From Escherichia coli (GTDB lineage: Bacteria > Pseudomonadota > Gammaproteobacteria > Enterobacterales > Enterobacteriaceae), in the NCBI RefSeq assembly GCF_030013205.1, contig NZ_CP122648.1: DNA of 64,000 nucleotides; one strand, written 5' to 3'. Positions 1-64,000 of this stretch are shown piece by piece. Within the stretch, counting starts at the first letter, position 1, and every line of letters starts with the position of its first letter. Made by a program: the position numbers and the translations under genes. The notes beneath the pieces are model-generated. The model was not told where the DNA came from. It was given only the letters and a program-made list of their open reading frames with translations, and did no database searches.

Positions 1-110
1 AAGGTCAATATGCTATTCCGTTTAAAGCAAAATACCTGAAGCTTACAGATAATTCAGTGCAATCAGGTGATGTGTTATCTTCTCTGGTTATGCGTGTGGC
101 GCAGGATTAA
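1..110 (+). CDS. yehD: Fimbrial subunit, C-terminal fragment (gene starts upstream of window)
   Basis: Open frame from window edge ending at TAA 108-110 (…VQSGDVLSSLVMRVAQD*); sits immediately upstream of chaperone-usher genes. Confidence 0.6.
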   Translation, partial: GQYAIPFKAKYLKLTDNSVQSGDVLSSLVMRVAQD

Positions 111-190
111 TAAATAAAATTTCAAGTTTCTCCAGGTAATAAACATGGCCGCTATCCCCATGGCGGCCTTTTAATTTAAGAGGCATTAAG

Positions 191-865
191 ATGAAAGGAT
201 TATTTGCTTTACTCATTTCTTCTATGGTCCTTCCTGCACATGCCGGTATTGTTATCTACGGGACGCGTATTATTTACCCGGCAGAAAATAAAGAAGTGAT
301 GGTGCAGTTGATGAATCAGGGAAACCGTTCTTCGCTGCTGCAGGCGTGGATTGATGATGGCGATACGTCGTTACCACCAGAAAAAATTCAGGTTCCTTTC
401 ATGTTAACGCCACCAGTGGCAAAAATAGGGGCAAATTCCGGGCAGCAAGTAAAAATCAAAATTATGCCGAATAAACTGCCTACTAATAAAGAGAGCATTT
501 TTTATCTGAATGTTCTTGATATTCCACCAAATAGTCCAGAGCAAGAGGGCAAGAATGCACTGAAATTTGCAATGCAAAACAGAATCAAATTGTTTTACCG
601 GCCTGCGGGTATTGCGCCGGTAAATAAAGCGACATTTAAAAAGTTACTGGTAAATCGCAGTGGCAATGGATTGGTGATAAAAAATGACTCAGCAAATTGG
701 GTAACGATTTCGGATGTCAAAGCTAATAATGTCAAAGTCAATTATGAAACTATTATGATTGCCCCCTTAGAAAGTCAGAGTATTAATGTCAAAAGTAATA
801 ATGCGAATAACTGGCATCTGACCATTATCGATGACCATGGCAACTATATTAGTGACAAAATTTAA
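191..865 (+). CDS. yehC: Periplasmic fimbrial chaperone (PapD-like)
   Basis: 224 aa, signal peptide, PapD-like chaperone sequence; followed directly by usher gene. Confidence 0.9.
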   Translation: MKGLFALLISSMVLPAHAGIVIYGTRIIYPAENKEVMVQLMNQGNRSSLLQAWIDDGDTSLPPEKIQVPFMLTPPVAKIGANSGQQVKIKIMPNKLPTNKESIFYLNVLDIPPNSPEQEGKNALKFAMQNRIKLFYRPAGIAPVNKATFKKLLVNRSGNGLVIKNDSANWVTISDVKANNVKVNYETIMIAPLESQSINVKSNNANNWHLTIIDDHGNYISDKI

Positions 866-880
866 TTGCAGGAGCTGCCT

Positions 881-3361
881 ATGTTGAGAATGACCCCACT
901 TGCATCAGCAATCGTAGCGTTATTGCTCGGCATTGAAGCTTATGCAGCTGAAGAAACCTTTGATACCCATTTTATGATAGGTGGAATGAAAGACCAGCAG
1001 GTTGCAAATATTCGTCTTGATGATAATCAACCCTTGCCGGGGCAGTATGACATCGATATTTATGTCAATAAGCAATGGCGCGGGAAATATGAGATTATTG
1101 TTAAAGACAACCCGCAAGAAACATGTTTATCAAGGGAAATTATCAAGCGGTTAGGCGTTAATACCGATAACTTTGCCAGCGGTAAGCAATGTTTAACATT
1201 TGAGCAACTTGTTCAGGGTGGGAGCTATACCTGGGATATCGGAGTTTTTCGTCTCGATTTCAGTGTCCCGCAGGCGTGGGTGGAAGAACTGGAAAGTGGC
1301 TATGTTCCACCGGAAAACTGGGAACGGGGTATTAATGCGTTTTATACCTCTTATTATGTGAGTCAGTATTACAGCGACTATAAAGCGTCGGGTAATAGCA
1401 AGAGTACATATGTACGTTTTAACAGCGGGTTAAACTTACTGGGGTGGCAACTGCATTCTGATGCCAGTTTCAGTAAAACAAATAGCAATCCAGGGGTGTG
1501 GAAAAGCAATACCCTGTATCTGGAACGTGGATTTGCCCAACTTCTCGGCACGCTTCGCGTGGGTGATATGTACACATCAAGCGATATTTTTGATTCTGTT
1601 CGCTTCAGCGGTGTGCGGTTGTTTCGTGATATGCAGATGTTGCCTAACTCGAAACAAAATTTTACGCCACGGGTGCAGGGGATTGCTCAGAGTAACGCGC
1701 TGGTAACTATTGAACAGAATGGTTTTGTCGTTTATCAGAAAGAGGTTCCTCCTGGCCCGTTTGCGATTACAGATTTGCAGTTGGCCGGTGGTGGAGCAGA
1801 TCTTGATGTCAGCGTGAAAGAGGCGGACGGCTCGGTTACCACCTATCTGGTGCCTTATGCAGCAGTGCCGAATATGCTGCAACCCGGAGTGTCGAAATAT
1901 GATTTTGCGGCGGGTCGTAGCCATATTGAAGGGGCGAGCAAACAAAGTGATTTTGTCCAGGCGGGTTATCAGTATGGTTTTAATAACTTATTGACGCTGT
2001 ATGGCGGATCGATGGTCGCGAATAATTATTACGCGTTCACTTTGGGGACTAGCTGGAATACACGCATTGGTGCCATTTCCGTCGATGCCACGAAGTCGCA
2101 TAGTAAACAAGACAACGGCGATGTGTTTGACGGGCAAAGTTATCAAATTGCCTACAACAAATTTGTGAGCCAAACGTCGACGCGTTTTGGTCTGGCGGCC
2201 TGGCGTTATTCGTCGCGTGATTACCGGACATTTAACGATCACGTTTGGGCAAACAATAAAGATAATTATCGCCGTGATGAAAACGATATCTATGACATTG
2301 CCGATTATTACCAGAACGATTTTGGCCGTAAAAATAGCTTTTCTGCCAATATGAGCCAGTCATTGCCAGAAGGCTGGGGTTCTGTGTCCTTAAGTACGTT
2401 ATGGCGAGATTACTGGGGGCGTAGCGGCAGCAGTAAGGATTATCAGTTGAGTTATTCCAACAACCTGCGACGGATAAGCTATACCCTCGCGGCAAGCCAG
2501 GCTTATGACGAGAATCATCATGAAGAGAAACGTTTTAATATTTTTATATCGATTCCCTTTGATTGGGGTGATGACGTTACGACGCCTCGTCGGCAAATAT
2601 ATATGTCTAACTCAACGACGTTTGATGATCAGGGTTTTGCCTCAAATAATACGGGATTATCGGGAACCGTTGGAAACCGGGATCAATTTAACTATGGGGT
2701 CAACCTGAGTCATCAGCATCAGGGAAATGAAACAACAGCTGGAGCGAATTTAACCTGGAACGCGCCGGTGGCAACGGTGAATGGCAGTTATAGTCAGTCG
2801 AGTACTTATCGACAGGCTGGAGCCAGTGTTTCAGGGGGCATTGTCGCCTGGTCGGGTGGCGTTAATCTGGCGAACCGTCTTTCCGAAACGTTTGCAGTGA
2901 TGAATGCGCCAGGAATTAAAGATGCTTATGTCAATGGGCAAAAATATCGCACAACAAACCGTAATGGAGTGGTGGTATACGACGGAATGACACCTTATCG
3001 GGAAAATCACCTGATGCTGGATGTGTCGCAAAGCGATAGCGAAGCAGAATTGCGCGGTAACCGGAAAATTGCCGCACCTTATCGCGGCGCGGTTGTACTG
3101 GTTAATTTTGATACCGATCAGCGCAAGCCCTGGTTTATAAAAGCGTTAAGAACGGATGGGCAACCATTAACGTTTGGTTATGAAGTCAATGATATCCATG
3201 GTCATAATATTGGCGTTGTCGGCCAGGGAAGCCAGTTATTTATTCGCACCAATGAAGTTCCGCCATCGGTTAATGTAGCAATTGATAAGCAACAAGGACT
3301 TTCATGCACAATCACCTTCGGTAAAGAGATTGATGAAAGTAGAAATTATATTTGCCAGTAA
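881..3361 (+). CDS. yehB: Outer-membrane fimbrial usher
   Basis: ~826 aa usher-like protein; ATG at 881 preceded by AGGAG preferred over TTG at 866 used by ORF track. Confidence 0.9.
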   Translation: MLRMTPLASAIVALLLGIEAYAAEETFDTHFMIGGMKDQQVANIRLDDNQPLPGQYDIDIYVNKQWRGKYEIIVKDNPQETCLSREIIKRLGVNTDNFASGKQCLTFEQLVQGGSYTWDIGVFRLDFSVPQAWVEELESGYVPPENWERGINAFYTSYYVSQYYSDYKASGNSKSTYVRFNSGLNLLGWQLHSDASFSKTNSNPGVWKSNTLYLERGFAQLLGTLRVGDMYTSSDIFDSVRFSGVRLFRDMQMLPNSKQNFTPRVQGIAQSNALVTIEQNGFVVYQKEVPPGPFAITDLQLAGGGADLDVSVKEADGSVTTYLVPYAAVPNMLQPGVSKYDFAAGRSHIEGASKQSDFVQAGYQYGFNNLLTLYGGSMVANNYYAFTLGTSWNTRIGAISVDATKSHSKQDNGDVFDGQSYQIAYNKFVSQTSTRFGLAAWRYSSRDYRTFNDHVWANNKDNYRRDENDIYDIADYYQNDFGRKNSFSANMSQSLPEGWGSVSLSTLWRDYWGRSGSSKDYQLSYSNNLRRISYTLAASQAYDENHHEEKRFNIFISIPFDWGDDVTTPRRQIYMSNSTTFDDQGFASNNTGLSGTVGNRDQFNYGVNLSHQHQGNETTAGANLTWNAPVATVNGSYSQSSTYRQAGASVSGGIVAWSGGVNLANRLSETFAVMNAPGIKDAYVNGQKYRTTNRNGVVVYDGMTPYRENHLMLDVSQSDSEAELRGNRKIAAPYRGAVVLVNFDTDQRKPWFIKALRTDGQPLTFGYEVNDIHGHNIGVVGQGSQLFIRTNEVPPSVNVAIDKQQGLSCTITFGKEIDESRNYICQ

Positions 3362-3376
3362 TAGTCAGGTGGTCCT

Positions 3377-4411
3377 ATGAAAATTCGCATAATGCTATTT
3401 ATATTAATGATGATGGTTATGCCTGTGAGCTATGCGGCATGTTATAGTGAGTTATCTGTTCAGCACAATTTGGTTGTTCAGGGGGATTTTGCACTTAGTC
3501 AAACACAAATAGCGACATATGAGCATAATTTTAATTATTCGTCATGCGTGAGTACAAATACTATCACCCCTATGAGCCCGTCGGATATTATTGTTGGACT
3601 TTATAACGATACCATTAAATTAAATTTACATTTTGAATGGACCAATAAAAACAACATCACGCTGTCAAATAATCAGACCAGTTTCACCAGTGGTTATTCG
3701 GTAACGGTGACACCTGCGGCCAGTAATGCAAAAGTGAATGTTTCTGCGGGGGGCGGCGGTTCAGTAATGATTAATGGTGTTGCAACATTATCCAGTGCTT
3801 CATCATCGACACGCGGGAGTGCCGCAGTACAATTTCTACTGTGTTTATTAGGTGGCAAGTCATGGGATGCATGTGTAAATAGCTACAGAAATGCATTGGC
3901 ACAAAATGCAGGTGTCTATTCCTTTAATCTGACCTTGTCATACAACCCGATAACCACAACCTGCAAACCGGACGATTTATTAATTACTTTAGAGAGTATT
4001 CCCGTTTCACAATTACCAGCCACAGGTAACAAAGCAACAATAAATAGTAAAAAAGGGGATGTTATTCTGCGTTGTAAAAATTTATTAGGTCAACAAAATC
4101 AAACATCACGAAAAATGCAGGTGTATTTATCAAGTTCTGACTTGTTAACCAACAGCAACACAATACTGAAAGGTGCGGAAGATAATGGCGTAGGATTTAT
4201 TCTTGAAAGTAATAGTTCGCCAGTCACACTTTTAAATATCACTAACAGCAGTAAAGGATACACAAATTTAAAAGAAATTGCGACAAAGTCAAAACTTACA
4301 GATACAACGGTTTCAATTCCGATAACTGCCAGTTACTACGTCTACGATACAAACAAAGTTAAATCTGGCGCACTGGAGGCAACCGCATTAATCAACGTGA
4401 AATACGACTAA
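3377..4411 (+). CDS. yehA: Fimbrial adhesin-like protein
   Basis: 344 aa, signal peptide, Ser/Thr/Asn-rich, last gene of chaperone-usher operon. Confidence 0.8.
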   Translation: MKIRIMLFILMMMVMPVSYAACYSELSVQHNLVVQGDFALSQTQIATYEHNFNYSSCVSTNTITPMSPSDIIVGLYNDTIKLNLHFEWTNKNNITLSNNQTSFTSGYSVTVTPAASNAKVNVSAGGGGSVMINGVATLSSASSSTRGSAAVQFLLCLLGGKSWDACVNSYRNALAQNAGVYSFNLTLSYNPITTTCKPDDLLITLESIPVSQLPATGNKATINSKKGDVILRCKNLLGQQNQTSRKMQVYLSSSDLLTNSNTILKGAEDNGVGFILESNSSPVTLLNITNSSKGYTNLKEIATKSKLTDTTVSIPITASYYVYDTNKVKSGALEATALINVKYD

Positions 4412-4463
4412 TAACAAGCAAGACGAGCAAGTGGCTAATAATAAAAAATAACAAGGTGTCTGC

Positions 4464-4494
4464 ATTTCCCCCTCATGATGAGGGGGCTTTTTTT
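4464..4494. terminator. Bidirectional rho-independent terminator between yehA and rcnB
   Basis: GC-rich inverted repeat CCCCCTCAT/ATGAGGGGG followed by T-run; abuts rcnB stop codon. Confidence 0.6.
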
Positions 4495-4831
4495 AGCGAT
4501 GATAAAAAATCTCACCGTCGTAGGCTTTAATGATTTTACCGTCGGTGTCGCTGATCAACACGTACGCGCCACCCATATAGGTCCAGTGCGTCCCGGCATC
4601 AGGCGCGGGCAGGTTACGTAACTGCCACTGCTTAATGTTGTACTCATCGGTGCGGTACATCTCTGGGACGGTATCGCCTGGTTTGAAATGCTTAAAGTCA
4701 GCAATGAAACTGCTTAACTCATACTTAGAAATTCCCGAGGTATTGGTCGAACCCGCGGTGGCTGGTGCGGCCCAGGCGGCACTGGTAACCAGCAAAAGCG
4801 CACCCAGCAACATCTTATTTTTAATGGTCAT
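4493..4831 (-). CDS. rcnB: Periplasmic nickel/cobalt homeostasis protein
   Basis: 112 aa from internal ATG (MTIKNKMLLGALLLVTSAAWA…, signal peptide); the 172-aa ORF-track version is an upstream extension. Confidence 0.85.
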   Translation of the reverse strand: MTIKNKMLLGALLLVTSAAWAAPATAGSTNTSGISKYELSSFIADFKHFKPGDTVPEMYRTDEYNIKQWQLRNLPAPDAGTHWTYMGGAYVLISDTDGKIIKAYDGEIFYHR

Positions 4832-5049
4832 AAACTCTCCACTTTGGGGATCTGTAATATCAGTCGCATATCTTTCCTGCCATACAATATAACTGACAAG
4901 CGATATTTTGTTAGTGATCCCATGATTTCGTAAAAAGTGTAAATGAAAGGATGCCCTAAAAGCATCCTTAGCGAGCAGAGAGTCAGCGGAAATAGCTGAT
5001 TTAAGAATCATCCTGGGCTGAAGATAACATGCAAGCCTAAAGGATGGAG

Positions 5050-5874
5050 TTATCGCATTATGCCCATGAAGCCATGTACGCCCATATACACACCAACTAA
5101 GCCAATCAACAGACTGGAAAAATAGGGGGCGCGTTTAGCGAGAGTGTTAAATCCGCTCCAGCGTTTTGCGACCTGCTGAACGCTGATTGCTGCGCCAACG
5201 CCTACGGTGACAAGCGTTAACGCCAGGCCAATGCTGAAACTGACGACCAGTGTTGCGCCCAGTGTCAGGGCTTTCAACTGAATGCATATCAACAGCACGG
5301 TAATTGCTGCCGGGCAGGGGATAAGGCCACCGGTTAAGCCAAATAGCAAAATTTGCCAGTTGGTGACCTCTCTACCATCAAAGCGTCGTTTAATGTCATT
5401 GGCATGGGCTCGTGCATGGGCATCCTGATACTCGCCATGTTCGTGATGGTGATGATGTCCATGGTCGTGGTGATCTTCGTGATCGTGGTGATGATGCTCA
5501 TGATCATGCTCGTGCATATTCTCCAGCCAGTTGCGTTCGCCGCGCCAGGTACGCCAGAACATCCAGAACGCGGTGCCAATAATGATCACTGCGGAAATCA
5601 ACTGGAGCCACGGTTCTGCTGATTGAGCAGTAAAGCGCTTGCTGATCACCATCCCGCCAAAGGCAATCAACCAGACCACTGCGGTATGCGAAATGGTTGC
5701 TGCCAGTCCGAGCATCACCGCCTGTTTAATGGTGCCTTTGATGGCGATGATAAACGCCGCCATCATCGTTTTTGAGTGCCCTGGTTCCAGGCCATGAAGC
5801 GCACCAAGTAAGATGGCGCTGGGGATGAAGAACCAGGCGTTTCCTTGCTGAAGAAGAGTGGTAAATTCGGTCAT
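5050..5874 (-). CDS. rcnA: Nickel/cobalt efflux permease
   Basis: 274 aa membrane protein with His-rich loop (HEHDHEHHHHDHEDHHDHGHHHHHEH). Confidence 0.9.
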   Translation of the reverse strand: MTEFTTLLQQGNAWFFIPSAILLGALHGLEPGHSKTMMAAFIIAIKGTIKQAVMLGLAATISHTAVVWLIAFGGMVISKRFTAQSAEPWLQLISAVIIIGTAFWMFWRTWRGERNWLENMHEHDHEHHHHDHEDHHDHGHHHHHEHGEYQDAHARAHANDIKRRFDGREVTNWQILLFGLTGGLIPCPAAITVLLICIQLKALTLGATLVVSFSIGLALTLVTVGVGAAISVQQVAKRWSGFNTLAKRAPYFSSLLIGLVGVYMGVHGFMGIMR

Positions 5875-5911
5875 GATAATAATTCTTAGTATTAATTCGG
5901 CAATCTTATTC

Positions 5912-5946
5912 TACTCCCCCCCAGTACCTGATACTACCCCCCAGTA
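5912..5946. promoter_or_regulatory. Two tandem RcnR operator sites in rcnA-rcnR divergent intergenic region
   Basis: TACT-C7-AGTA at 5912-5926 and TACT-A-C6-AGTA at 5932-5946; matches the published TACT-G6-N-AGTA RcnR site read on the other strand. Confidence 0.7.
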
Positions 5947-5994
5947 GATTAATAGTGCTATGATTTTTCATATTCTTGTTAACCAGGTGTTGCC

Positions 5995-6267
5995 ATGTCT
6001 CATACCATCCGTGATAAACAGAAACTGAAAGCGCGTGCCAGTAAGATTCAGGGCCAGGTCGTGGCGCTCAAGAAAATGCTCGACGAGCCGCACGAATGCG
6101 CTGCAGTTTTACAACAGATTGCTGCTATCCGTGGCGCGGTAAACGGTCTGATGCGGGAAGTGATTAAAGGTCATCTGACGGAACACATCGTTCACCAGGG
6201 GGATGAGCTAAAACGTGAAGAAGATCTGGATGTCGTTCTGAAGGTGCTGGATTCTTATATCAAATAA
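5995..6267 (+). CDS. rcnR: Ni(II)/Co(II)-responsive transcriptional repressor (CsoR/RcnR family)
   Basis: 90 aa; sequence recognised as RcnR; divergent from rcnA. Confidence 0.9.
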
Positions 6268-6359
6268 TTTATTAACGCGATTGTAAAACTGCGGTTTTTA
6301 CTCGTTTACAACGCGTGCGCTGGACATTACCATCCTCCTCTGCGATTTATCATCGCAAT

Positions 6360-6437
6360 CAAACGACTCGGGGTGCCCTTCTGCGTGAAGGCTGAGAAAT
6401 ACCCGTATCACCTGATCTGGATAATGCCAGCGTAGGG
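6360..6437 (+). repeat. Left copy of 78-bp direct repeat: TPP-riboswitch aptamer segment without downstream expression platform (att-like)
   Basis: Identical base-for-base to 15250-15327; sequence diverges immediately on both sides. Confidence 0.85.
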
Positions 6438-6520
6438 GGCCAAAATAGTCTTGAAAATTATGTGGTTGTATCTCTTTTTGACCATAAATCATGCTGTTAA
6501 GGTACAAAAAGGGGTCGTTT

Positions 6521-7828
6521 ATGAGGTCAAGAACTCTCCCATACACATTTCAGCGAAACGGTAATTACTATCTACAAATCCGGCTTTCGGATGGTCGGAT
6601 ATACAAAAAATCACTTTTTACTGACAGTTATCGCGAAGCATCGGCGTTGATGATTGGCCTTACTCCGCACATTCCTTTCGTTAAATCACTCGCTACTCCG
6701 TTGCCGCAATTTAATAAGTTTGTTTCAAACTTGATCGCTTCGTCACGTAACGTAATGATTCCGTTGCCACTCCCTCAGCAATTGAACAATATTTCTAAAG
6801 AAGTTTTGCAGCTTCAACCACCAGCCAAACCGGAAAAGGTGCTAACACTTGCTGATGCGTGGGCTATGTACAAGGAGGAAAGAGGTCGAAATTGGACAAA
6901 ATCGATCTCAATGGCAAATGAGCGTTATATGGAGGTATTGCTTGTTGTCTTGGGAAAAGAAACAGACGTAACGGCAATCACCAAACAAGATATTAAGCGA
7001 GTAATGGAAACTGTCGAAAACTTACCAAAGCGTGTAGTGCAACCGTATAGGTCAATGACTATTCAGCAACTAATCGAATGTGATGATGTGCTGCCAGAGG
7101 ATTTAGTTGGTGCTGAGGCTGTACATAAGCACCTTAAAATCTACAAATCGTTATTCAAAACATTTCTGACTGAAAACAAAGATATTCTATCTAAGTCTCC
7201 GACTGATGGAATAGTAGCGGCACCATCCAAAGCTAGGTTTGGTGCATACAGTGCAGCAGAAATGAAAAAATTTGTAGGATGGGCACTAAAGCAGCCTGAT
7301 GGATGGCAGAAGTGGATCACTTTGTTGTTGGCGTACACAGGAGCCAGAAGAGGTGAGATTGCTAAACTGGAGAAGTCGCAGATCAAATTTGATGAAGATA
7401 GCCAGCGGCACTATCTTCTGATCGCGGAAAGAAGGCTGGGTAAAACTGAGAATGCTACAAGACAGGTAGTGATTCATCCCAAACTGATTGAGTGGGGGTT
7501 TCTGGATTTTGTTAACCGCCAATGGAAAGAGAAAATCTTTTCGGAAGTCTCAGGTCGAAATATGTCAAAGATAGGTAAAGTTCTTTCAGATGTTCGTGAT
7601 CAGCTTGATATTCCTTATCTTGATGATTATGGGCAGCGGCGCTTGGTGCATAGTTTCCGGCATACTATGATTTCTACTTGTTTAGCTGGTTGGGTGAGTA
7701 ATTTGGCGCATCTGCAACAGGTGGTAGGTCATGAGAAAAGCGGTTTAGGGATTACCAGACGCTATTTGCACTCTTTTCCTTTACGTTCAATTTGTTACGT
7801 GATTGATGGTTTGGACTGGTTAAATTGA
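6521..7828 (+). CDS. Tyrosine site-specific integrase (phage/P4-like integrase family)
   Basis: C-terminal catalytic motifs TGARRGE, HSFRHT (HxxR) and RRYLH (Tyr nucleophile); ATG 6521 with AGGGG RBS preferred over 6491. Confidence 0.85.
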   Translation: MRSRTLPYTFQRNGNYYLQIRLSDGRIYKKSLFTDSYREASALMIGLTPHIPFVKSLATPLPQFNKFVSNLIASSRNVMIPLPLPQQLNNISKEVLQLQPPAKPEKVLTLADAWAMYKEERGRNWTKSISMANERYMEVLLVVLGKETDVTAITKQDIKRVMETVENLPKRVVQPYRSMTIQQLIECDDVLPEDLVGAEAVHKHLKIYKSLFKTFLTENKDILSKSPTDGIVAAPSKARFGAYSAAEMKKFVGWALKQPDGWQKWITLLLAYTGARRGEIAKLEKSQIKFDEDSQRHYLLIAERRLGKTENATRQVVIHPKLIEWGFLDFVNRQWKEKIFSEVSGRNMSKIGKVLSDVRDQLDIPYLDDYGQRRLVHSFRHTMISTCLAGWVSNLAHLQQVVGHEKSGLGITRRYLHSFPLRSICYVIDGLDWLN

Positions 7829-7869
7829 TGTGAGCCTCGTGAGAAAGGGAATAAATAGAGAAAATCAAG

Positions 7870-7897
7870 TTGTTACCTCATTGGCAGGGGATATAAT
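7870..7897 (+). promoter_or_regulatory. Candidate sigma70 promoter for nuclease gene
   Basis: TTGTTA-16 bp-TATAAT, ~30 bp upstream of ATG 7928; followed by near-palindrome TGACCATATTGTCA (possible operator). Confidence 0.45.
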
Positions 7898-7927
7898 GAC
7901 CATATTGTCATCTTGAGGAACAAAAGT

Positions 7928-9499
7928 ATGGTTGCTCGTTCTAACCTTGTAAATTTAGATGCACTGATTAAGCGTGCTGATTTAGGTTTAAAGATCCAAG
8001 ATAACTCTTCATTTGAAACGCTAAACAGTATTCCTGCAAGAGAATTGAAATCAGGAAGTGGAATTGCTGCGCTTCTGAGAAAACCAGATTTCCAGCGTGA
8101 AACAAATCATTGGGGGCCTGAGCAGGTTGTATCGCTTCTCGAATGCTACATCAATGGTGATTTGATACCTTCCGTTATTCTTTGGCGGTCTTCAACCCAT
8201 CTTTTTGTGATCGATGGTGGTCATCGTTTAAGTGCGTTACGTGCTTGGGTTGAAGATGATTATGGCGACGGTCATATATCCCATCAACTTTTTGGGCATG
8301 ATATTCCTCGTGAACAACGCCGCGCTGCAGATAGAACGAGAAAGCTTGTGAAGGAGAGGGTCGGTAGCTGGGAATATTATCAGAAGTTGCTTGCCGATGA
8401 TGCTTCATTGACCGAGGAACAGCAGAGAAGAATCAGCGTATTAACATCTCGTGGAATCTCAGTCCAATGGGTAGTGGGTGATGTAGATAAGGCAGAAACT
8501 TCATTTTTTAACATCAATATGAAGGGAACTCCTCTTGATGCTATCGAAGAGATGCTTCTAAAAAATCGCAAGAAAAGTATTCCGATAGCAACCCGAGCAA
8601 TTATTCGTGCCGGTAGAGGTCATCGCTATTGGTCGGGGTTTGATCAGAGCATTGCCCAGCAACTTGAAGATAAATCTGCAAAGCTGCATCGTTTGCTGTT
8701 CGAACCTGAAGTTGATCGCCCTATTAAAACTCTTGATCTTCCATTAGGCGGTTCTAGGGGGGTCAGGACAGCGATCCAAGTTTTGAAAGATTTCTTACTG
8801 ATCACTGATTGCAACCAGAATGGTGTTTTGAAAAAAATCGAAGCCTACCCTGATGATGCGTCGGGTGCTGATACGTTAAGAATCCTTTCCAAAGCCACAT
8901 CATTAAGCAATAGAATTACAGGCAATGGCGATGGTAGCTTGGGGCTTCATCCAGCGATTTATTTTTATGGTCCGACTGGAATCCACTCAACGCCAATGTT
9001 TCTAGGAACTGTGCTACTGGTGGCAAAACAACTCTCTAACAATAATGGTCAATTCTTTAAAGACTTCACAACAATCAGATCTAGGCTTGAGAGAATAATG
9101 ATCGAATTTAAGGACTTGATCGCAATGATAGTACAAAAACCAGGTAGTAATGTCCGAGTGGCTCGCTACTGTGATTTTTTAAATGCGGTGATCAAATCAC
9201 TCAAGCAGGGAGAGAATATTGATGAGAGTAAGCTTATCGAGCTGGCCGAATTGGAGGGGAGAATACTCTCTGGAGATTTTAAGAGAACATCAGCAAAAAT
9301 CAGCGATGAACAAAAAAGTAAGGTGTTCATTGACGTGGCTCTGCGCAACGCTTTGAAATGTCCGATTTGCCAAGGTTACCTTGATACTGAAAAGTCAGTT
9401 TCTTATGATCATATCGTACGTGTCCGTGAGGGAGGAGATGGTAATTCTGACAATGTACAGTTGACACACCCTTACTGTAACCAGTCAGTGAAGTGTTAA
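7928..9499 (+). CDS. ParB-like (DUF262/DGQHR-type) N-terminal domain fused to C-terminal HNH endonuclease; candidate defence/type IV restriction-like nuclease
   Basis: N-terminal motifs PDFQRETNHW and VIDGGHRLSAL; C-terminal CPICQ…YDHIVRV…NSDNVQLTHPYCN (HNH with Cys ligands); GAGGAA RBS before ATG 7928. Confidence 0.6.
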   Translation: MVARSNLVNLDALIKRADLGLKIQDNSSFETLNSIPARELKSGSGIAALLRKPDFQRETNHWGPEQVVSLLECYINGDLIPSVILWRSSTHLFVIDGGHRLSALRAWVEDDYGDGHISHQLFGHDIPREQRRAADRTRKLVKERVGSWEYYQKLLADDASLTEEQQRRISVLTSRGISVQWVVGDVDKAETSFFNINMKGTPLDAIEEMLLKNRKKSIPIATRAIIRAGRGHRYWSGFDQSIAQQLEDKSAKLHRLLFEPEVDRPIKTLDLPLGGSRGVRTAIQVLKDFLLITDCNQNGVLKKIEAYPDDASGADTLRILSKATSLSNRITGNGDGSLGLHPAIYFYGPTGIHSTPMFLGTVLLVAKQLSNNNGQFFKDFTTIRSRLERIMIEFKDLIAMIVQKPGSNVRVARYCDFLNAVIKSLKQGENIDESKLIELAELEGRILSGDFKRTSAKISDEQKSKVFIDVALRNALKCPICQGYLDTEKSVSYDHIVRVREGGDGNSDNVQLTHPYCNQSVKC

Positions 9500-9887
9500 A
9501 ATCACGTTTCACTTTTCGTTGTCATTTGTATCGAACGTTTTTGAGAAAGGGCAGGATTGCGAGCGAGTTACCAGCGTAAACAGATAAATACTGTTTTCGT
9601 AAGCCCACTGTCGCCGCTTTCCGCTCTGCAATTTTTGCTTGTCGGGGGGCTAATTGTGGCTTTGCTTGCCATAACATTAAAAGTCAGTAATATACTGAAA
9701 ATTAATACAATACTTTTCATATATCCCATTGAATATTCAGTTCATTGCCAAATAGCAAGCGGAGCACTCTCTCTTTAACGTTGTAGTAACTTAGTTGAAC
9801 AATTTTATAATATAATTTGTCTAAGTTGGTTGATGTATCAAAGCCTTTTTCTGAAGAATGAATTGGCGTGATTACTCACGCCAGATT

Positions 9888-10235
9888 TTAAATTTCAGAA
9901 CATAGGCTAAGCGTATAGACAGCAGTTTGCCCATCATTGTTAGTCGGTCTCATAACGAAAACAGGCTGACTCCCATTATCAATGTATGTGACTGCAACCC
10001 CTCCATCAGGTGTGGCATACATTTTTGCGATGCTTTTTTGACCTATAAAATCAAGTCTCCAAGTCTTACCACCAAGATGTATTGTCATTTTTTTATCTTG
10101 TATATCAAAAGTTGAATCTACAGAAACTTTCTGACTTCCCGAGTCAATATGACCTTCCTGTATTGCTTTACAGGAAAAGGTTGTGGCGTGGCCCATCACT
10201 GGAATTAACAAAGCGGCAAATACTAGTTTTTTCAT
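9888..10235 (-). CDS. Small secreted/periplasmic hypothetical protein (115 aa)
   Basis: Internal ATG with GGGAG RBS; signal peptide MKKLVFAALLIPVMGHA; no family recognised. Confidence 0.5.
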   Translation of the reverse strand: MKKLVFAALLIPVMGHATTFSCKAIQEGHIDSGSQKVSVDSTFDIQDKKMTIHLGGKTWRLDFIGQKSIAKMYATPDGGVAVTYIDNGSQPVFVMRPTNNDGQTAVYTLSLCSEI

Positions 10236-10345
10236 TTGTCTCCCTTGATGTGTCAAATGGATGGTGATGCTAATAATACATGATTGATTCAAAATGTCAC
10301 GATTAGTGCGTGGTTAATTGGTGCGTCAAATTGCATCTTTGTGCC

Positions 10346-10810
10346 ATGCGAAAGAATCTGAGATACCTTTTTGGACAACGAGTAAAAGAGTTCCGTATAG
10401 CTATTGGCTTAAGCCAAGAGGCCTTTGCAGATCGGTGTGGTTTTGCTCGTAGTTATATGAGTCGAATTGAGCGTGGTTGCTCTAATGCATCTCTTGATGC
10501 AATTGAGGTTCTGGCTGACGCTTTGCGTATTGAGCCTTGGCAGTTACTAGCTTCTGATTCAAGGAAAACTGATGATCAGGAGGTACTTGTTCCTTATGCT
10601 GCAGATGGGTCGTGTTTTCATCCAGGATTGGCAAGTACTCGCGATGGTTCGTTTAGAGTAGGGGAAAAATCAGCCCAGAAACGTTTCAGTTCGTTCAATG
10701 ACGCTCTCGAATACCTTCGTGGAATGGAAACCGCGAAGTGGCGTAGGCCTAATGCTAGTGGTAATTGGGGAATTGTATCTGCGGTTAAATGGGATCGACT
10801 GAATCAATAA
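10346..10810 (+). CDS. XRE-family (Cro/CI-type) HTH transcriptional regulator with uncharacterised C-terminal domain
   Basis: HTH segment LSQEAFADRCGFARSYMSRIERG; start codon uncertain (GTG 10310 or ATG 10346). Confidence 0.55.
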   Translation: MRKNLRYLFGQRVKEFRIAIGLSQEAFADRCGFARSYMSRIERGCSNASLDAIEVLADALRIEPWQLLASDSRKTDDQEVLVPYAADGSCFHPGLASTRDGSFRVGEKSAQKRFSSFNDALEYLRGMETAKWRRPNASGNWGIVSAVKWDRLNQ

Positions 10811-10976
10811 GATATCAGTAATTTTCGGGCCACTCCACAAGGCAATAAGTGGCTTAGTGGTGATTATCGAAGGGGAATACAAGCGAGCACCTAGGCACCA
10901 TTGCAAGAACCGCTCAACGCTGAGATCAGCAAGCCCCGATTTCTGCCGACCGTCCCTGTCAAATATCAAGGAGGCA

Positions 10977-11516
10977 TTACGCCTCCTCTTCTTCCTTCTT
11001 AATTCGCTGTACCGTCGAAGGAGCAACATTAAAGATCTCGGCGGTTTTACGCACTGACACGCCATCAGAAAGGGCTTTCTTTATACCTTCTCGATCCACT
11101 GCCTTACCTTTACCACGCTTTCTAGGATTGACGGCTTGCGCTTCTCGTTTACGTTCTAACATCAGTTCACGTTCACACGTTGCCACTGCCGACAACATAG
11201 TAAGCATCATTTTTCCCATCGCGCTTGTAATGTCTGCAATGATCCCTTCTTTGTGAAAGCGAACAATTACACCACGATTATTAAGTTGTTCCACTAAGGC
11301 AAGAATGTCTAAGGTGTTACGCCCTAAACGATCAAGAGAGTGGACGTGTAAGGTGTCGCCTTCTCTCAGATAGGCTAAACACGCTTGTAAGCCTGGGCGG
11401 TTAGTGTCTTTACCAGACAGCTTATCTTCAAAGACTTTGTCGAGAGTTAGTCCTGCAAGCTGGCGATCAGTATTTTGATCTACAGTGCTCACACGCTTAT
11501 AGCCGATATTGCTCAT
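10977..11516 (-). CDS. Serine recombinase (resolvase/DNA invertase family)
   Basis: N-terminus MSNIGYKRVSTVDQNTDRQ (catalytic Ser motif), C-terminal HTH; ATG 11516 with AAGGGGA RBS. Confidence 0.8.
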   Translation of the reverse strand: MSNIGYKRVSTVDQNTDRQLAGLTLDKVFEDKLSGKDTNRPGLQACLAYLREGDTLHVHSLDRLGRNTLDILALVEQLNNRGVIVRFHKEGIIADITSAMGKMMLTMLSAVATCERELMLERKREAQAVNPRKRGKGKAVDREGIKKALSDGVSVRKTAEIFNVAPSTVQRIKKEEEEA

Positions 11517-11564
11517 AAAATCCCCTTGATGTATCGATTTGGCACCACTCCAATGCAAATGAGT

Positions 11565-11660
11565 GTGTTGTATTCATTTGGTCTGTTTCAAGCCTTATGG
11601 ATACGGAATATTACACGATTTAGCTGTATTCATTTGGTATGCCTAATGGATACGCAGGGG
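11565..11660. promoter_or_regulatory. res-like recombinase binding sites upstream of the serine recombinase gene
   Basis: Two similar subsites TGTATTCATTTGGT…ATGGATACG with internal imperfect dyad symmetry, directly upstream of recombinase start. Confidence 0.4.
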
Positions 11661-11769
11661 GATAGATTAAATGGTGTTCTGTTTATACAGGTTTATTTGT
11701 TAGATCAACAAGTTGGCATTTCTAAACAGATGTTTGAACGTTGCCAAATGCCTTGACAACACAAGAAAA

Positions 11770-12720
11770 TGGCTTGCTATGAACGCATTACACGAAATAA
11801 GGCTATAAAAACAAAATAAATTTTAAAATTTGCACAAAAACGAGAAAACTCGTTCGACAAATAATAGATTGGTTTTTAATCGACAATTTCTGACAATTTC
11901 TGATGGTGCTCTGTAAACCGCATTACACAAGGCTTTGCGAAAGTGATGTAAAAGTGAAGAAAGTTAACATTGCACTTTGAAGCCATTTTTCATTGGATTT
12001 TTTAGTAGGGAATTACACAGGGAATAGAGAGCATTATTCTATGATTTACACAGGGAATATAGGGGATTATGGCACACACATAGAAAGGCATTACACAGAG
12101 TGAGTGCTATGTGATGATTGGTAGTAACGGTAGGTCACTGTGAGCTACCCCCCACAGAATTCTGTTACCCCTATCAAGTCTAACAGGGGTTTATAAAGAA
12201 TAATAAACCGATGATACCCCTATCAATATTGATACCCCTATTAGCTTTGATATGACTACCCCTATCAAAACTGATACCCGATAAGAATAAGTTAATAAGA
12301 ATAATTAAATAATATTCTTTATATCTATATATATGATCTTTTTGCCTTCCGGCGTTAGCTTCACTCTCTGGCAAGCAGCCTTACTCCGCTATCTTTGGGC
12401 TTCGTGGCTGGCCCGTTCCGCTCACACCGAAAGCAAAGCGTTACTCTTCTTCGTGTAACTATCGTTGGCGGTAACGCCACACGAAGAAATACTATTGCGC
12501 TGTGCGCAGTAAGAGTAATCACCTAACCAATCACCTGATTGCTTACGTGTTAACTCTCTCTAACTCTTAATTACCCTCCTACATTTAATAACTCTATTAT
12601 TCTCTGTAGTTGTGTAATTACTCGAAGAGAGAGCGGCTAAAGCTCAATTACACTCTGCTTTCCTCGTGTAATTTCACTAAGCCTCAATACAATTTCACTT
12701 CCTACATTCTGTAGTCGTGT
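11770..12720. repeat. Iteron-like repeat cluster in 1.9 kb ORF-free AT-rich region (putative origin or regulatory hub)
   Basis: Five direct copies of (C)ATTACACAG at ~11777-12100, four copies of TACCCCTATCAA at ~12163-12270, reverse-orientation GTGTAAT copies at ~12451-12715. Confidence 0.5.
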
Positions 12721-13503
12721 AATAGTTTTCGGTGGGGAAAAGCCAGAGGCGACACCGAAAGAAAATTCTGATCTTATTAATCTTATCTATCTTAGTTAAT
12801 CTTCTTACTTACTTTATCTACTTTATTATTAATAATAGCTTTATAAGCTCTCTGTGTAGCTCTCTGACGCAAGAAACAGCATTCAGGAAGGGAATCACCT
12901 TAGAAAAGTGTTCTTTGCGTCATAATGTGTTTTATGAAGGATTCAGAGGTGTTTCATAACACAAGGTATAGAGGATATTTTAGTTAATTAAAAATAAGGG
13001 GGCTAAATGCTTCTCTAACAGCATTAAGCAGGGTAGAGAATGGAAATGCATTGCCTACGTATATATAAACTCACTACAAGGCTTTACAGAGCGTTTTATA
13101 AAGTAACTAATCTAAGAACTCTCTGTTTTATATCTATCATCATCTTTCCATCATCTAACAAATACAAAATAAGCCCCTTAAATAAGCCTCTGGCGAGCTA
13201 AACAGCCATTACATAAGGGAATGTATTTCTTTTATCAAAACTTCGTTAGAACGCGTTTTAGAGCGTTTTATACAATAAGGAAGAATAGGACCGTCCGCAA
13301 GAGCACGAATTGCTAAGAAAGAATGTAAACGCATGAAAAATATCAGATTTTTTATGAAAATATATTGACAAATGTTTCTTTATATGTAATAATAGGTATT
13401 AGAGAGACAGAAAAACATTCTTCTCTAAATAATCAAAATCAATGCACTTTGAAGCCGTCAGGCTTGCAAGGTGTTTTTCTTTTAACTGAATAAGGAGTTT
13501 TTT

Positions 13504-13692
13504 ATGAAATGGTTTACACCGGAACACGTCGTAGAGGCATTTAAAAAAGGTGAGCTAACACGACATCAAGTAGTAATGAATCGTAATATGGCAAGGAGTC
13601 GAGGTTATCCAGAGCGTGAAAAATGTTTCGATGCAGCACTAAAAATTATTGATAAATTAAGAAAAAATGAAAAAGGATCTGAAACAGAGTAA
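13504..13692 (+). CDS. Hypothetical small protein (62 aa)
   Basis: AAGGAG RBS upstream of ATG; no family recognised. Confidence 0.35.
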   Translation: MKWFTPEHVVEAFKKGELTRHQVVMNRNMARSRGYPEREKCFDAALKIIDKLRKNEKGSETE

Positions 13693-13711
13693 AGAAGAGA
13701 AGGAGAAAACT

Positions 13712-13882
13712 ATGAGCGAAACTACAGAAAAGAAAAGACAACCACGCACTTGCTTTCATATTCCTGATGAAGTATTTCAGGTGTTGTTTAAAGAAGCCAG
13801 AAGTAAACGTATCACTGTTACAGATTACATTCTTGATATGTTGAAAAGAGAGGCTGAAACACTCTCAAATAAAAGCAAGTGA
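13712..13882 (+). CDS. Small ribbon-helix-helix (CopG/Arc-like) DNA-binding protein
   Basis: 56 aa; AAGGAGAAAAC RBS; N-terminal RTCFHIPDEVFQVLFKEA…ITVTDYILDML pattern typical of RHH. Confidence 0.45.
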   Translation: MSETTEKKRQPRTCFHIPDEVFQVLFKEARSKRITVTDYILDMLKREAETLSNKSK

Positions 13883-13936
13883 TTTTTATCACCATAGTAG
13901 CGCCGTAGAGCGTGATTACATCAAGGAGCTTTTTTA

Positions 13937-14599
13937 ATGATTAAACATACAAAACCTTTCTTAGGAATAGATTATGACTTACTAGCAATCACTTCCCTAG
14001 TGATTAACGGCAAAACAAAAGAAGTAAAACTACATCATAAGATCATTTATTCTTATTTGTTAAGTTTATCTGGCACATATCAAAAGGTAACACCATCTTT
14101 GAAAGGTATTGGTGAGCGGTTAGGAGTAGGTACAGATCAGACGGTACGCCGTCATATCAAAGATCTTGTTTCTTTTGGATGGTTGAAGATTGAGGAAAGG
14201 GCAGGTAGCACAAATGCTTATATTGTCCTTCCTTATGAACAAGAAGCCCAGACACAACAAGAAGCTACCGTTAAAGCTGTTCAGGAACAGCTTCCCCCTA
14301 CGGAAGATAATAAAGAGTTTTCTTTTGATGTTCTTGATGATTGGGATGCGCCTTTACCTTGGGAAATGGAAGAAACGCCATCTGATGAAAAGGTAGCTAA
14401 TGATAATGAGGAGGATGTGTTAGAGAATTTTGCCTCTCTTATCATCCAGGAGAAACACACAAGAACAGGAGGGGCATCATTTATAGAATTTGCAACATCG
14501 TTAGCCTGTAAGCACAGGATAAAGCTACCAAATGGTATTGAGGCATATTTTGCTAAGAAACATCCCAAAGTATATGAAGACTTTGATATTCCATTTTAA
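13937..14599 (+). CDS. HTH (winged-helix-like) protein with acidic linker; possible iteron-binding replication or regulatory protein
   Basis: 220 aa; AAGGAG RBS; HTH-like segment LKGIGERLGVGTDQTVRRHIKDLVSFGWL; sits beside iteron region. Confidence 0.45.
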   Translation: MIKHTKPFLGIDYDLLAITSLVINGKTKEVKLHHKIIYSYLLSLSGTYQKVTPSLKGIGERLGVGTDQTVRRHIKDLVSFGWLKIEERAGSTNAYIVLPYEQEAQTQQEATVKAVQEQLPPTEDNKEFSFDVLDDWDAPLPWEMEETPSDEKVANDNEEDVLENFASLIIQEKHTRTGGASFIEFATSLACKHRIKLPNGIEAYFAKKHPKVYEDFDIPF

Positions 14600-14794
14600 T
14601 AAGGAGGGTTATGATTCAATATTTAGTAAAAAATAAAGTAGAATTCATCTATTCCACTCTCTAAAAATCTATCTGTGTAATATAAAATGAAAACATTATG
14701 GTATTAGCTATGTATTGGTTATTGTTCTTTCTGGCCTTAGAAACATATGCAAGTAAGTCTGGAAAACGAAAGTAATATATTGATGATTTGTTTG

Positions 14795-15052
14795 TTATAA
14801 CTTCGTGGTGTCAAGTCCAGCAGTTTTGAGTCGCTCGGTAAGATTTCTCATTTTGCTGAACTCTGTACCAAAGCTGGCTTTAAGTCCTACACCTTCGCAA
14901 AACTCTTTTGCCGTGACGTTTTTCAGATGGTCAACATATTTGGTCATCTGGAGGTGCATTTCCATCGTTTGGCTATTTCGTGATGCGCTGCTAATGGCTT
15001 GCTTAATGTTCTCGTAGATCTGGGTTCTGTCATTGTTTATCCCACCTATCAA
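14795..15052 (-). CDS. Hypothetical protein (weak call; no in-frame ATG at ORF start)
   Basis: 85-aa ORF begins at TTG; first in-frame ATG would give 56 aa; no family recognised. Confidence 0.25.
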   Translation of the reverse strand: MIGGINNDRTQIYENIKQAISSASRNSQTMEMHLQMTKYVDHLKNVTAKEFCEGVGLKASFGTEFSKMRNLTERLKTAGLDTTKL

Positions 15053-15249
15053 ATTTAGAAAAATAATATTAATTAGCTAATTAATATAATCAATGGTTTT
15101 CACCATCTGAATGATAGCCGTTAATTGTTTCTTTTTCATTCCTTCTATGGGGTACAAAATGGGGTACACAGAGAAGAAGCAATTAATGGAGGCGAGCTTG
15201 CATCTGCAAGCCACTTCCCCTAAGCTGGCACAAAATATAGAGATTCAAC

Positions 15250-15327
15250 CAAACGACTCGGGGTGCCCTTCTGCGTGAAGGCTGAGAAATACCCGTATCA
15301 CCTGATCTGGATAATGCCAGCGTAGGG
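15250..15327 (+). repeat. Right copy of 78-bp direct repeat (part of intact thiM riboswitch)
   Basis: Identical to 6360-6437. Confidence 0.85.
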
Positions 15328-15379
15328 AAGTCACGGACCACCAGGTCATTGCTTCTTCACGTTATGGCAGGAGCAAACT
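15250..15379 (+). promoter_or_regulatory. thiM TPP (THI-box) riboswitch: aptamer plus expression platform
   Basis: Sequence CGACUCGGGGUGCCCUUCUGCGUGAAGGCUGAGAAAUACCCGUAUCACCUGAUCUGGAUAAUGCCAGCGUAGGGAAGUC… recognised as thiM riboswitch; directly precedes thiM start. Confidence 0.9.
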
Positions 15380-16168
15380 ATGCAAGTCGACCTGCTGAGT
15401 TCCGCGCAATCTGCGCACGCGTTACACCTTTTTCACCAACATTCCCCTCTTGTGCATTGCATGACCAATGATGTGGTGCAAACTTTTACTGCCAATACCT
15501 TACTGGCGCTCGGTGCATCGCCAGCGATGGTTATCGAAACCGAAGAAGCCAGTCAGTTTGCGGCTATCGCCAGTGCGTTGCTGATTAACGTTGGCACACT
15601 GACGCAGCCACGCGCACAGGCGATGCGTGCCGCCGTTGAACAGGCAAAACGCTCTCAAACACCCTGGACGCTTGATCCAGTAGCGGTTGGTGCACTCGAC
15701 TATCGCCGCCGTTTTTGTCTGGAACTTCTGTCTCATAAGCCAACCGCCATACGTGGTAATGCTTCGGAAATCATGGCATTAGCTGGCATTGCTAATGGCG
15801 GACGGGGAGTGGATACCACTGACGCCGCAGCTAATGCGATACCCGCTGCACAAACACTGGCACGGGAAACTGGCGCAATCGTCGTGGTCACAGGCGAGGT
15901 GGATTATGTTACCGATGGCCATTGCACCGTTGGCATTCACGGTGGCGATCCGCTAATGACCAAAGTGGTAGGAACTGGCTGTGCATTATCGGCGGTTGTC
16001 GCTGCCTGTTGTGCGCTACCAGGCGATATGCTGGAAAATGTCGCATCTGCCTGTCACTGGATGAAACAAGCCGGAGAACGCGCAGTCGCCAGTAGCGAGG
16101 GGCCAGGCAGTTTTGTTCCACATTTCCTTGATGCGCTCTGGCAATTGACGCAGGAGGTGCAAGCGTGA
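15380..16168 (+). CDS. thiM: Hydroxyethylthiazole kinase
   Basis: 262 aa, recognised ThiM sequence; riboswitch upstream. Confidence 0.95.
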
Positions 16169-16965
16169 AACGAATTAACGCTCTGACGATTGCCGGTACT
16201 GATCCGAGTGGTGGTGCGGGGATTCAGGCCGATCTTAAAACCTTCTCGGCACTTGGCGCTTATGGTTGCTCAGTTATTACTGCACTGGTGGCGCAAAATA
16301 CCCGTGGTGTACAGTCGGTGTATCGCATTGAGCCTGATTTTGTCGCCGCCCAGCTCGATTCGGTGTTCAGCGATGTGCGAATCGACACCACTAAAATCGG
16401 TATGTTGGCGGAAACCGATATTGTTGAAGCGGTGGCAGAACGGTTGCAACGTTATCAGATCCAAAACGTGGTACTCGACACCGTTATGCTGGCAAAAAGC
16501 GGCGACCCGCTGCTTTCACCTTCGGCGGTTGCTACGCTGCGCAGTCGATTATTGCCACAGGTTTCATTAATAACGCCAAACTTGCCCGAAGCTGCTGCCT
16601 TGCTCGACGCGCCACACGCGCGCACCGAACAGGAAATGCTGGAACAAGGGCGATCGCTGTTGGCGATGGGCTGTGGCGCAGTGCTAATGAAAGGTGGTCA
16701 TCTGGATGATGAGCAAAGCCCTGACTGGCTGTTTACTCGTGAGGGGGAACAACGATTTACTGCACCGCGCATTATGACCCAAAACACCCACGGCACTGGT
16801 TGTACGCTCTCTGCGGCGTTGGCTGCACTACGCCCGCGCCATACAAACTGGGCTGACACCGTACAGGAGGCAAAAAGCTGGCTTTCATCGGCGTTAGCCC
16901 AGGCCGACACGCTGGAAGTTGGTCACGGTATTGGTCCGGTTCACCACTTCCACGCCTGGTGGTGA
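16165..16965 (+). CDS. thiD: Hydroxymethylpyrimidine/phosphomethylpyrimidine kinase
   Basis: 266 aa; GTG start overlapping thiM stop (translational coupling). Confidence 0.95.
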
Positions 16966-17020
16966 GCACCGTACTATAGCTGCTTTGGTTATTGTCAGCC
17001 TTTGGCACTGACATTCAGGG

Positions 17021-17848
17021 ATGAAACCAATGCAGCTAAGAATCACCAGTCGAAAAAAACTCACCGCTTTATTATGCGCTCTTGGGCTAATTTCCATCGT
17101 TGCGATTTATCCGCGTCAGACGGTGAATTTTTTCTATTCGACAGCAATTCAGATTAAAGACTACATCCACTTCTACGGTTATCGCCCGGTTAAATCTTTC
17201 GCTATTCGCATTCCTGCCAATTACACCATTCATGGTATTGATGTTTCACGCTGGCAGGAGCGAATCGACTGGCAGCGGGTGGCAAAAATGCGCGATAACG
17301 GTATTCGCTTGCAATTTGCCTTTATCAAGGCTACGGAAGGCGAAAAGCTGGTGGACCCCTATTTTTCGCGTAACTGGCAACTAAGCCGCGAAAATGGCCT
17401 GCTGCGCGGGGCGTATCATTATTTCTCCCCGTCGGTATCCGCTTCAGTTCAGGCGCGATTATTTCTGCAAACGGTGGATTTTGCCCACGGCGATCTCCCT
17501 GCCGTGCTGGACGTAGAAGAACGGGGAAAATTATCGGCAAAAGAATTACGCAAGCGGGTAAGTCAGTGGCTAAAAATGGTCGAAAAAAGTACGGGGAAAA
17601 AGCCGATTATTTACTCAGGAGCCGTTTTTTATCACACGAATCTGGCGGGCTATTTCAATGAATATCCGTGGTGGGTGGCTCACTATTATCAACGTCGTCC
17701 GGACAATGACGGCATGGCCTGGCGCTTCTGGCAGCATTCCGACCGTGGACAGGTAGATGGCATTAATGGTCCGGTGGATTTTAATGTGTTTAATGGCACG
17801 GTGGAGGAGTTGCAGGTATTCGTTGATGGGATTAAAGAAACGCCTTAA
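17021..17848 (+). CDS. yegX: Glycoside hydrolase family 25 (lysozyme-like) protein
   Basis: 275 aa; GH25-like sequence with N-terminal hydrophobic segment. Confidence 0.8.
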   Translation: MKPMQLRITSRKKLTALLCALGLISIVAIYPRQTVNFFYSTAIQIKDYIHFYGYRPVKSFAIRIPANYTIHGIDVSRWQERIDWQRVAKMRDNGIRLQFAFIKATEGEKLVDPYFSRNWQLSRENGLLRGAYHYFSPSVSASVQARLFLQTVDFAHGDLPAVLDVEERGKLSAKELRKRVSQWLKMVEKSTGKKPIIYSGAVFYHTNLAGYFNEYPWWVAHYYQRRPDNDGMAWRFWQHSDRGQVDGINGPVDFNVFNGTVEELQVFVDGIKETP

Positions 17849-17899
17849 ATAAGAAGCAGTGATATACTCCCACCAGACTCCCTGGCAGGAAAAAGACAA

Positions 17900-18646
17900 A
17901 TGGAACAAGCGCATACCCAGCTGATTGCCCAACTGAACGAACGTATTTTAGCGGCGGATAACACGCCGCTTTATATTAAGTTTGCCGAAACGGTAAAAAA
18001 TGCCGTGCGCAGCGGGGTGCTGGAGCATGGCAATATTTTGCCCGGTGAGCGTGATTTAAGTCAGTTAACCGGCGTTTCGCGCATTACGGTGCGCAAGGCG
18101 ATGCAGGCGCTGGAAGAAGAGGGCGTGGTGACGCGTTCGCGTGGTTACGGTACGCAGATCAACAACATCTTCGAATACTCGTTGAAAGAAGCGCGAGGTT
18201 TTTCTCAGCAGGTGGTATTGCGCGGGAAAAAGCCCGATACGCTATGGGTTAACAAGCGTGTCGTGAAATGTCCCGAAGAAGTCGCGCAGCAGCTGGCGGT
18301 CGAAGCGGGAAGTGATGTCTTTTTGCTTAAGCGTATTCGCTATGTCGATGAAGAAGCGGTATCGATTGAGGAATCGTGGGTTCCGGCGCATTTAATTCAT
18401 GATGTTGATGCCATCGGGATTTCTCTTTATGACTATTTCCGCAGCCAGCACATTTACCCACAACGTACGCGTTCCCGCGTTAGCGCCCGGATGCCGGATG
18501 CCGAGTTTCAGTCACATATTCAGTTAGATAGCAAAATACCGGTGCTGGTGATCAAGCAAGTGGCGCTTGACCAACAGCAACGGCCTATTGAGTACAGCAT
18601 CAGCCACTGTCGCAGCGATCTATACGTTTTTGTGTGCGAGGAGTAG
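17900..18646 (+). CDS. yegW: GntR/HutC-family transcriptional regulator
   Basis: 248 aa; N-terminal GntR-type HTH (GERDLSQLTGVSRITVRKA). Confidence 0.85.
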   Translation: MEQAHTQLIAQLNERILAADNTPLYIKFAETVKNAVRSGVLEHGNILPGERDLSQLTGVSRITVRKAMQALEEEGVVTRSRGYGTQINNIFEYSLKEARGFSQQVVLRGKKPDTLWVNKRVVKCPEEVAQQLAVEAGSDVFLLKRIRYVDEEAVSIEESWVPAHLIHDVDAIGISLYDYFRSQHIYPQRTRSRVSARMPDAEFQSHIQLDSKIPVLVIKQVALDQQQRPIEYSISHCRSDLYVFVCEE

Positions 18647-19585
18647 TTCCTCGCGCGTTGGCGCACAATCACCGCCCCGATGCCCGACAACCCACGACGC
18701 CACTGCATTGCCCAGTAATACAGCATCCGCCAGTGGCAGACCAGAGGCCAGCCCGGCAAGTACGCCACCTGCATGACTGTCGCCCGCCCCAATGGTGTCT
18801 ACAACTTGCGTTGGATATGCCGGAATGCAGCCAGAAGCGTCGTTGCTGAAATACCATGCGCCTTCTTTATCGAGACGAACGATCAACGGCGCGGCAAATT
18901 TCTCCTGCCATTGCTTGCCAAGTGTTGTTATCTCTGCGGATAAAGCAAAACGTTCGGCGGCAATCTCAGCCTCCTGACGATTGAGTGACACTAAAGGTCG
19001 ACAGGCCATGATCCGCGCCAGTAATGCGTCCGGGATATCGCCAATACGTGGGCCAAAATCGATAAACGGCGTCACGTCTTGCAGCTCTTCCAGCCATTCC
19101 ACTAACAATTCGCCGCAGGGCGAGGCCAGTTGATAACCGGAAAAATAGAGCAGGCTGCCAGGCGCAACGGTTAATCGCGCCAGCCACTGGCGATTCCATT
19201 GATTTTCCACACCGCTGAATGACATAAAAGTGCGTTCGCCATCCGGCTCAACCAGCGCCAGACACCAGCCGTTATCGCCTTCGGCGTTATCGATCAGGCT
19301 GATTAACCCCTCTTTCGCCATCCGGTTGCGAATAATCTCCGCCCACACGCCCTGACCGAGCGGCAAGGCATTACCCGCTTCGATGCCGAGGCGCTTTAAC
19401 GCCACGGCAATATTCAGTGCGCAGCCGCCAACGTTAACGCTCTGCTGTTTCAGTTCGATATCGCACCCGCGCCAGGGGAGGGCATAAGCGTCGGCGATCA
19501 CATCAATGACCGCCGCGCCGACGACCATCACCGGCTGACGCGTGGCTAATTCAGGCAGCAGCGTGTGTAATCGAGCGCCGCTCAT
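18620..19585 (-). CDS. yegV: PfkB-family sugar/nucleoside kinase
   Basis: 321 aa; ribokinase-like motifs (DTIGAGDSHAGG). Confidence 0.85.
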   Translation of the reverse strand: MSGARLHTLLPELATRQPVMVVGAAVIDVIADAYALPWRGCDIELKQQSVNVGGCALNIAVALKRLGIEAGNALPLGQGVWAEIIRNRMAKEGLISLIDNAEGDNGWCLALVEPDGERTFMSFSGVENQWNRQWLARLTVAPGSLLYFSGYQLASPCGELLVEWLEELQDVTPFIDFGPRIGDIPDALLARIMACRPLVSLNRQEAEIAAERFALSAEITTLGKQWQEKFAAPLIVRLDKEGAWYFSNDASGCIPAYPTQVVDTIGAGDSHAGGVLAGLASGLPLADAVLLGNAVASWVVGHRGGDCAPTREELLLAHKNV

Positions 19586-20586
19586 ATCGCCTCCCGTTGT
19601 TGGCGATACTTCGCCAGCGCCGTGGCATAGCGGTTGAAATCAAGCTGATTTACCGCATCCAGTTCCGCCTTTAACGCAGGATCGATAGCGTTAATGCCAT
19701 GCAACGCGCCGCAGATTGCCGTCGCCATAGCACCGATGGTGTCTGTATCGCCGCCAAGGTTAGCGCAGAGGACGGCGCAACGGTTCGGATCGGTTTGTGC
19801 CAGTTCAACCAGCGCAATGGCGCACGGAACGGACTCAATAGTGCTGGTACCTGCGCCAACGACCTGGTAAAGCTGTTCGCTGGCGGATTCGATGCCGTCG
19901 GCATTGCGCACAATTTTCAGCGCAATCTCCAGACGTGCTGCCAGTGAGGCGCTGAAGGTAGTGATGCGTTTTTGTTGAGCATGTCGCGCAATTGAAGGCA
20001 GTGGATCAACAATTGCTGACCAGCTTTCTCCGTCAATGGCACGAGAAATCGCCCATGCGATGACTACCGCCCCCGCAACCGCCAGATCGGATTTATGTGT
20101 CGGGCTGGAGGCCAGCGCCACATCATCAATAAAGGAATCAACATCACGCGCCGGAAGCAAACAACCTAATGGCGAGACGCGCATCGCTGCGCCGTTGGTC
20201 ACGCCGTTATTTTCCAGTTCAGCAACGGGTTTACCGTCGCGAATGGCGTTAAGCGCAATCTTCGAGGTCGGACCTAGTACGTTTTTGTTAAAGGCGTCGA
20301 AACGCAGCGCCCAGTCGAGAATATTACGCCCAATCAGATCCGGATCGATCTTGCCTTCACGTTCCAGTAACGCATCCGCCAGACACAGCGCCATCGAGGT
20401 ATCGTCGGTGAATTCGGCGCGGTTAAAATAACAGGCTGCGTTATTCTCCTTTGGCCCAGGCAGAAAACGGTCAATCCAGCCAAAGTGCGCTTTGACGCGA
20501 CTGCGCGGCCAAAGCTCGGAGGGCATCCCCATCGCATCCCCTAACGCCTGCCCATAAAGAGCACCGAGAATACGTTCTGTTTTCAT
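19582..20586 (-). CDS. yegU: ADP-ribosylglycohydrolase family protein
   Basis: 334 aa; overlaps yegV and yegT ends (operon). Confidence 0.8.
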   Translation of the reverse strand: MKTERILGALYGQALGDAMGMPSELWPRSRVKAHFGWIDRFLPGPKENNAACYFNRAEFTDDTSMALCLADALLEREGKIDPDLIGRNILDWALRFDAFNKNVLGPTSKIALNAIRDGKPVAELENNGVTNGAAMRVSPLGCLLPARDVDSFIDDVALASSPTHKSDLAVAGAVVIAWAISRAIDGESWSAIVDPLPSIARHAQQKRITTFSASLAARLEIALKIVRNADGIESASEQLYQVVGAGTSTIESVPCAIALVELAQTDPNRCAVLCANLGGDTDTIGAMATAICGALHGINAIDPALKAELDAVNQLDFNRYATALAKYRQQREAI

Positions 20587-21860
20587 TTAACTTCCCCTTG
20601 TGTCAACGCAATATCGCGATCATCGACCTTGATAGCCGTAATTTCGTTGTCGGATTCGCGGAAAAAAATCATGAACAGCACGGCGATAATGGCAATCATC
20701 ACCGCGCCGAAAGTCCACATCCCGGACCAGTTGAAAGTCAGTCCGTTTACCGGTTCCTGATAAGCGAACATCTTTTCCATCATCACACCGCCAAGACGAT
20801 AGCCGAGCAAACTGCCGAAGCCCTGGCAGCAGAGCGTGATCAGCCCCTGCGCGGCGGTACGCATATGCACGGGGGCTTTTTTATCGACATAGATGTAAGC
20901 GGTAACGTAGTAAAAATCGTAACTTACGCCGTGCAGCAAAATGCCGAGGAACAGTAACGCGTAGGTGAAATATTCATCCGCACTACCGTAAATAAAGAAG
21001 CCATAGCGGATCGCAGCGGTGACCAGACCAAGTAATAATACCTTTTTGATACCAAAGCGTTTGGTGAAAAACGGCAATGCCAGCATAAAGACGATTTCAG
21101 AGAACTGGCCGAGCGTCATCCAGCCAGTGGCGTTTTTCATACCGACTTCGGTCAGATAACCGTTGGCAAAGATGTAATAGAACGCCAGTGGCATCGCAAA
21201 CAGGAATGAACAGAAGAAAAAGACGAGGAAGTTTTTATCGCGCAGCAGGATCAGCGCATCCAGGCCGAGCATGACTTTAATGTCCATTTTGCCGGTGCTT
21301 TTTGGCGGCGTGTCGGGCAGGAAAAACGCAAACACACCGAGCAGAGCAGAACTTCCGGCGGTAATCAGCAGCGGGATGTTAGTCGGAGAAATATCGGCAT
21401 AACCCAGCATTTGCGGCAAAAATCCACATGCCAGACCGGAGGCAATCCAGCCGATAGTGCCCATCACACGAATGCGTGGGAAATCACGCTCCACATCCGG
21501 CACGTTGGCAAAAGCGATACTGTTAGTCAGCGCAATGGTCGGCATATAGGTTAGCGAGTAGGCCAGCAGTAACGGGAAGAACCCGGCAAAAGTGGTCTGT
21601 TGCGCAGCGAAATACATCAGCGCCGCACCAGCGAACATCAATACCGCCAGCACTTTCTGCGCCGAGAAAAAGCGGTCAGTGATGGAGCCAACCAGAATTG
21701 GCGACAGGATCGCCGCAATGGCGGTACAGGCATACGACCAGCCAATTTCTCCGGCACTAAAACCGCTTTTACTTAACCACAACCACAATGGCACAAACCA
21801 CGCGCCCCAGATAAACCATTCAACAAACATCATGAACGACAGCTTTGCTGTTGTTTTCAT
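20583..21860 (-). CDS. yegT: MFS nucleoside transporter (NHS family)
   Basis: 425 aa polytopic membrane protein. Confidence 0.85.
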   Translation of the reverse strand: MKTTAKLSFMMFVEWFIWGAWFVPLWLWLSKSGFSAGEIGWSYACTAIAAILSPILVGSITDRFFSAQKVLAVLMFAGAALMYFAAQQTTFAGFFPLLLAYSLTYMPTIALTNSIAFANVPDVERDFPRIRVMGTIGWIASGLACGFLPQMLGYADISPTNIPLLITAGSSALLGVFAFFLPDTPPKSTGKMDIKVMLGLDALILLRDKNFLVFFFCSFLFAMPLAFYYIFANGYLTEVGMKNATGWMTLGQFSEIVFMLALPFFTKRFGIKKVLLLGLVTAAIRYGFFIYGSADEYFTYALLFLGILLHGVSYDFYYVTAYIYVDKKAPVHMRTAAQGLITLCCQGFGSLLGYRLGGVMMEKMFAYQEPVNGLTFNWSGMWTFGAVMIAIIAVLFMIFFRESDNEITAIKVDDRDIALTQGEVK

Positions 21861-22116
21861 CTTTTAATTCCTTCATGACAGGTAATGTAAGGTACGCGAT
21901 GACAATACCATTTAATAATACCTTTTAAATACCTTTGCGGTGAAAACTTGACCGCGGTAACATTTTTTCTGATGAATCGAGCCAACAGAAAACGCTGAAA
22001 AAACATCCAAAAGATGGAAAAACTCGCCTGTAACGACCAGGATTATGATTGCCCGCAAAAGGCGGGCCAGGACAATCCATAGCCGATATCCAATCGGAAT
22101 TTACGGGAGCATAGTA

Positions 22117-23169
22117 ATGACAGATATTGCGCAGTTGCTTGGCAAAGACGCCGACAACCTTTTACAGCACCGTTGTATGACTATTCCTTCTGACCAGCTT
22201 TATCTCCCCGGACATGACTACGTAGACCGCGTGATGATTGACAATAATCGCCCGCCAGCGGTGTTACGTAATATGCAGACGTTGTACAACACTGGGCGTC
22301 TGGCTGGCACAGGATATCTTTCTATTCTGCCCGTTGACCAGGGCGTTGAGCACTCTGCCGGAGCTTCATTTGCCGCTAACCCGCTCTACTTTGACCCGAA
22401 AAACATTGTTGAACTGGCGATCGAAGCGGGCTGTAACTGTGTGGCGTCAACTTACGGCGTGCTGGCGTCGGTATCGCGGCGTTACGCGCATCGCATTCCA
22501 TTCCTCGTCAAACTTAATCACAACGAGACGCTAAGTTACCCGAATACCTACGATCAAACGCTGTATGCCAGCGTGGAGCAGGCGTTCAACATGGGCGCGG
22601 TGGCGGTTGGTGCGACTATCTATTTTGGCTCGGAAGAGTCACGTCGCCAGATTGAAGAAATTTCTGCGGCTTTTGAACGTGCGCACGAGCTGGGCATGGT
22701 GACAGTGCTGTGGGCCTATTTGCGTAACTCCGCCTTTAAGAAAGATGGCGTTGATTACCATGTTTCCGCCGACCTGACTGGTCAGGCGAACCATCTGGCG
22801 GCAACCATAGGTGCAGATATCGTCAAACAAAAAATGGCTGAAAATAACGGCGGCTATAAAGCGATTAATTACGGTTATACCGACGATCGCGTGTACAGCA
22901 AGTTGACCAGCGAAAACCCGATTGATCTGGTGCGTTATCAGTTAGCTAACTGCTATATGGGCCGCGCAGGGTTGATAAACTCCGGCGGTGCTGCAGGCGG
23001 TGAAACTGACCTCAGCGATGCAGTGCGTACTGCGATTATCAACAAACGCGCTGGCGGAATGGGGCTGATTCTTGGACGTAAGGCGTTCAAGAAATCGATG
23101 GCTGACGGCGTGAAACTGATTAACGCCGTGCAGGACGTTTATCTCGATAGCAAAATTACTATCGCCTGA
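22117..23169 (+). CDS. fbaB: Fructose-bisphosphate aldolase class I
   Basis: 350 aa from ATG 22117 ([10 protein letters not shown]…) with GGGAG RBS; ORF-track 374 aa is an upstream extension. Confidence 0.85.
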
Positions 23170-23253
23170 TACGCCTTATACGAACAGCACTACCCCGTAT
23201 GACGGAAAAGGCGTTTACGTCGCATCCGGCATAAAAACACGCGCACTTTGCTA

Positions 23254-23282
23254 CGGCTTCCCTATCGGGAGGCCGTTTTTTT
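23254..23282 (+). terminator. Rho-independent terminator after fbaB
   Basis: Hairpin CGGCTTCCC-TATC-GGGAGGCCG followed by T7 run. Confidence 0.6.
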
Positions 23283-23342
23283 GCCTGTCATTCTGATTAA
23301 TTTTCGAATTGTCGTTTTTGTGATCGTTATCTCGACATTTAA

Positions 23343-25542
<2,200 letters not shown>

Positions 25543-25551
25543 GGACGGTAT

Positions 25552-26004
25552 ATGACTAACCTGTTTGTTCGTAGCGGAATTTCTTTTGTCGATCGTAGCG
25601 AAGTTTTAACCCATATCGGTAATGAGATGCTCGCGAAAGGTGTGGTTCATGATACATGGCCACAGGCATTAATTGCCAGAGAAGCAGAATTCCCTACCGG
25701 GATAATGCTTGAGCAGCACGCCATTGCAATACCGCATTGTGAGGCGATTCATGCTAAGTCGTCAGCCATTTATCTGTTAAGGCCAACAAATAAAGTTCAT
25801 TTTCAGCAAGCGGATGATGATAACGACGTGGCGGTATCGTTGGTTATTGCGTTAATTGTGGAAAATCCGCAGCAGCAATTGAAACTTTTACGCTGTTTAT
25901 TTGGCAAGTTACAACAGCCCGAGATCGTCGAGACACTAATCACTCTTCCTGAAACCCAGTTAAAGGAATACTTCACAAAGTATGTTTTAGATTCAGACGA
26001 ATAA
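25552..26004 (+). CDS. gatA: Galactitol PTS EIIA component
   Basis: 150 aa. Confidence 0.9.
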   Translation: MTNLFVRSGISFVDRSEVLTHIGNEMLAKGVVHDTWPQALIAREAEFPTGIMLEQHAIAIPHCEAIHAKSSAIYLLRPTNKVHFQQADDDNDVAVSLVIALIVENPQQQLKLLRCLFGKLQQPEIVETLITLPETQLKEYFTKYVLDSDE

Positions 26005-26034
26005 ATCCCTCTGTAACAATAAAAAGGACTATTT

Positions 26035-26319
26035 ATGAAACGCAAGATTATTGTCGCTTGCGGAGGCGCGGTTGCGACCTCTACGATGGCGGCGGAAGAA
26101 ATTAAAGAGTTGTGTCAGAGTCATAATATTCCTGTTGAATTAATCCAGTGTCGGGTTAATGAAATAGAAACCTATATGGATGGCGTGCATTTGATATGCA
26201 CCACTGCCAGGGTGGATCGAAGTTTTGGCGATATTCCGTTAGTTCACGGCATGCCTTTTGTTTCTGGTGTCGGTATCGAAGCATTACAAAATAAAATTCT
26301 GACTATCTTACAGGGGTGA
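26035..26319 (+). CDS. gatB: Galactitol PTS EIIB component
   Basis: 94 aa. Confidence 0.9.
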
Positions 26320-26322
26320 CCT

Positions 26323-27336
26323 ATGTTTTCAGAAGTCATGCGTTATATTCTCGACCTCGGCCCTACGGTGATGCTGCCAATTGTCATCATTATTTTTTCT
26401 AAAATATTAGGCATGAAGGCAGGCGATTGCTTTAAAGCGGGTCTGCATATCGGGATTGGCTTTGTTGGCATTGGCCTTGTGATTGGCTTAATGCTGGATT
26501 CCATTGGCCCGGCGGCGAAAGCGATGGCGGAAAATTTCGACCTGAATCTGCATGTGGTCGATGTCGGTTGGCCGGGCTCTTCACCAATGACCTGGGCGTC
26601 GCAAATTGCGCTGGTGGCGATTCCGATTGCGATTCTGGTTAACGTGGCGATGCTACTGACCCGTATGACGCGGGTGGTAAATGTTGATATCTGGAATATC
26701 TGGCATATGACCTTCACCGGCGCATTGCTGCATCTGGCAACCGGTTCATGGATGATAGGGATGGCGGGTGTGGTAATTCACGCGGCGTTTGTTTATAAGC
26801 TCGGCGACTGGTTTGCCCGCGATACCCGAAATTTCTTTGAGCTGGAAGGCATTGCTATTCCGCACGGTACGTCGGCGTATCTGGGGCATACGGCGGTGGT
26901 ATCGGCAAGCCTGATTTTTATCCCGCTCACCATTTTAATTGCTGTTTGTGTGCCGGGTAATCAGGTGCTGCCGTTTGGCGATCTTGCAACTATCGGCTTC
27001 TTTGTGGCGATGGCAGTTGCCGTGCATCGTGGAAATCTGTTCCGCACCTTAATCTCGGGTGTCATCATTATGAGCATCACCCTGTGGATCGCGACGCAAA
27101 CTATTGGTTTGCACACCCAACTGGCGGCTAATGCTGGGGCGTTAAAAGCCGGGGGTATGGTGGCTTCAATGGATCAGGGCGGTTCTCCCATTACCTGGTT
27201 ACTGATTCAGGTTTTCTCCCCGCAAAATATTCCCGGTTTCATTATTATCGGCGCAATTTATCTGACCGGTATTTTCATGACCTGGCGTAGAGCGCGTGGT
27301 TTTATTAAACAAGAGAAAGCCGTTCTCGCAGAATAA
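26323..27336 (+). CDS. gatC: Galactitol PTS EIIC component (appears shortened, 337 aa)
   Basis: Recognised GatC N- and C-terminal sequence, but ~114 aa shorter than the ~451 aa I recall for K-12; junction near …GTSAY|LGHTAVV…. Confidence 0.75.
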   Translation: MFSEVMRYILDLGPTVMLPIVIIIFSKILGMKAGDCFKAGLHIGIGFVGIGLVIGLMLDSIGPAAKAMAENFDLNLHVVDVGWPGSSPMTWASQIALVAIPIAILVNVAMLLTRMTRVVNVDIWNIWHMTFTGALLHLATGSWMIGMAGVVIHAAFVYKLGDWFARDTRNFFELEGIAIPHGTSAYLGHTAVVSASLIFIPLTILIAVCVPGNQVLPFGDLATIGFFVAMAVAVHRGNLFRTLISGVIIMSITLWIATQTIGLHTQLAANAGALKAGGMVASMDQGGSPITWLLIQVFSPQNIPGFIIIGAIYLTGIFMTWRRARGFIKQEKAVLAE

Positions 27337-27383
27337 TTTTTACCTGAGGGGGAGGTAATCCCCCTTAACAATCAGGAGTTTTT

Positions 27384-28424
27384 ATGAAATCAGTGGTGAA
27401 TGATACTGATGGTATCGTGCGCATTGCAGAAAGCGTCATTCCTGAAATTAAACATCAGGATGAGGTACGGGTAAAAATTGCCAGCTCGGGCTTATGTGGT
27501 TCCGATTTACCCAGGATATTTAAAAATGGTGCACATTATTATCCAATAACGTTAGGCCATGAATTTAGCGGCTATATTGATGCGGTGGGATCCGGTGTTG
27601 ATGATTTACACCCTGGCGATGCGGTTGCCTGTGTGCCGTTATTACCCTGTTTTACTTGTCCAGAGTGTTTGAAAGGGTTTTATTCCCAGTGCGCAAAATA
27701 TGATTTTATTGGCTCGCGGCGTGATGGTGGATTTGCTGAATATATTGTCGTTAAGCGAAAAAATGTCTTTGCTCTACCCACGGATATGTCTATTGAGGAT
27801 GGGGCTTTTATTGAGCCGATTACCGTTGGCCTGCATGCTTTTCATTTAGCGCAAGGTTGTGAGAATAAAAACGTTATTATTATTGGTGCCGGAACCATTG
27901 GCCTGCTGGCTATTCAGTGCGCTGTCGCGCTGGGAGCAAAGAGTGTGACGGCTATCGACATTAGCTCAGAAAAACTGGCACTGGCAAAATCTTTCGGTGC
28001 GATGCAAACATTTAACAGCCTTGAAATGAGCGCGCCGCAAATGCAGGGCGTTTTACGCGAGCTGCGCTTTAATCAGCTTATCCTCGAGACGGCTGGCGTC
28101 CCGCAAACCGTCGAACTGGCGGTAGAGATTGCCGGGCCTCATGCCCAGCTGGCGCTGGTGGGCACGTTGCATCAGGATCTGCATTTAACATCGACAACGT
28201 TTGGCAAAATATTACGTAAAGAGCTGACGGTTATCGGCAGCTGGATGAACTACTCCAGCCCTTGGCCGGGGCAGGAGTGGGAAACGGCGAGCCGGTTGCT
28301 GACAGAACGTAAGTTAAGCCTGGAGCCATTAATCGCTCACCGTGGAAGCTTTGAAAGCTTCACCCAGGCGGTGCGTGACATCGCTCGTAATGCTATGCCG
28401 GGCAAAGTGTTGCTCATTCCTTGA
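27384..28424 (+). CDS. gatD: Galactitol-1-phosphate 5-dehydrogenase (zinc-dependent ADH family)
   Basis: 346 aa. Confidence 0.9.
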   Translation: MKSVVNDTDGIVRIAESVIPEIKHQDEVRVKIASSGLCGSDLPRIFKNGAHYYPITLGHEFSGYIDAVGSGVDDLHPGDAVACVPLLPCFTCPECLKGFYSQCAKYDFIGSRRDGGFAEYIVVKRKNVFALPTDMSIEDGAFIEPITVGLHAFHLAQGCENKNVIIIGAGTIGLLAIQCAVALGAKSVTAIDISSEKLALAKSFGAMQTFNSLEMSAPQMQGVLRELRFNQLILETAGVPQTVELAVEIAGPHAQLALVGTLHQDLHLTSTTFGKILRKELTVIGSWMNYSSPWPGQEWETASRLLTERKLSLEPLIAHRGSFESFTQAVRDIARNAMPGKVLLIP

Positions 28425-28429
28425 AACCG

Positions 28430-28460
28430 CGGGCCAGCGTGATGCTGGCCCGGTATTGTG
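28430..28460 (+). terminator. Candidate terminator after gatD
   Basis: Hairpin CGGGCCAGC-GTGAT-GCTGGCCCG followed by weakly T-rich tract. Confidence 0.45.
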
Positions 28461-28523
28461 CAAAACAGATCATTCACCAATGGTCCCCCTTCGTTTACAC
28501 TAACCACAATTGAATATGGGTAA

Positions 28524-29303
28524 ATGACGATGAATTCATTCGAGCGAAGGAATAAGATCATCCAATTAGTGAATGAACAGGGAACCGTGCTTGTTCAGGA
28601 TCTGGCGGGAGTATTTGCTGCATCGGAAGCGACAATCCGTGCCGATTTGCGCTTTCTCGAACAAAAAGGCGTGGTTACGCGCTTTCATGGCGGTGCGGCG
28701 AAAATAATGTCCGGTAATAGTGAAACCGAGACCCAGGAAGTCGGGTTTAAAGCGCGATTTCAGCTCGCCAGCGCGCCAAAAAACAGAATAGCGCAGGCGG
28801 CAGTCAAAATGATCCACGAAGGGATGACCGTTATTCTCGACAGCGGAAGTACGACAATGCTTATCGCCGAAGGATTAATGACCGCCAAAAATATCACGGT
28901 GATTACCAACAGTCTCCCGGCAGCGTTTGCCCTTTCCGAAAATAAAGACATTACTCTGGTTGTCTGTGGTGGCACGGTCCGCCATAAAACGCGCTCGATG
29001 CATGGTTCCATTGCCGAGCGTTCATTACAGGATATTAATGCCGATTTAATGTTTGTCGGTGCTGATGGTATTGATGCGGTTAATGGTATTACGACCTTTA
29101 ATGAAGGTTATTCGATTAGCGGGGCGATGGTCACAGCCGCAAATAAAGTGATTGCCGTTCTCGATTCATCGAAATTTAATCGTCGCGGTTTTAATCAGGT
29201 ACTGCCAATCGAAAAAATTGACATTATTATTACCGACGATGCCGTGTCAGAGGTGGATAAACTGGCATTGCAGAAGACACGGGTAAAATTAATTACGGTG
29301 TAG
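28524..29303 (+). CDS. gatR: DeoR-family repressor of the gat operon (uninterrupted)
   Basis: 259 aa continuous ORF with N-terminal DeoR-type HTH and sugar-binding C-domain. Confidence 0.85.
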   Translation: MTMNSFERRNKIIQLVNEQGTVLVQDLAGVFAASEATIRADLRFLEQKGVVTRFHGGAAKIMSGNSETETQEVGFKARFQLASAPKNRIAQAAVKMIHEGMTVILDSGSTTMLIAEGLMTAKNITVITNSLPAAFALSENKDITLVVCGGTVRHKTRSMHGSIAERSLQDINADLMFVGADGIDAVNGITTFNEGYSISGAMVTAANKVIAVLDSSKFNRRGFNQVLPIEKIDIIITDDAVSEVDKLALQKTRVKLITV

Positions 29304-29312
29304 TATTGTTCT

Positions 29313-29352
29313 GTATGCCGGATAAGGTGTTTACACCGCATCCGGCATTACG
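29313..29352. repeat. REP (repetitive extragenic palindromic) element
   Basis: GCCGGATAAGG…GCATCCGGCA palindromic unit typical of E. coli REP. Confidence 0.55.
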
Positions 29353-29384
29353 GATTCTCCCTGGTTCAAGAGAGAATAGTTTGA

Positions 29385-30284
29385 TTAACGCAATAATGGA
29401 CAATCTGGTGGTAATCGACAACGTAACGCCGCCGGAAGTATTTCAATATGGAAGTTTTGCCCACTCAACGGTTCGCCATCAAGATTAAAAGTGATTTCGT
29501 GTGGGGCTTGTATATCAAACCACGACGAAGCGCCTTCGATAATATTCGGGTTATCTTCGTCAGATTTTAAGGTTGATACGAGAGCTGGAAGAATTTCATC
29601 GCCGGTAAAAATGCGCAGTTGCAGCAGGCCATCGTTAATTAACGCGTTCGGGCACAATTGCTGACCGCCACCGGCCTGACGCCCGTTACCAATACCAATG
29701 ACCAGGGCGTCACCTTGCCAGTGAAAGTTTTCACCGCGGATCTCACAACGGTCCGGTTGCAGAGTATCCATGCGCATTAAGCCATGAATGATGTAAGAGA
29801 CGCCACCCAGCGCGGCTTTTAATTTTTCCGGCGTTTCTGTGGTAATACGCGTCCCAAACCCGCCTGTCGCCATATTAATAAAACAGGTTTGTTTGTTGAC
29901 CTGCGCCATATCTATCGCAATGGCGTTACCGGCAATTGCCAGTTTCAGCGCCTTATCCAGAGCCTCAGGAATCCCTACACTAGTGGCAAAATCATTGGCG
30001 GTTCCTAATGGTAAAATTCCCAGCGCGGGTATGTCATCCCCCTCACACTGAATCAACGCCGTAGAAACTTCATTAATGGTGCCATCGCCACCACCGGCAA
30101 TCACCGTTGCGACGCCCAACTTCCGTGCCTCCTCTACATATCGTGCGGCATCGCCTTTCTCCCAGGTGACCCGCACATGGATCGTCATTCCTTCCTCACG
30201 CAACAGCATAATTGCTTCGCGCAAGGGTAGATTGTCAGTACTTTTGCCATTAAGAATCAGTAAGCTGGCGGGAAATTCTGCCAT
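29385..30284 (-). CDS. yegS: Lipid kinase (DAGK-catalytic-domain family)
   Basis: 299 aa with GGDGT motif. Confidence 0.85.
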
Positions 30285-30698
30285 GATCGTATGTGCCTTT
30301 ATGATTGGTCTGTAGATAGTGTAGAGCAGAAAAGAAAAGGTGGAGTCAGAACAGGATGAAAGTCTGAGGATAAAAAGTCAGTTCAAGTATGGAGGATTCA
30401 GTGGTTACCACCAGGAGCTTGCAATGGGGACAGTGAATGTTAACGGTAGCCATAGGTAAATTTCAAAAAAGAGCATATACCTAATATTCAACTAAACAGT
30501 GGCATCTTCAATATACTATTCAAAATATATTTAAGCCACCCATAGGGTTACCCGGAAGGGCCTCCGTGTCTGTAATTCCTACTTATGTAGGAAATGTTGT
30601 ACAAAACATTTATTATAATCCTATTCAAATATAATAATCAGCCATTATTATATTTGAACACTAGAGAGTGTCGTTGGTATTTAATGGGGGAAGGTGAG

Positions 30699-31016
30699 AT
30701 GAAAAAGATAGCTGCTATATCATTAATTAGTATTTTTCTTATGTCTGGGTGTGCTGTGCATAATGATGAGACAAGTATCGGTAAATTTGGCCTTGCATAT
30801 AAAAGTAATATTCAGCGTAAACTCGATAACCAATACTACACCGAAGCCGAAGCTTCTTTAGCCAGGGGCAGAATTTCTGGTGCAGAAAATATAGTAAAAA
30901 ATGATGCAGCTCATTTCTGTGTTACTCAGGGCAAAAAAATGCAGATAGTTGACCTGAAGACAGAAGGTGCAGGATTACATGGCGTCGCTCGTCTGACATT
31001 CAAATGTGGAGAGTGA
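30699..31016 (+). CDS. yegR: Small lipoprotein
   Basis: 105 aa from ATG 30699 (MKKIAAISLISIFLMSGC, lipobox) with GGGGAAGG RBS; ORF-track start is an upstream extension. Confidence 0.7.
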   Translation: MKKIAAISLISIFLMSGCAVHNDETSIGKFGLAYKSNIQRKLDNQYYTEAEASLARGRISGAENIVKNDAAHFCVTQGKKMQIVDLKTEGAGLHGVARLTFKCGE

Positions 31017-31174
31017 GAATATTTTTTGGTAAGCGTCAAACATGCGCGTTCTGGTTGTGCGTAGCCGGAACCTGTGCGAGCACGATGCCGTTACGTGAAA
31101 GGCATCGTGCTATGAAGGGGGATTCTATCGATTTGGTCAATGGAAGACGGGGACCAGGGATAGGGCTTATGCAT

Positions 31175-31261
31175 AAAAAATAAGCCCGTGTAAGGGAGAT
31201 TACACAGGCTAAGGAGGTGGTTCCTGGTACAGCTAGCATTTTATGGGTTATGTTTTTCAGC
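31175..31261 (-). ncRNA. cyaR: CyaR (RyeE) Hfq-dependent sRNA
   Basis: Minus-strand sequence GCUGAAAAACAUAACCCAUAAAAUGCUAGCUGUACCAGGAACCACCUCCUUAGCCUGUGUAAUCUCCCUUACACGGGCUUAUUUUUU matches CyaR including terminator hairpin. Confidence 0.85.
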
Positions 31262-31345
31262 GAAACGGATGATAACCTTAATAAATGCAGCTGTATGTGA
31301 TCGGTTTCTAAGAATTTTCCATCCGGGAAAAATAATCGAAATTAA

Positions 31346-32707
31346 TCACTTACCGTGGGGGTTACGCGTGGTTTCCCCGGAGAAATTACGCATCAGCAGC
31401 GCGTAATTTAGCTCAAGATCCTGCGGGACCGGGATCCACACAGTATAACCATCGCCCGGTGCGACCGGCATTGCTTCGCCTTTGGCGTTTTCCATATGCT
31501 CAAGGGTAAAGTTAATGTTCCCTTGCGGCGTCATCAGCTCAAGGCTGTCGCCAACGGAGAATTTATTTTTCACCGCTACCGCCGCGAGGTCGCCCTTGCG
31601 CTCACCGGTAAACTCACCAACAAACTGCTGGCGGTCAGAAACTGAATAACCGTATTCGTAGTTCTGATAATCGTCGTGAGTATGACGACGCAGGAAACCT
31701 TCGGTATAGCCACGATGCGCCAGACCTTCCAGAGTTTCCAGCAGGCTGGTATCGAACGGTTTGCCCGCAGCGGCGTCATCGATAGCTTTACGATAAACCT
31801 GTGCGGTGCGTGCGCAATAGTAGAAAGATTTGGTACGGCCTTCGATTTTCAGCGAATGCACGCCCATTTTGGTCAGGCGTTCTACATGGGCGATGGCGCG
31901 CAGATCTTTCGAGTTCATGATGTAAGTGCCGTGCTCATCTTCAAACGCGGTCATATACTCGCCCGGACGCTGGGCTTCTTCGATCATAAACACTTTGTCA
32001 GTTGGTGCGCCGATACCCAGCGTCGGCTCAACATTTTGCACCGGAATCGGCTCGTACTTGTGTACGATGTTGCCAACGTCATCTTCTTTCCCTTCCTGGA
32101 CGTTGTACTCCCAGCGGCAGGCGTTGGTGCAGGTGCCCTGGTTCGGGTCGCGCTTGTTGATATAGCCAGAGAGCAGGCAGCGACCGGAGTAGGCCATGCA
32201 CAGCGCGCCGTGAACGAAGATCTCGATCTCCATATCCGGCACCTGATTACGGATCTCTTCAATCTCTTCCAGCGACAGCTCGCGAGAGAGGATCACGCGG
32301 GTCAGTCCCATTTGCTGCCAGAATTTCACCGTCGCCCAGTTCACGGCGTTAGCCTGCACCGAGAGGTGGATCGGCATTTCAGGGAAGTGCTCGCGCACCA
32401 GCATAATCAGCCCTGGATCGGACATAATCAGCGCATCCGGCCCCATTTCCACCAGCGGTTTCAGGTCACGGATAAAGGTTTTCAGCTTGGCGTTGTGCGG
32501 TGCAATGTTGACCACGACATAAAACTTTTTCCCCAGCGCATGGGCTTCATTAATGCCGAGCTGAAGATTTTCGTGGTTGAATTCGTTGTTGCGCACACGC
32601 AGGGAGTAACGTGGCTGGCCCGCATAAACAGCATCTGCGCCATAAGCGAAAGCGTAACGCATATTTTTCAGCGTTCCCGCCGGGGAAAGGAGTTCCGGTT
32701 TAAACAT
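31346..32707 (-). CDS. yegQ: Peptidase U32-family protein
   Basis: 453 aa. Confidence 0.9.
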   Translation of the reverse strand: MFKPELLSPAGTLKNMRYAFAYGADAVYAGQPRYSLRVRNNEFNHENLQLGINEAHALGKKFYVVVNIAPHNAKLKTFIRDLKPLVEMGPDALIMSDPGLIMLVREHFPEMPIHLSVQANAVNWATVKFWQQMGLTRVILSRELSLEEIEEIRNQVPDMEIEIFVHGALCMAYSGRCLLSGYINKRDPNQGTCTNACRWEYNVQEGKEDDVGNIVHKYEPIPVQNVEPTLGIGAPTDKVFMIEEAQRPGEYMTAFEDEHGTYIMNSKDLRAIAHVERLTKMGVHSLKIEGRTKSFYYCARTAQVYRKAIDDAAAGKPFDTSLLETLEGLAHRGYTEGFLRRHTHDDYQNYEYGYSVSDRQQFVGEFTGERKGDLAAVAVKNKFSVGDSLELMTPQGNINFTLEHMENAKGEAMPVAPGDGYTVWIPVPQDLELNYALLMRNFSGETTRNPHGK

Positions 32708-32853
32708 AATTCTCTCGTTCTGATGACAGGTCAGATCCGCTTCACCTGATGAAGCGGCCAGGGGAGTGCCCCCACTTTAAGGGCGGGCATTGTAGCGCTG
32801 TAGGGGGGGCTGGTAAAGCGCCAGACGCCAACAACACGCGCCCGGCATCGTAA

Positions 32854-33186
32854 TTACGTATTGTCTTTCACCGTCTGGCTTGTGCCATTGGCTTTAACGG
32901 AGGCAATTCCGGTTTCACGAGATTGCGCGGTGGCGTACATCTGGCTGGAGCCGATAATTTGATGATTGGCGGCTTTCAGATTGAAATAGAATTTGCCGTT
33001 GCTTGCCGTTTTTTTCTCATAGCGTTCTTCTTGCGGGCTGTTGCTACGCACCGACGCGATACCCTTTTCCGCAGAGGCTTTTGAGGTATATAGCTCGCTG
33101 GTGAGGATAGTCTCACCATTGCCCGCTTTTAGCACAAACCGGAACTGATTATCACTGCTCTTACTGAGTTCAAACCAACCAGCCAT
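32854..33186 (-). CDS. yegP: UPF0339-family protein with two tandem repeats
   Basis: 110 aa from ATG 33186 (AAGGAG RBS); internal duplicated motif. Confidence 0.8.
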   Translation of the reverse strand: MAGWFELSKSSDNQFRFVLKAGNGETILTSELYTSKASAEKGIASVRSNSPQEERYEKKTASNGKFYFNLKAANHQIIGSSQMYATAQSRETGIASVKANGTSQTVKDNT

Positions 33187-33365
33187 AATGACTCCTTGAT
33201 TGAAATTGCGTATCGAAAACAGCATCTAAAAGGACTGTTTACCGATTAAAGTATGAGCGATTTTCAGGCGGTTGCCAGGGCGAAGAGATAATGTCAGATA
33301 GCCGACAATGCATGGGATAATGTTGCCGGATGCGGCGTGAATGCCTTCTCCGGCAGGTAAAAATG

Positions 33366-34088
33366 TTAAACGATGCGGCAGGCGTCGGCTTCCCAGCGGT
33401 AACCGACGCCGTAAACGGCACGGATAAAGGACTGTTCGGCGTCGAGAGATTCCAGCTTGCGGCGCAGGTTTTTAATGTGGCTATCGATGGTGCGGTCGGT
33501 TACTACGCGGTAGTCGTCATAAAGATGATTGAGCAATTGCTCGCGGGAGAACACTTTTCCTGGTTCATGAGAGAGCGTTTTCAGCAGACGAAATTCCGCA
33601 GGCGTCAGGTCAAGCATTTTTCCGCGCCATGAAGCCTGAAAACGACCTTCGTCGATAATCAACGGGCTTTCAGCATCCTGTTGCTGCAACTCACGCTGCG
33701 GTTTGCAACGGCGCAAAATGGTTTTGACGCGCGCTACCACTTCCCGTGGGCTGTACGGCTTGCAGATATAATCATCTGCGCCAATTTCCAGCCCCAGCAG
33801 GCGGTCGATCTCTTCGATTTTTGCTGTCACCATCACGATCGGAATGTCAGAAAAACGACGAATTTCCCGACACAGCGTCAGGCCATCGGTGCCAGGGAGC
33901 ATCAGATCCAGCAGGATCAGATCCGGTGGTGTCTGGCGCACATACGGCAGTACCTGATCGCCGTGGCTAATCAACGTTGGCGCATAGCTCGCAGCACGCA
34001 GATAATCAATGAGTAACTGCCCCAGCTTCGGTTCATCTTCCACGATCAAAATACGCGGTGTGTTTTCGTCGATTGGTAACTCGGTCAT
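33366..34088 (-). CDS. baeR: Envelope-stress response regulator (OmpR family)
   Basis: 240 aa; receiver plus winged-helix domains. Confidence 0.95.
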
Positions 34089-35488
34089 ACTTCTCTCTGT
34101 AAATCCCGTTCCAGCGGTAACTCTACTGTAATGCTTACCCCGCCAAAAGGCGAATGGGCAGCAATAATGCGGCCATTATGTGCTTCAACAATGTTCAGGC
34201 AAATCGCCAGCCCCAGCCCGGAACCGCCGCTGGCACGGTTGCGGGAGCCTTCGGTGCGATAAAAACGTTCAAACAATTTTTGTAGTTGATCGTCACTGAC
34301 ACCCGGCGCACTGTCGGCAAAGGTCAGGCGCACCGTTTTGTCGTGCTGCCCGGCAGAGATTTTCAGGCTGCCGCCGCTGTCAGTGTAGCGCAGGCTGTTT
34401 TCAAGTAAGTTATTGAATAACTGCATTAAACGGTCGCGATCGCCAAATACAGTAATACTGTCTGGCAGGGAAAATTGCAGTTTCAGGCCACGGCTGGCGA
34501 ATCGTTCGCGAAATGCGCCGCCCGCCACTTCCAGCAGTGGGATCAAATCTACCGGTGCTTTTTGATAGGCGAGAGCGCCTTCATCAGACATCGACAACTG
34601 ATGAAGATCGTCAACCAGTTTGGTCAGTGTACCGACCTCCGCCTGTAAAGACGCCACCGTCTCCGGCGTGAATTTACGCACGCCATCCTGAATGGCTTCC
34701 AGTTCACCGCGCAGCACCGCTAATGGCGTACGCAGTTCGTGAGAAATATCGGCCATAAAATCGCGCCGCATTTGCTGGTTTTTCTCCAGCGTGCTGGCAA
34801 GCTGGTTGAAGTCTTGCGCCAGTTTGCCCAGTTCATCTTCACTGGTGGGCGTTACGCGGGTAGTGAAATCGCCCGCCGCCAGTTTGTGCGTGCCGTCCAC
34901 CAGCCGTTTTACCGGTGCCAGCAAACCACGCGCCAGCAGAAAGGTAGCGAGTGCCGCGAGTAACGTTGCCAGAGCGACAATCAGCCAGCTGGTTTGCCGC
35001 TGTTGTTTATCGAAATTGATATCAGTATTGCGGGTCAGTCGCTCAACAGGGGAGGCAATCACCGCGCCCACTTCCGCACCGTTGACCAGAATGGGGCGCC
35101 GTGTACCGTCAGGTGGAATCGGCGCTCGCGGACCAACCAGCACTTTGTTGTTTTGATCAACCACCCAGAACTGGGTACGCCAGCCGTGCGGTGGCATACC
35201 CGGGCCGGGTTTATCTTCCGAATTATCGTGTTCAAATGAACGCAGGATCTGAAAGACAAAGCGATCATTGTTGCGCAGGAAGCGCCAGTTGCCATGCTGC
35301 GCATACTGCTCGCCAAGCGCATCACTTAACAGTTGTAATCGCTGTTCATTACCATGCTTGATGTAATCAATAAAGCCACGCTCAAAACTGATACGCACCG
35401 CCCAGTGCATACTGATCAGCAAGACAATGCAGGTGGCGAAAATCGCCAGAAACAGTTTGCCGGTAATACCGGGTCGCCAGAACTTCAT
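34085..35488 (-). CDS. baeS: Envelope-stress sensor histidine kinase
   Basis: 467 aa; HAMP, HisKA (H-box SHELRTP), HATPase; 4-bp overlap with baeR. Confidence 0.95.
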
Positions 35489-36900
35489 TGCGCGCTCCTT
35501 TTTCGCCGCGAAATAGCTACATTTTGATGCGTATCGTTCGGCACTCTGGCAAAGATGAACGCCGTAAGGGCAATGATAAACGCCATGCTAAGCCAGGTGT
35601 ACATAAAGACGGTTTGTGTGGTGCCGCTGTCGACGCTGACATGCTGCGAACCAAAAAGTCCCAGCAACAGCCCGGCGATGGTGACGCCGATACTCATCGA
35701 CAATTGCATAATCATCGACAGCAGGCTGTTTCCGCTGCTCGCCAGATTGTCCGGGAGATCTTTCAGCGTCAGGGTGTTCATGGAGGAGAAACGCGTCGAG
35801 TTGACCATCCCTTGTAAAAACAGGACGAACGGCAAAACGTAGTACCAGCCCAGCAGGGCGGTAGTCATAAACAACAGGGTGACCAGCGACAGACCCAGCG
35901 TGGTCGCCACCAGTACCCGACGATAACCAAAGCGATTCACCACCTGTACCACAATTCGCTTCATCCCCATGCTGCCAAGCACCATCGGGATCATCATCAG
36001 TCCGGCATGAAACGGCGAGAAGCCAAGGCCAATTTGCAGGAAAACCGGCGTCATAAAGGGCAACATGCCGCTACCGATACGTCCGGCAAAACTCCCCGCC
36101 AGGCCCAGCGAAAAGGTACGAGTACGGAACAGTTTCAGACTGAACAGGGCGCGGTTGTTATTTCTGGCGTGCAGCAAATAAAGCACCAGTGCTACCACGC
36201 CAACTGCGACCAGGCCAGCAATCGCCAGCGGCGATAAACCTGTACCTTTACTGCCGTCCAGCGCCAGGGTTAATACCGCCATACCAACCGCCAGCAATAA
36301 AAAGCCGGAGAGATCGAAGCGCCGCGTCTGCATGGTGTAGTTCGGCATTAACATCAGCGTGGCGATCGCGCCAATAATCCCCACCGGAATGTTGATTAAA
36401 AAGATCCAATGCCAGGAGGCGTACTCCACCAGCAGGCCGCCGAGCGCCGGACCGAGCAGCGGACCGACCTGACCGGGTAACGTGACAAAGGTCATCGCCG
36501 CCATATATTGCTCGCGCGGTACGATTTTCATCACCGTCAACCTGCCGACCGGCACCATCATCGCACCGCCAACGCCCTGTAACGCGCGTGCCAGCAACAG
36601 TTCGTTCAGCGTGCCGGAAAGCGCGCAAAACAGTGAACCGAGAGTAAACAGCACGATGGCGGTAAAGAAAATATTGCGCACGCCGACTTTGTCCGCCAGC
36701 CAGCCGCTGGCAGGCAACATCACCGCCACGGTCAGCACATAAGAGACAATGACCATGTGCATATGCAACGGACTTTCCCCGAGGCTTTGCGCCATTGAGG
36801 GAAGGGCGGTGTTAACGATGGTGGTGTCCAGCGACTGCATAAAGAAGCCGAAAGCCACAATCCACAATTGCCAGCGGGTGCTGTCGGGAAGATCTGTCAT
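35485..36900 (-). CDS. mdtD: MFS efflux transporter
   Basis: 471 aa, polytopic membrane protein; overlaps baeS start. Confidence 0.95.
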
Positions 36901-39900
36901 TTACTCGGTTACCGTTTGTTTAGGTTTACGCGAAAAACGCAGCCGCAGACGGTCGAAAAAGAGATACACCACCGGCGTGGTATACAGCGTCAGAAGCTGG
37001 CTCATTACCAGACCGCCGACAATGGTGATCCCCAGGGGTTGGCGCAGCTCCGAGCCGTCACCGCCCGACAACACCAGCGGCAGCGCACCAAACAGCGCCG
37101 CCAGGGTAGTCATCATAATCGGGCGAAAACGCAGCAGACAGGCCTGGAAAATAGCTTCCTGCGGCGTCAGGTTACCGTGCCGTTGGGCTTCAAGCGCAAA
37201 ATCGACCATCATAATGGCGTTTTTCTTCACGATGCCGATTAATAGCATGATCCCTATCAGGGCGATTAGGCTGAACGGGGCATTGAACAGCTCCAGCGCC
37301 AGCAGCGCTCCAACGCCCGCCGAGGGCAGGGTGGAGAGAATCGTCAGCGGATGTACGTAACTCTCGTAAAGGATACCCAGCACGATATACACCGTGGCGA
37401 TGGCGGCGATAATCAGAATCACCTGCGAGTTCATCGTCTCCTGGAACACCTGCGCCGTGCCGGCAAAACTACCGCGTACCGTCGAAGGCACACCAAGCTG
37501 GGTCATTGCGCGATCGATCGCCGCACTGGCGTCCGAGAGCGATTTCCCGGTCGGCAGGTTAAACGAAATGGTCGAGGCTGCCGATAATCCCTGATGATTC
37601 ACCGACAGCGGAGCATTCGCCGGTTGCCATTTAGCGAAATACGACAGCGGGATCGCTTTTCCTTCGTTATTGATAACGAACATTTTTTCCAGCGCACTGA
37701 TGTCCTGGGTATAGCGCGGATCCACTTCCATCACCACTTTATACTGGTTCATCGGCTGGTAAATGGTCGAGATCTGCCGCTGACCGAAGGCGTTATTTAA
37801 CAGGCTGTTGGCGGCCTGTACATCGATTCCCAGCCGTGCCATGGTGTCGCGGTCGTAAACCAGATTCATCTCCGCGCCGTTATCCTGCTGATCGGAGTTC
37901 ACGTCCGCCAGTTCCGGCAACGTCGCCAGTTTTTTGCGGATTTTCGGCTCCCATTCGCGCAGTGCCGCCAGGTCGTCGGATAACAACGTGTACTGGTAGC
38001 TGGCGTTCGACTGACGCCCACCAACGCGAATATCCTGTACCGCCATCAGGAACAGATTCGCCCCCGGTTCTTTCGCCAGTTTTACGCGCAGACGGTCGAT
38101 AATTTGCTGCGCCGTTTCGCTGCGTTCGTCGCGTGGCTTGAGGGTGATAAACATCATCCCACTGTTCACCCGCGAACCGCCGGTAAAGCCGGTGACATTA
38201 TCCACCGCCGGATCGTCACGGATAATTTTCATAAAATCCTGCAACTTACCGCGCATCGCCTGAAACGAAATACTCTGATCCGCCTGTATCCCGCCCATCA
38301 ACACGCCGGTGTCCTGCTCCGGGAAGAAGGTTTTCGGGATCGAGATATACAGCCAGATATTCAGCGCAATGGTGCCAAGCAGCACCACGCCCACCAGACG
38401 GGTATGATTGAGCACCCATTTCAGCGACTTGCCATAGCCTTGTTGCAGGGCTACCAACATTCGACCAAAACCACGCAGTCGCTTTTGCTCGCGCGGCTTG
38501 CTGGCTTTCAGCATCCAGCCACACATCATTGGCGTTAGCGTCAGGGAAACCAGCAACGAAATACCAATGGCGACAGAAAGCGTCACGGCAAACTCGCGTA
38601 ACAGTCGGCCCGGCAATCCGCCCATCAACAGCAGCGGCAGGAACACCGCCACCAGTGACAGACTCATCGACAGCACCGTAAAACCGACTTCGCGAGTACC
38701 TTGCAGTGCGGCCTGTAGTGGTTTCATCCCCGCTTCCAGGTGACGGGCAATGTTTTCCAGCACCACGATGGCGTCATCCACCACGAAACCAGTAGCGATG
38801 GTGAGTGCCATTAACGACAGGTTATTGAGACTGAATCCGCACAGGTACATCGCCGCAAACGTACCAATCAGCGAAACCGGCACCGCAACGGCGGGAATAA
38901 TAGTGGCGCGACCCGAGCGCAGGAATAAAAACACCACCAGAATCACCAGCGCCACCGAGATAATCAGCGTTTGCTCGACTTCTTCCAGCGAGGCGCGAAT
39001 GGTGGGGGAGCGATCCTGGGCAATTTGCAGATCAATCGCCGCCGGAATGGTCTCCTGCAACTCCGGTAATTTTGCCCGGATGCTGTCAACCGTCTGGATA
39101 ATATTGGCTTCCGGCAGCTTGCGGATCATCAGCAAAATAGCCGGTTTGGCATTGGTCATCCCGGCGTTGCGCACATCCTGCACTGAGTCGGTCACCGTCG
39201 CTACATCGCCCAGACGAACCGCGCCGCCGTTGTTGTAATGAATAATCAGCGGCTGATATTCAGCGGCGGTTTTCAGTTCATCGTTAGTCTGGATCTGCCA
39301 GCGGTGAGTGCCATCTTCCAGCGCCCCTTGCGGTTTACGCACGTTGGCATTGCTGATGGCAGTGCGTACGTCGTCCAGTGACACGCCCTGATTAAACAGC
39401 GCCTGCGGGTTCAGCCCGACGCGCACCGCAGGTAGCGAGCTGCCGCCAACATCGACATCACCGACACCGTCGATTTGCGAAATCGTCGGAGCCAGCTGCG
39501 TCGAGGCAAAATCGTACAGTTCACCTTGCGAATAAGTATCGGATGTTAGCGTCAGGATCATAATTGGCGCATCCGACGGGTTTGCTTTGCGATAGGTCGG
39601 ACGGCTGGGCATCCCGCTGGGCAGCAAACTTTGTGCGGCGTTGATGGCCGCCTGCACATCACGCGCCGCGCCGTTGATATCCCGGTTAAAATCAAACTGC
39701 AAAATAATGCGCGTGCTGCCGAGCGAACTGCTGGAGGTCATTTCACTGACTCCGGCAATGCGCCCAAGTGAGCGCTCCAGCGGCGTGGCAACGGAAGACG
39801 CCATTGTTTCTGGTGACGCACCGGGCAGCGAGGCACTGACCATAATCACCGGAAAATCGACCTGCGGCAGCGGGGCGACCGGCAGCATACGGAAACCCAG

Positions 39901-39978
39901 TATGCCGCACAGGGTAATGGCGACCGACAGTAAAATCGTCGCCACCGGGCGGTAAATGAAGAGGGCAAAAAACTTCAC
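36901..39978 (-). CDS. mdtC: RND multidrug efflux pump subunit
   Basis: 1025 aa RND transporter. Confidence 0.95.
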
Positions 39979-42900
39979 TTACGCCTCCTCTTCATGGCGA
40001 GCAAAGCGACTTTTGGTCCACAATGCCAGGCGGTCGAATAGCAGATAAATCACCGGCGTGGTGAACAGCGTCAGCACCTGGCTGACAATCAGACCGCCGA
40101 CCATGCCGATACCTAACGGACGACGCAGTTCCGCGCCGACCCCGGTACTCAACATCAGCGGCAGCGCGCCAAGCAGAGCCGCCAGGGTGGTCATCAGGAT
40201 CGGACGAAAACGCAACAGACAAGCCTGGTAGATTGCATCGCGTGGCGACATGCCTTGCTCGCGCTCAGCAGCCAGCGCGAAGTCGATCATCATGATGGCG
40301 TTCTTCTTCACGATACCGATCAGCAAAATAATGCCGATAATTGCAATCACATCCAGTTCGCTACCGGCAATCATTAACGCCAGCAGTGCGCCAACACCTG
40401 CCGTGGGTAGCGTCGAGAGAATGGTGATCGGGTGAATAAAGCTCTCGTACAGAATGCCGAGCACGATATACATCGCCACCACCGCCGCGACAATCAGCCA
40501 GACAGTGCTGCCCAGCGCCGACTGGAAAGCGAGGGTGCTGCCCTGGAACTGCGTGGTGATATCCACCGGCAGATTCAGCGTCTTTTCGGTGTCCATAATC
40601 GCCTGCACCGCATCGCCCAGCGAATAGTTATCCGGCACGTTAAAGGAGATGGTCGTTACCGGGAACTGATCCAGATGGTTGATGGAAAGCGGCGCAAAAC
40701 GCTGCTCAATTTTGGCAATTGAGCTTAACGGCACCACTCCACCGTCGCTGCTGGTCAGGCGAATGGTATCCAGCGCCGCGAGGCCTGGGGTATTTTCGGT
40801 GTTGTGTTCCAGCACCACGCGATACTGGTTAGCCTGAGTATAAATAGTGGAAATCAGCCGCTGACCAAACGCGTTGTACAGGGCGTTATCGACATCCGCC
40901 ATGCTGATCCCCAGACGGCTGGCGCTGTCGCGATCAACATTGACATACGCCACCAGCCCTTTGTCCTGCCAGTCGCTGGAGACATCAGAAAGCTGTGGCA
41001 GTTGCTGGAGTTTTTCCATCAACTGTGGCACCCAGGTACTGAGCGCATCCAGTGACGTGGCCTGCAAGGTAAACTGGTACTGGGTGCGGCTGACCTGAGT
41101 ATCGATGGTCAGGTCCTGCGTTGGTTGCAAGAAGAGATCGACGCCCGGCACTTTATCCACCGCCGTTTGCAGACGGGCGATGACTTTTTGCACCCGATCA
41201 TCACGTTCATCCAACGGTTTGAGGTTGATCTGCAAACGCGCACTGTTCAGCGACGGGTTAGTGCCATCAACGCCAACAAACGAGGTCAGGCTTTGCACTG
41301 CCGGATCCTGCAAAATCACATCCGCGACCTGGCGTTGCCGCTGGGCCATATTGGCAAAGGAGCTGGATTGCGGTGCCTGCAAAGTGCCCTGAATAATGCC
41401 GTTGTCCTGTACCGGGAAGAAACCTTTCGGAATGAATACCCACAAGAGAACACTAAGCAGCAGCGTGCTGAGTGCCACGCTTAAGGTCAGCCACGGATGA
41501 TTCAGCACTTTCGCCAGTCCACGACCATAGGCGGCGATTATCCTGTCGAACATTTTCTCCGAGGCTCGGGAGAAGCGATTCTGTTTACGCAGCGACTCCT
41601 GGCTGAGCATCCGCGCGCACATCATCGGCGTCAGAGTCAGCGACACCACGGCTGAGATCAAAATCGCGACTGCCAGAGTAATAGCAAATTCGCGGAACAG
41701 TCGCCCGACGATATCGCCCATAAATAGCAGTGGGATCAACACTGCAATCAGTGAGAAGGTCAGCGAGATAATGGTAAAGCCGATTTCACCCGCGCCTTTG
41801 AGCGCCGCCGCCAACGGTTTTTCGCCTTTTTCGATATAGCGGGAAATGTTTTCGATCACCACGATGGCGTCATCGACCACAAATCCGGTGGCGATAGTTA
41901 ACGCCATCAGCGTCAGGTTATTGATTGAAAAATCGAGAAACACCATGACCGCGAAGGTGCCGATTAACGACAGCGGCACTGCGACGCCGGGAATGATGGT
42001 CGCCGGAATATTACGCAAAAACAGGTAGATAATCATGACTACCAGCGCGATAGCCATCATCAATTCAAACTGAGTATCATCGACGGATGCGCGAATATTG
42101 GTGGTACGGTCAGAAAGTACCGTCACTTTTACCGATTTCGGCAAACTCTCGGTGAGTTGTGGCAGCATCTGCCGGATGCTGTCGGCGGTGGAGATAATGT
42201 TAGCACCGGGCTGGCGCTGAACATTCATCACAATGGCCTGTTCTTTGTTCGCCCACGCGCCGAGCCAGCTGTTTTCTGCTCCTTGCTCTACGGTTGCGAC
42301 ATCGCCCAGACGAATCGGCGCGCCGTTCTGGTAGGCGATGATCAGCTGGCGATACTCTTCGGCGGATTGCATCTGGTCGTTCGCGGAAAGTGTGACCGCA
42401 CGGGAAGGGCCGTCGAGGCTACCTTTTGCCGAGTTAACGTTAGCGCCGGTAATAGCGGTGCGCACGGTTTCGCTGGTCAGGCCGAGGGCGGCAATCGCCT
42501 GGGCGTTAAGTTTGACACGAACAGCCGGACGCTGGCCGCCGGAAAGCGTCACCAGGCCGACACCGGAAATCTGCGAGATTTTCTGCGCGACGCGGGTTTC
42601 CACCATATCTTCCACTTGCGTCATTGGCATGGCGGTTGAGGTGACGGCGAGCGTCATGATTGGTGGATCTGCCGGGTTCACTTTGCTGTAAACCGGCGGG
42701 TTAGGCAGATCGCTCGGCAACAAGTTGGTCGCAGCGTTAATCGCGGCCTGCACTTCCTGCTCGGCGACATCGAGCGGTAATGTTAGCTGGAACTGTAAGG
42801 TGATAACTGACGCACCGCCGGAACTTTGCGACGACATCTGTTTCAGGCCAGACATCTGCCCAAACTGGCGTTCAAGCGGCGCGGTAACGGCAGAGGTCAT

Positions 42901-43101
42901 GACATCCGGGCTCGCACCTGGGTAGAGCGTGACTACCTGAATGGTTGGATAGTCCACTTCCGGCAGCGCCGAAACGGGCAGGGCGCGATAACCGATAATC
43001 CCGGCGAGTAAGATCGCCACCATCAGCAGCGTGGTGGCGACAGGACGCATAATAAACAGGCGCGACGGGCCGCCTGTGCTGCTCGAGGGTAACACCTGCA
43101 T
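39979..43101 (-). CDS. mdtB: RND multidrug efflux pump subunit
   Basis: 1040 aa RND transporter. Confidence 0.95.
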
Positions 43102-44348
43102 CAGGAGCGTGCTCCTTTTTTCGCGTATTCGCGGCTGGTGGCTTTCTCTTCCGAAGTGGTGGCGCTTTGAGCTTCAACCACTTCCACTTTCGCCCCTTCG
43201 GTCAGGCGATCAATTCCGTCCGTCACTACGCGGTCGCCCGCAGAAATACCTGCGCGGATCACCACTTTCTGACTGTCCTGAATGCCTGGCGTCACCAGAT
43301 GTTTGCTGACCTTGTTTTCGCTATTCAGCACCCAGACAAAATGGCCTTCATTGCCCATTTGCAGGGCGGCTGTTGGGATCACTACGGCGTTTTGTTCGGT
43401 GTCGACTAACATGCGCGCGTTAACAAACTGATTGGGAAACAGCGCATCATCCTGATTATTAAAGCGTGCTTTCACTTTAATCGTACCGGTTGTGGCATCG
43501 ATTTGGTTATCGAGGCTTAACAGCGTGCCTTCACTTAATTTCTTCGAGTTGGTGCGATCCCAGGCTTCTACCACCAGCGGTTTTCCGGCTTTTTGCGCCT
43601 GCACTACGGTAGCGATATCGCTTTCCGGCAGGGTAAAGAGCAAATCGATAGGATGCGTCTGGGTGATCACCACGATCCCGGTGGTATCACCACTGGAGAT
43701 TTGGTTACCAACATCAACCTGCTTGAGACCAACGCGACCATCGACTGGTGCGGTAATACGGCTCCAGTCGAGTTGCAGCTGTGCGCTGGCGACGCTTGCT
43801 TCATCTGCCTTAATGGTGCCTTCGGTTTCACTGACCAGCGCTTGTTGGGCATCCAGTTCCTGACGAGATACGAGATTGGTTTTTGCCAGTTGCTGATAAC
43901 GCGCCAGGTCACGGCGGGCGTTGGCAAGCGTGGCTTTATCTTTTGCCAGTTGGCCCTGGGCTTGTGCTAATGCAACTTTGAACTGGCTGGGGTCAATTTC
44001 TGCCAGTAAATCGCCTGCTTTGACCTGCTGGCCTTCCTGGAAATGTAACGCCATCAGTTGACCGTCCACGCGGCTGCGCACCGTAACGGTATTAGCGGCG
44101 GTAATGGTGCCAAGCCCGGTGAGATAACGTGGCACAGCTTGTTCTACGGCAGTCGCCGCCTGAACCGGGGCTAATGGGCCGGAACGCATACCACGGCGAC
44201 CACCCGCTGGCGATTGCTGCGCTTGTTTCGTCGCCCCTGGGGCTGCACTCCGGGAGTCATTGCGGCCTTGCCAGAACCAGAATGCGGCGATGGCGGCGAT
44301 AACCACCACGATTACGATTACCCAACGGGATTTATAACTGCCTTTCAT
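43101..44348 (-). CDS. mdtA: RND efflux membrane fusion (periplasmic adaptor) protein
   Basis: 415 aa from ATG 44348 ([16 protein letters not shown]…); ORF-track 464 aa is an upstream extension. Confidence 0.9.
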
Positions 44349-44401
44349 CGTTAAGAGTTTCTCTTCCTGAAACGTTTCGCGGAATGATACTAGTGTAGCC
44401 A

Positions 44402-44419
44402 GCCAATAAGGGAGAAAAA
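44402..44419 (-). promoter_or_regulatory. BaeR-binding box in mdtA promoter
   Basis: Minus strand reads TTTTTCTCCCTTATTGGC, close to published BaeR consensus TTTTTCTCCATDATTGGC. Confidence 0.6.
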
Positions 44420-44577
44420 TGGAGGAATTATGAAACACTATCGGGAATCGTCTGAATGGCGGGCACATTTGCGAGCACGCATCCAGTAATAACACATGAA
44501 ACTATTTTATCTACGCGTTAGCGATAGACTACGTGCATGGCGAAAGGAGGTAAGCCGATGATTTCAGCGGGACGCTG

Positions 44578-44717
44578 AAACGGGAAAGCCCCTCCCGAGG
44601 AAGGGGCCATAAATAAGGAAAGGGTCATGATGAAGCTACTCATCATCGTGGTGCTCTTAGTCATTAGCTGGCCAGCTTACTAAGACTACCAGGGCGGGGG
44701 AAACCCCGCTCTACCCT
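44578..44717 (-). ncRNA. sibB: Sib antisense sRNA (antitoxin) over ibs unit 1; boundaries approximate
   Basis: Minus-strand TTGACA-17-TACTTT promoter downstream of ibs stop; hairpin plus U-rich tract upstream of ibs start. Confidence 0.5.
44627..44683 (+). CDS. ibsB: Type I toxin Ibs (18 aa, MMKLLIIVVLLVISWPAY)
   Basis: Exact small hydrophobic ORF with tandem ATG. Confidence 0.8.
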   Translation: MMKLLIIVVLLVISWPAY

Positions 44718-44905
44718 CACTCCTGAAAGTATGCCTTCACGATAAGATTGTCAATCTGCAGGCTTTGCAGTCTGCGATCCTGCCAGCAAATATTCTTTGC
44801 GAGACGTTACGCAATAATCACACTGGAAACTATTTTATCCGCAAGTCAGCGATAGACTGCATTCAGGGCGAAAGGAGGTAAGCCGACGATTTCAGCGGGA
44901 CGCTG

Positions 44906-45045
44906 AAACGGGAAAGCCCCTCCCGAGGAAGGGGCCTTAAATAAGGAAAGGGTCATGATGAAGATACTCATCATCGTGGTGCTCTTAGTGATTAGCTACC
45001 CAGCATACTAAGACTACCAGGGCGGGGGAAACCCCGCTCTACCCT
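44906..45045 (-). ncRNA. Sib antisense sRNA over ibs unit 2; boundaries approximate
   Basis: Minus-strand TTGACA-17-TAATTT promoter; same architecture as unit 1. Confidence 0.5.
44955..45011 (+). CDS. Type I toxin Ibs variant (18 aa, MMKILIIVVLLVISYPAY)
   Basis: Middle repeat unit; differs from flanking Ibs peptides at L4I and W15Y. Confidence 0.75.
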   Translation: MMKILIIVVLLVISYPAY

Positions 45046-45234
45046 CACTCCTGAAATTATGCCTTCACGATAAGATTGTCAATCTGCAGGCTTTGCAGTC
45101 TGCGATCCCGCCAGCAAATATTCTTTGCGAGTCGTTACGCAATAATCACAGAGGAAACTATTTTGTTCACGCGTTAGCGATAGACTGCATTCAGGGCGAA
45201 AGGAGGTAAGCCGACGATTTCAGCGGGACGCTGA

Positions 45235-45374
45235 AACGGGAAACCCTCTCCCGGAGAAGAGGGCTTTTAATAAGGAAAGGGTTATGATGAAGCACGTCAT
45301 CATACTGGTGATACTCTTAGTGATTAGCTTCCAGGCTTACTAAGAACACCAGGGGGAGGGGGAAACCTCTCCCT
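45235..45374 (-). ncRNA. sibA: Sib antisense sRNA over ibs unit 3; boundaries approximate
   Basis: Minus-strand TTGACA-17-TAATTT promoter downstream of ibs stop. Confidence 0.5.
45284..45343 (+). CDS. ibsA: Type I toxin Ibs (19 aa, MMKHVIILVILLVISFQAY)
   Basis: Exact small hydrophobic ORF. Confidence 0.8.
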   Translation: MMKHVIILVILLVISFQAY

Positions 45375-45563
45375 AACCCTCACTCCTGAAATTATGTCAC
45401 TCCGCCCTTAGTGTCAATCGACGGCTCTTCGTTCTTGCGAGGCGAATAGCAAAATTTTCTGCGCCGCCGGGCCTAATTCTGAAAGTTTCTTCGTTTGCTC
45501 TTATTTCATTATTGCAATCGGTATGATACCGGACCTCAATAATTCTCTAAGAAAGGATTTCTT

Positions 45564-46223
45564 ATGAGCGAACAAATCACGTTTGCCACCAGCGATTTTG
45601 CCAGTAACCCGGAACCACGTTGCCCCTGCATTTTGTTGCTGGATGTTTCTGGCTCGATGAGCGGAAGACCTATTAATGAACTTAATGCCGGATTGGTTAC
45701 CTTTCGCGATGAGCTGCTTGCCGACCCGCTGGCCTTAAAAAGAGTGGAACTCGGCATTGTGACGTTCGGCCCGGTGCATGTGGAACAACCCTTTACCAGC
45801 GCCGCTAATTTTTTCCCGCCCATCCTGTTTGCCCAAGGCGATACACCAATGGGCGCTGCCATTACCAAAGCCCTGGATATGGTAGAGGAGCGCAAACGTG
45901 AGTATCGTGCAAATGGTATTTCGTATTATCGCCCGTGGATTTTCCTGATCACCGATGGCGCTCCAACCGATGAGTGGCAGGCTGCCGCCAACAAAGTGTT
46001 TCAGGGGGAAGAAGATAAGAAGTTTGCCTTCTTTTCCATCGGTGTTCAGGGGGCGGATATGAATACTTTGGCACAAATCAGCGTTCGTCAGCCTTTGCCA
46101 CTGCAGGGATTACAATTCCGTGAACTGTTTAGCTGGTTATCCAGTTCGCTGCGTTCGGTTTCCCGCTCCACGCCGGGAACGGAAGTTGTGCTGGAAGCGC
46201 CAAAAGGCTGGACGTCAGTGTGA
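45564..46223 (+). CDS. yegL: von Willebrand factor A (vWA) domain protein
   Basis: 219 aa; MIDAS-like DVSGSMSG motif. Confidence 0.85.
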
Positions 46224-46981
46224 GCTGGCGTCTGGTCTATGCATCAACCGTTGGAACGTCGCACATCAGCGCGGACTTGCCTTGCCAGGATGCCTGCCAG
46301 ATGCAGGTTGCCTGGTTAAATGACCAGCAGCCATTATTGTCGGTATTTGTCGCTGATGGCGCAGGCAGTGTCTCGCAGGGTGGCGAAGGCGCGATGCTCG
46401 CCGTCAATGAAGCGATGGCTTATATGTCGCAAAAAGTGCAGGGCGGGGAATTGGGGCTTAATGATGTCCTCGCCACGGATATTGTGCTGACCATTCGTCA
46501 GCGACTTTTTGCCGAGGCGGAAGCCAAAGAATTAGCGGTTCGCGATTTTGCCTGCACATTTCTGGGACTGATTTCATCGCCTGACGGCACCTTGATTATG
46601 CAGATTGGCGATGGCGGCGTGGTGGTAGATTTGGGGCACGGTCTGCAACTGCCGCTCACGCCGATGGTGGGTGAATATGCCAATATGACGCATTTCATTA
46701 GCGATAAAGATGCTGTTTCCAGACTGGAAACTTTCACCAGCACTGAGCGTGCGCATAAAGTTGCAGCATTTACGGATGGTATTCAGCGACTGGCGTTAAA
46801 TATGCTGGATAATTCTCCGCATGTGCCTTTCTTTACCCCGTTTTTCAATGGACTGGCGGCAGCAACGCAGGAACAACTCGATTTATTACCTGAATTGTTA
46901 AAGCAGTTTTTGTCCAGCCCGGCGGTAAACGAGCGTACCGATGATGATAAAACGTTGGCACTGGCGCTGTGGTTACCATGA
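46220..46981 (+). CDS. yegK: PP2C-family Ser/Thr protein phosphatase
   Basis: 253 aa; overlaps yegL stop and yegI start. Confidence 0.85.
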
Positions 46982-48918
46982 AACCCACTTTATATACTGC
47001 TACTGGTGAGTGCGTTACGCCAGGCCGTGAACTGGGCAAAGGTGGCGAAGGCGCGGTTTATGATATCGAGGAGTTTGCCGATAGCGTCGCCAAGATTTAT
47101 CACACGCCGCCACCCGCCTTAAAACAGGACAAACTTGCCTTTATGGCTGCGACAGCTGACGCACAGTTGCTGAATTATGTCGCCTGGCCGCAGGCAACGC
47201 TTCACGGTGGACGAGGCGGAAAAGTTATTGGTTTTATGATGCCAAAAGTTTCTGGTAAAGAACCGATTCATATGATCTATAGCCCGGCACATCGTCGTCA
47301 ACGTTACCCTCATTGTGCGTGGGATTTTCTACTCTATGTTGCGCGCAATATTGCTTCATCTTTTGCTACGGTTCACGAGCACGGGCATGTCGTGGGTGAC
47401 GTAAACCAGAACAGCTTTATGGTAGGCCGTGACAGCAAAGTGGTGTTGATTGATAGCGACTCCTTTCAGATTAACGCCAATGGCACGCTGCATTTATGCG
47501 AAGTCGGCGTGTCGCATTTTACGCCGCCAGAGCTGCAAACATTGCCATCATTTGTCGGTTTTGAACGTACCGCGAATCACGATAATTTTGGCCTTGCGTT
47601 GCTGATTTTTCACGTCTTGTTTGGTGGGCGGCATCCTTATTCCGGTGTACCGCTTATCTCTGATGCGGGTAATGCGCTGGAGACGGATATTGCCCATTTC
47701 CGTTATGCCTACGCGTCAGATAATCAGCGACGTGGTTTAAAACCGCCGCCACGATCGATTCCGCTGTCGATGTTACCGGGCGATGTTGAAGCCATGTTTC
47801 AGCAGGCATTCACGGAAAGTGGCGTGGCAACCGGGCGTCCGACGGCAAAAGCGTGGGTAGCGGCACTTGATTTACTACGCCAACAGTTAAAGAAATGTAC
47901 CGTTTCGGCAATGCATGTTTACCCCGCTCATTTGACTGACTGCCCGTGGTGTGCGCTGGATAATCAAGGCGTTATCTATTTTATTGATCTCGGCGAAGAG
48001 GTCATTACCACCGGCGGGAATTTTGTGCTGGCGAAAGTCTGGGCGATGGTGATGGCGTCAGTAGCACCGCCAGCATTGCAATTGCCATTACCCGATCATT
48101 TCCAGGCTGCTGGCAGGCCGCTTCCTTTAGGCCTGTTACGGCGCGAATACATCATTCTGATTGAGATCGCACTGTCAGCGTTATCGCTGTTGCTTTGCGG
48201 CCTTCAGGCAGAACCGCGTTATATCATTTTGGTTCCCATGCTGGCGGCTATCTGGATTATTGGCAGCCTGACAAGCAAAGCGTACAAAGCAGAAATCCAG
48301 CAACGCCGTGAGGCATTTAATCGCGCGAAAATGGACTATGACCATTTAGTCAGCCAGATCCAACAGTTGGGCGGGCTGGAAGGTTTTATCGCCAAACGGA
48401 CGATGCTCGAAAAAATGAAGGACGAAATTCTTGGGTTACCGGAAGAAGAAAAACGTGCTCTGGCAGCACTTCAGGACACCGCAAGGGAACGGCAGAAGCA
48501 GAAGTTTCTGGAGGGATTTTTTATTGATGTTGCCTCTATTCCCGGCGTTGGCCCTGCGCGTAAAGCTGCGTTACGGTCCTTTGGTATTGAAACGGCGGCA
48601 GACGTTACCCGACGGAGCGTTAAGCAAGTGAAAGGTTTTGGTGATCATCTGACCCAGGCGGTTATCGACTGGAAAGCGAGTTGCGAACGCCGTTTTGTTT
48701 TCAGGCCGAACGAAGCGGTAACGCCTGCAGACAGACAAGCGGTAATGGCAAAAATGGCCGCCAAACGACATCGGCTGGAATCGGCGCTGACTGTCGGTGC
48801 GACAGAGTTGCAGCGATTCCGCCTTCATGCTCCAGCACGGACCATGCCGTTGATGGAACCGTTACGTCAGGCGGCAGAAAAACTGGCTCAGGCGCAGGCT
48901 GATTTAAGCCGCTGCTGA
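46969..48918 (+). CDS. yegI: Ser/Thr protein kinase-like protein with C-terminal membrane/helical region
   Basis: 649 aa; kinase-like N-domain, hydrophobic segment, C-terminal helix-hairpin-helix-like region. Confidence 0.85.
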   Translation: MVTMKPTLYTATGECVTPGRELGKGGEGAVYDIEEFADSVAKIYHTPPPALKQDKLAFMAATADAQLLNYVAWPQATLHGGRGGKVIGFMMPKVSGKEPIHMIYSPAHRRQRYPHCAWDFLLYVARNIASSFATVHEHGHVVGDVNQNSFMVGRDSKVVLIDSDSFQINANGTLHLCEVGVSHFTPPELQTLPSFVGFERTANHDNFGLALLIFHVLFGGRHPYSGVPLISDAGNALETDIAHFRYAYASDNQRRGLKPPPRSIPLSMLPGDVEAMFQQAFTESGVATGRPTAKAWVAALDLLRQQLKKCTVSAMHVYPAHLTDCPWCALDNQGVIYFIDLGEEVITTGGNFVLAKVWAMVMASVAPPALQLPLPDHFQAAGRPLPLGLLRREYIILIEIALSALSLLLCGLQAEPRYIILVPMLAAIWIIGSLTSKAYKAEIQQRREAFNRAKMDYDHLVSQIQQLGGLEGFIAKRTMLEKMKDEILGLPEEEKRALAALQDTARERQKQKFLEGFFIDVASIPGVGPARKAALRSFGIETAADVTRRSVKQVKGFGDHLTQAVIDWKASCERRFVFRPNEAVTPADRQAVMAKMAAKRHRLESALTVGATELQRFRLHAPARTMPLMEPLRQAAEKLAQAQADLSRC

Positions 48919-48930
48919 GCCATTTTTCAA

Positions 48931-50283
48931 TTAACGAAACACCACTTCCGCCCAGCGTGCCAGCCCGGCGGTGACGGAGCCAAAGTCATCGCCGCCTGCA
49001 ATCGGAATGCCCGGCAACTGTTCTGCCAGCGCTTTTTTAATCAGCGGCGAACGGGCGCTACCGCCGGTCAGGTAGATGACATCCGGTTTTTCCTGGGCGT
49101 TATCCAGGGCCAGTTGCACCTGTTCCAGAATCCGCATCAGTGGCTGGTTGAGGGCGCTTTCCAGCCCTTGCTGGCTAATCAGCGTAGCCAGTTCATCGCT
49201 GATAAACGGCAGTGAGGCGCGGGTTTCCGCTACGCTTGAAAGCGCAATTTTGCTCTCTTCTGCGCTACGTACCAGGCGATAGCTTAAACGCTGACGCCAG
49301 ACTTTCTGTAACAGGGCCACTTTTTCCGGTTCGCGGGCATCGCGTACCAGATCGTTAAGCAGACGACCGTTGGCACTACTGTAGAAATCACTTTGCGCAG
49401 GTACGTCGTTGATGGCAACCGCATTCCACCACGGCAGAATCGGCAGGGCGATGCCTTTTTCGGTTTCGCCCCCCATGCCCAGTAACGGCATCAGGTTTTT
49501 AAACGCCAGTGCGATATCCAGATCGTTACCGCCAATACGGCAACCACTGTGACCCAGCAGGCTGGCTTCACGATCGAGACGCGAACGCCACTGCGGCCCC
49601 ATCAGCAGCAATGAACAGTCAGTCGTACCACCGCCGATATCCACCACCAGCACCCGTTTTTCTTCCTGCAAAGTCGCTTCGTAATCCAGCCCTGCCGCTA
49701 CCGGCTCGTACTGGAATACCACATCCTTAAACCCGGCACGCTTCGCCGCGCGTTCCAGAATCCCCTGCGCCTGGGTGTTTGCTTCATCGCCGCCAAGCCC
49801 CTGGAAGTTGATCGGGCGACCAATCACTGCCTGAGTAATTGCCTCCGGCAGTTGAGCCTGCGCCTGCTGGCGAATGTGCAACATCATTGCGCAGACCAGA
49901 TCCTCAAACAGCGCTACCTGCTGCGGTTTTAAGCCGCTGGCACCGAGGAACGATTTTGGTGATTTCACAAACCACACTTCTTCTGGATCATCAATGTACT
50001 GTGCCAGTGAGGAAAGACCGAACTGCACGCTTTTCGCCGTAACATCGATATCTTCTTCGCGGTTATAACGAATCGCCCGACGCAACAGCGCCTGCGTTTC
50101 ATCGTCGTCTGCCGGAACATCATGATGGCGGTACAGCCATTCGCTTACCGCTTCACGCGTTGGCGCGCAAAGCATTGAAGGCAGCAGCGTGCTGTCGTTT
50201 TCCATTTTCAGTAATTGCGGCTTACCGTCGCGCATGACCGCCACTGAACAGTTTGCTGTACCGTAATCAAAACCAATAAACAC
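48931..50283 (-). CDS. yegD: Hsp70-family (actin-like ATPase) chaperone-like protein
   Basis: 450 aa from GTG 50283 (VFIGFDYGTANCSVAV…); ORF-track version is an upstream extension. Confidence 0.85.
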   Translation of the reverse strand: MFIGFDYGTANCSVAVMRDGKPQLLKMENDSTLLPSMLCAPTREAVSEWLYRHHDVPADDDETQALLRRAIRYNREEDIDVTAKSVQFGLSSLAQYIDDPEEVWFVKSPKSFLGASGLKPQQVALFEDLVCAMMLHIRQQAQAQLPEAITQAVIGRPINFQGLGGDEANTQAQGILERAAKRAGFKDVVFQYEPVAAGLDYEATLQEEKRVLVVDIGGGTTDCSLLLMGPQWRSRLDREASLLGHSGCRIGGNDLDIALAFKNLMPLLGMGGETEKGIALPILPWWNAVAINDVPAQSDFYSSANGRLLNDLVRDAREPEKVALLQKVWRQRLSYRLVRSAEESKIALSSVAETRASLPFISDELATLISQQGLESALNQPLMRILEQVQLALDNAQEKPDVIYLTGGSARSPLIKKALAEQLPGIPIAGGDDFGSVTAGLARWAEVVFR

Positions 50284-50416
50284 GAAATAATCCCCATGCC
50301 GGTGAAGAAGGGGCGTGACTTTAGCGAAATGTTGCCGTCGCGACAACCGGAATATGAAAGCAAAGCGTAGCGTCTGAATAACGTTTATGCTGAAAGCGGA
50401 TTAACAAGGAGATGCG

Positions 50417-51274
50417 ATGTATACCTTGAACTGGCAGCCGCCGTATGACTGGTCGTGGATGTTGGGATTTCTCGCCGCCCGTGCGGTGAACGGTGTGGAA
50501 ACGGTCGCTGACGATTATTATGCCCGTAGTCTGGCGGTGGGCGAATATCGTGGCGTGGTGACTGCTATTCCGGATATAGCCAGCCATACTCTGCACATAA
50601 ATTTAAGAGCAGGTTTAGAACCCGTTGCCGCTGAGTGTCTGGCGAAAATGAGCCGCCTGTTTGATCTGCAATGTAACCCGCAGATTGTTAACGGTGCGTT
50701 GGGCAAGTTAGGCGCGGCACGGCCCGGATTGCGTTTACCCGGTTGTGTTGATGCTTTTGAGCAGGGCGTGCGGGCGATTTTAGGCCAGCTGGTGAGCGTG
50801 GCGATGGCGGCAAAATTGACCGCCAGAGTGGCACAGCTTTATGGCGAACGGCTGGATGATTTTCCGGATTATGTCTGCTTCCCCACGCCTCAGCGGCTAG
50901 CTGCAGCCGACCCGCAGGCATTAAAAGCGTTAGGTATGCCGTTGAAACGGGCAGAGGCACTGATTCATCTGGCAAATGCGGCGCTGGAGGGCACCTTACC
51001 AATGACAATACCGAGCGATGTGGAGCAGGCGATGAAAACGCTGCAAACTTTTCCGGGTATCGGGCGCTGGACGGCGAATTATTTCGCCTTACGTGGCTGG
51101 CAGGCGAAAGATGTTTTCCTGCCGGATGATTATCTGATTAAACAGCGATTTCCGGGAATGACACCGGCACAAATCCGCCGTTATGCCGAACGCTGGAAGC
51201 CCTGGCGTTCTTATGCGCTGTTGCATATCTGGTATACGGAAGGCTGGCAACCAGACGGAACGGACGAATTGTAG
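50417..51274 (+). CDS. alkA: 3-methyladenine DNA glycosylase II
   Basis: 285 aa; HhH-GPD glycosylase. Confidence 0.9.
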   Translation: MYTLNWQPPYDWSWMLGFLAARAVNGVETVADDYYARSLAVGEYRGVVTAIPDIASHTLHINLRAGLEPVAAECLAKMSRLFDLQCNPQIVNGALGKLGAARPGLRLPGCVDAFEQGVRAILGQLVSVAMAAKLTARVAQLYGERLDDFPDYVCFPTPQRLAAADPQALKALGMPLKRAEALIHLANAALEGTLPMTIPSDVEQAMKTLQTFPGIGRWTANYFALRGWQAKDVFLPDDYLIKQRFPGMTPAQIRRYAERWKPWRSYALLHIWYTEGWQPDGTDEL

Positions 51275-51311
51275 GCCTGATACGCCGCATCAGGCGATGG
51301 GGAAGCACGCC

Positions 51312-54300
51312 TTAGTTAATCGCGAAATAACTGCTATTCACCAGCAAATCCAGCGGTTGGGCATCGGCAATCACATCGCCATAAATCAGATCGACGCCGA
51401 TGCCAGAAAGCGTATCCATCACCAGGGGTAAAACTACTGGCCCGGCGATGGTCTTCATCCCGAGCCGCTGAGCGTGCCCCTGAATGATCGTAATCAGCAT
51501 CTCATCCATCAAATTTCCCTGCACGTTGGCGCATAACTCACCATCAAGTAGCAGGTAATCTGCCATATTCGCTTTCAGCGAGTTGAAGATTTGCAGATCG
51601 CGGCCCACCTGACTGAATACGATCCGACATCCCGCCAGCCGCAGTTTTTGCACGCTTTCTGCGTGATCTAAAATCGCGTCTGCCGGAATAATCAGATGTA
51701 ATAACCGTGGTGGTAGAGGGCTATTTTCCAGCTGCTCAATTAGTTCATTCACCAGCGTGGCGCTACTCAAACCGGCAACGGAAAGGGGGAGGGCGATACT
51801 TAAGCCTTTACTGGCAATCGCTTTTGCGGCCTGCTGGAAAAAATCGTGGAATACCCGTCGGTCAAGAGCATGGCTAAGTGCCGGATCGCTGAAACTACGA
51901 CGAAATGTTTGTTCATCAATAATCTCGCCTTCGCAACTCCAGAGCTTAAGTGAAATCAGCCACAAATTACGCGCTTCCGGGATCCGCGGCGAAGCGACAC
52001 CGTGGGCGATCATCATCAACTGATTCTCTTTAATCATCCGCCACTGTTCATCAAGCGATATCGCCGCCCGTTCGCTATGTGCGGCAGCTTGCTGCGGTTC
52101 GTAAACCGTCACCCGGCCCCGTCCACCATTTTTGGAGGCATAACAGGCGATATCAGCCTGTGACATCACTTCAGCCGCCTGATGATTGTTGTCATCAATT
52201 AAGGTAATCCCGGCACTGGCACCTACCCGATGTACACGTCCTTCCCAGATAAAGTGATAGTCATTCACGGCGCTGATAATGCGTGTAGCGATAAAACGCG
52301 CACTTTCGACATTACAATCTGGCAGCAGCAGACCAAATTCATCGCCACCGAGTCGCGCCAGCACGTCGCTGGAGCGCAGCATACTCAGCATCAACGACGC
52401 CAGTTCGCGCAGCAAAGCGTCGCCAGCGGCGTGCCCGGCGCTGTCATTCACCGCTTTAAAGCGATCAAGATCGATAAACACCAGTGCATGTCGCTGATGT
52501 GTACTGTTTACCGTTTGCAGCAGGATGCGTAGTTGCTTCTCAAAACTGGCGCGATTGGCGAGATGCGTCAGTGCATCATGGGAGGCGCTGTAGCTCAGCT
52601 GGCGCAGCATTTTGCGTGATTCGGTGACGTCCTGAATCACCAGAACCGAGCCTATATTGCTGCCGTCCAGAGTACTTAACGGCGTAATACTGTAATGCAC
52701 GTCGTAGCTGCCGCCGCTCCGACAGTGCAACACCACATCTTGTTCAATCGCGGAACGTGAGGTGTCGGCACTGTAAATGTTCTCCATTAATGGTCCGTTG
52801 TCGCCAAAAGTAATATGCAACACCGTCAGGAGCGGAACACCTAATGCTTCTTCCTGCGTCCAGCCGCTCATCTTCTCCGCCACCGGATTCATAAAGGTAA
52901 TTTTCATCGCCATATCAATACAGACCACGGCTTCGCCGATGGAATCCAGCGTAATGTGCAGGCGCTCTTTTTCCTGAAACAATGCCTCGTTAAGCTGTTT
53001 CACTTCGGTCATATCCATATTAATGCCGAGCAGGCGTTCGACTTCGCCTTCTTTATTCAGTACCCGGTTAGCGAGGGCGCGGATATGGCGAATGCCGTGT
53101 TTCACGGTAATGCGAAATTCCAGTTTAAAGGGAGAGCGTGATTGCAATGAATCGCGAATCACTTTTTCGGCGTGCTGGCGATCTTCCGGCAGCACGCACT
53201 CGTACCACACCTGCCAGTTCGGTTTGATATGCGGAGGAATTTCATACAGCTCGAACATCCGCTTATCCCAGCTAAAAATATTCGGCTTTAGCTCCCACTC
53301 CCAGATGCCAATCCCGCCCGCTTCGTTAGCCAGCGTGATGCGCTCCATCAGTTGCTGGTTCACCTGTTCGGTGCGTTTTAGCTCGTTAATGTCTTCAATC
53401 TGAGCGATAAAATAGAGCGGCGTACCATCGGTGTGGCGCACCAGTGAGACGGCAAGCAACGCCCAGACAACATCGCCATTGCGGTTGTAGTAGCGTTTTT
53501 CCATTGAATAGGTGTTTATTTCACCGCTGATCAGCTTTTCAACCTGTTGCAGATCTTTATTGAGATCCTCCGGCCAGGTCAGTTGCTGAAAGGTGAGTCC
53601 GCGCAGTTCTTCCTGACTGTAACCGAGAAACTGGCAGAGTGCTTTGTTGGATTGCAGCCATTGTCCCTCGGTGCCCACTAATGCCATGCCGATGGCGGAA
53701 TATTCCATGGCATTACGAAAACGGGTTTCGCTTTCGGAAATGTGTTTGCGTTCCGCACGAAAGGCATACATCACCATGGTCATGATGTTGGCGGGCAGCA
53801 GGATCAGCAAAAACGGTAGCCACGGCATATGGCTCATCAGATATGTACGCGGCGTAGCAAGCAGGGAGGGATCTGCGGCCATCATCAGCGACACCATCAT
53901 CACCGTGGTAAGGAAGATCAAAAAGGCTTCCATTCGTGGCAGGCGCACGGCGCTCCACATCAACAGCACAATAATGAAAGTAAAAGGCCACGGCAGATAC
54001 AGCATCGAAAGCCAGCTTAACGTCAGTGTGATGGCTAACGTGAGCAGCGACTCAAAAAGCAACCGTGGGTTGCGATGGCGCAGCAGATAGTGTGGTTTAA
54101 ATAACAATCCCAGCGGCACTAGTGCCAGTGCGCCGATGGATTCTGAAAGTACCCATATCAAAAATGCCCTGAGAGGATCGTCTCCGGGCGTCAGCAGGAC
54201 AACCAGAACACCCCCCAACAGAGGCGGAACAATGGCGCTGCCGAGTGCCAGACGCAGCCAGTCAGCCAGATTTTGCAATGGGTTATACCACGGCAGCAAT

Positions 54301-54629
54301 TTACGCAGTAGCACTGCCCCGACCACGGCTTCAACAATATTGATGGTCGTCCAGGTCATGTTCAGCGAGCTGGTGGAAAAAAGCAGGATGGATGCGGCGA
54401 TATTTCCCAGCGAGCAGCTCAGCGCAATTCCCGGCCACATGCGCCCGGCATGGCGATAAAACGCCACCATCATGATGGACGTCGGGAACCACAATGGGGC
54501 GAGTTGGGTGCCAAACTGCGAAAGCTCAAGCGAGAAAAGGGTAAAGATAAACGAGACTAAACCTAAACTGACCAGGTGAAGCAGCGGGTGGGGCAGGGCA
54601 ATTAATACATGCTGTGATTGTTTGCTCAT
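51312..54629 (-). CDS. dgcE: Diguanylate cyclase with MASE1 membrane, PAS, GGDEF and degenerate EAL domains
   Basis: 1105 aa; GGDEF motif present. Confidence 0.9.
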   Translation of the reverse strand: MSKQSQHVLIALPHPLLHLVSLGLVSFIFTLFSLELSQFGTQLAPLWFPTSIMMVAFYRHAGRMWPGIALSCSLGNIAASILLFSTSSLNMTWTTINIVEAVVGAVLLRKLLPWYNPLQNLADWLRLALGSAIVPPLLGGVLVVLLTPGDDPLRAFLIWVLSESIGALALVPLGLLFKPHYLLRHRNPRLLFESLLTLAITLTLSWLSMLYLPWPFTFIIVLLMWSAVRLPRMEAFLIFLTTVMMVSLMMAADPSLLATPRTYLMSHMPWLPFLLILLPANIMTMVMYAFRAERKHISESETRFRNAMEYSAIGMALVGTEGQWLQSNKALCQFLGYSQEELRGLTFQQLTWPEDLNKDLQQVEKLISGEINTYSMEKRYYNRNGDVVWALLAVSLVRHTDGTPLYFIAQIEDINELKRTEQVNQQLMERITLANEAGGIGIWEWELKPNIFSWDKRMFELYEIPPHIKPNWQVWYECVLPEDRQHAEKVIRDSLQSRSPFKLEFRITVKHGIRHIRALANRVLNKEGEVERLLGINMDMTEVKQLNEALFQEKERLHITLDSIGEAVVCIDMAMKITFMNPVAEKMSGWTQEEALGVPLLTVLHITFGDNGPLMENIYSADTSRSAIEQDVVLHCRSGGSYDVHYSITPLSTLDGSNIGSVLVIQDVTESRKMLRQLSYSASHDALTHLANRASFEKQLRILLQTVNSTHQRHALVFIDLDRFKAVNDSAGHAAGDALLRELASLMLSMLRSSDVLARLGGDEFGLLLPDCNVESARFIATRIISAVNDYHFIWEGRVHRVGASAGITLIDDNNHQAAEVMSQADIACYASKNGGRGRVTVYEPQQAAAHSERAAISLDEQWRMIKENQLMMIAHGVASPRIPEARNLWLISLKLWSCEGEIIDEQTFRRSFSDPALSHALDRRVFHDFFQQAAKAIASKGLSIALPLSVAGLSSATLVNELIEQLENSPLPPRLLHLIIPADAILDHAESVQKLRLAGCRIVFSQVGRDLQIFNSLKANMADYLLLDGELCANVQGNLMDEMLITIIQGHAQRLGMKTIAGPVVLPLVMDTLSGIGVDLIYGDVIADAQPLDLLVNSSYFAIN

Positions 54630-54946
54630 TACCGCTTTATCCGCAAGACCAGGTCGCCAGTATTCGTTTCTGTGTTTATGCTAGTACAAAAGTTTTACAT
54701 TTTATATGCGAATTGCTCATAAAGTGACGTAAAGGCGGATAATTTGCGCAACTTCGTATAACAATTTTTACCTTGCATTAAAACTGAACAACGTAATTTG
54801 CCACCGGGAATTATTCGTCAACAATTACTCTGAGCGCGCGGCAACGCTATTCGACTGGTATCAGGCGGATGAAATCCCTATAATTGCCGCGTTTGGCGCT
54901 TCGTCGCCCCCTTCCTAACATCCAGGTTAATCAGGTCGCTAAATAT

Positions 54947-55588
54947 ATGACTGATCAGTCTCATCAGTGCGTCATTATCGGTATCGCTGGCGCATCGGCT
55001 TCCGGCAAGAGTCTTATTGCCAGTACCCTTTATCGTGAATTACGTGAGCAAGTCGGTGATGAACACATCGGCGTAATTCCCGAAGACTGCTATTACAAAG
55101 ATCAAAGCCATCTGTCGATGGAAGAACGCGTTAAGACCAACTACGACCATCCTAGCGCGATGGATCACAGCCTGCTGCTTGAGCATTTACAAGCATTGAA
55201 ACGCGGCTCGGCCATTGACCTGCCGGTTTACAGCTATGTTGAACATACGCGTATGAAAGAAACGGTGACGGTTGAGCCGAAGAAAGTCATCATTCTCGAA
55301 GGCATTTTGCTGCTGACGGATGCGCGTTTGCGTGATGAACTTAACTTCTCAATTTTCGTTGATACCCCGCTGGATATCTGCCTGATGCGCCGCATCAAGC
55401 GTGACGTTAACGAGCGTGGGCGTTCAATGGATTCAGTGATGGCGCAATATCAAAAAACCGTGCGTCCGATGTTCCTGCAATTCATTGAGCCTTCTAAACA
55501 ATATGCGGACATTATCGTGCCGCGCGGCGGGAAAAACCGCATCGCCATCGATATATTGAAAGCGAAAATAAGTCAGTTCTTTGAATAA
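54947..55588 (+). CDS. udk: Uridine/cytidine kinase
   Basis: 213 aa from ATG 54947 (P-loop [11 protein letters not shown]); ORF-track start is an upstream extension. Confidence 0.9.
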
Positions 55589-55679
55589 GCTTGATAAATT
55601 GTGTACCGTTCAGTGATAACCTGGTATGCCCTTGACGTAATTGGCGTTAAGGGAGTGATGCGCGAAAGGAGAAAATGCC

Positions 55680-56261
55680 ATGCGTCTGTGTGACCGAGAT
55701 ATTGAAGCCTGGCTTGATGAAGGCCGTTTGTCGATCAACCCACGTCCGCCAGTGGAGCGTATTAACGGCGCGACGGTGGATGTACGCCTGGGCAATAAAT
55801 TTCGTACCTTCCGTGGTCACACGGCAGCGTTTATCGATCTGAGCGGTCCCAAAGATGAAGTGAGCGCCGCGCTTGACCGCGTGATGAGCGATGAGATCGT
55901 TCTCGATGAAAGCGAGGCGTTCTATCTTCACCCAGGAGAGCTGGCGCTGGCGGTGACGCTGGAGTCGGTGACGCTGCCAGCCGATCTGGTGGGCTGGCTG
56001 GACGGGCGTTCCTCATTGGCGCGTCTGGGGCTGATGGTGCACGTCACCGCGCACCGCATCGATCCGGGCTGGTCTGGCTGCATTGTGCTGGAGTTCTACA
56101 ACTCCGGTAAGCTGCCGCTGGCGCTGCGTCCGGGCATGTTAATTGGTGCGCTGAGCTTTGAGCCGCTTTCCGGCCCGGCGGCGCGACCATACAACCGCCG
56201 CGAAGATGCGAAATATCGCAACCAGCAGGGCGCGGTAGCCAGCCGAATCGATAAAGACTAA
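55680..56261 (+). CDS. dcd: dCTP deaminase
   Basis: 193 aa. Confidence 0.95.
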
Positions 56262-56282
56262 TTCAGGCCCATTGAGGATACC

Positions 56283-58136
56283 ATGAGACGATTTCTGACG
56301 ACGCTGATGATACTCCTGGTCGTGCTGGTGGCCGGGTTATCTGCGTTAGTGTTGCTGGTGAATCCGAATGATTTCCGCGACTATATGGTCAAGCAAGTTG
56401 CTGCACGTAGCGGTTATCAATTGCAGCTCGACGGGCCACTGCGTTGGCACGTCTGGCCGCAGCTTAGTATCCTCTCCGGGCGAATGTCTCTCACCGCCCA
56501 GGGCGCGAGCCAGCCACTGGTTCGCGCCGACAACATGCGTCTGGACGTGGCGCTTTTACCACTACTGAGTCATCAACTGAGCGTTAAGCAGGTGATGCTA
56601 AAAGGGGCAGTGATCCAACTGACGCCGCAGACGGAAGCGGTGCGCAGTGAAGACGCTCCGGTTGCACCGCGCGACAATACCTTGCCGGATCTGTCAGACG
56701 ATCGCGGATGGTCGTTTGATATATCCAGTCTTAAGGTGGCGGACAGCGTGCTGGTGTTCCAGCATGAAGATGACGAGCAGGTGACAATCCGCAATATCCG
56801 TCTGCAAATGGAACAAGATCCCCAACATCGTGGCTCATTTGAGTTCTCCGGGCGGGTTAATCGCGATCAGCGCGATCTCACGATATCCCTTAACGGTACG
56901 GTAGATGCTTCTGATTATCCGCATGATTTAACGGCGGCTATTGAACAAATTAACTGGCAGTTGCAGGGTGCAGATTTACCAAAACAAGGTATTCAGGGGC
57001 AGGGGAGTTTCCAGGCCCAGTGGCAGGAGTCACATAAACGCCTTTCATTTAACCAAATCAGCTTGACCGCCAATGACAGTACGCTGAGCGGGCAAGCACA
57101 GGTCACACTGACAGAGAAACCGGAATGGCAGCTGAGGCTGCAATTCCCGCAACTGAATCTTGACAACCTCATCCCCCTTAATGAAACAGCGAACGGTGAG
57201 AACGGTGCCGCGCAGCAAGGGCAGAGCCAATCAACGTTGCCGCGCCCGGTCATTTCTTCGCGTATTGATGAACCGGCCTATCAGGGACTGCAAGGCTTTA
57301 CGGCTGATATTTTGTTGCAGGCCAGTAACGTGCGCTGGCGCGGAATGAATTTTACAGATGTTGCCACGCAAATGACCAACAAGTCGGGTTTACTGGAAAT
57401 TACTCAACTGCAGGGCAAACTTAACGGTGGACAGGTTTCGCTGCCGGGCACGCTGGACGCGACATCAATAAATCCGCGGATAAACTTCCAGCCACGGCTG
57501 GAAAACGTTGAGATTGGTACCATTCTGAAGGCGTTTAACTATCCGATTTCGTTGACCGGAAAAATGTCACTGGCTGGTGATTTCTCCGGTGCTGACATAG
57601 ATGCCGACGCATTCCGCCACAACTGGCAAGGACAGGCACATGTCGAAATGACCGACACGCGCATGGAAGGGATGAACTTCCAGCAGATGATTCAGCAAGC
57701 GGTAGAACGTAATGGTGGTGATGTGAAGGCCGCTGAAAACTTCGATAACGTAACGCGTCTTGACCGCTTTACCACCGATTTGACGTTGAAGGATGGCGTC
57801 GTGACGTTAAACGACATGCAAGGTCAATCGCCTGTGCTGGCGCTTACAGGGGAAGGTATGTTGAATCTGGCAGATCAAACCTGCGACACCCAGTTTGATA
57901 TTCGGGTCGTGGGTGGCTGGAACGGGGAAAGCAAACTGATTGATTTCCTCAAAGAAACGCCAGTACCGCTGCGGGTTTATGGCAACTGGCAGCAACTCAA
58001 TTACAGTCTGCAAGTGGATCAGTTACTGCGCAAACATCTACAGGACGAAGCGAAACGTCGCCTGAATGACTGGGCCGAGCGGAATAAAGATTCCCGCAAT
58101 GGCAAAGATGTGAAGAAGTTGCTGGAGAAGATGTAG
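56283..58136 (+). CDS. asmA: AsmA outer-membrane assembly protein
   Basis: 617 aa with N-terminal membrane anchor. Confidence 0.9.
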   Translation: MRRFLTTLMILLVVLVAGLSALVLLVNPNDFRDYMVKQVAARSGYQLQLDGPLRWHVWPQLSILSGRMSLTAQGASQPLVRADNMRLDVALLPLLSHQLSVKQVMLKGAVIQLTPQTEAVRSEDAPVAPRDNTLPDLSDDRGWSFDISSLKVADSVLVFQHEDDEQVTIRNIRLQMEQDPQHRGSFEFSGRVNRDQRDLTISLNGTVDASDYPHDLTAAIEQINWQLQGADLPKQGIQGQGSFQAQWQESHKRLSFNQISLTANDSTLSGQAQVTLTEKPEWQLRLQFPQLNLDNLIPLNETANGENGAAQQGQSQSTLPRPVISSRIDEPAYQGLQGFTADILLQASNVRWRGMNFTDVATQMTNKSGLLEITQLQGKLNGGQVSLPGTLDATSINPRINFQPRLENVEIGTILKAFNYPISLTGKMSLAGDFSGADIDADAFRHNWQGQAHVEMTDTRMEGMNFQQMIQQAVERNGGDVKAAENFDNVTRLDRFTTDLTLKDGVVTLNDMQGQSPVLALTGEGMLNLADQTCDTQFDIRVVGGWNGESKLIDFLKETPVPLRVYGNWQQLNYSLQVDQLLRKHLQDEAKRRLNDWAERNKDSRNGKDVKKLLEKM

Positions 58137-58149
58137 GTTACCAGGTGAC

Positions 58150-58200
58150 CTGTCCTGTAGGCCTGATAAGACGCGTAAAGCGTCGCATCAGGCGTTCGTG
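58150..58200. repeat. REP element after asmA
   Basis: TGTAGGCCTGATAAGACGCG…GCGTCGCATCAGGC palindromic unit. Confidence 0.55.
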
Positions 58201-58428
58201 GCGGCACCATTATATTCTGAATATGTAAGATCGAAGGCTGTTCCGTTCACTTGATGTTCCTCGCTACTATGGAACGCTCAAGCCGGTGAACGTGCCAGGG
58301 TGGCTCAATCTCCACCACCCTGGCAACCCGGACCCACACCCCCGCTGTGATGTCCATGTACCACAGACAACGCTTCATTGCTGAAGTTATAAGGCGTTAC
58401 GCAGCATTGGGTAAAATGGCCGATACCA

Positions 58429-60012
58429 TCACACCTCGTACTCCATCTCGCCATCCTTACGCAGCGGTATAATCTGCACCTTCTGCACGCGATGGCTTTC
58501 CACCTGCAACGTTTTAAGCAAATAATCCCCCACCTGAACTTCTTCGCCAGGTTTTGGAATACGCTGCAAATATTCCATCAGCAGCCCGGCAATGGTGTGA
58601 TATTCGCGTTTCTCATCCAGCGGTAGCGGCACATATTGCACCAGATCTTCCAGTGGCATATGACCATTCGCCGTCCAGGAACCGTCGGCGTTTTTCTGAA
58701 TATCATGGCGGGCGTCGATCTCTTCCACTTCGTTCGGCAAGTTACCGGCAATAGTTTCCGTGACGTCACTTAATGTCACAATCCCTTCCACCGAGCCAAA
58801 CTCATCCACTACAAAAGCAAAGTGCGTGCGGGCATTACGGAACTGCTCCAGGGCAGGTAACAACGGCAAGGTTTCCGGGAACACCAGCGGCTGGCGAATC
58901 AACACCCGCAGGTTGAGCGGTTCGCCGCGCAGAGACTGTTGTAGCAGGTCGATAACGTGAACAACACCGAGCAAATCTTCTGCGTCATCACCGTCGGTAA
59001 CCACCAGCCGCGTATGCTGATTTCGCTCCAGCAACTGGCGGATTTCTTCTTCCGGCGCGTTGAGATCGATATGCTCAATATCGTGGCGCGACGTCATAAT
59101 GCTGCTGACGGTACGCTGGTTAAGATTAAGTACCCGCTCAATCATCCGCCGTTCCTGCGGATTAAAGATTTGCTGGTTACCATGATCCACCAGCATGGAC
59201 GCGGTTTCGGCGTCCAGTTCCGCATCTTCTTTTTGCCCGCTAAGCAGGCGCATTACCGCTTCGGTAGTCCGCTGGCGCAGCGTCTGGTTAGCGGAAAGAA
59301 AACGTCGCCGGTTAAAGATAGCCAACTGATTGAGCGCCTCGATCATCACCGAGAAACCAATAGCAGCGTACAGGTAGCCTTTCGGAATGACGAAGCCGAA
59401 ACCTTCTGCCACCAGGCTAAAGCCAATCATCAACAGGAAGCTTAAGCAGAGAATAACGATCGTCGGGTGACTGTTAACAAATTGCGTTAACGGCTTGCTG
59501 GCCATCAACATCAGGCTAATAGCGATAACGACGGCGGCCATCATGACCAGTAAATGGTCGACCATCCCGACGGCGGTAATCACCGAGTCGAGTGAGAAGA
59601 TGGCGTCCAGTACCACAATTTGTGTCACCACCCCCCAGAACTTCGCACCTTTGCGTTGCGTGGGGTTATTGCTGTCTTTCCCTTCCAGCCGTTCGTTCAG
59701 CTCCATCGTGGCTTTGAACAGCAGGAAGAAACCACCAAACAGCATGATTAAGTCGCGGGCGCTAAAGGTAAACGAGCGGAAGCTGAATAGCGGTTGTGTC
59801 AGGGTGACCAGCCAGGAGATTGACGCCAGCAGTAACAGGCGCATTAACATCGCCAGCAGCAGCCCGGTAACCCGTGCGCGGTCGCGCTGCTTCGGCGGTA
59901 GTTTTTCGGCGAGGATGGCAATAAAGACCAGGTTATCAATGCCGAGGACCAGTTCGATCACAATCAGCGTGATTAACCCGGCCCAGATAGACGGATCGGC
60001 AATCCATTCCAT
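58429..60012 (-). CDS. yegH: TerC-family membrane protein with CBS pair and CorC/HlyC C-terminal domain
   Basis: 527 aa from ATG 60012 ([10 protein letters not shown]…). Confidence 0.85.
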
Positions 60013-60480
60013 AGTAAGTACAAAACCTATTCGTTGTATGACAAATGTCACAATTCGATCATGGATAAATCGGGGCAAAAATGCAATGTTGCAGCACTAT
60101 TTATCTCATATTATTTGAGGTTTATAACCTCACATTATCCCTTAATTAAAAGTGGTAATAATAAAACATTATTTAAGAAATATCGCATGTGGAGACACTA
60201 TATTAAATATTGTCAATCTAAAGAAACTCCTAAAAACCATATTGAATGACACTTAATATAATTCTTAAAAATAGCCAATTGCCGAATTGTTACCTTGCCT
60301 GCTATTCCGTTAGCTGTAACACTTCCTCCTGCATTATTGGAGAGCCAATATTCAATTACCATAATGTCACCTTATATTCGGAAGTTAATTTTCGCAATAA
60401 CCCTTTCTCATCAACGACTGTATGTTGAGAGGGTTTTAAAAATTAAGCTAAATCAGTGTATTGGTAGCTAAAAAGCCAGG

Positions 60481-60492
60481 GGCGGTAGCGTG
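60481..60492 (+). promoter_or_regulatory. ops element (RfaH recruitment site, JUMPstart) in colanic-acid operon leader
   Basis: Exact GGCGGTAGCGTG ~180 bp upstream of wza. Confidence 0.7.
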
Positions 60493-60670
60493 TCTGGATG
60501 CCTGAAAGACCAGTCTGAATTATTCTGTCAATAGCCTGCGGATGAAATCAATTTTTTTAGGACTGATGCCAGTTAAATTTTTATTCAATTAACTGCAAGG
60601 TAAATGTGCATGGCGACATTGCTATTAATAGTGCACAGGATAATTACTCTGCCAAAGTGATAAATAAACA

Positions 60671-61810
60671 ATGATGAAATCCAAAATGAAATTGATGCCA
60701 TTATTGGTGTCAGTAACCTTGATAAGCGGTTGCACAGTACTTCCGGGCAGCAATATGTCGACGATGGGCAAAGACGTCATCAAACAGCAGGACGCTGATT
60801 TCGATCTCGACAAAATGGTGAATGTTTATCCGTTGACCCCGCGCCTGATTGACCAATTACGTCCACGACCCAACGTAGCGCGCCCCAATATGACGCTGGA
60901 AAGTGAGATCGCGAATTACCAGTATCGCGTCGGGCCGGGGGACGTTCTTAATGTCACCGTCTGGGATCACCCGGAACTCACCACGCCAGCCGGTCAGTAC
61001 CGTAGCTCCAGCGACACCGGCAACTGGGTACAGCCTGACGGCACCATGTTCTACCCGTATATCGGCAAAGTTCACGTGGTGGGGAAAACGCTCGCTGAAA
61101 TCCGCAGTGATATTACCGGGCGCTTAGCGACGTACATCGCTGACCCGCAGGTGGACGTTAATATCGCCGCCTTCCGCTCGCAAAAAGCGTATATCTCAGG
61201 TCAGGTGAATAAATCCGGTCAACAGGCCATCACCAACGTACCACTGACCATTCTCGATGCCATCAACGCCGCAGGTGGCCTGACCGACACCGCTGACTGG
61301 CGCAACGTGGTGCTAACACACAATGGTCGTGAAGAACGCATTTCTTTGCAGGCGCTGATGCAAAACGGCGACCTCAATCAGAACCGACTGCTTTATCCCG
61401 GCGATATTCTCTACGTGCCGCGTAATGATGATCTGAAAGTATTTGTGATGGGTGAAGTGAAAAAACAGAGCACCCTGAAAATGGACTTTAGCGGCATGAC
61501 CCTGACTGAAGCCCTGGGCAATGCTGAAGGCATCGACATGACCACCTCCAACGCCAGCGGCATCTTTGTCATTCGTCCGCTGAAAGGCGAGGGCGGGCGT
61601 AACGGCAAGATTGCCAATATCTATCAGCTGGATATGTCCGATGCCACGTCGCTGGTGATGGCGACAGAATTCCGCCTGCAACCTTATGACGTGGTGTATG
61701 TCACCACCGCACCGGTTTCCCGCTGGAACCGTCTGATCAATCAGTTGCTGCCAACTATTAGCGGTGTCCGTTACATGACGGATACAGCCAGCGACATTCA
61801 TAACTGGTAA
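60671..61810 (+). CDS. wza: Outer-membrane polysaccharide export lipoprotein
   Basis: 379 aa, lipobox LISGC. Confidence 0.95.
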
Positions 61811-61815
61811 TCGTC

Positions 61816-62259
61816 ATGTTTAACAACATCTTAGTTGTCTGCGTCGGCAATATTTGCCGTTCCCCGACGGCGGAACGCTTACTGCAACGTTATCACCCGG
61901 AGCTAAAAGTGGAGTCCGCTGGACTCGGCGCGCTGGTCGGTAAGGGCGCTGACCCTACCGCTATCAGCATCGCCGCAGAACATCAACTGTCTCTGGAAGG
62001 TCACTGTGCCCGTCAAATCAGCCGCAGCCTGTGTCGCAACTACGACCTGATTTTGACCATGGAAAAGCGCCATATCGAACGCTTATGCGAGATGGCACCT
62101 GAGATGCGCGGCAAAGTGATGCTGTTTGGTCACTGGGATAACGAATGTGAAATCCCCGATCCATATCGCAAAAGCCGGGAAACGTTTGCAGCGGTGTACA
62201 CATTACTTGAACGGTCTGCCCGCCAGTGGGCGCAGGCATTGAACGCAGAGCAGGTATAA
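61816..62259 (+). CDS. wzb: Low-molecular-weight protein-tyrosine phosphatase
   Basis: 147 aa; CX5R motif (CVGNICRS). Confidence 0.95.
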   Translation: MFNNILVVCVGNICRSPTAERLLQRYHPELKVESAGLGALVGKGADPTAISIAAEHQLSLEGHCARQISRSLCRNYDLILTMEKRHIERLCEMAPEMRGKVMLFGHWDNECEIPDPYRKSRETFAAVYTLLERSARQWAQALNAEQV

Positions 62260-62261
62260 GA

Positions 62262-64000
62262 ATGACAGAAAAAGTAAAACAACATGCCGCTCCGGTAACG
62301 GGCAGTGATGAAATCGATATTGGTCGCCTGGTCGGCACCGTCATTGAAGCGCGCTGGTGGGTGATTGGCATCACCGCCGTATTTGCCCTCTGTGCCGTGG
62401 TTTACACCTTCTTCGCCACGCCGATTTATAGTGCCGACGCACTGGTACAAATCGAGCAAAACAGCGGCAATTCGTTAGTGCAGGACATTGGTTCGGCATT
62501 AGCCAACAAACCGCCAGCATCGGACGCCGAGATCCAGTTGATTCGTTCGCGTCTGGTGCTTGGTAAAACGGTGGACGATCTCGACCTCGATATTGCGGTG
62601 AGCAAAAACACGTTCCCGATTTTCGGTGCGGGCTGGGATCGCCTGATGGGACGCCAGAACGAGACGGTAAAAGTGACCACCTTTAACCGCCCGAAAGAGA
62701 TGGCGGAACAGGTGTTTACGCTTAATGTGCTGGACGATAAAAACTACACTCTGAGCAGCGATGGCGGCTTTAGCGCCCGTGGGCAAGCGGGCCAGATGCT
62801 GAAAAAAGAAGGCGTCACGCTGATGGTTGAAGCCATTCACGCCCGCCCGGGTAGTGAGTTTACCGTCACCAAATACTCCACGCTGGGGATGATCAATCAA
62901 CTACAAAACAGCCTGACGGTAACGGAGAACGGCAAAGACGCAGGCGTACTGAGCCTGACTTATACCGGTGAAGATCGCGAACAGATCCGCGACATTCTTA
63001 ACAGCATCGCTCGTAACTATCAGGAACAAAATATTGAGCGCAAATCGGCGGAAGCGTCGAAAAGCCTCGCTTTCCTCGCGCAACAGTTACCGGAAGTACG
63101 TAGCCGCCTTGATGTTGCCGAAAACAAACTGAATGCCTTCCGTCAGGATAAAGATTCTGTTGATCTGCCGCTGGAAGCGAAAGCGGTGCTCGATTCGATG
63201 GTGAACATCGACGCGCAGTTGAACGAACTGACCTTTAAAGAAGCGGAAATCTCCAAGCTATACACCAAAGTTCACCCGGCGTATCGCACGCTGCTGGAGA
63301 AACGGCAGGCGCTGGAAGAAGAGAAAGCCAAACTTAACGGTCGCGTAACGGCGATGCCGAGAACTCAGCAGGAAATTGTCCGTCTGACCCGCGATGTCGA
63401 GTCTGGGCAGCAGGTCTATATGCAGCTGCTGAATAAAGAGCAGGAGCTGAAAATCACCGAAGCCAGCACCGTCGGCGATGTGCGCATTGTTGACCCGGCA
63501 ATCACCCAGCCAGGTGTGCTGAAACCGAAGAAAGGGCTGATTATCCTCGGTGCGATTATCCTTGGCCTGATGCTCTCTATCGTGGGTGTACTGCTGCGCT
63601 CGTTGTTTAATCGCGGCATCGAAAGCCCGCAAGTGCTGGAAGAACACGGTATCAGCGTATATGCCAGCATCCCGCTGTCGGAGTGGCAAAAAGCGCGCGA
63701 TAGCGTCAAAACCATCAAAGGGGTTAAACGCTATAAACAGAGCCAGCTACTGGCGGTGGGGAATCCAACCGATCTGGCGATTGAAGCCATCCGCAGTCTG
63801 CGTACCAGTCTGCACTTCGCGATGATGCAGGCGCAGAACAATGTGTTGATGATGACCGGGGTTAGCCCGTCAATCGGTAAAACCTTTGTCTGCGCCAACC
63901 TGGCGGCGGTGATCAGCCAGACCAATAAACGGGTGTTGTTGATCGACTGCGATATGCGCAAAGGCTACACCCACGAGCTGTTGGGCACTAATAACGTTAA
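62262..64000 (+). CDS. wzc: Tyrosine autokinase / polysaccharide co-polymerase, 5' portion (continues past window end)
   Basis: Starts MTEKVKQHAAPVTGSDEIDIGRL…; open to window end. Confidence 0.9.
   Translation, partial: MTEKVKQHAAPVTGSDEIDIGRLVGTVIEARWWVIGITAVFALCAVVYTFFATPIYSADALVQIEQNSGNSLVQDIGSALANKPPASDAEIQLIRSRLVLGKTVDDLDLDIAVSKNTFPIFGAGWDRLMGRQNETVKVTTFNRPKEMAEQVFTLNVLDDKNYTLSSDGGFSARGQAGQMLKKEGVTLMVEAIHARPGSEFTVTKYSTLGMINQLQNSLTVTENGKDAGVLSLTYTGEDREQIRDILNSIARNYQEQNIERKSAEASKSLAFLAQQLPEVRSRLDVAENKLNAFRQDKDSVDLPLEAKAVLDSMVNIDAQLNELTFKEAEISKLYTKVHPAYRTLLEKRQALEEEKAKLNGRVTAMPRTQQEIVRLTRDVESGQQVYMQLLNKEQELKITEASTVGDVRIVDPAITQPGVLKPKKGLIILGAIILGLMLSIVGVLLRSLFNRGIESPQVLEEHGISVYASIPLSEWQKARDSVKTIKGVKRYKQSQLLAVGNPTDLAIEAIRSLRTSLHFAMMQAQNNVLMMTGVSPSIGKTFVCANLAAVISQTNKRVLLIDCDMRKGYTHELLGTNNV

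Follow-up and report, generated by a model that had tools for sequence, protein, structure and literature searches.

We interpret positions 45401–48930 of the analysed Escherichia coli DNA (64,000 nucleotides of contig NZ_CP122648.1; hereafter, the window) as a self-contained TerY-P-type switch cassette that was captured by an Escherichia ancestor and that may employ a DNA-triggered kinase in a surveillance or conflict role, a reading to which we assign a probability of roughly 45%. The cassette carries three plus-strand genes (45564–48918) that encode a vWA protein (yegL), a PP2C phosphatase (pphC, also named yegK), and an atypical Ser/Thr kinase (yegI), together hereafter referred to as yegLKI. 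To our knowledge, YegI-PphC is the only Hanks-type kinase/PP2C pair described in E. coli. Its role would most likely be defence against phages or mobile elements, or growth arrest linked to DNA, and a dedicated housekeeping pathway appears less likely.

Gene structure and protein features of yegLKI

yegL-pphC-yegI is an already annotated, known E. coli operon. The list of open reading frames places its genes at 45564–46223 (+, 219 aa), 46220–46981 (+, 253 aa, GTG start), and 46969/46978–48918 (+), and a chromosome that is 100% identical here (E. coli K_EC180) is annotated in RefSeq with the same trio, yegI starting at the ATG at 46978 (646 aa product). In alignments, the N-termini of homologues line up with the starts used for the triad genes. 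The gene identities and the stop/start overlaps proposed in the initial annotation are therefore confirmed by the reading frames, RefSeq, and the raw sequence (Table 1). Its description of a known locus with a poorly defined function also holds; a paper of May 2026 continues to describe the pathway as unknown.

Taken by itself, a stop/start overlap such as those at the two junctions is unremarkable. The 4-nt GTGA-type yegL/pphC overlap is also present in the cassettes at loci L002, L003, L004, L008, L017, and L020. Four-base overlaps are common in bacterial operons, which is why the overlap alone carries little information. Gene order and tight junctions (almost always an overlap or a gap ≤10 nt) are kept in relatives with as little as 35% identity, and this persistence across distant relatives is more than chance. 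The same ATGA pphC/yegI overlap was noted for REL606 and O157:H7 (10.1101/819920). The overlapping arrangement described initially is present at both junctions in the window, but the pphC-yegI overlap is not universal in E. coli, because a yegJ insertion, not present in the window, occupies this junction in ~35% of complete E. coli genomes.

Translational coupling within the operon, which had also been proposed, is plausible because sequence inspection found no good Shine-Dalgarno sequence before the start of either pphC or yegI. yegL has its own Shine-Dalgarno sequence (AAGAAAGGA at 45549–45557). A consensus scan of the upstream non-coding region (45401–45563) found no sigma-70-like promoter, and no promoter or operator upstream of yegL was conserved across cassettes, with this region differing from the upstream regions of the other cassettes.

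Table 1 Coordinates of yegLKI features and of the neighbouring yegD in the window.
Feature	Position	Strand	Basis
Cassette-specific upstream non-coding region	45401–45563	+	Salmonella/Citrobacter homology ends at 45400
yegL, TerY-type vWA protein, 219 aa	45564–46223	+	Pfam VWA E=7e-10, RefSeq
GTGA overlap (pphC GTG start, yegL TGA stop)	46220–46223	+	Raw sequence
pphC (yegK), Mn2+-dependent PP2C-type Ser/Thr phosphatase, 253 aa	46220–46981	+	Pfam PP2C_2 (PF13672) E=2.7e-52
ATGA overlap (yegI ATG start, pphC TGA stop)	46978–46981	+	Raw sequence
yegI kinase domain (~aa 1–300), atypical Hanks-type fold	46978–47877	+	Residue check, alignment
yegI candidate zinc-ribbon-like element just after the kinase domain (C307-x5-H313-x4-H318-x3-C322-P-W-C325)	47896–47952	+	Alignment
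yegI membrane hairpin (hydrophobic ~aa 391–409 and 415–433, QAEPR between)	48142–48282	+	Hydropathy
yegI C-terminal cytoplasmic module (aa 436–646), coiled-coil stalk of long helices	48283–48918	+	AF2 model pLDDT 93.6
yegI predicted (HhH)2 domain on the stalk (~aa 513–580)	48514–48717	+	AF2, Foldseek, weak Pfam
yegD, Hsp70/actin-fold ATPase, neighbour outside the cassette	48931–50283	-	NCBIfam PRK11678 E=3.5e-244; Pfam HSP70

YegL retains an intact MIDAS (D27-x-S29-x-S31, T94, D131), every residue of which is invariant in the alignment, as are an N-terminal NPEPR peptide and a Ser-rich last helix/tail (aa 191–202). Its AF2 model (pLDDT 85.8) has a vWA fold and gave Foldseek matches to CMG2/TEM8/integrin vWA domains (E ~1e-9); both the Rossmann-like fold and the DxSxS...T...D motif of vWA/MIDAS domains are thus present. 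A tblastn search of plasmids with YegL recovered three TerY-type vWA genes of IncHI2/Klebsiella ter clusters (E 1e-11 to 1e-17, 29–37% identity), and a homologue search had only E. coli variants, and no TerY names, among the matches listed. By sequence similarity, YegL is a member of the TerY clade, a distant one given its E-value of only 0.009 to the PADLOC TerY HMM.

PphC matches the PP2C (PPM) profile and carries the metal-binding aspartates of this family (alignment invariants: D24, D46-G-A-G-S, D131, D186, and TDDDK 240–244). The essential metal-binding residue D46 is retained in the window; in vitro, PphC is a Mn2+-dependent PP2C whose activity is abolished by D46N (Rajagopalan & Dworkin 2018, 10.1101/303594), and it strips YegI phosphates, holding the switch off (10.1101/303594, 10.1101/819920).

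The Hanks-type core is present in YegI, comprising a Gly-rich loop (GKGGEG 20–25), the subdomain II Lys (K39), catalytic and metal-binding Asp residues in VGD141 (for HRD) and DSD159–161 (for DFG), and PPE 183–185, all invariant in the alignment. The replacement of canonical HRD, catalytic-loop Asn, and DFG by VGD, Ser, and DSD makes it an atypical member. E. coli YegI has no kinase-domain match in Pfam even at E ≤1, and its Pkinase homology holds by transitivity because relatives (E ≤1e-110 to YegI) score 35.9–40.1 bits, above the Pkinase cut-off of 31.7. In vitro, YegI is an inner-membrane Ser kinase that prefers Mn2+ (Rajagopalan & Dworkin 2020, 10.1101/819920), with second-order autophosphorylation kinetics that the authors read as dimer formation; K39 and D141 are needed for activity, and changing DSD to DFG inactivates the enzyme (10.1101/819920). 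The published essential residues K39, D141, D159-S-D161, and S162 are all found in YegI of the window.

Beyond the kinase domain, C307, H313, C322, and C325 are invariant and H318 is ≥90% conserved (23 sequences, 56–91% identity). Published PhoA-LacZ fusions place both the N- and the C-terminus in the cytoplasm (10.1101/819920). The model of the C-terminal module gave local Foldseek matches to Rad51/Dmc1 N-terminal domains (probability 0.96, E-values of only 0.8–0.9), while the remaining matches of the whole model, which dominate the list, were generic coiled coils. Pfam HHH_5 matched YegI at E=6e-5, under the gathering score, and the GVG and GFG hairpins are conserved in the alignment. Based on the structural model, YegI probably carries a Rad51-like (HhH)2 DNA-binding domain. 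PDB sequence searches with YegL, PphC, YegI, or a YegI profile found no relatives.

Insertion in Escherichia and occurrence in other bacteria

In Salmonella and Citrobacter, the gene order is alkA-yegD-ibs-mdtA, without the triad between yegD and ibs, and homology to the window breaks at 45400 and 48931, on either side of a 3.5-kb segment. Judged from this synteny, 45401–48930 is an Escherichia-specific insertion; the closest non-Escherichia YegI is only 63% identical and lies in a different genomic context. The view of the locus as backbone rather than island was only partly correct: nearly all complete E. coli genomes carry the triad (5416 of 5426; reading frames intact at ≥80% coverage in 5402), but it is an insertion that is missing from the Salmonella/Citrobacter synteny. 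Across Escherichia species, dN/dS is 0.02–0.07 for yegL, 0.14–0.22 for pphC, and 0.09 for yegI, and the dS of the triad (0.15–0.34) matches that of the flanking genes. These ratios indicate purifying selection. In E. coli, the triad occupies a single fixed site and is passed on vertically. Laboratory expression of the operon is barely detectable (10.1101/303594, 10.1101/819920, May 2026 paper), and caution is needed with K-12, the usual test strain, in which yegJ splits the operon.

The same cassette (~220, 250, and 645 aa), with its order and tight junctions kept, was found in unrelated bacteria, in nine independent contexts from chromosomes or metagenomes and on megaplasmids of Pseudomonas, Cupriavidus, Ralstonia, and rhizobia, with different flanks in every context and, outside Escherichia, never next to yegD. 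These wider contexts were drawn from exact-protein look-ups and plasmids; a genome-contig scan queried with one YegI protein yielded loci from Escherichia alone. At E ≤1e-30, more than 3200 clusters (50% identity) were recovered, and most of the best 150 listed were full length. Phage records and viral contigs contain essentially no copies of the triad, which is therefore not phage-borne. A small protein without a Pfam match is conserved beside some cassettes; its interpretation as a DUF4236 fragment was rejected.

Recognised defence genes lie within 8 kb of the cassette in five of the nine independent contexts (a raw tally), which bears out the expectation that such triads recur near conflict systems. 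The neighbours are BrxR, JetB, a SLFN-type helicase matching the Nhi and AbiO models, McrA-like, MazG, and NYN proteins at L002; AbiH, a KAP NTPase, and Tn7-like genes at L003; GmrSD, type I RM, and SymE at L004; adjacent type I RM and Mrr at L008; and GmrSD, type I RM, and Abi_C at L020. Two of the nine contexts (L006 and L018) showed no defence genes. The type I RM and Nhi/AbiO calls were confirmed with PADLOC models, and the other neighbours were named from precomputed Pfam hits. A PADLOC scan of 96 neighbouring proteins returned type I RM, Nhi/AbiO-like, and SNase-type matches, with redundant type I models topping the output and no clean per-gene count. The occurrences in other bacteria suggest that the cassette is an anciently captured mobile unit, belonging to a type that frequently sits among genes directed against phages.

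Comparison with known kinase-phosphatase systems

The adjacent, co-directional vWA, PP2C, and Ser/Thr kinase genes of yegLKI have the architecture of the TerY-P triad (Anantharaman, Iyer & Aravind 2012), in which the genes for a TerY-like vWA, a PP2C, and a C-terminally extended Ser/Thr kinase are linked and copies of which are embedded in Type II/III-A CoCoNuT systems (CoCoNuT paper). Both kinds of triad are mobile and associated with restriction genes. The Cys/His motif of YegI lies just after the kinase domain, where CoCoNuT-type kinases bear a zinc ribbon, and together with the predicted (HhH)2 domain it is a candidate for the C-terminal zinc ribbon/nucleic-acid module of TerY-P kinases. 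However, YegI additionally has a membrane hairpin and a coiled-coil stalk that bears the predicted (HhH)2 domain, yegLKI has no nearby ter, McrBC, or CoCoNuT genes, and in E. coli the cassette is a fixed part of the core genome.

The TerY-P system of Gao et al. 2020 (TerY and STK_OB in PADLOC), a stand-alone cassette reported to be active against T7-like phages, shares the three-component logic, but its kinase ends in an OB fold, whereas YegI is predicted to end in a helical coiled coil with HhH. Among PADLOC models, YegL matched TerY at only 13.5 bits (E=0.009), YegI did not match STK_OB, and PphC had no match; one YegI relative matched STK_OB at only E=0.0026. On these profile comparisons, yegLKI falls outside the Gao 2020/PADLOC TerY-P family and represents a different one.

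Hanks-type kinase/PP2C pairs such as PknB-PstP and PrkC-PrpC are adjacent and co-transcribed like yegI-pphC, and they share a logic in which trans-autophosphorylation of the activation loop activates the kinase and the phosphatase resets it. YegI differs from these kinases in lacking an extracellular sensor (no PASTA), in having VGD/DSD for HRD/DFG and escaping Pfam Pkinase detection, and in its obligatory vWA partner and patchy, mobile distribution, which is not that of a lineage-wide housekeeping pair. The closest PADLOC model to the YegI kinase domain was PD-T4-6 (E=2e-4; a relative, 1.4e-8), and the kinase-kinase-phosphatase module (KKP) of Pf prophages is a precedent for a kinase-phosphatase switch governing phage defence. 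Similarity of yegLKI to PD-T4-6 and KKP is limited to the kinase fold; both have other domain architectures and no vWA partner. By gene content, yegLKI also resembles the Deinococcus radiodurans DRA0331-0334 operon (vWA, STPK, and PP2C), although the latter has another gene order, an extra FHA protein, and a PP2C fused to KI-FHA. According to a preprint, the phosphatase and FHA protein of this operon act on the radiation-responsive kinase RqkA, which is termed a DNA-damage sensor in the title of that preprint.

Possible mechanism and alternatives

An Escherichia ancestor would have captured the cassette between yegD and the sib/ibs-mdtA region, and purifying selection would have kept it. The hairpin would tether the kinase to the membrane, with the stalk holding the predicted (HhH)2 domain in the cytoplasm, where DNA close to the membrane (from an invading phage or plasmid, or damaged/stalled chromosomal DNA) would cluster kinase molecules. 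Clustering would favour YegI trans-autophosphorylation over PphC, and YegL, with its MIDAS, N-terminal peptide, and Ser-rich helix, may be a kinase substrate or adaptor that passes the signal to targets. A defence or DNA-surveillance role is plausible on the evidence of sequence and gene neighbourhood. Defence genes usually vary between strains, and the fixed, vertically inherited E. coli triad is atypical in this respect. No recognisable effector (nuclease, pore, or NADase) was found in the cassette, none of the three proteins had a convincing match to PADLOC defence models, and the literature searched contained no report of a phage, plasmid, or stress phenotype for yegLKI. YegL and YegI are among 208 proteins that induce DNA damage/SOS in a genome-wide overproduction screen (10.1101/354589). 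This effect may be non-specific; MdtA and MdtB, membrane proteins encoded nearby, were likewise positive in that screen.

Overproduction damage also fits a DNA-damage or replication-stress module without an immune role, in which the HhH kinase would recognise DNA that is damaged or single-stranded and have repair or replication proteins as its substrates, PphC would reset the system, and YegL would act as a scaffold. The resemblance of the predicted HhH to the Rad51/Dmc1 N-terminal DNA-binding domain fits this alternative, as do the fixed, vertical Escherichia copy, which would suit a domesticated stress function, and the Deinococcus vWA-kinase-FHA-PP2C operon, which acts on RqkA. In Pseudomonas megaplasmids, an umuDC-like pair (S24 peptidase and Y-family polymerase) is located immediately upstream of the triad, and LexA and DinB_2 genes occur within 7 kb at L006. 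Most other contexts, however, contain restriction or abortive-infection genes rather than repair genes, membrane tethering is unexpected in a chromosome-damage sensor, DNA-damage sensitivity of mutants has not been reported, and, with alkA-yegD being the ancestral order, the triad came to lie near alkA in E. coli simply through the insertion. We consider this alternative rather unlikely.

A metal- or tellurite-type stress sensor, in which the YegL MIDAS reads metal availability and gates the kinase/phosphatase switch, is improbable, even though YegL shares homology with the TerY vWA proteins encoded in ter clusters and has an intact MIDAS. Most vWA MIDAS sites use metal to bind protein ligands rather than to sense it, as in integrin I-domains, where the MIDAS metal binds a protein ligand. 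Both enzymes prefer Mn2+ (10.1101/819920, 10.1101/303594), and metal sensing has been hypothesised for TerY-P triads (Anantharaman et al. 2012, as summarised in the CoCoNuT paper), but no ter genes or metal transporters were linked to the cassette in the contexts fetched, and this model leaves the HhH stalk without a role.

Slightly less credible still is a four-gene unit of the triad with the Hsp70-like YegD, a partnership suggested by the initial annotation. yegD is convergent to yegI, only 12 nt from its stop, and in K-12 the level of yegD mRNA goes up when yegJ, the gene that interrupts the triad there, is overexpressed (May 2026 paper). However, yegD is an old Enterobacteriaceae gene that predates the triad (88–90% identical at the same position in Salmonella and Citrobacter, where the triad is absent), and no Hsp70-family gene adjoined the triad in the nine chromosomal/metagenomic contexts, the two megaplasmid contexts, or the other loci fetched outside Escherichia. 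The convergent orientation excludes co-transcription, conserved co-occurrence was not observed, and the partnership was rejected on these grounds. Least probable is a silent, decaying remnant without current function, which the barely detected expression, the lack of a sigma-70-like promoter upstream, and the yegJ-split operons might suggest, but which was rejected because dN/dS of 0.02–0.2 at dS of 0.15–0.34 strongly disfavours it and frames are intact in 5402/5426 genomes, catalytic residues are all retained, and the enzymes are active in vitro (10.1101/819920, 10.1101/303594).

Returning to the captured switch cassette, a broader and more speculative possibility is that yegLKI-type cassettes form a large uncatalogued family of stand-alone immune/conflict systems (>3000 clusters at 50% identity), separate from the TerY-P family of Gao/PADLOC, in which the HhH kinase would detect incoming DNA at the inner membrane, the PP2C would set the threshold, and the vWA protein would relay to a DNA-damaging or growth-arresting output, with the E. 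coli copy being domesticated. A captured cassette, a probable DNA-binding head, and DNA damage upon overproduction of two of the three proteins turn a vague question about function into a specific one. Should the defence interpretation prove correct, an immune module missed by current catalogues would be present in almost all E. coli.

Organization and inheritance of the yegLKI operon

The three co-directional genes described in the initial annotation as overlapping at their stop and start codons were confirmed from the ORF list and the raw junctions, with a GTGA overlap between yegL and pphC (alias yegK; 46220-46223) and an ATGA overlap between pphC and yegI (46978-46981). A strong Shine-Dalgarno sequence lies upstream of yegL (AAGAAAGGA, 45549-45557), and inspection of the raw junction sequence revealed none obvious ahead of pphC or yegI, which fits the proposed translational coupling of the triad but does not prove it. 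RefSeq annotates the same yegL-pphC-yegI arrangement on the E. coli K_EC180 (swine) chromosome, which is 100% identical across the triad stretch. The operon is real and was correctly described, yet it is a known locus, already annotated and, for PphC and YegI, partly characterized in print. Published work reports the ATGA overlap for B strains and O157:H7, the yegJ insertion for K-12, and scarcely detectable expression (10.1101/303594, 10.1101/819920).

Of the 5426 complete E. coli genomes searched with a 3.6-kb query, 5416 carry the triad region, nearly always as a single chromosomal copy; strain 19-5 naturally lacks the locus. In 1906-1934 of the 5426 (~35%), yegJ is inserted between pphC and yegI, which rules out the literature statement that yegJ is confined to K strains. 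Because yegJ splits pphC from yegI, experiments in K-12 probe a disrupted operon. Between Escherichia species and clades, dN/dS was 0.02-0.07 for yegL, 0.14-0.22 for pphC, and 0.09 for yegI, and the dS of the triad (0.15-0.34) spanned the same range as that of the flanking mdtA, yegD, and alkA. These values indicate vertical inheritance within Escherichia under purifying selection; that the triad is a dead remnant is unlikely. In E. coli E69, pphC is 81% identical to that of the window, with 10 gaps, and yegL and yegI are 93-94% identical, so that pphC in this strain may reflect allelic replacement or decay confined to the phosphatase gene.

Salmonella enterica and Citrobacter freundii carry the order dgcE-alkA-yegD-ibs-mdtABC, in which yegD (88-90% identical at the protein level) is directly followed by ibs and the triad is missing; their homology to the window ends at 48931 and 45400. 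The closest YegI outside Escherichia is only 63% identical and is encoded at a different genomic site. These comparisons show that the triad is an insertion, despite its near-universal presence in E. coli. The earlier view of the locus as backbone rather than island thus holds for its distribution within the species, but not for its origin, given the uninterrupted yegD-ibs junction of the two other genera. Tandem Sib/Ibs type I toxin-antitoxin units occupy the mdtA-yegL interval (each scoring 140-150 bits with Rfam SIB_RNA), and their number differs at this site (three in the window vs. two in a K-12-like strain vs. one in Salmonella and Citrobacter), showing that the array expanded beside the insertion point.

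Features of the triad region and of related loci (coordinates refer to the window unless another source is named; L002 and other handles denote fetched loci)
Feature	Source	Coordinates	Strand	Remarks
yegL	window	45564-46223	+	219 aa; ORF list, raw sequence
pphC/yegK	window	46220-46981	+	253 aa; GTG start; ORF list, raw sequence
yegI	window	46978-48918	+	646 aa counted from ATG; ORF list, raw sequence
yegD	window	48931-50283		convergent to triad; lies 12 nt past yegI stop
SIB RNA (three)	window	44612-44754, 44940-45082, 45269-45417	-	
ibs ORFs (three)	window	~44628-44684, 44956-45012, 45285-45344	+	
yegJ insertion	L025, K-12-like E. coli	3083-3807		matches window point 46978-46981
S24 peptidase + Y-family polymerase	L022, L023, Pseudomonas megaplasmids	L022:4617-6315, L023:5119-6820		
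DUF4236 protein	L009, metagenome; L024, IncHI2 ter/TerY cluster	L009:1962-3182, L024:4812-6020		
67-70-aa protein	L002, L008, L009, L017	L002:5719-5928, L008:6075-6284, L009:5700-5912, L017:5674-5877		upstream of triad in three, downstream in one
Staphylococcal-nuclease-like proteins	L002, L009	L002:5932-6474, L009:5917-6501, L009:10709-11224		

The cassette and its neighbors in other bacteria

Full-length YegI relatives are plentiful: a search at E<=1e-30 gave 3224 clusters (50% identity), of which the 150 best-scoring ones listed are mostly 640-655 aa long. Every fetched context, including Piscinibacter (L002), Chromobacterium (L003), Klebsiella spallanzanii (L004), metagenomes (L006, L008, L009), more distant members at 35-43% identity (L017, L018, L020), and Pseudomonas megaplasmids (L022, L023), shows a vWA gene (~220 aa), a PP2C gene (~250 aa), and then the kinase gene, joined by 4-nt overlaps or separated by gaps of a few bases. 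The flanks differ in every case. Phage genomes and viral contigs contained essentially no triads.

Of the nine independent contexts on chromosomes or in metagenomes, five have recognized defense genes within 8 kb of the triad: BrxR, JetB, a helicase of the SLFN type that fits Nhi/AbiO models, and McrA-like, MazG-like, and NYN proteins in L002; AbiH and a KAP NTPase, with an adjoining Tn7-like transposon, in L003; GmrSD, type I restriction-modification (RM), SymE, and BrnA in L004; type I RM immediately downstream, and Mrr, in L008; and GmrSD, type I RM, and Abi_C in L020. PADLOC defense models upheld the RM and Nhi/AbiO-type matches, and L006 and L018 showed no defense genes near the triad. 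The suggestion that such triads recur near conflict systems is thereby strengthened, although the association, drawn from gene neighborhoods, is suggestive and not quantified.

A basic, strongly conserved protein (67-70 aa; MKFGMR..APRGWGWLTNPK..AAYNRVY..), with no Pfam match and missing from E. coli, adjoins the triad in four unrelated contexts and may serve some cassettes as an accessory component. In two of these (L002, L009), Staphylococcal-nuclease-like proteins matching the PADLOC candidate model C3a212 (SNc+LTD) are encoded between it and the vWA gene; they bear signal peptides and, being secreted, are unlikely to be cytoplasmic effectors.

Protein anatomy and relationship to TerY-P systems

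Pfam identified VWA in YegL (E=7e-10), PP2C_2 in PphC (E=2.7e-52), and HSP70 in YegD. YegI gave a single, sub-threshold match (HHH_5), and relaxing the threshold to E<=1 yielded no Pfam match for its first 347 residues; there are relatives that carry different C-terminal additions (TPR, SH3_3), and these pass the Pkinase cut-off. No PDB sequence relatives of YegL, PphC, or YegI were found. PphC is a Mn2+-dependent PP2C that loses activity in D46N and dephosphorylates YegI (10.1101/303594). YegI is an active Ser kinase preferring Mn2+, with VGD replacing HRD and DSD replacing DFG, which needs K39, D141, the DSD motif, and S162 and follows second-order kinetics; it crosses the inner membrane twice, with both ends cytoplasmic (10.1101/819920). 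Alignment and sequence checks showed that every residue reported to matter in either enzyme is kept in the window proteins.

In an alignment of 23 YegI sequences (56-91% identity), the catalytic residues, a C307-x5-H313-x4-H318-x3-C322-P-W-C325 motif right after the kinase domain, and two HhH hairpins (GVG and GFG) were invariant, except that H318 is kept in at least 90% of the sequences. Hydrophobic segments at ~aa 391-409 and 415-433 correspond to the published membrane hairpin. In the AF2 model, aa 436-646 form long helices surrounding a small globular domain (pLDDT 93.6) that resembles the Rad51/Dmc1 (HhH)2 N-terminal domains (Foldseek probability 0.96, yet E-values of 0.8-0.9); the other matches of this C-terminal model were coiled-coil stalks. 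The YegL family is strongly conserved, with an intact MIDAS (D27-x-S29-x-S31, T94, D131), an invariant N-terminal NPEPR peptide that is disordered in AF2, and a Ser-rich C-terminal stretch, comprising the last helix and the tail (aa 185-202), that is likewise invariant. Its model is a standard vWA fold, nearest to CMG2/TEM8 and integrin I domains.

YegL also matches TerY vWA proteins of IncHI2 and Klebsiella plasmid tellurite-resistance clusters (E 1e-11 to 1e-17). By architecture, yegLKI is a TerY-P triad, since its vWA protein is TerY-like and is accompanied by a PP2C and by a Ser/Thr kinase bearing a C-terminal extension. It is not the anti-phage TerY-P family of Gao et al. 2020, as PADLOC TerY and STK_OB matches were marginal or none and the C-terminus of YegI combines a coiled coil with HhH instead of carrying an OB fold. 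The closest defense model to the YegI kinase domain is PD-T4-6, at the fold level only. A DUF4236 protein, encoded near the triad in three loci (L009-L011) and within the IncHI2 ter/TerY cluster, is a second element common to YegL-type and TerY-type neighborhoods.

Candidate functions

Kinase and phosphatase activity, membrane topology, and dephosphorylation of YegI by PphC are established, and the remaining mechanism is what we infer. The (HhH)2 head on the YegI stalk could bind DNA near the inner membrane; clustering of YegI on DNA would then tip the balance toward trans-autophosphorylation over PphC, and YegL, as substrate or adaptor, would relay the signal via its MIDAS site and conserved termini, with S193-S202 as its predicted phosphorylation sites. 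We rate a surveillance or conflict role most likely, at a probability of about 0.45.

DNA-damage signaling ranks second and is rather improbable. Its main contextual support comes from pQBR103-like Pseudomonas megaplasmids, where the triad lies immediately downstream of an S24 peptidase and Y-family polymerase (umuDC-like) pair. Of the 208 proteins whose overproduction increased DNA damage or SOS in a genome-wide screen, YegL ('strong') and YegI (at least 5-fold) are two (10.1101/354589), which hints independently at a DNA-linked output; however, MdtA and MdtB likewise promoted damage in this screen by Xia et al. (10.1101/354589), so the effect may be non-specific, simply a membrane-protein class effect. 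The four damage-promoting proteins come from one neighborhood (mdtB and mdtA, 39979-44348; yegL to yegI, 45564-48918). Metal sensing by the triad is unlikely. Joint action with YegD, the partner initially implied, is also unlikely, since Salmonella and Citrobacter keep yegD without the triad and no Hsp70 gene adjoined the triad in any fetched context outside Escherichia; yegD is therefore excluded from the unit.

A May 2026 paper still regards the pathway as unknown (PMC13232886). To this known locus, our analysis adds the insertion boundaries, the mobility and defense-island company of the cassette, the exclusion of yegD, the TerY relationship, the stalk-plus-HhH anatomy, and the link to the DNA-damage screen. 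Without answering it, these additions narrow the question of yegLKI function.
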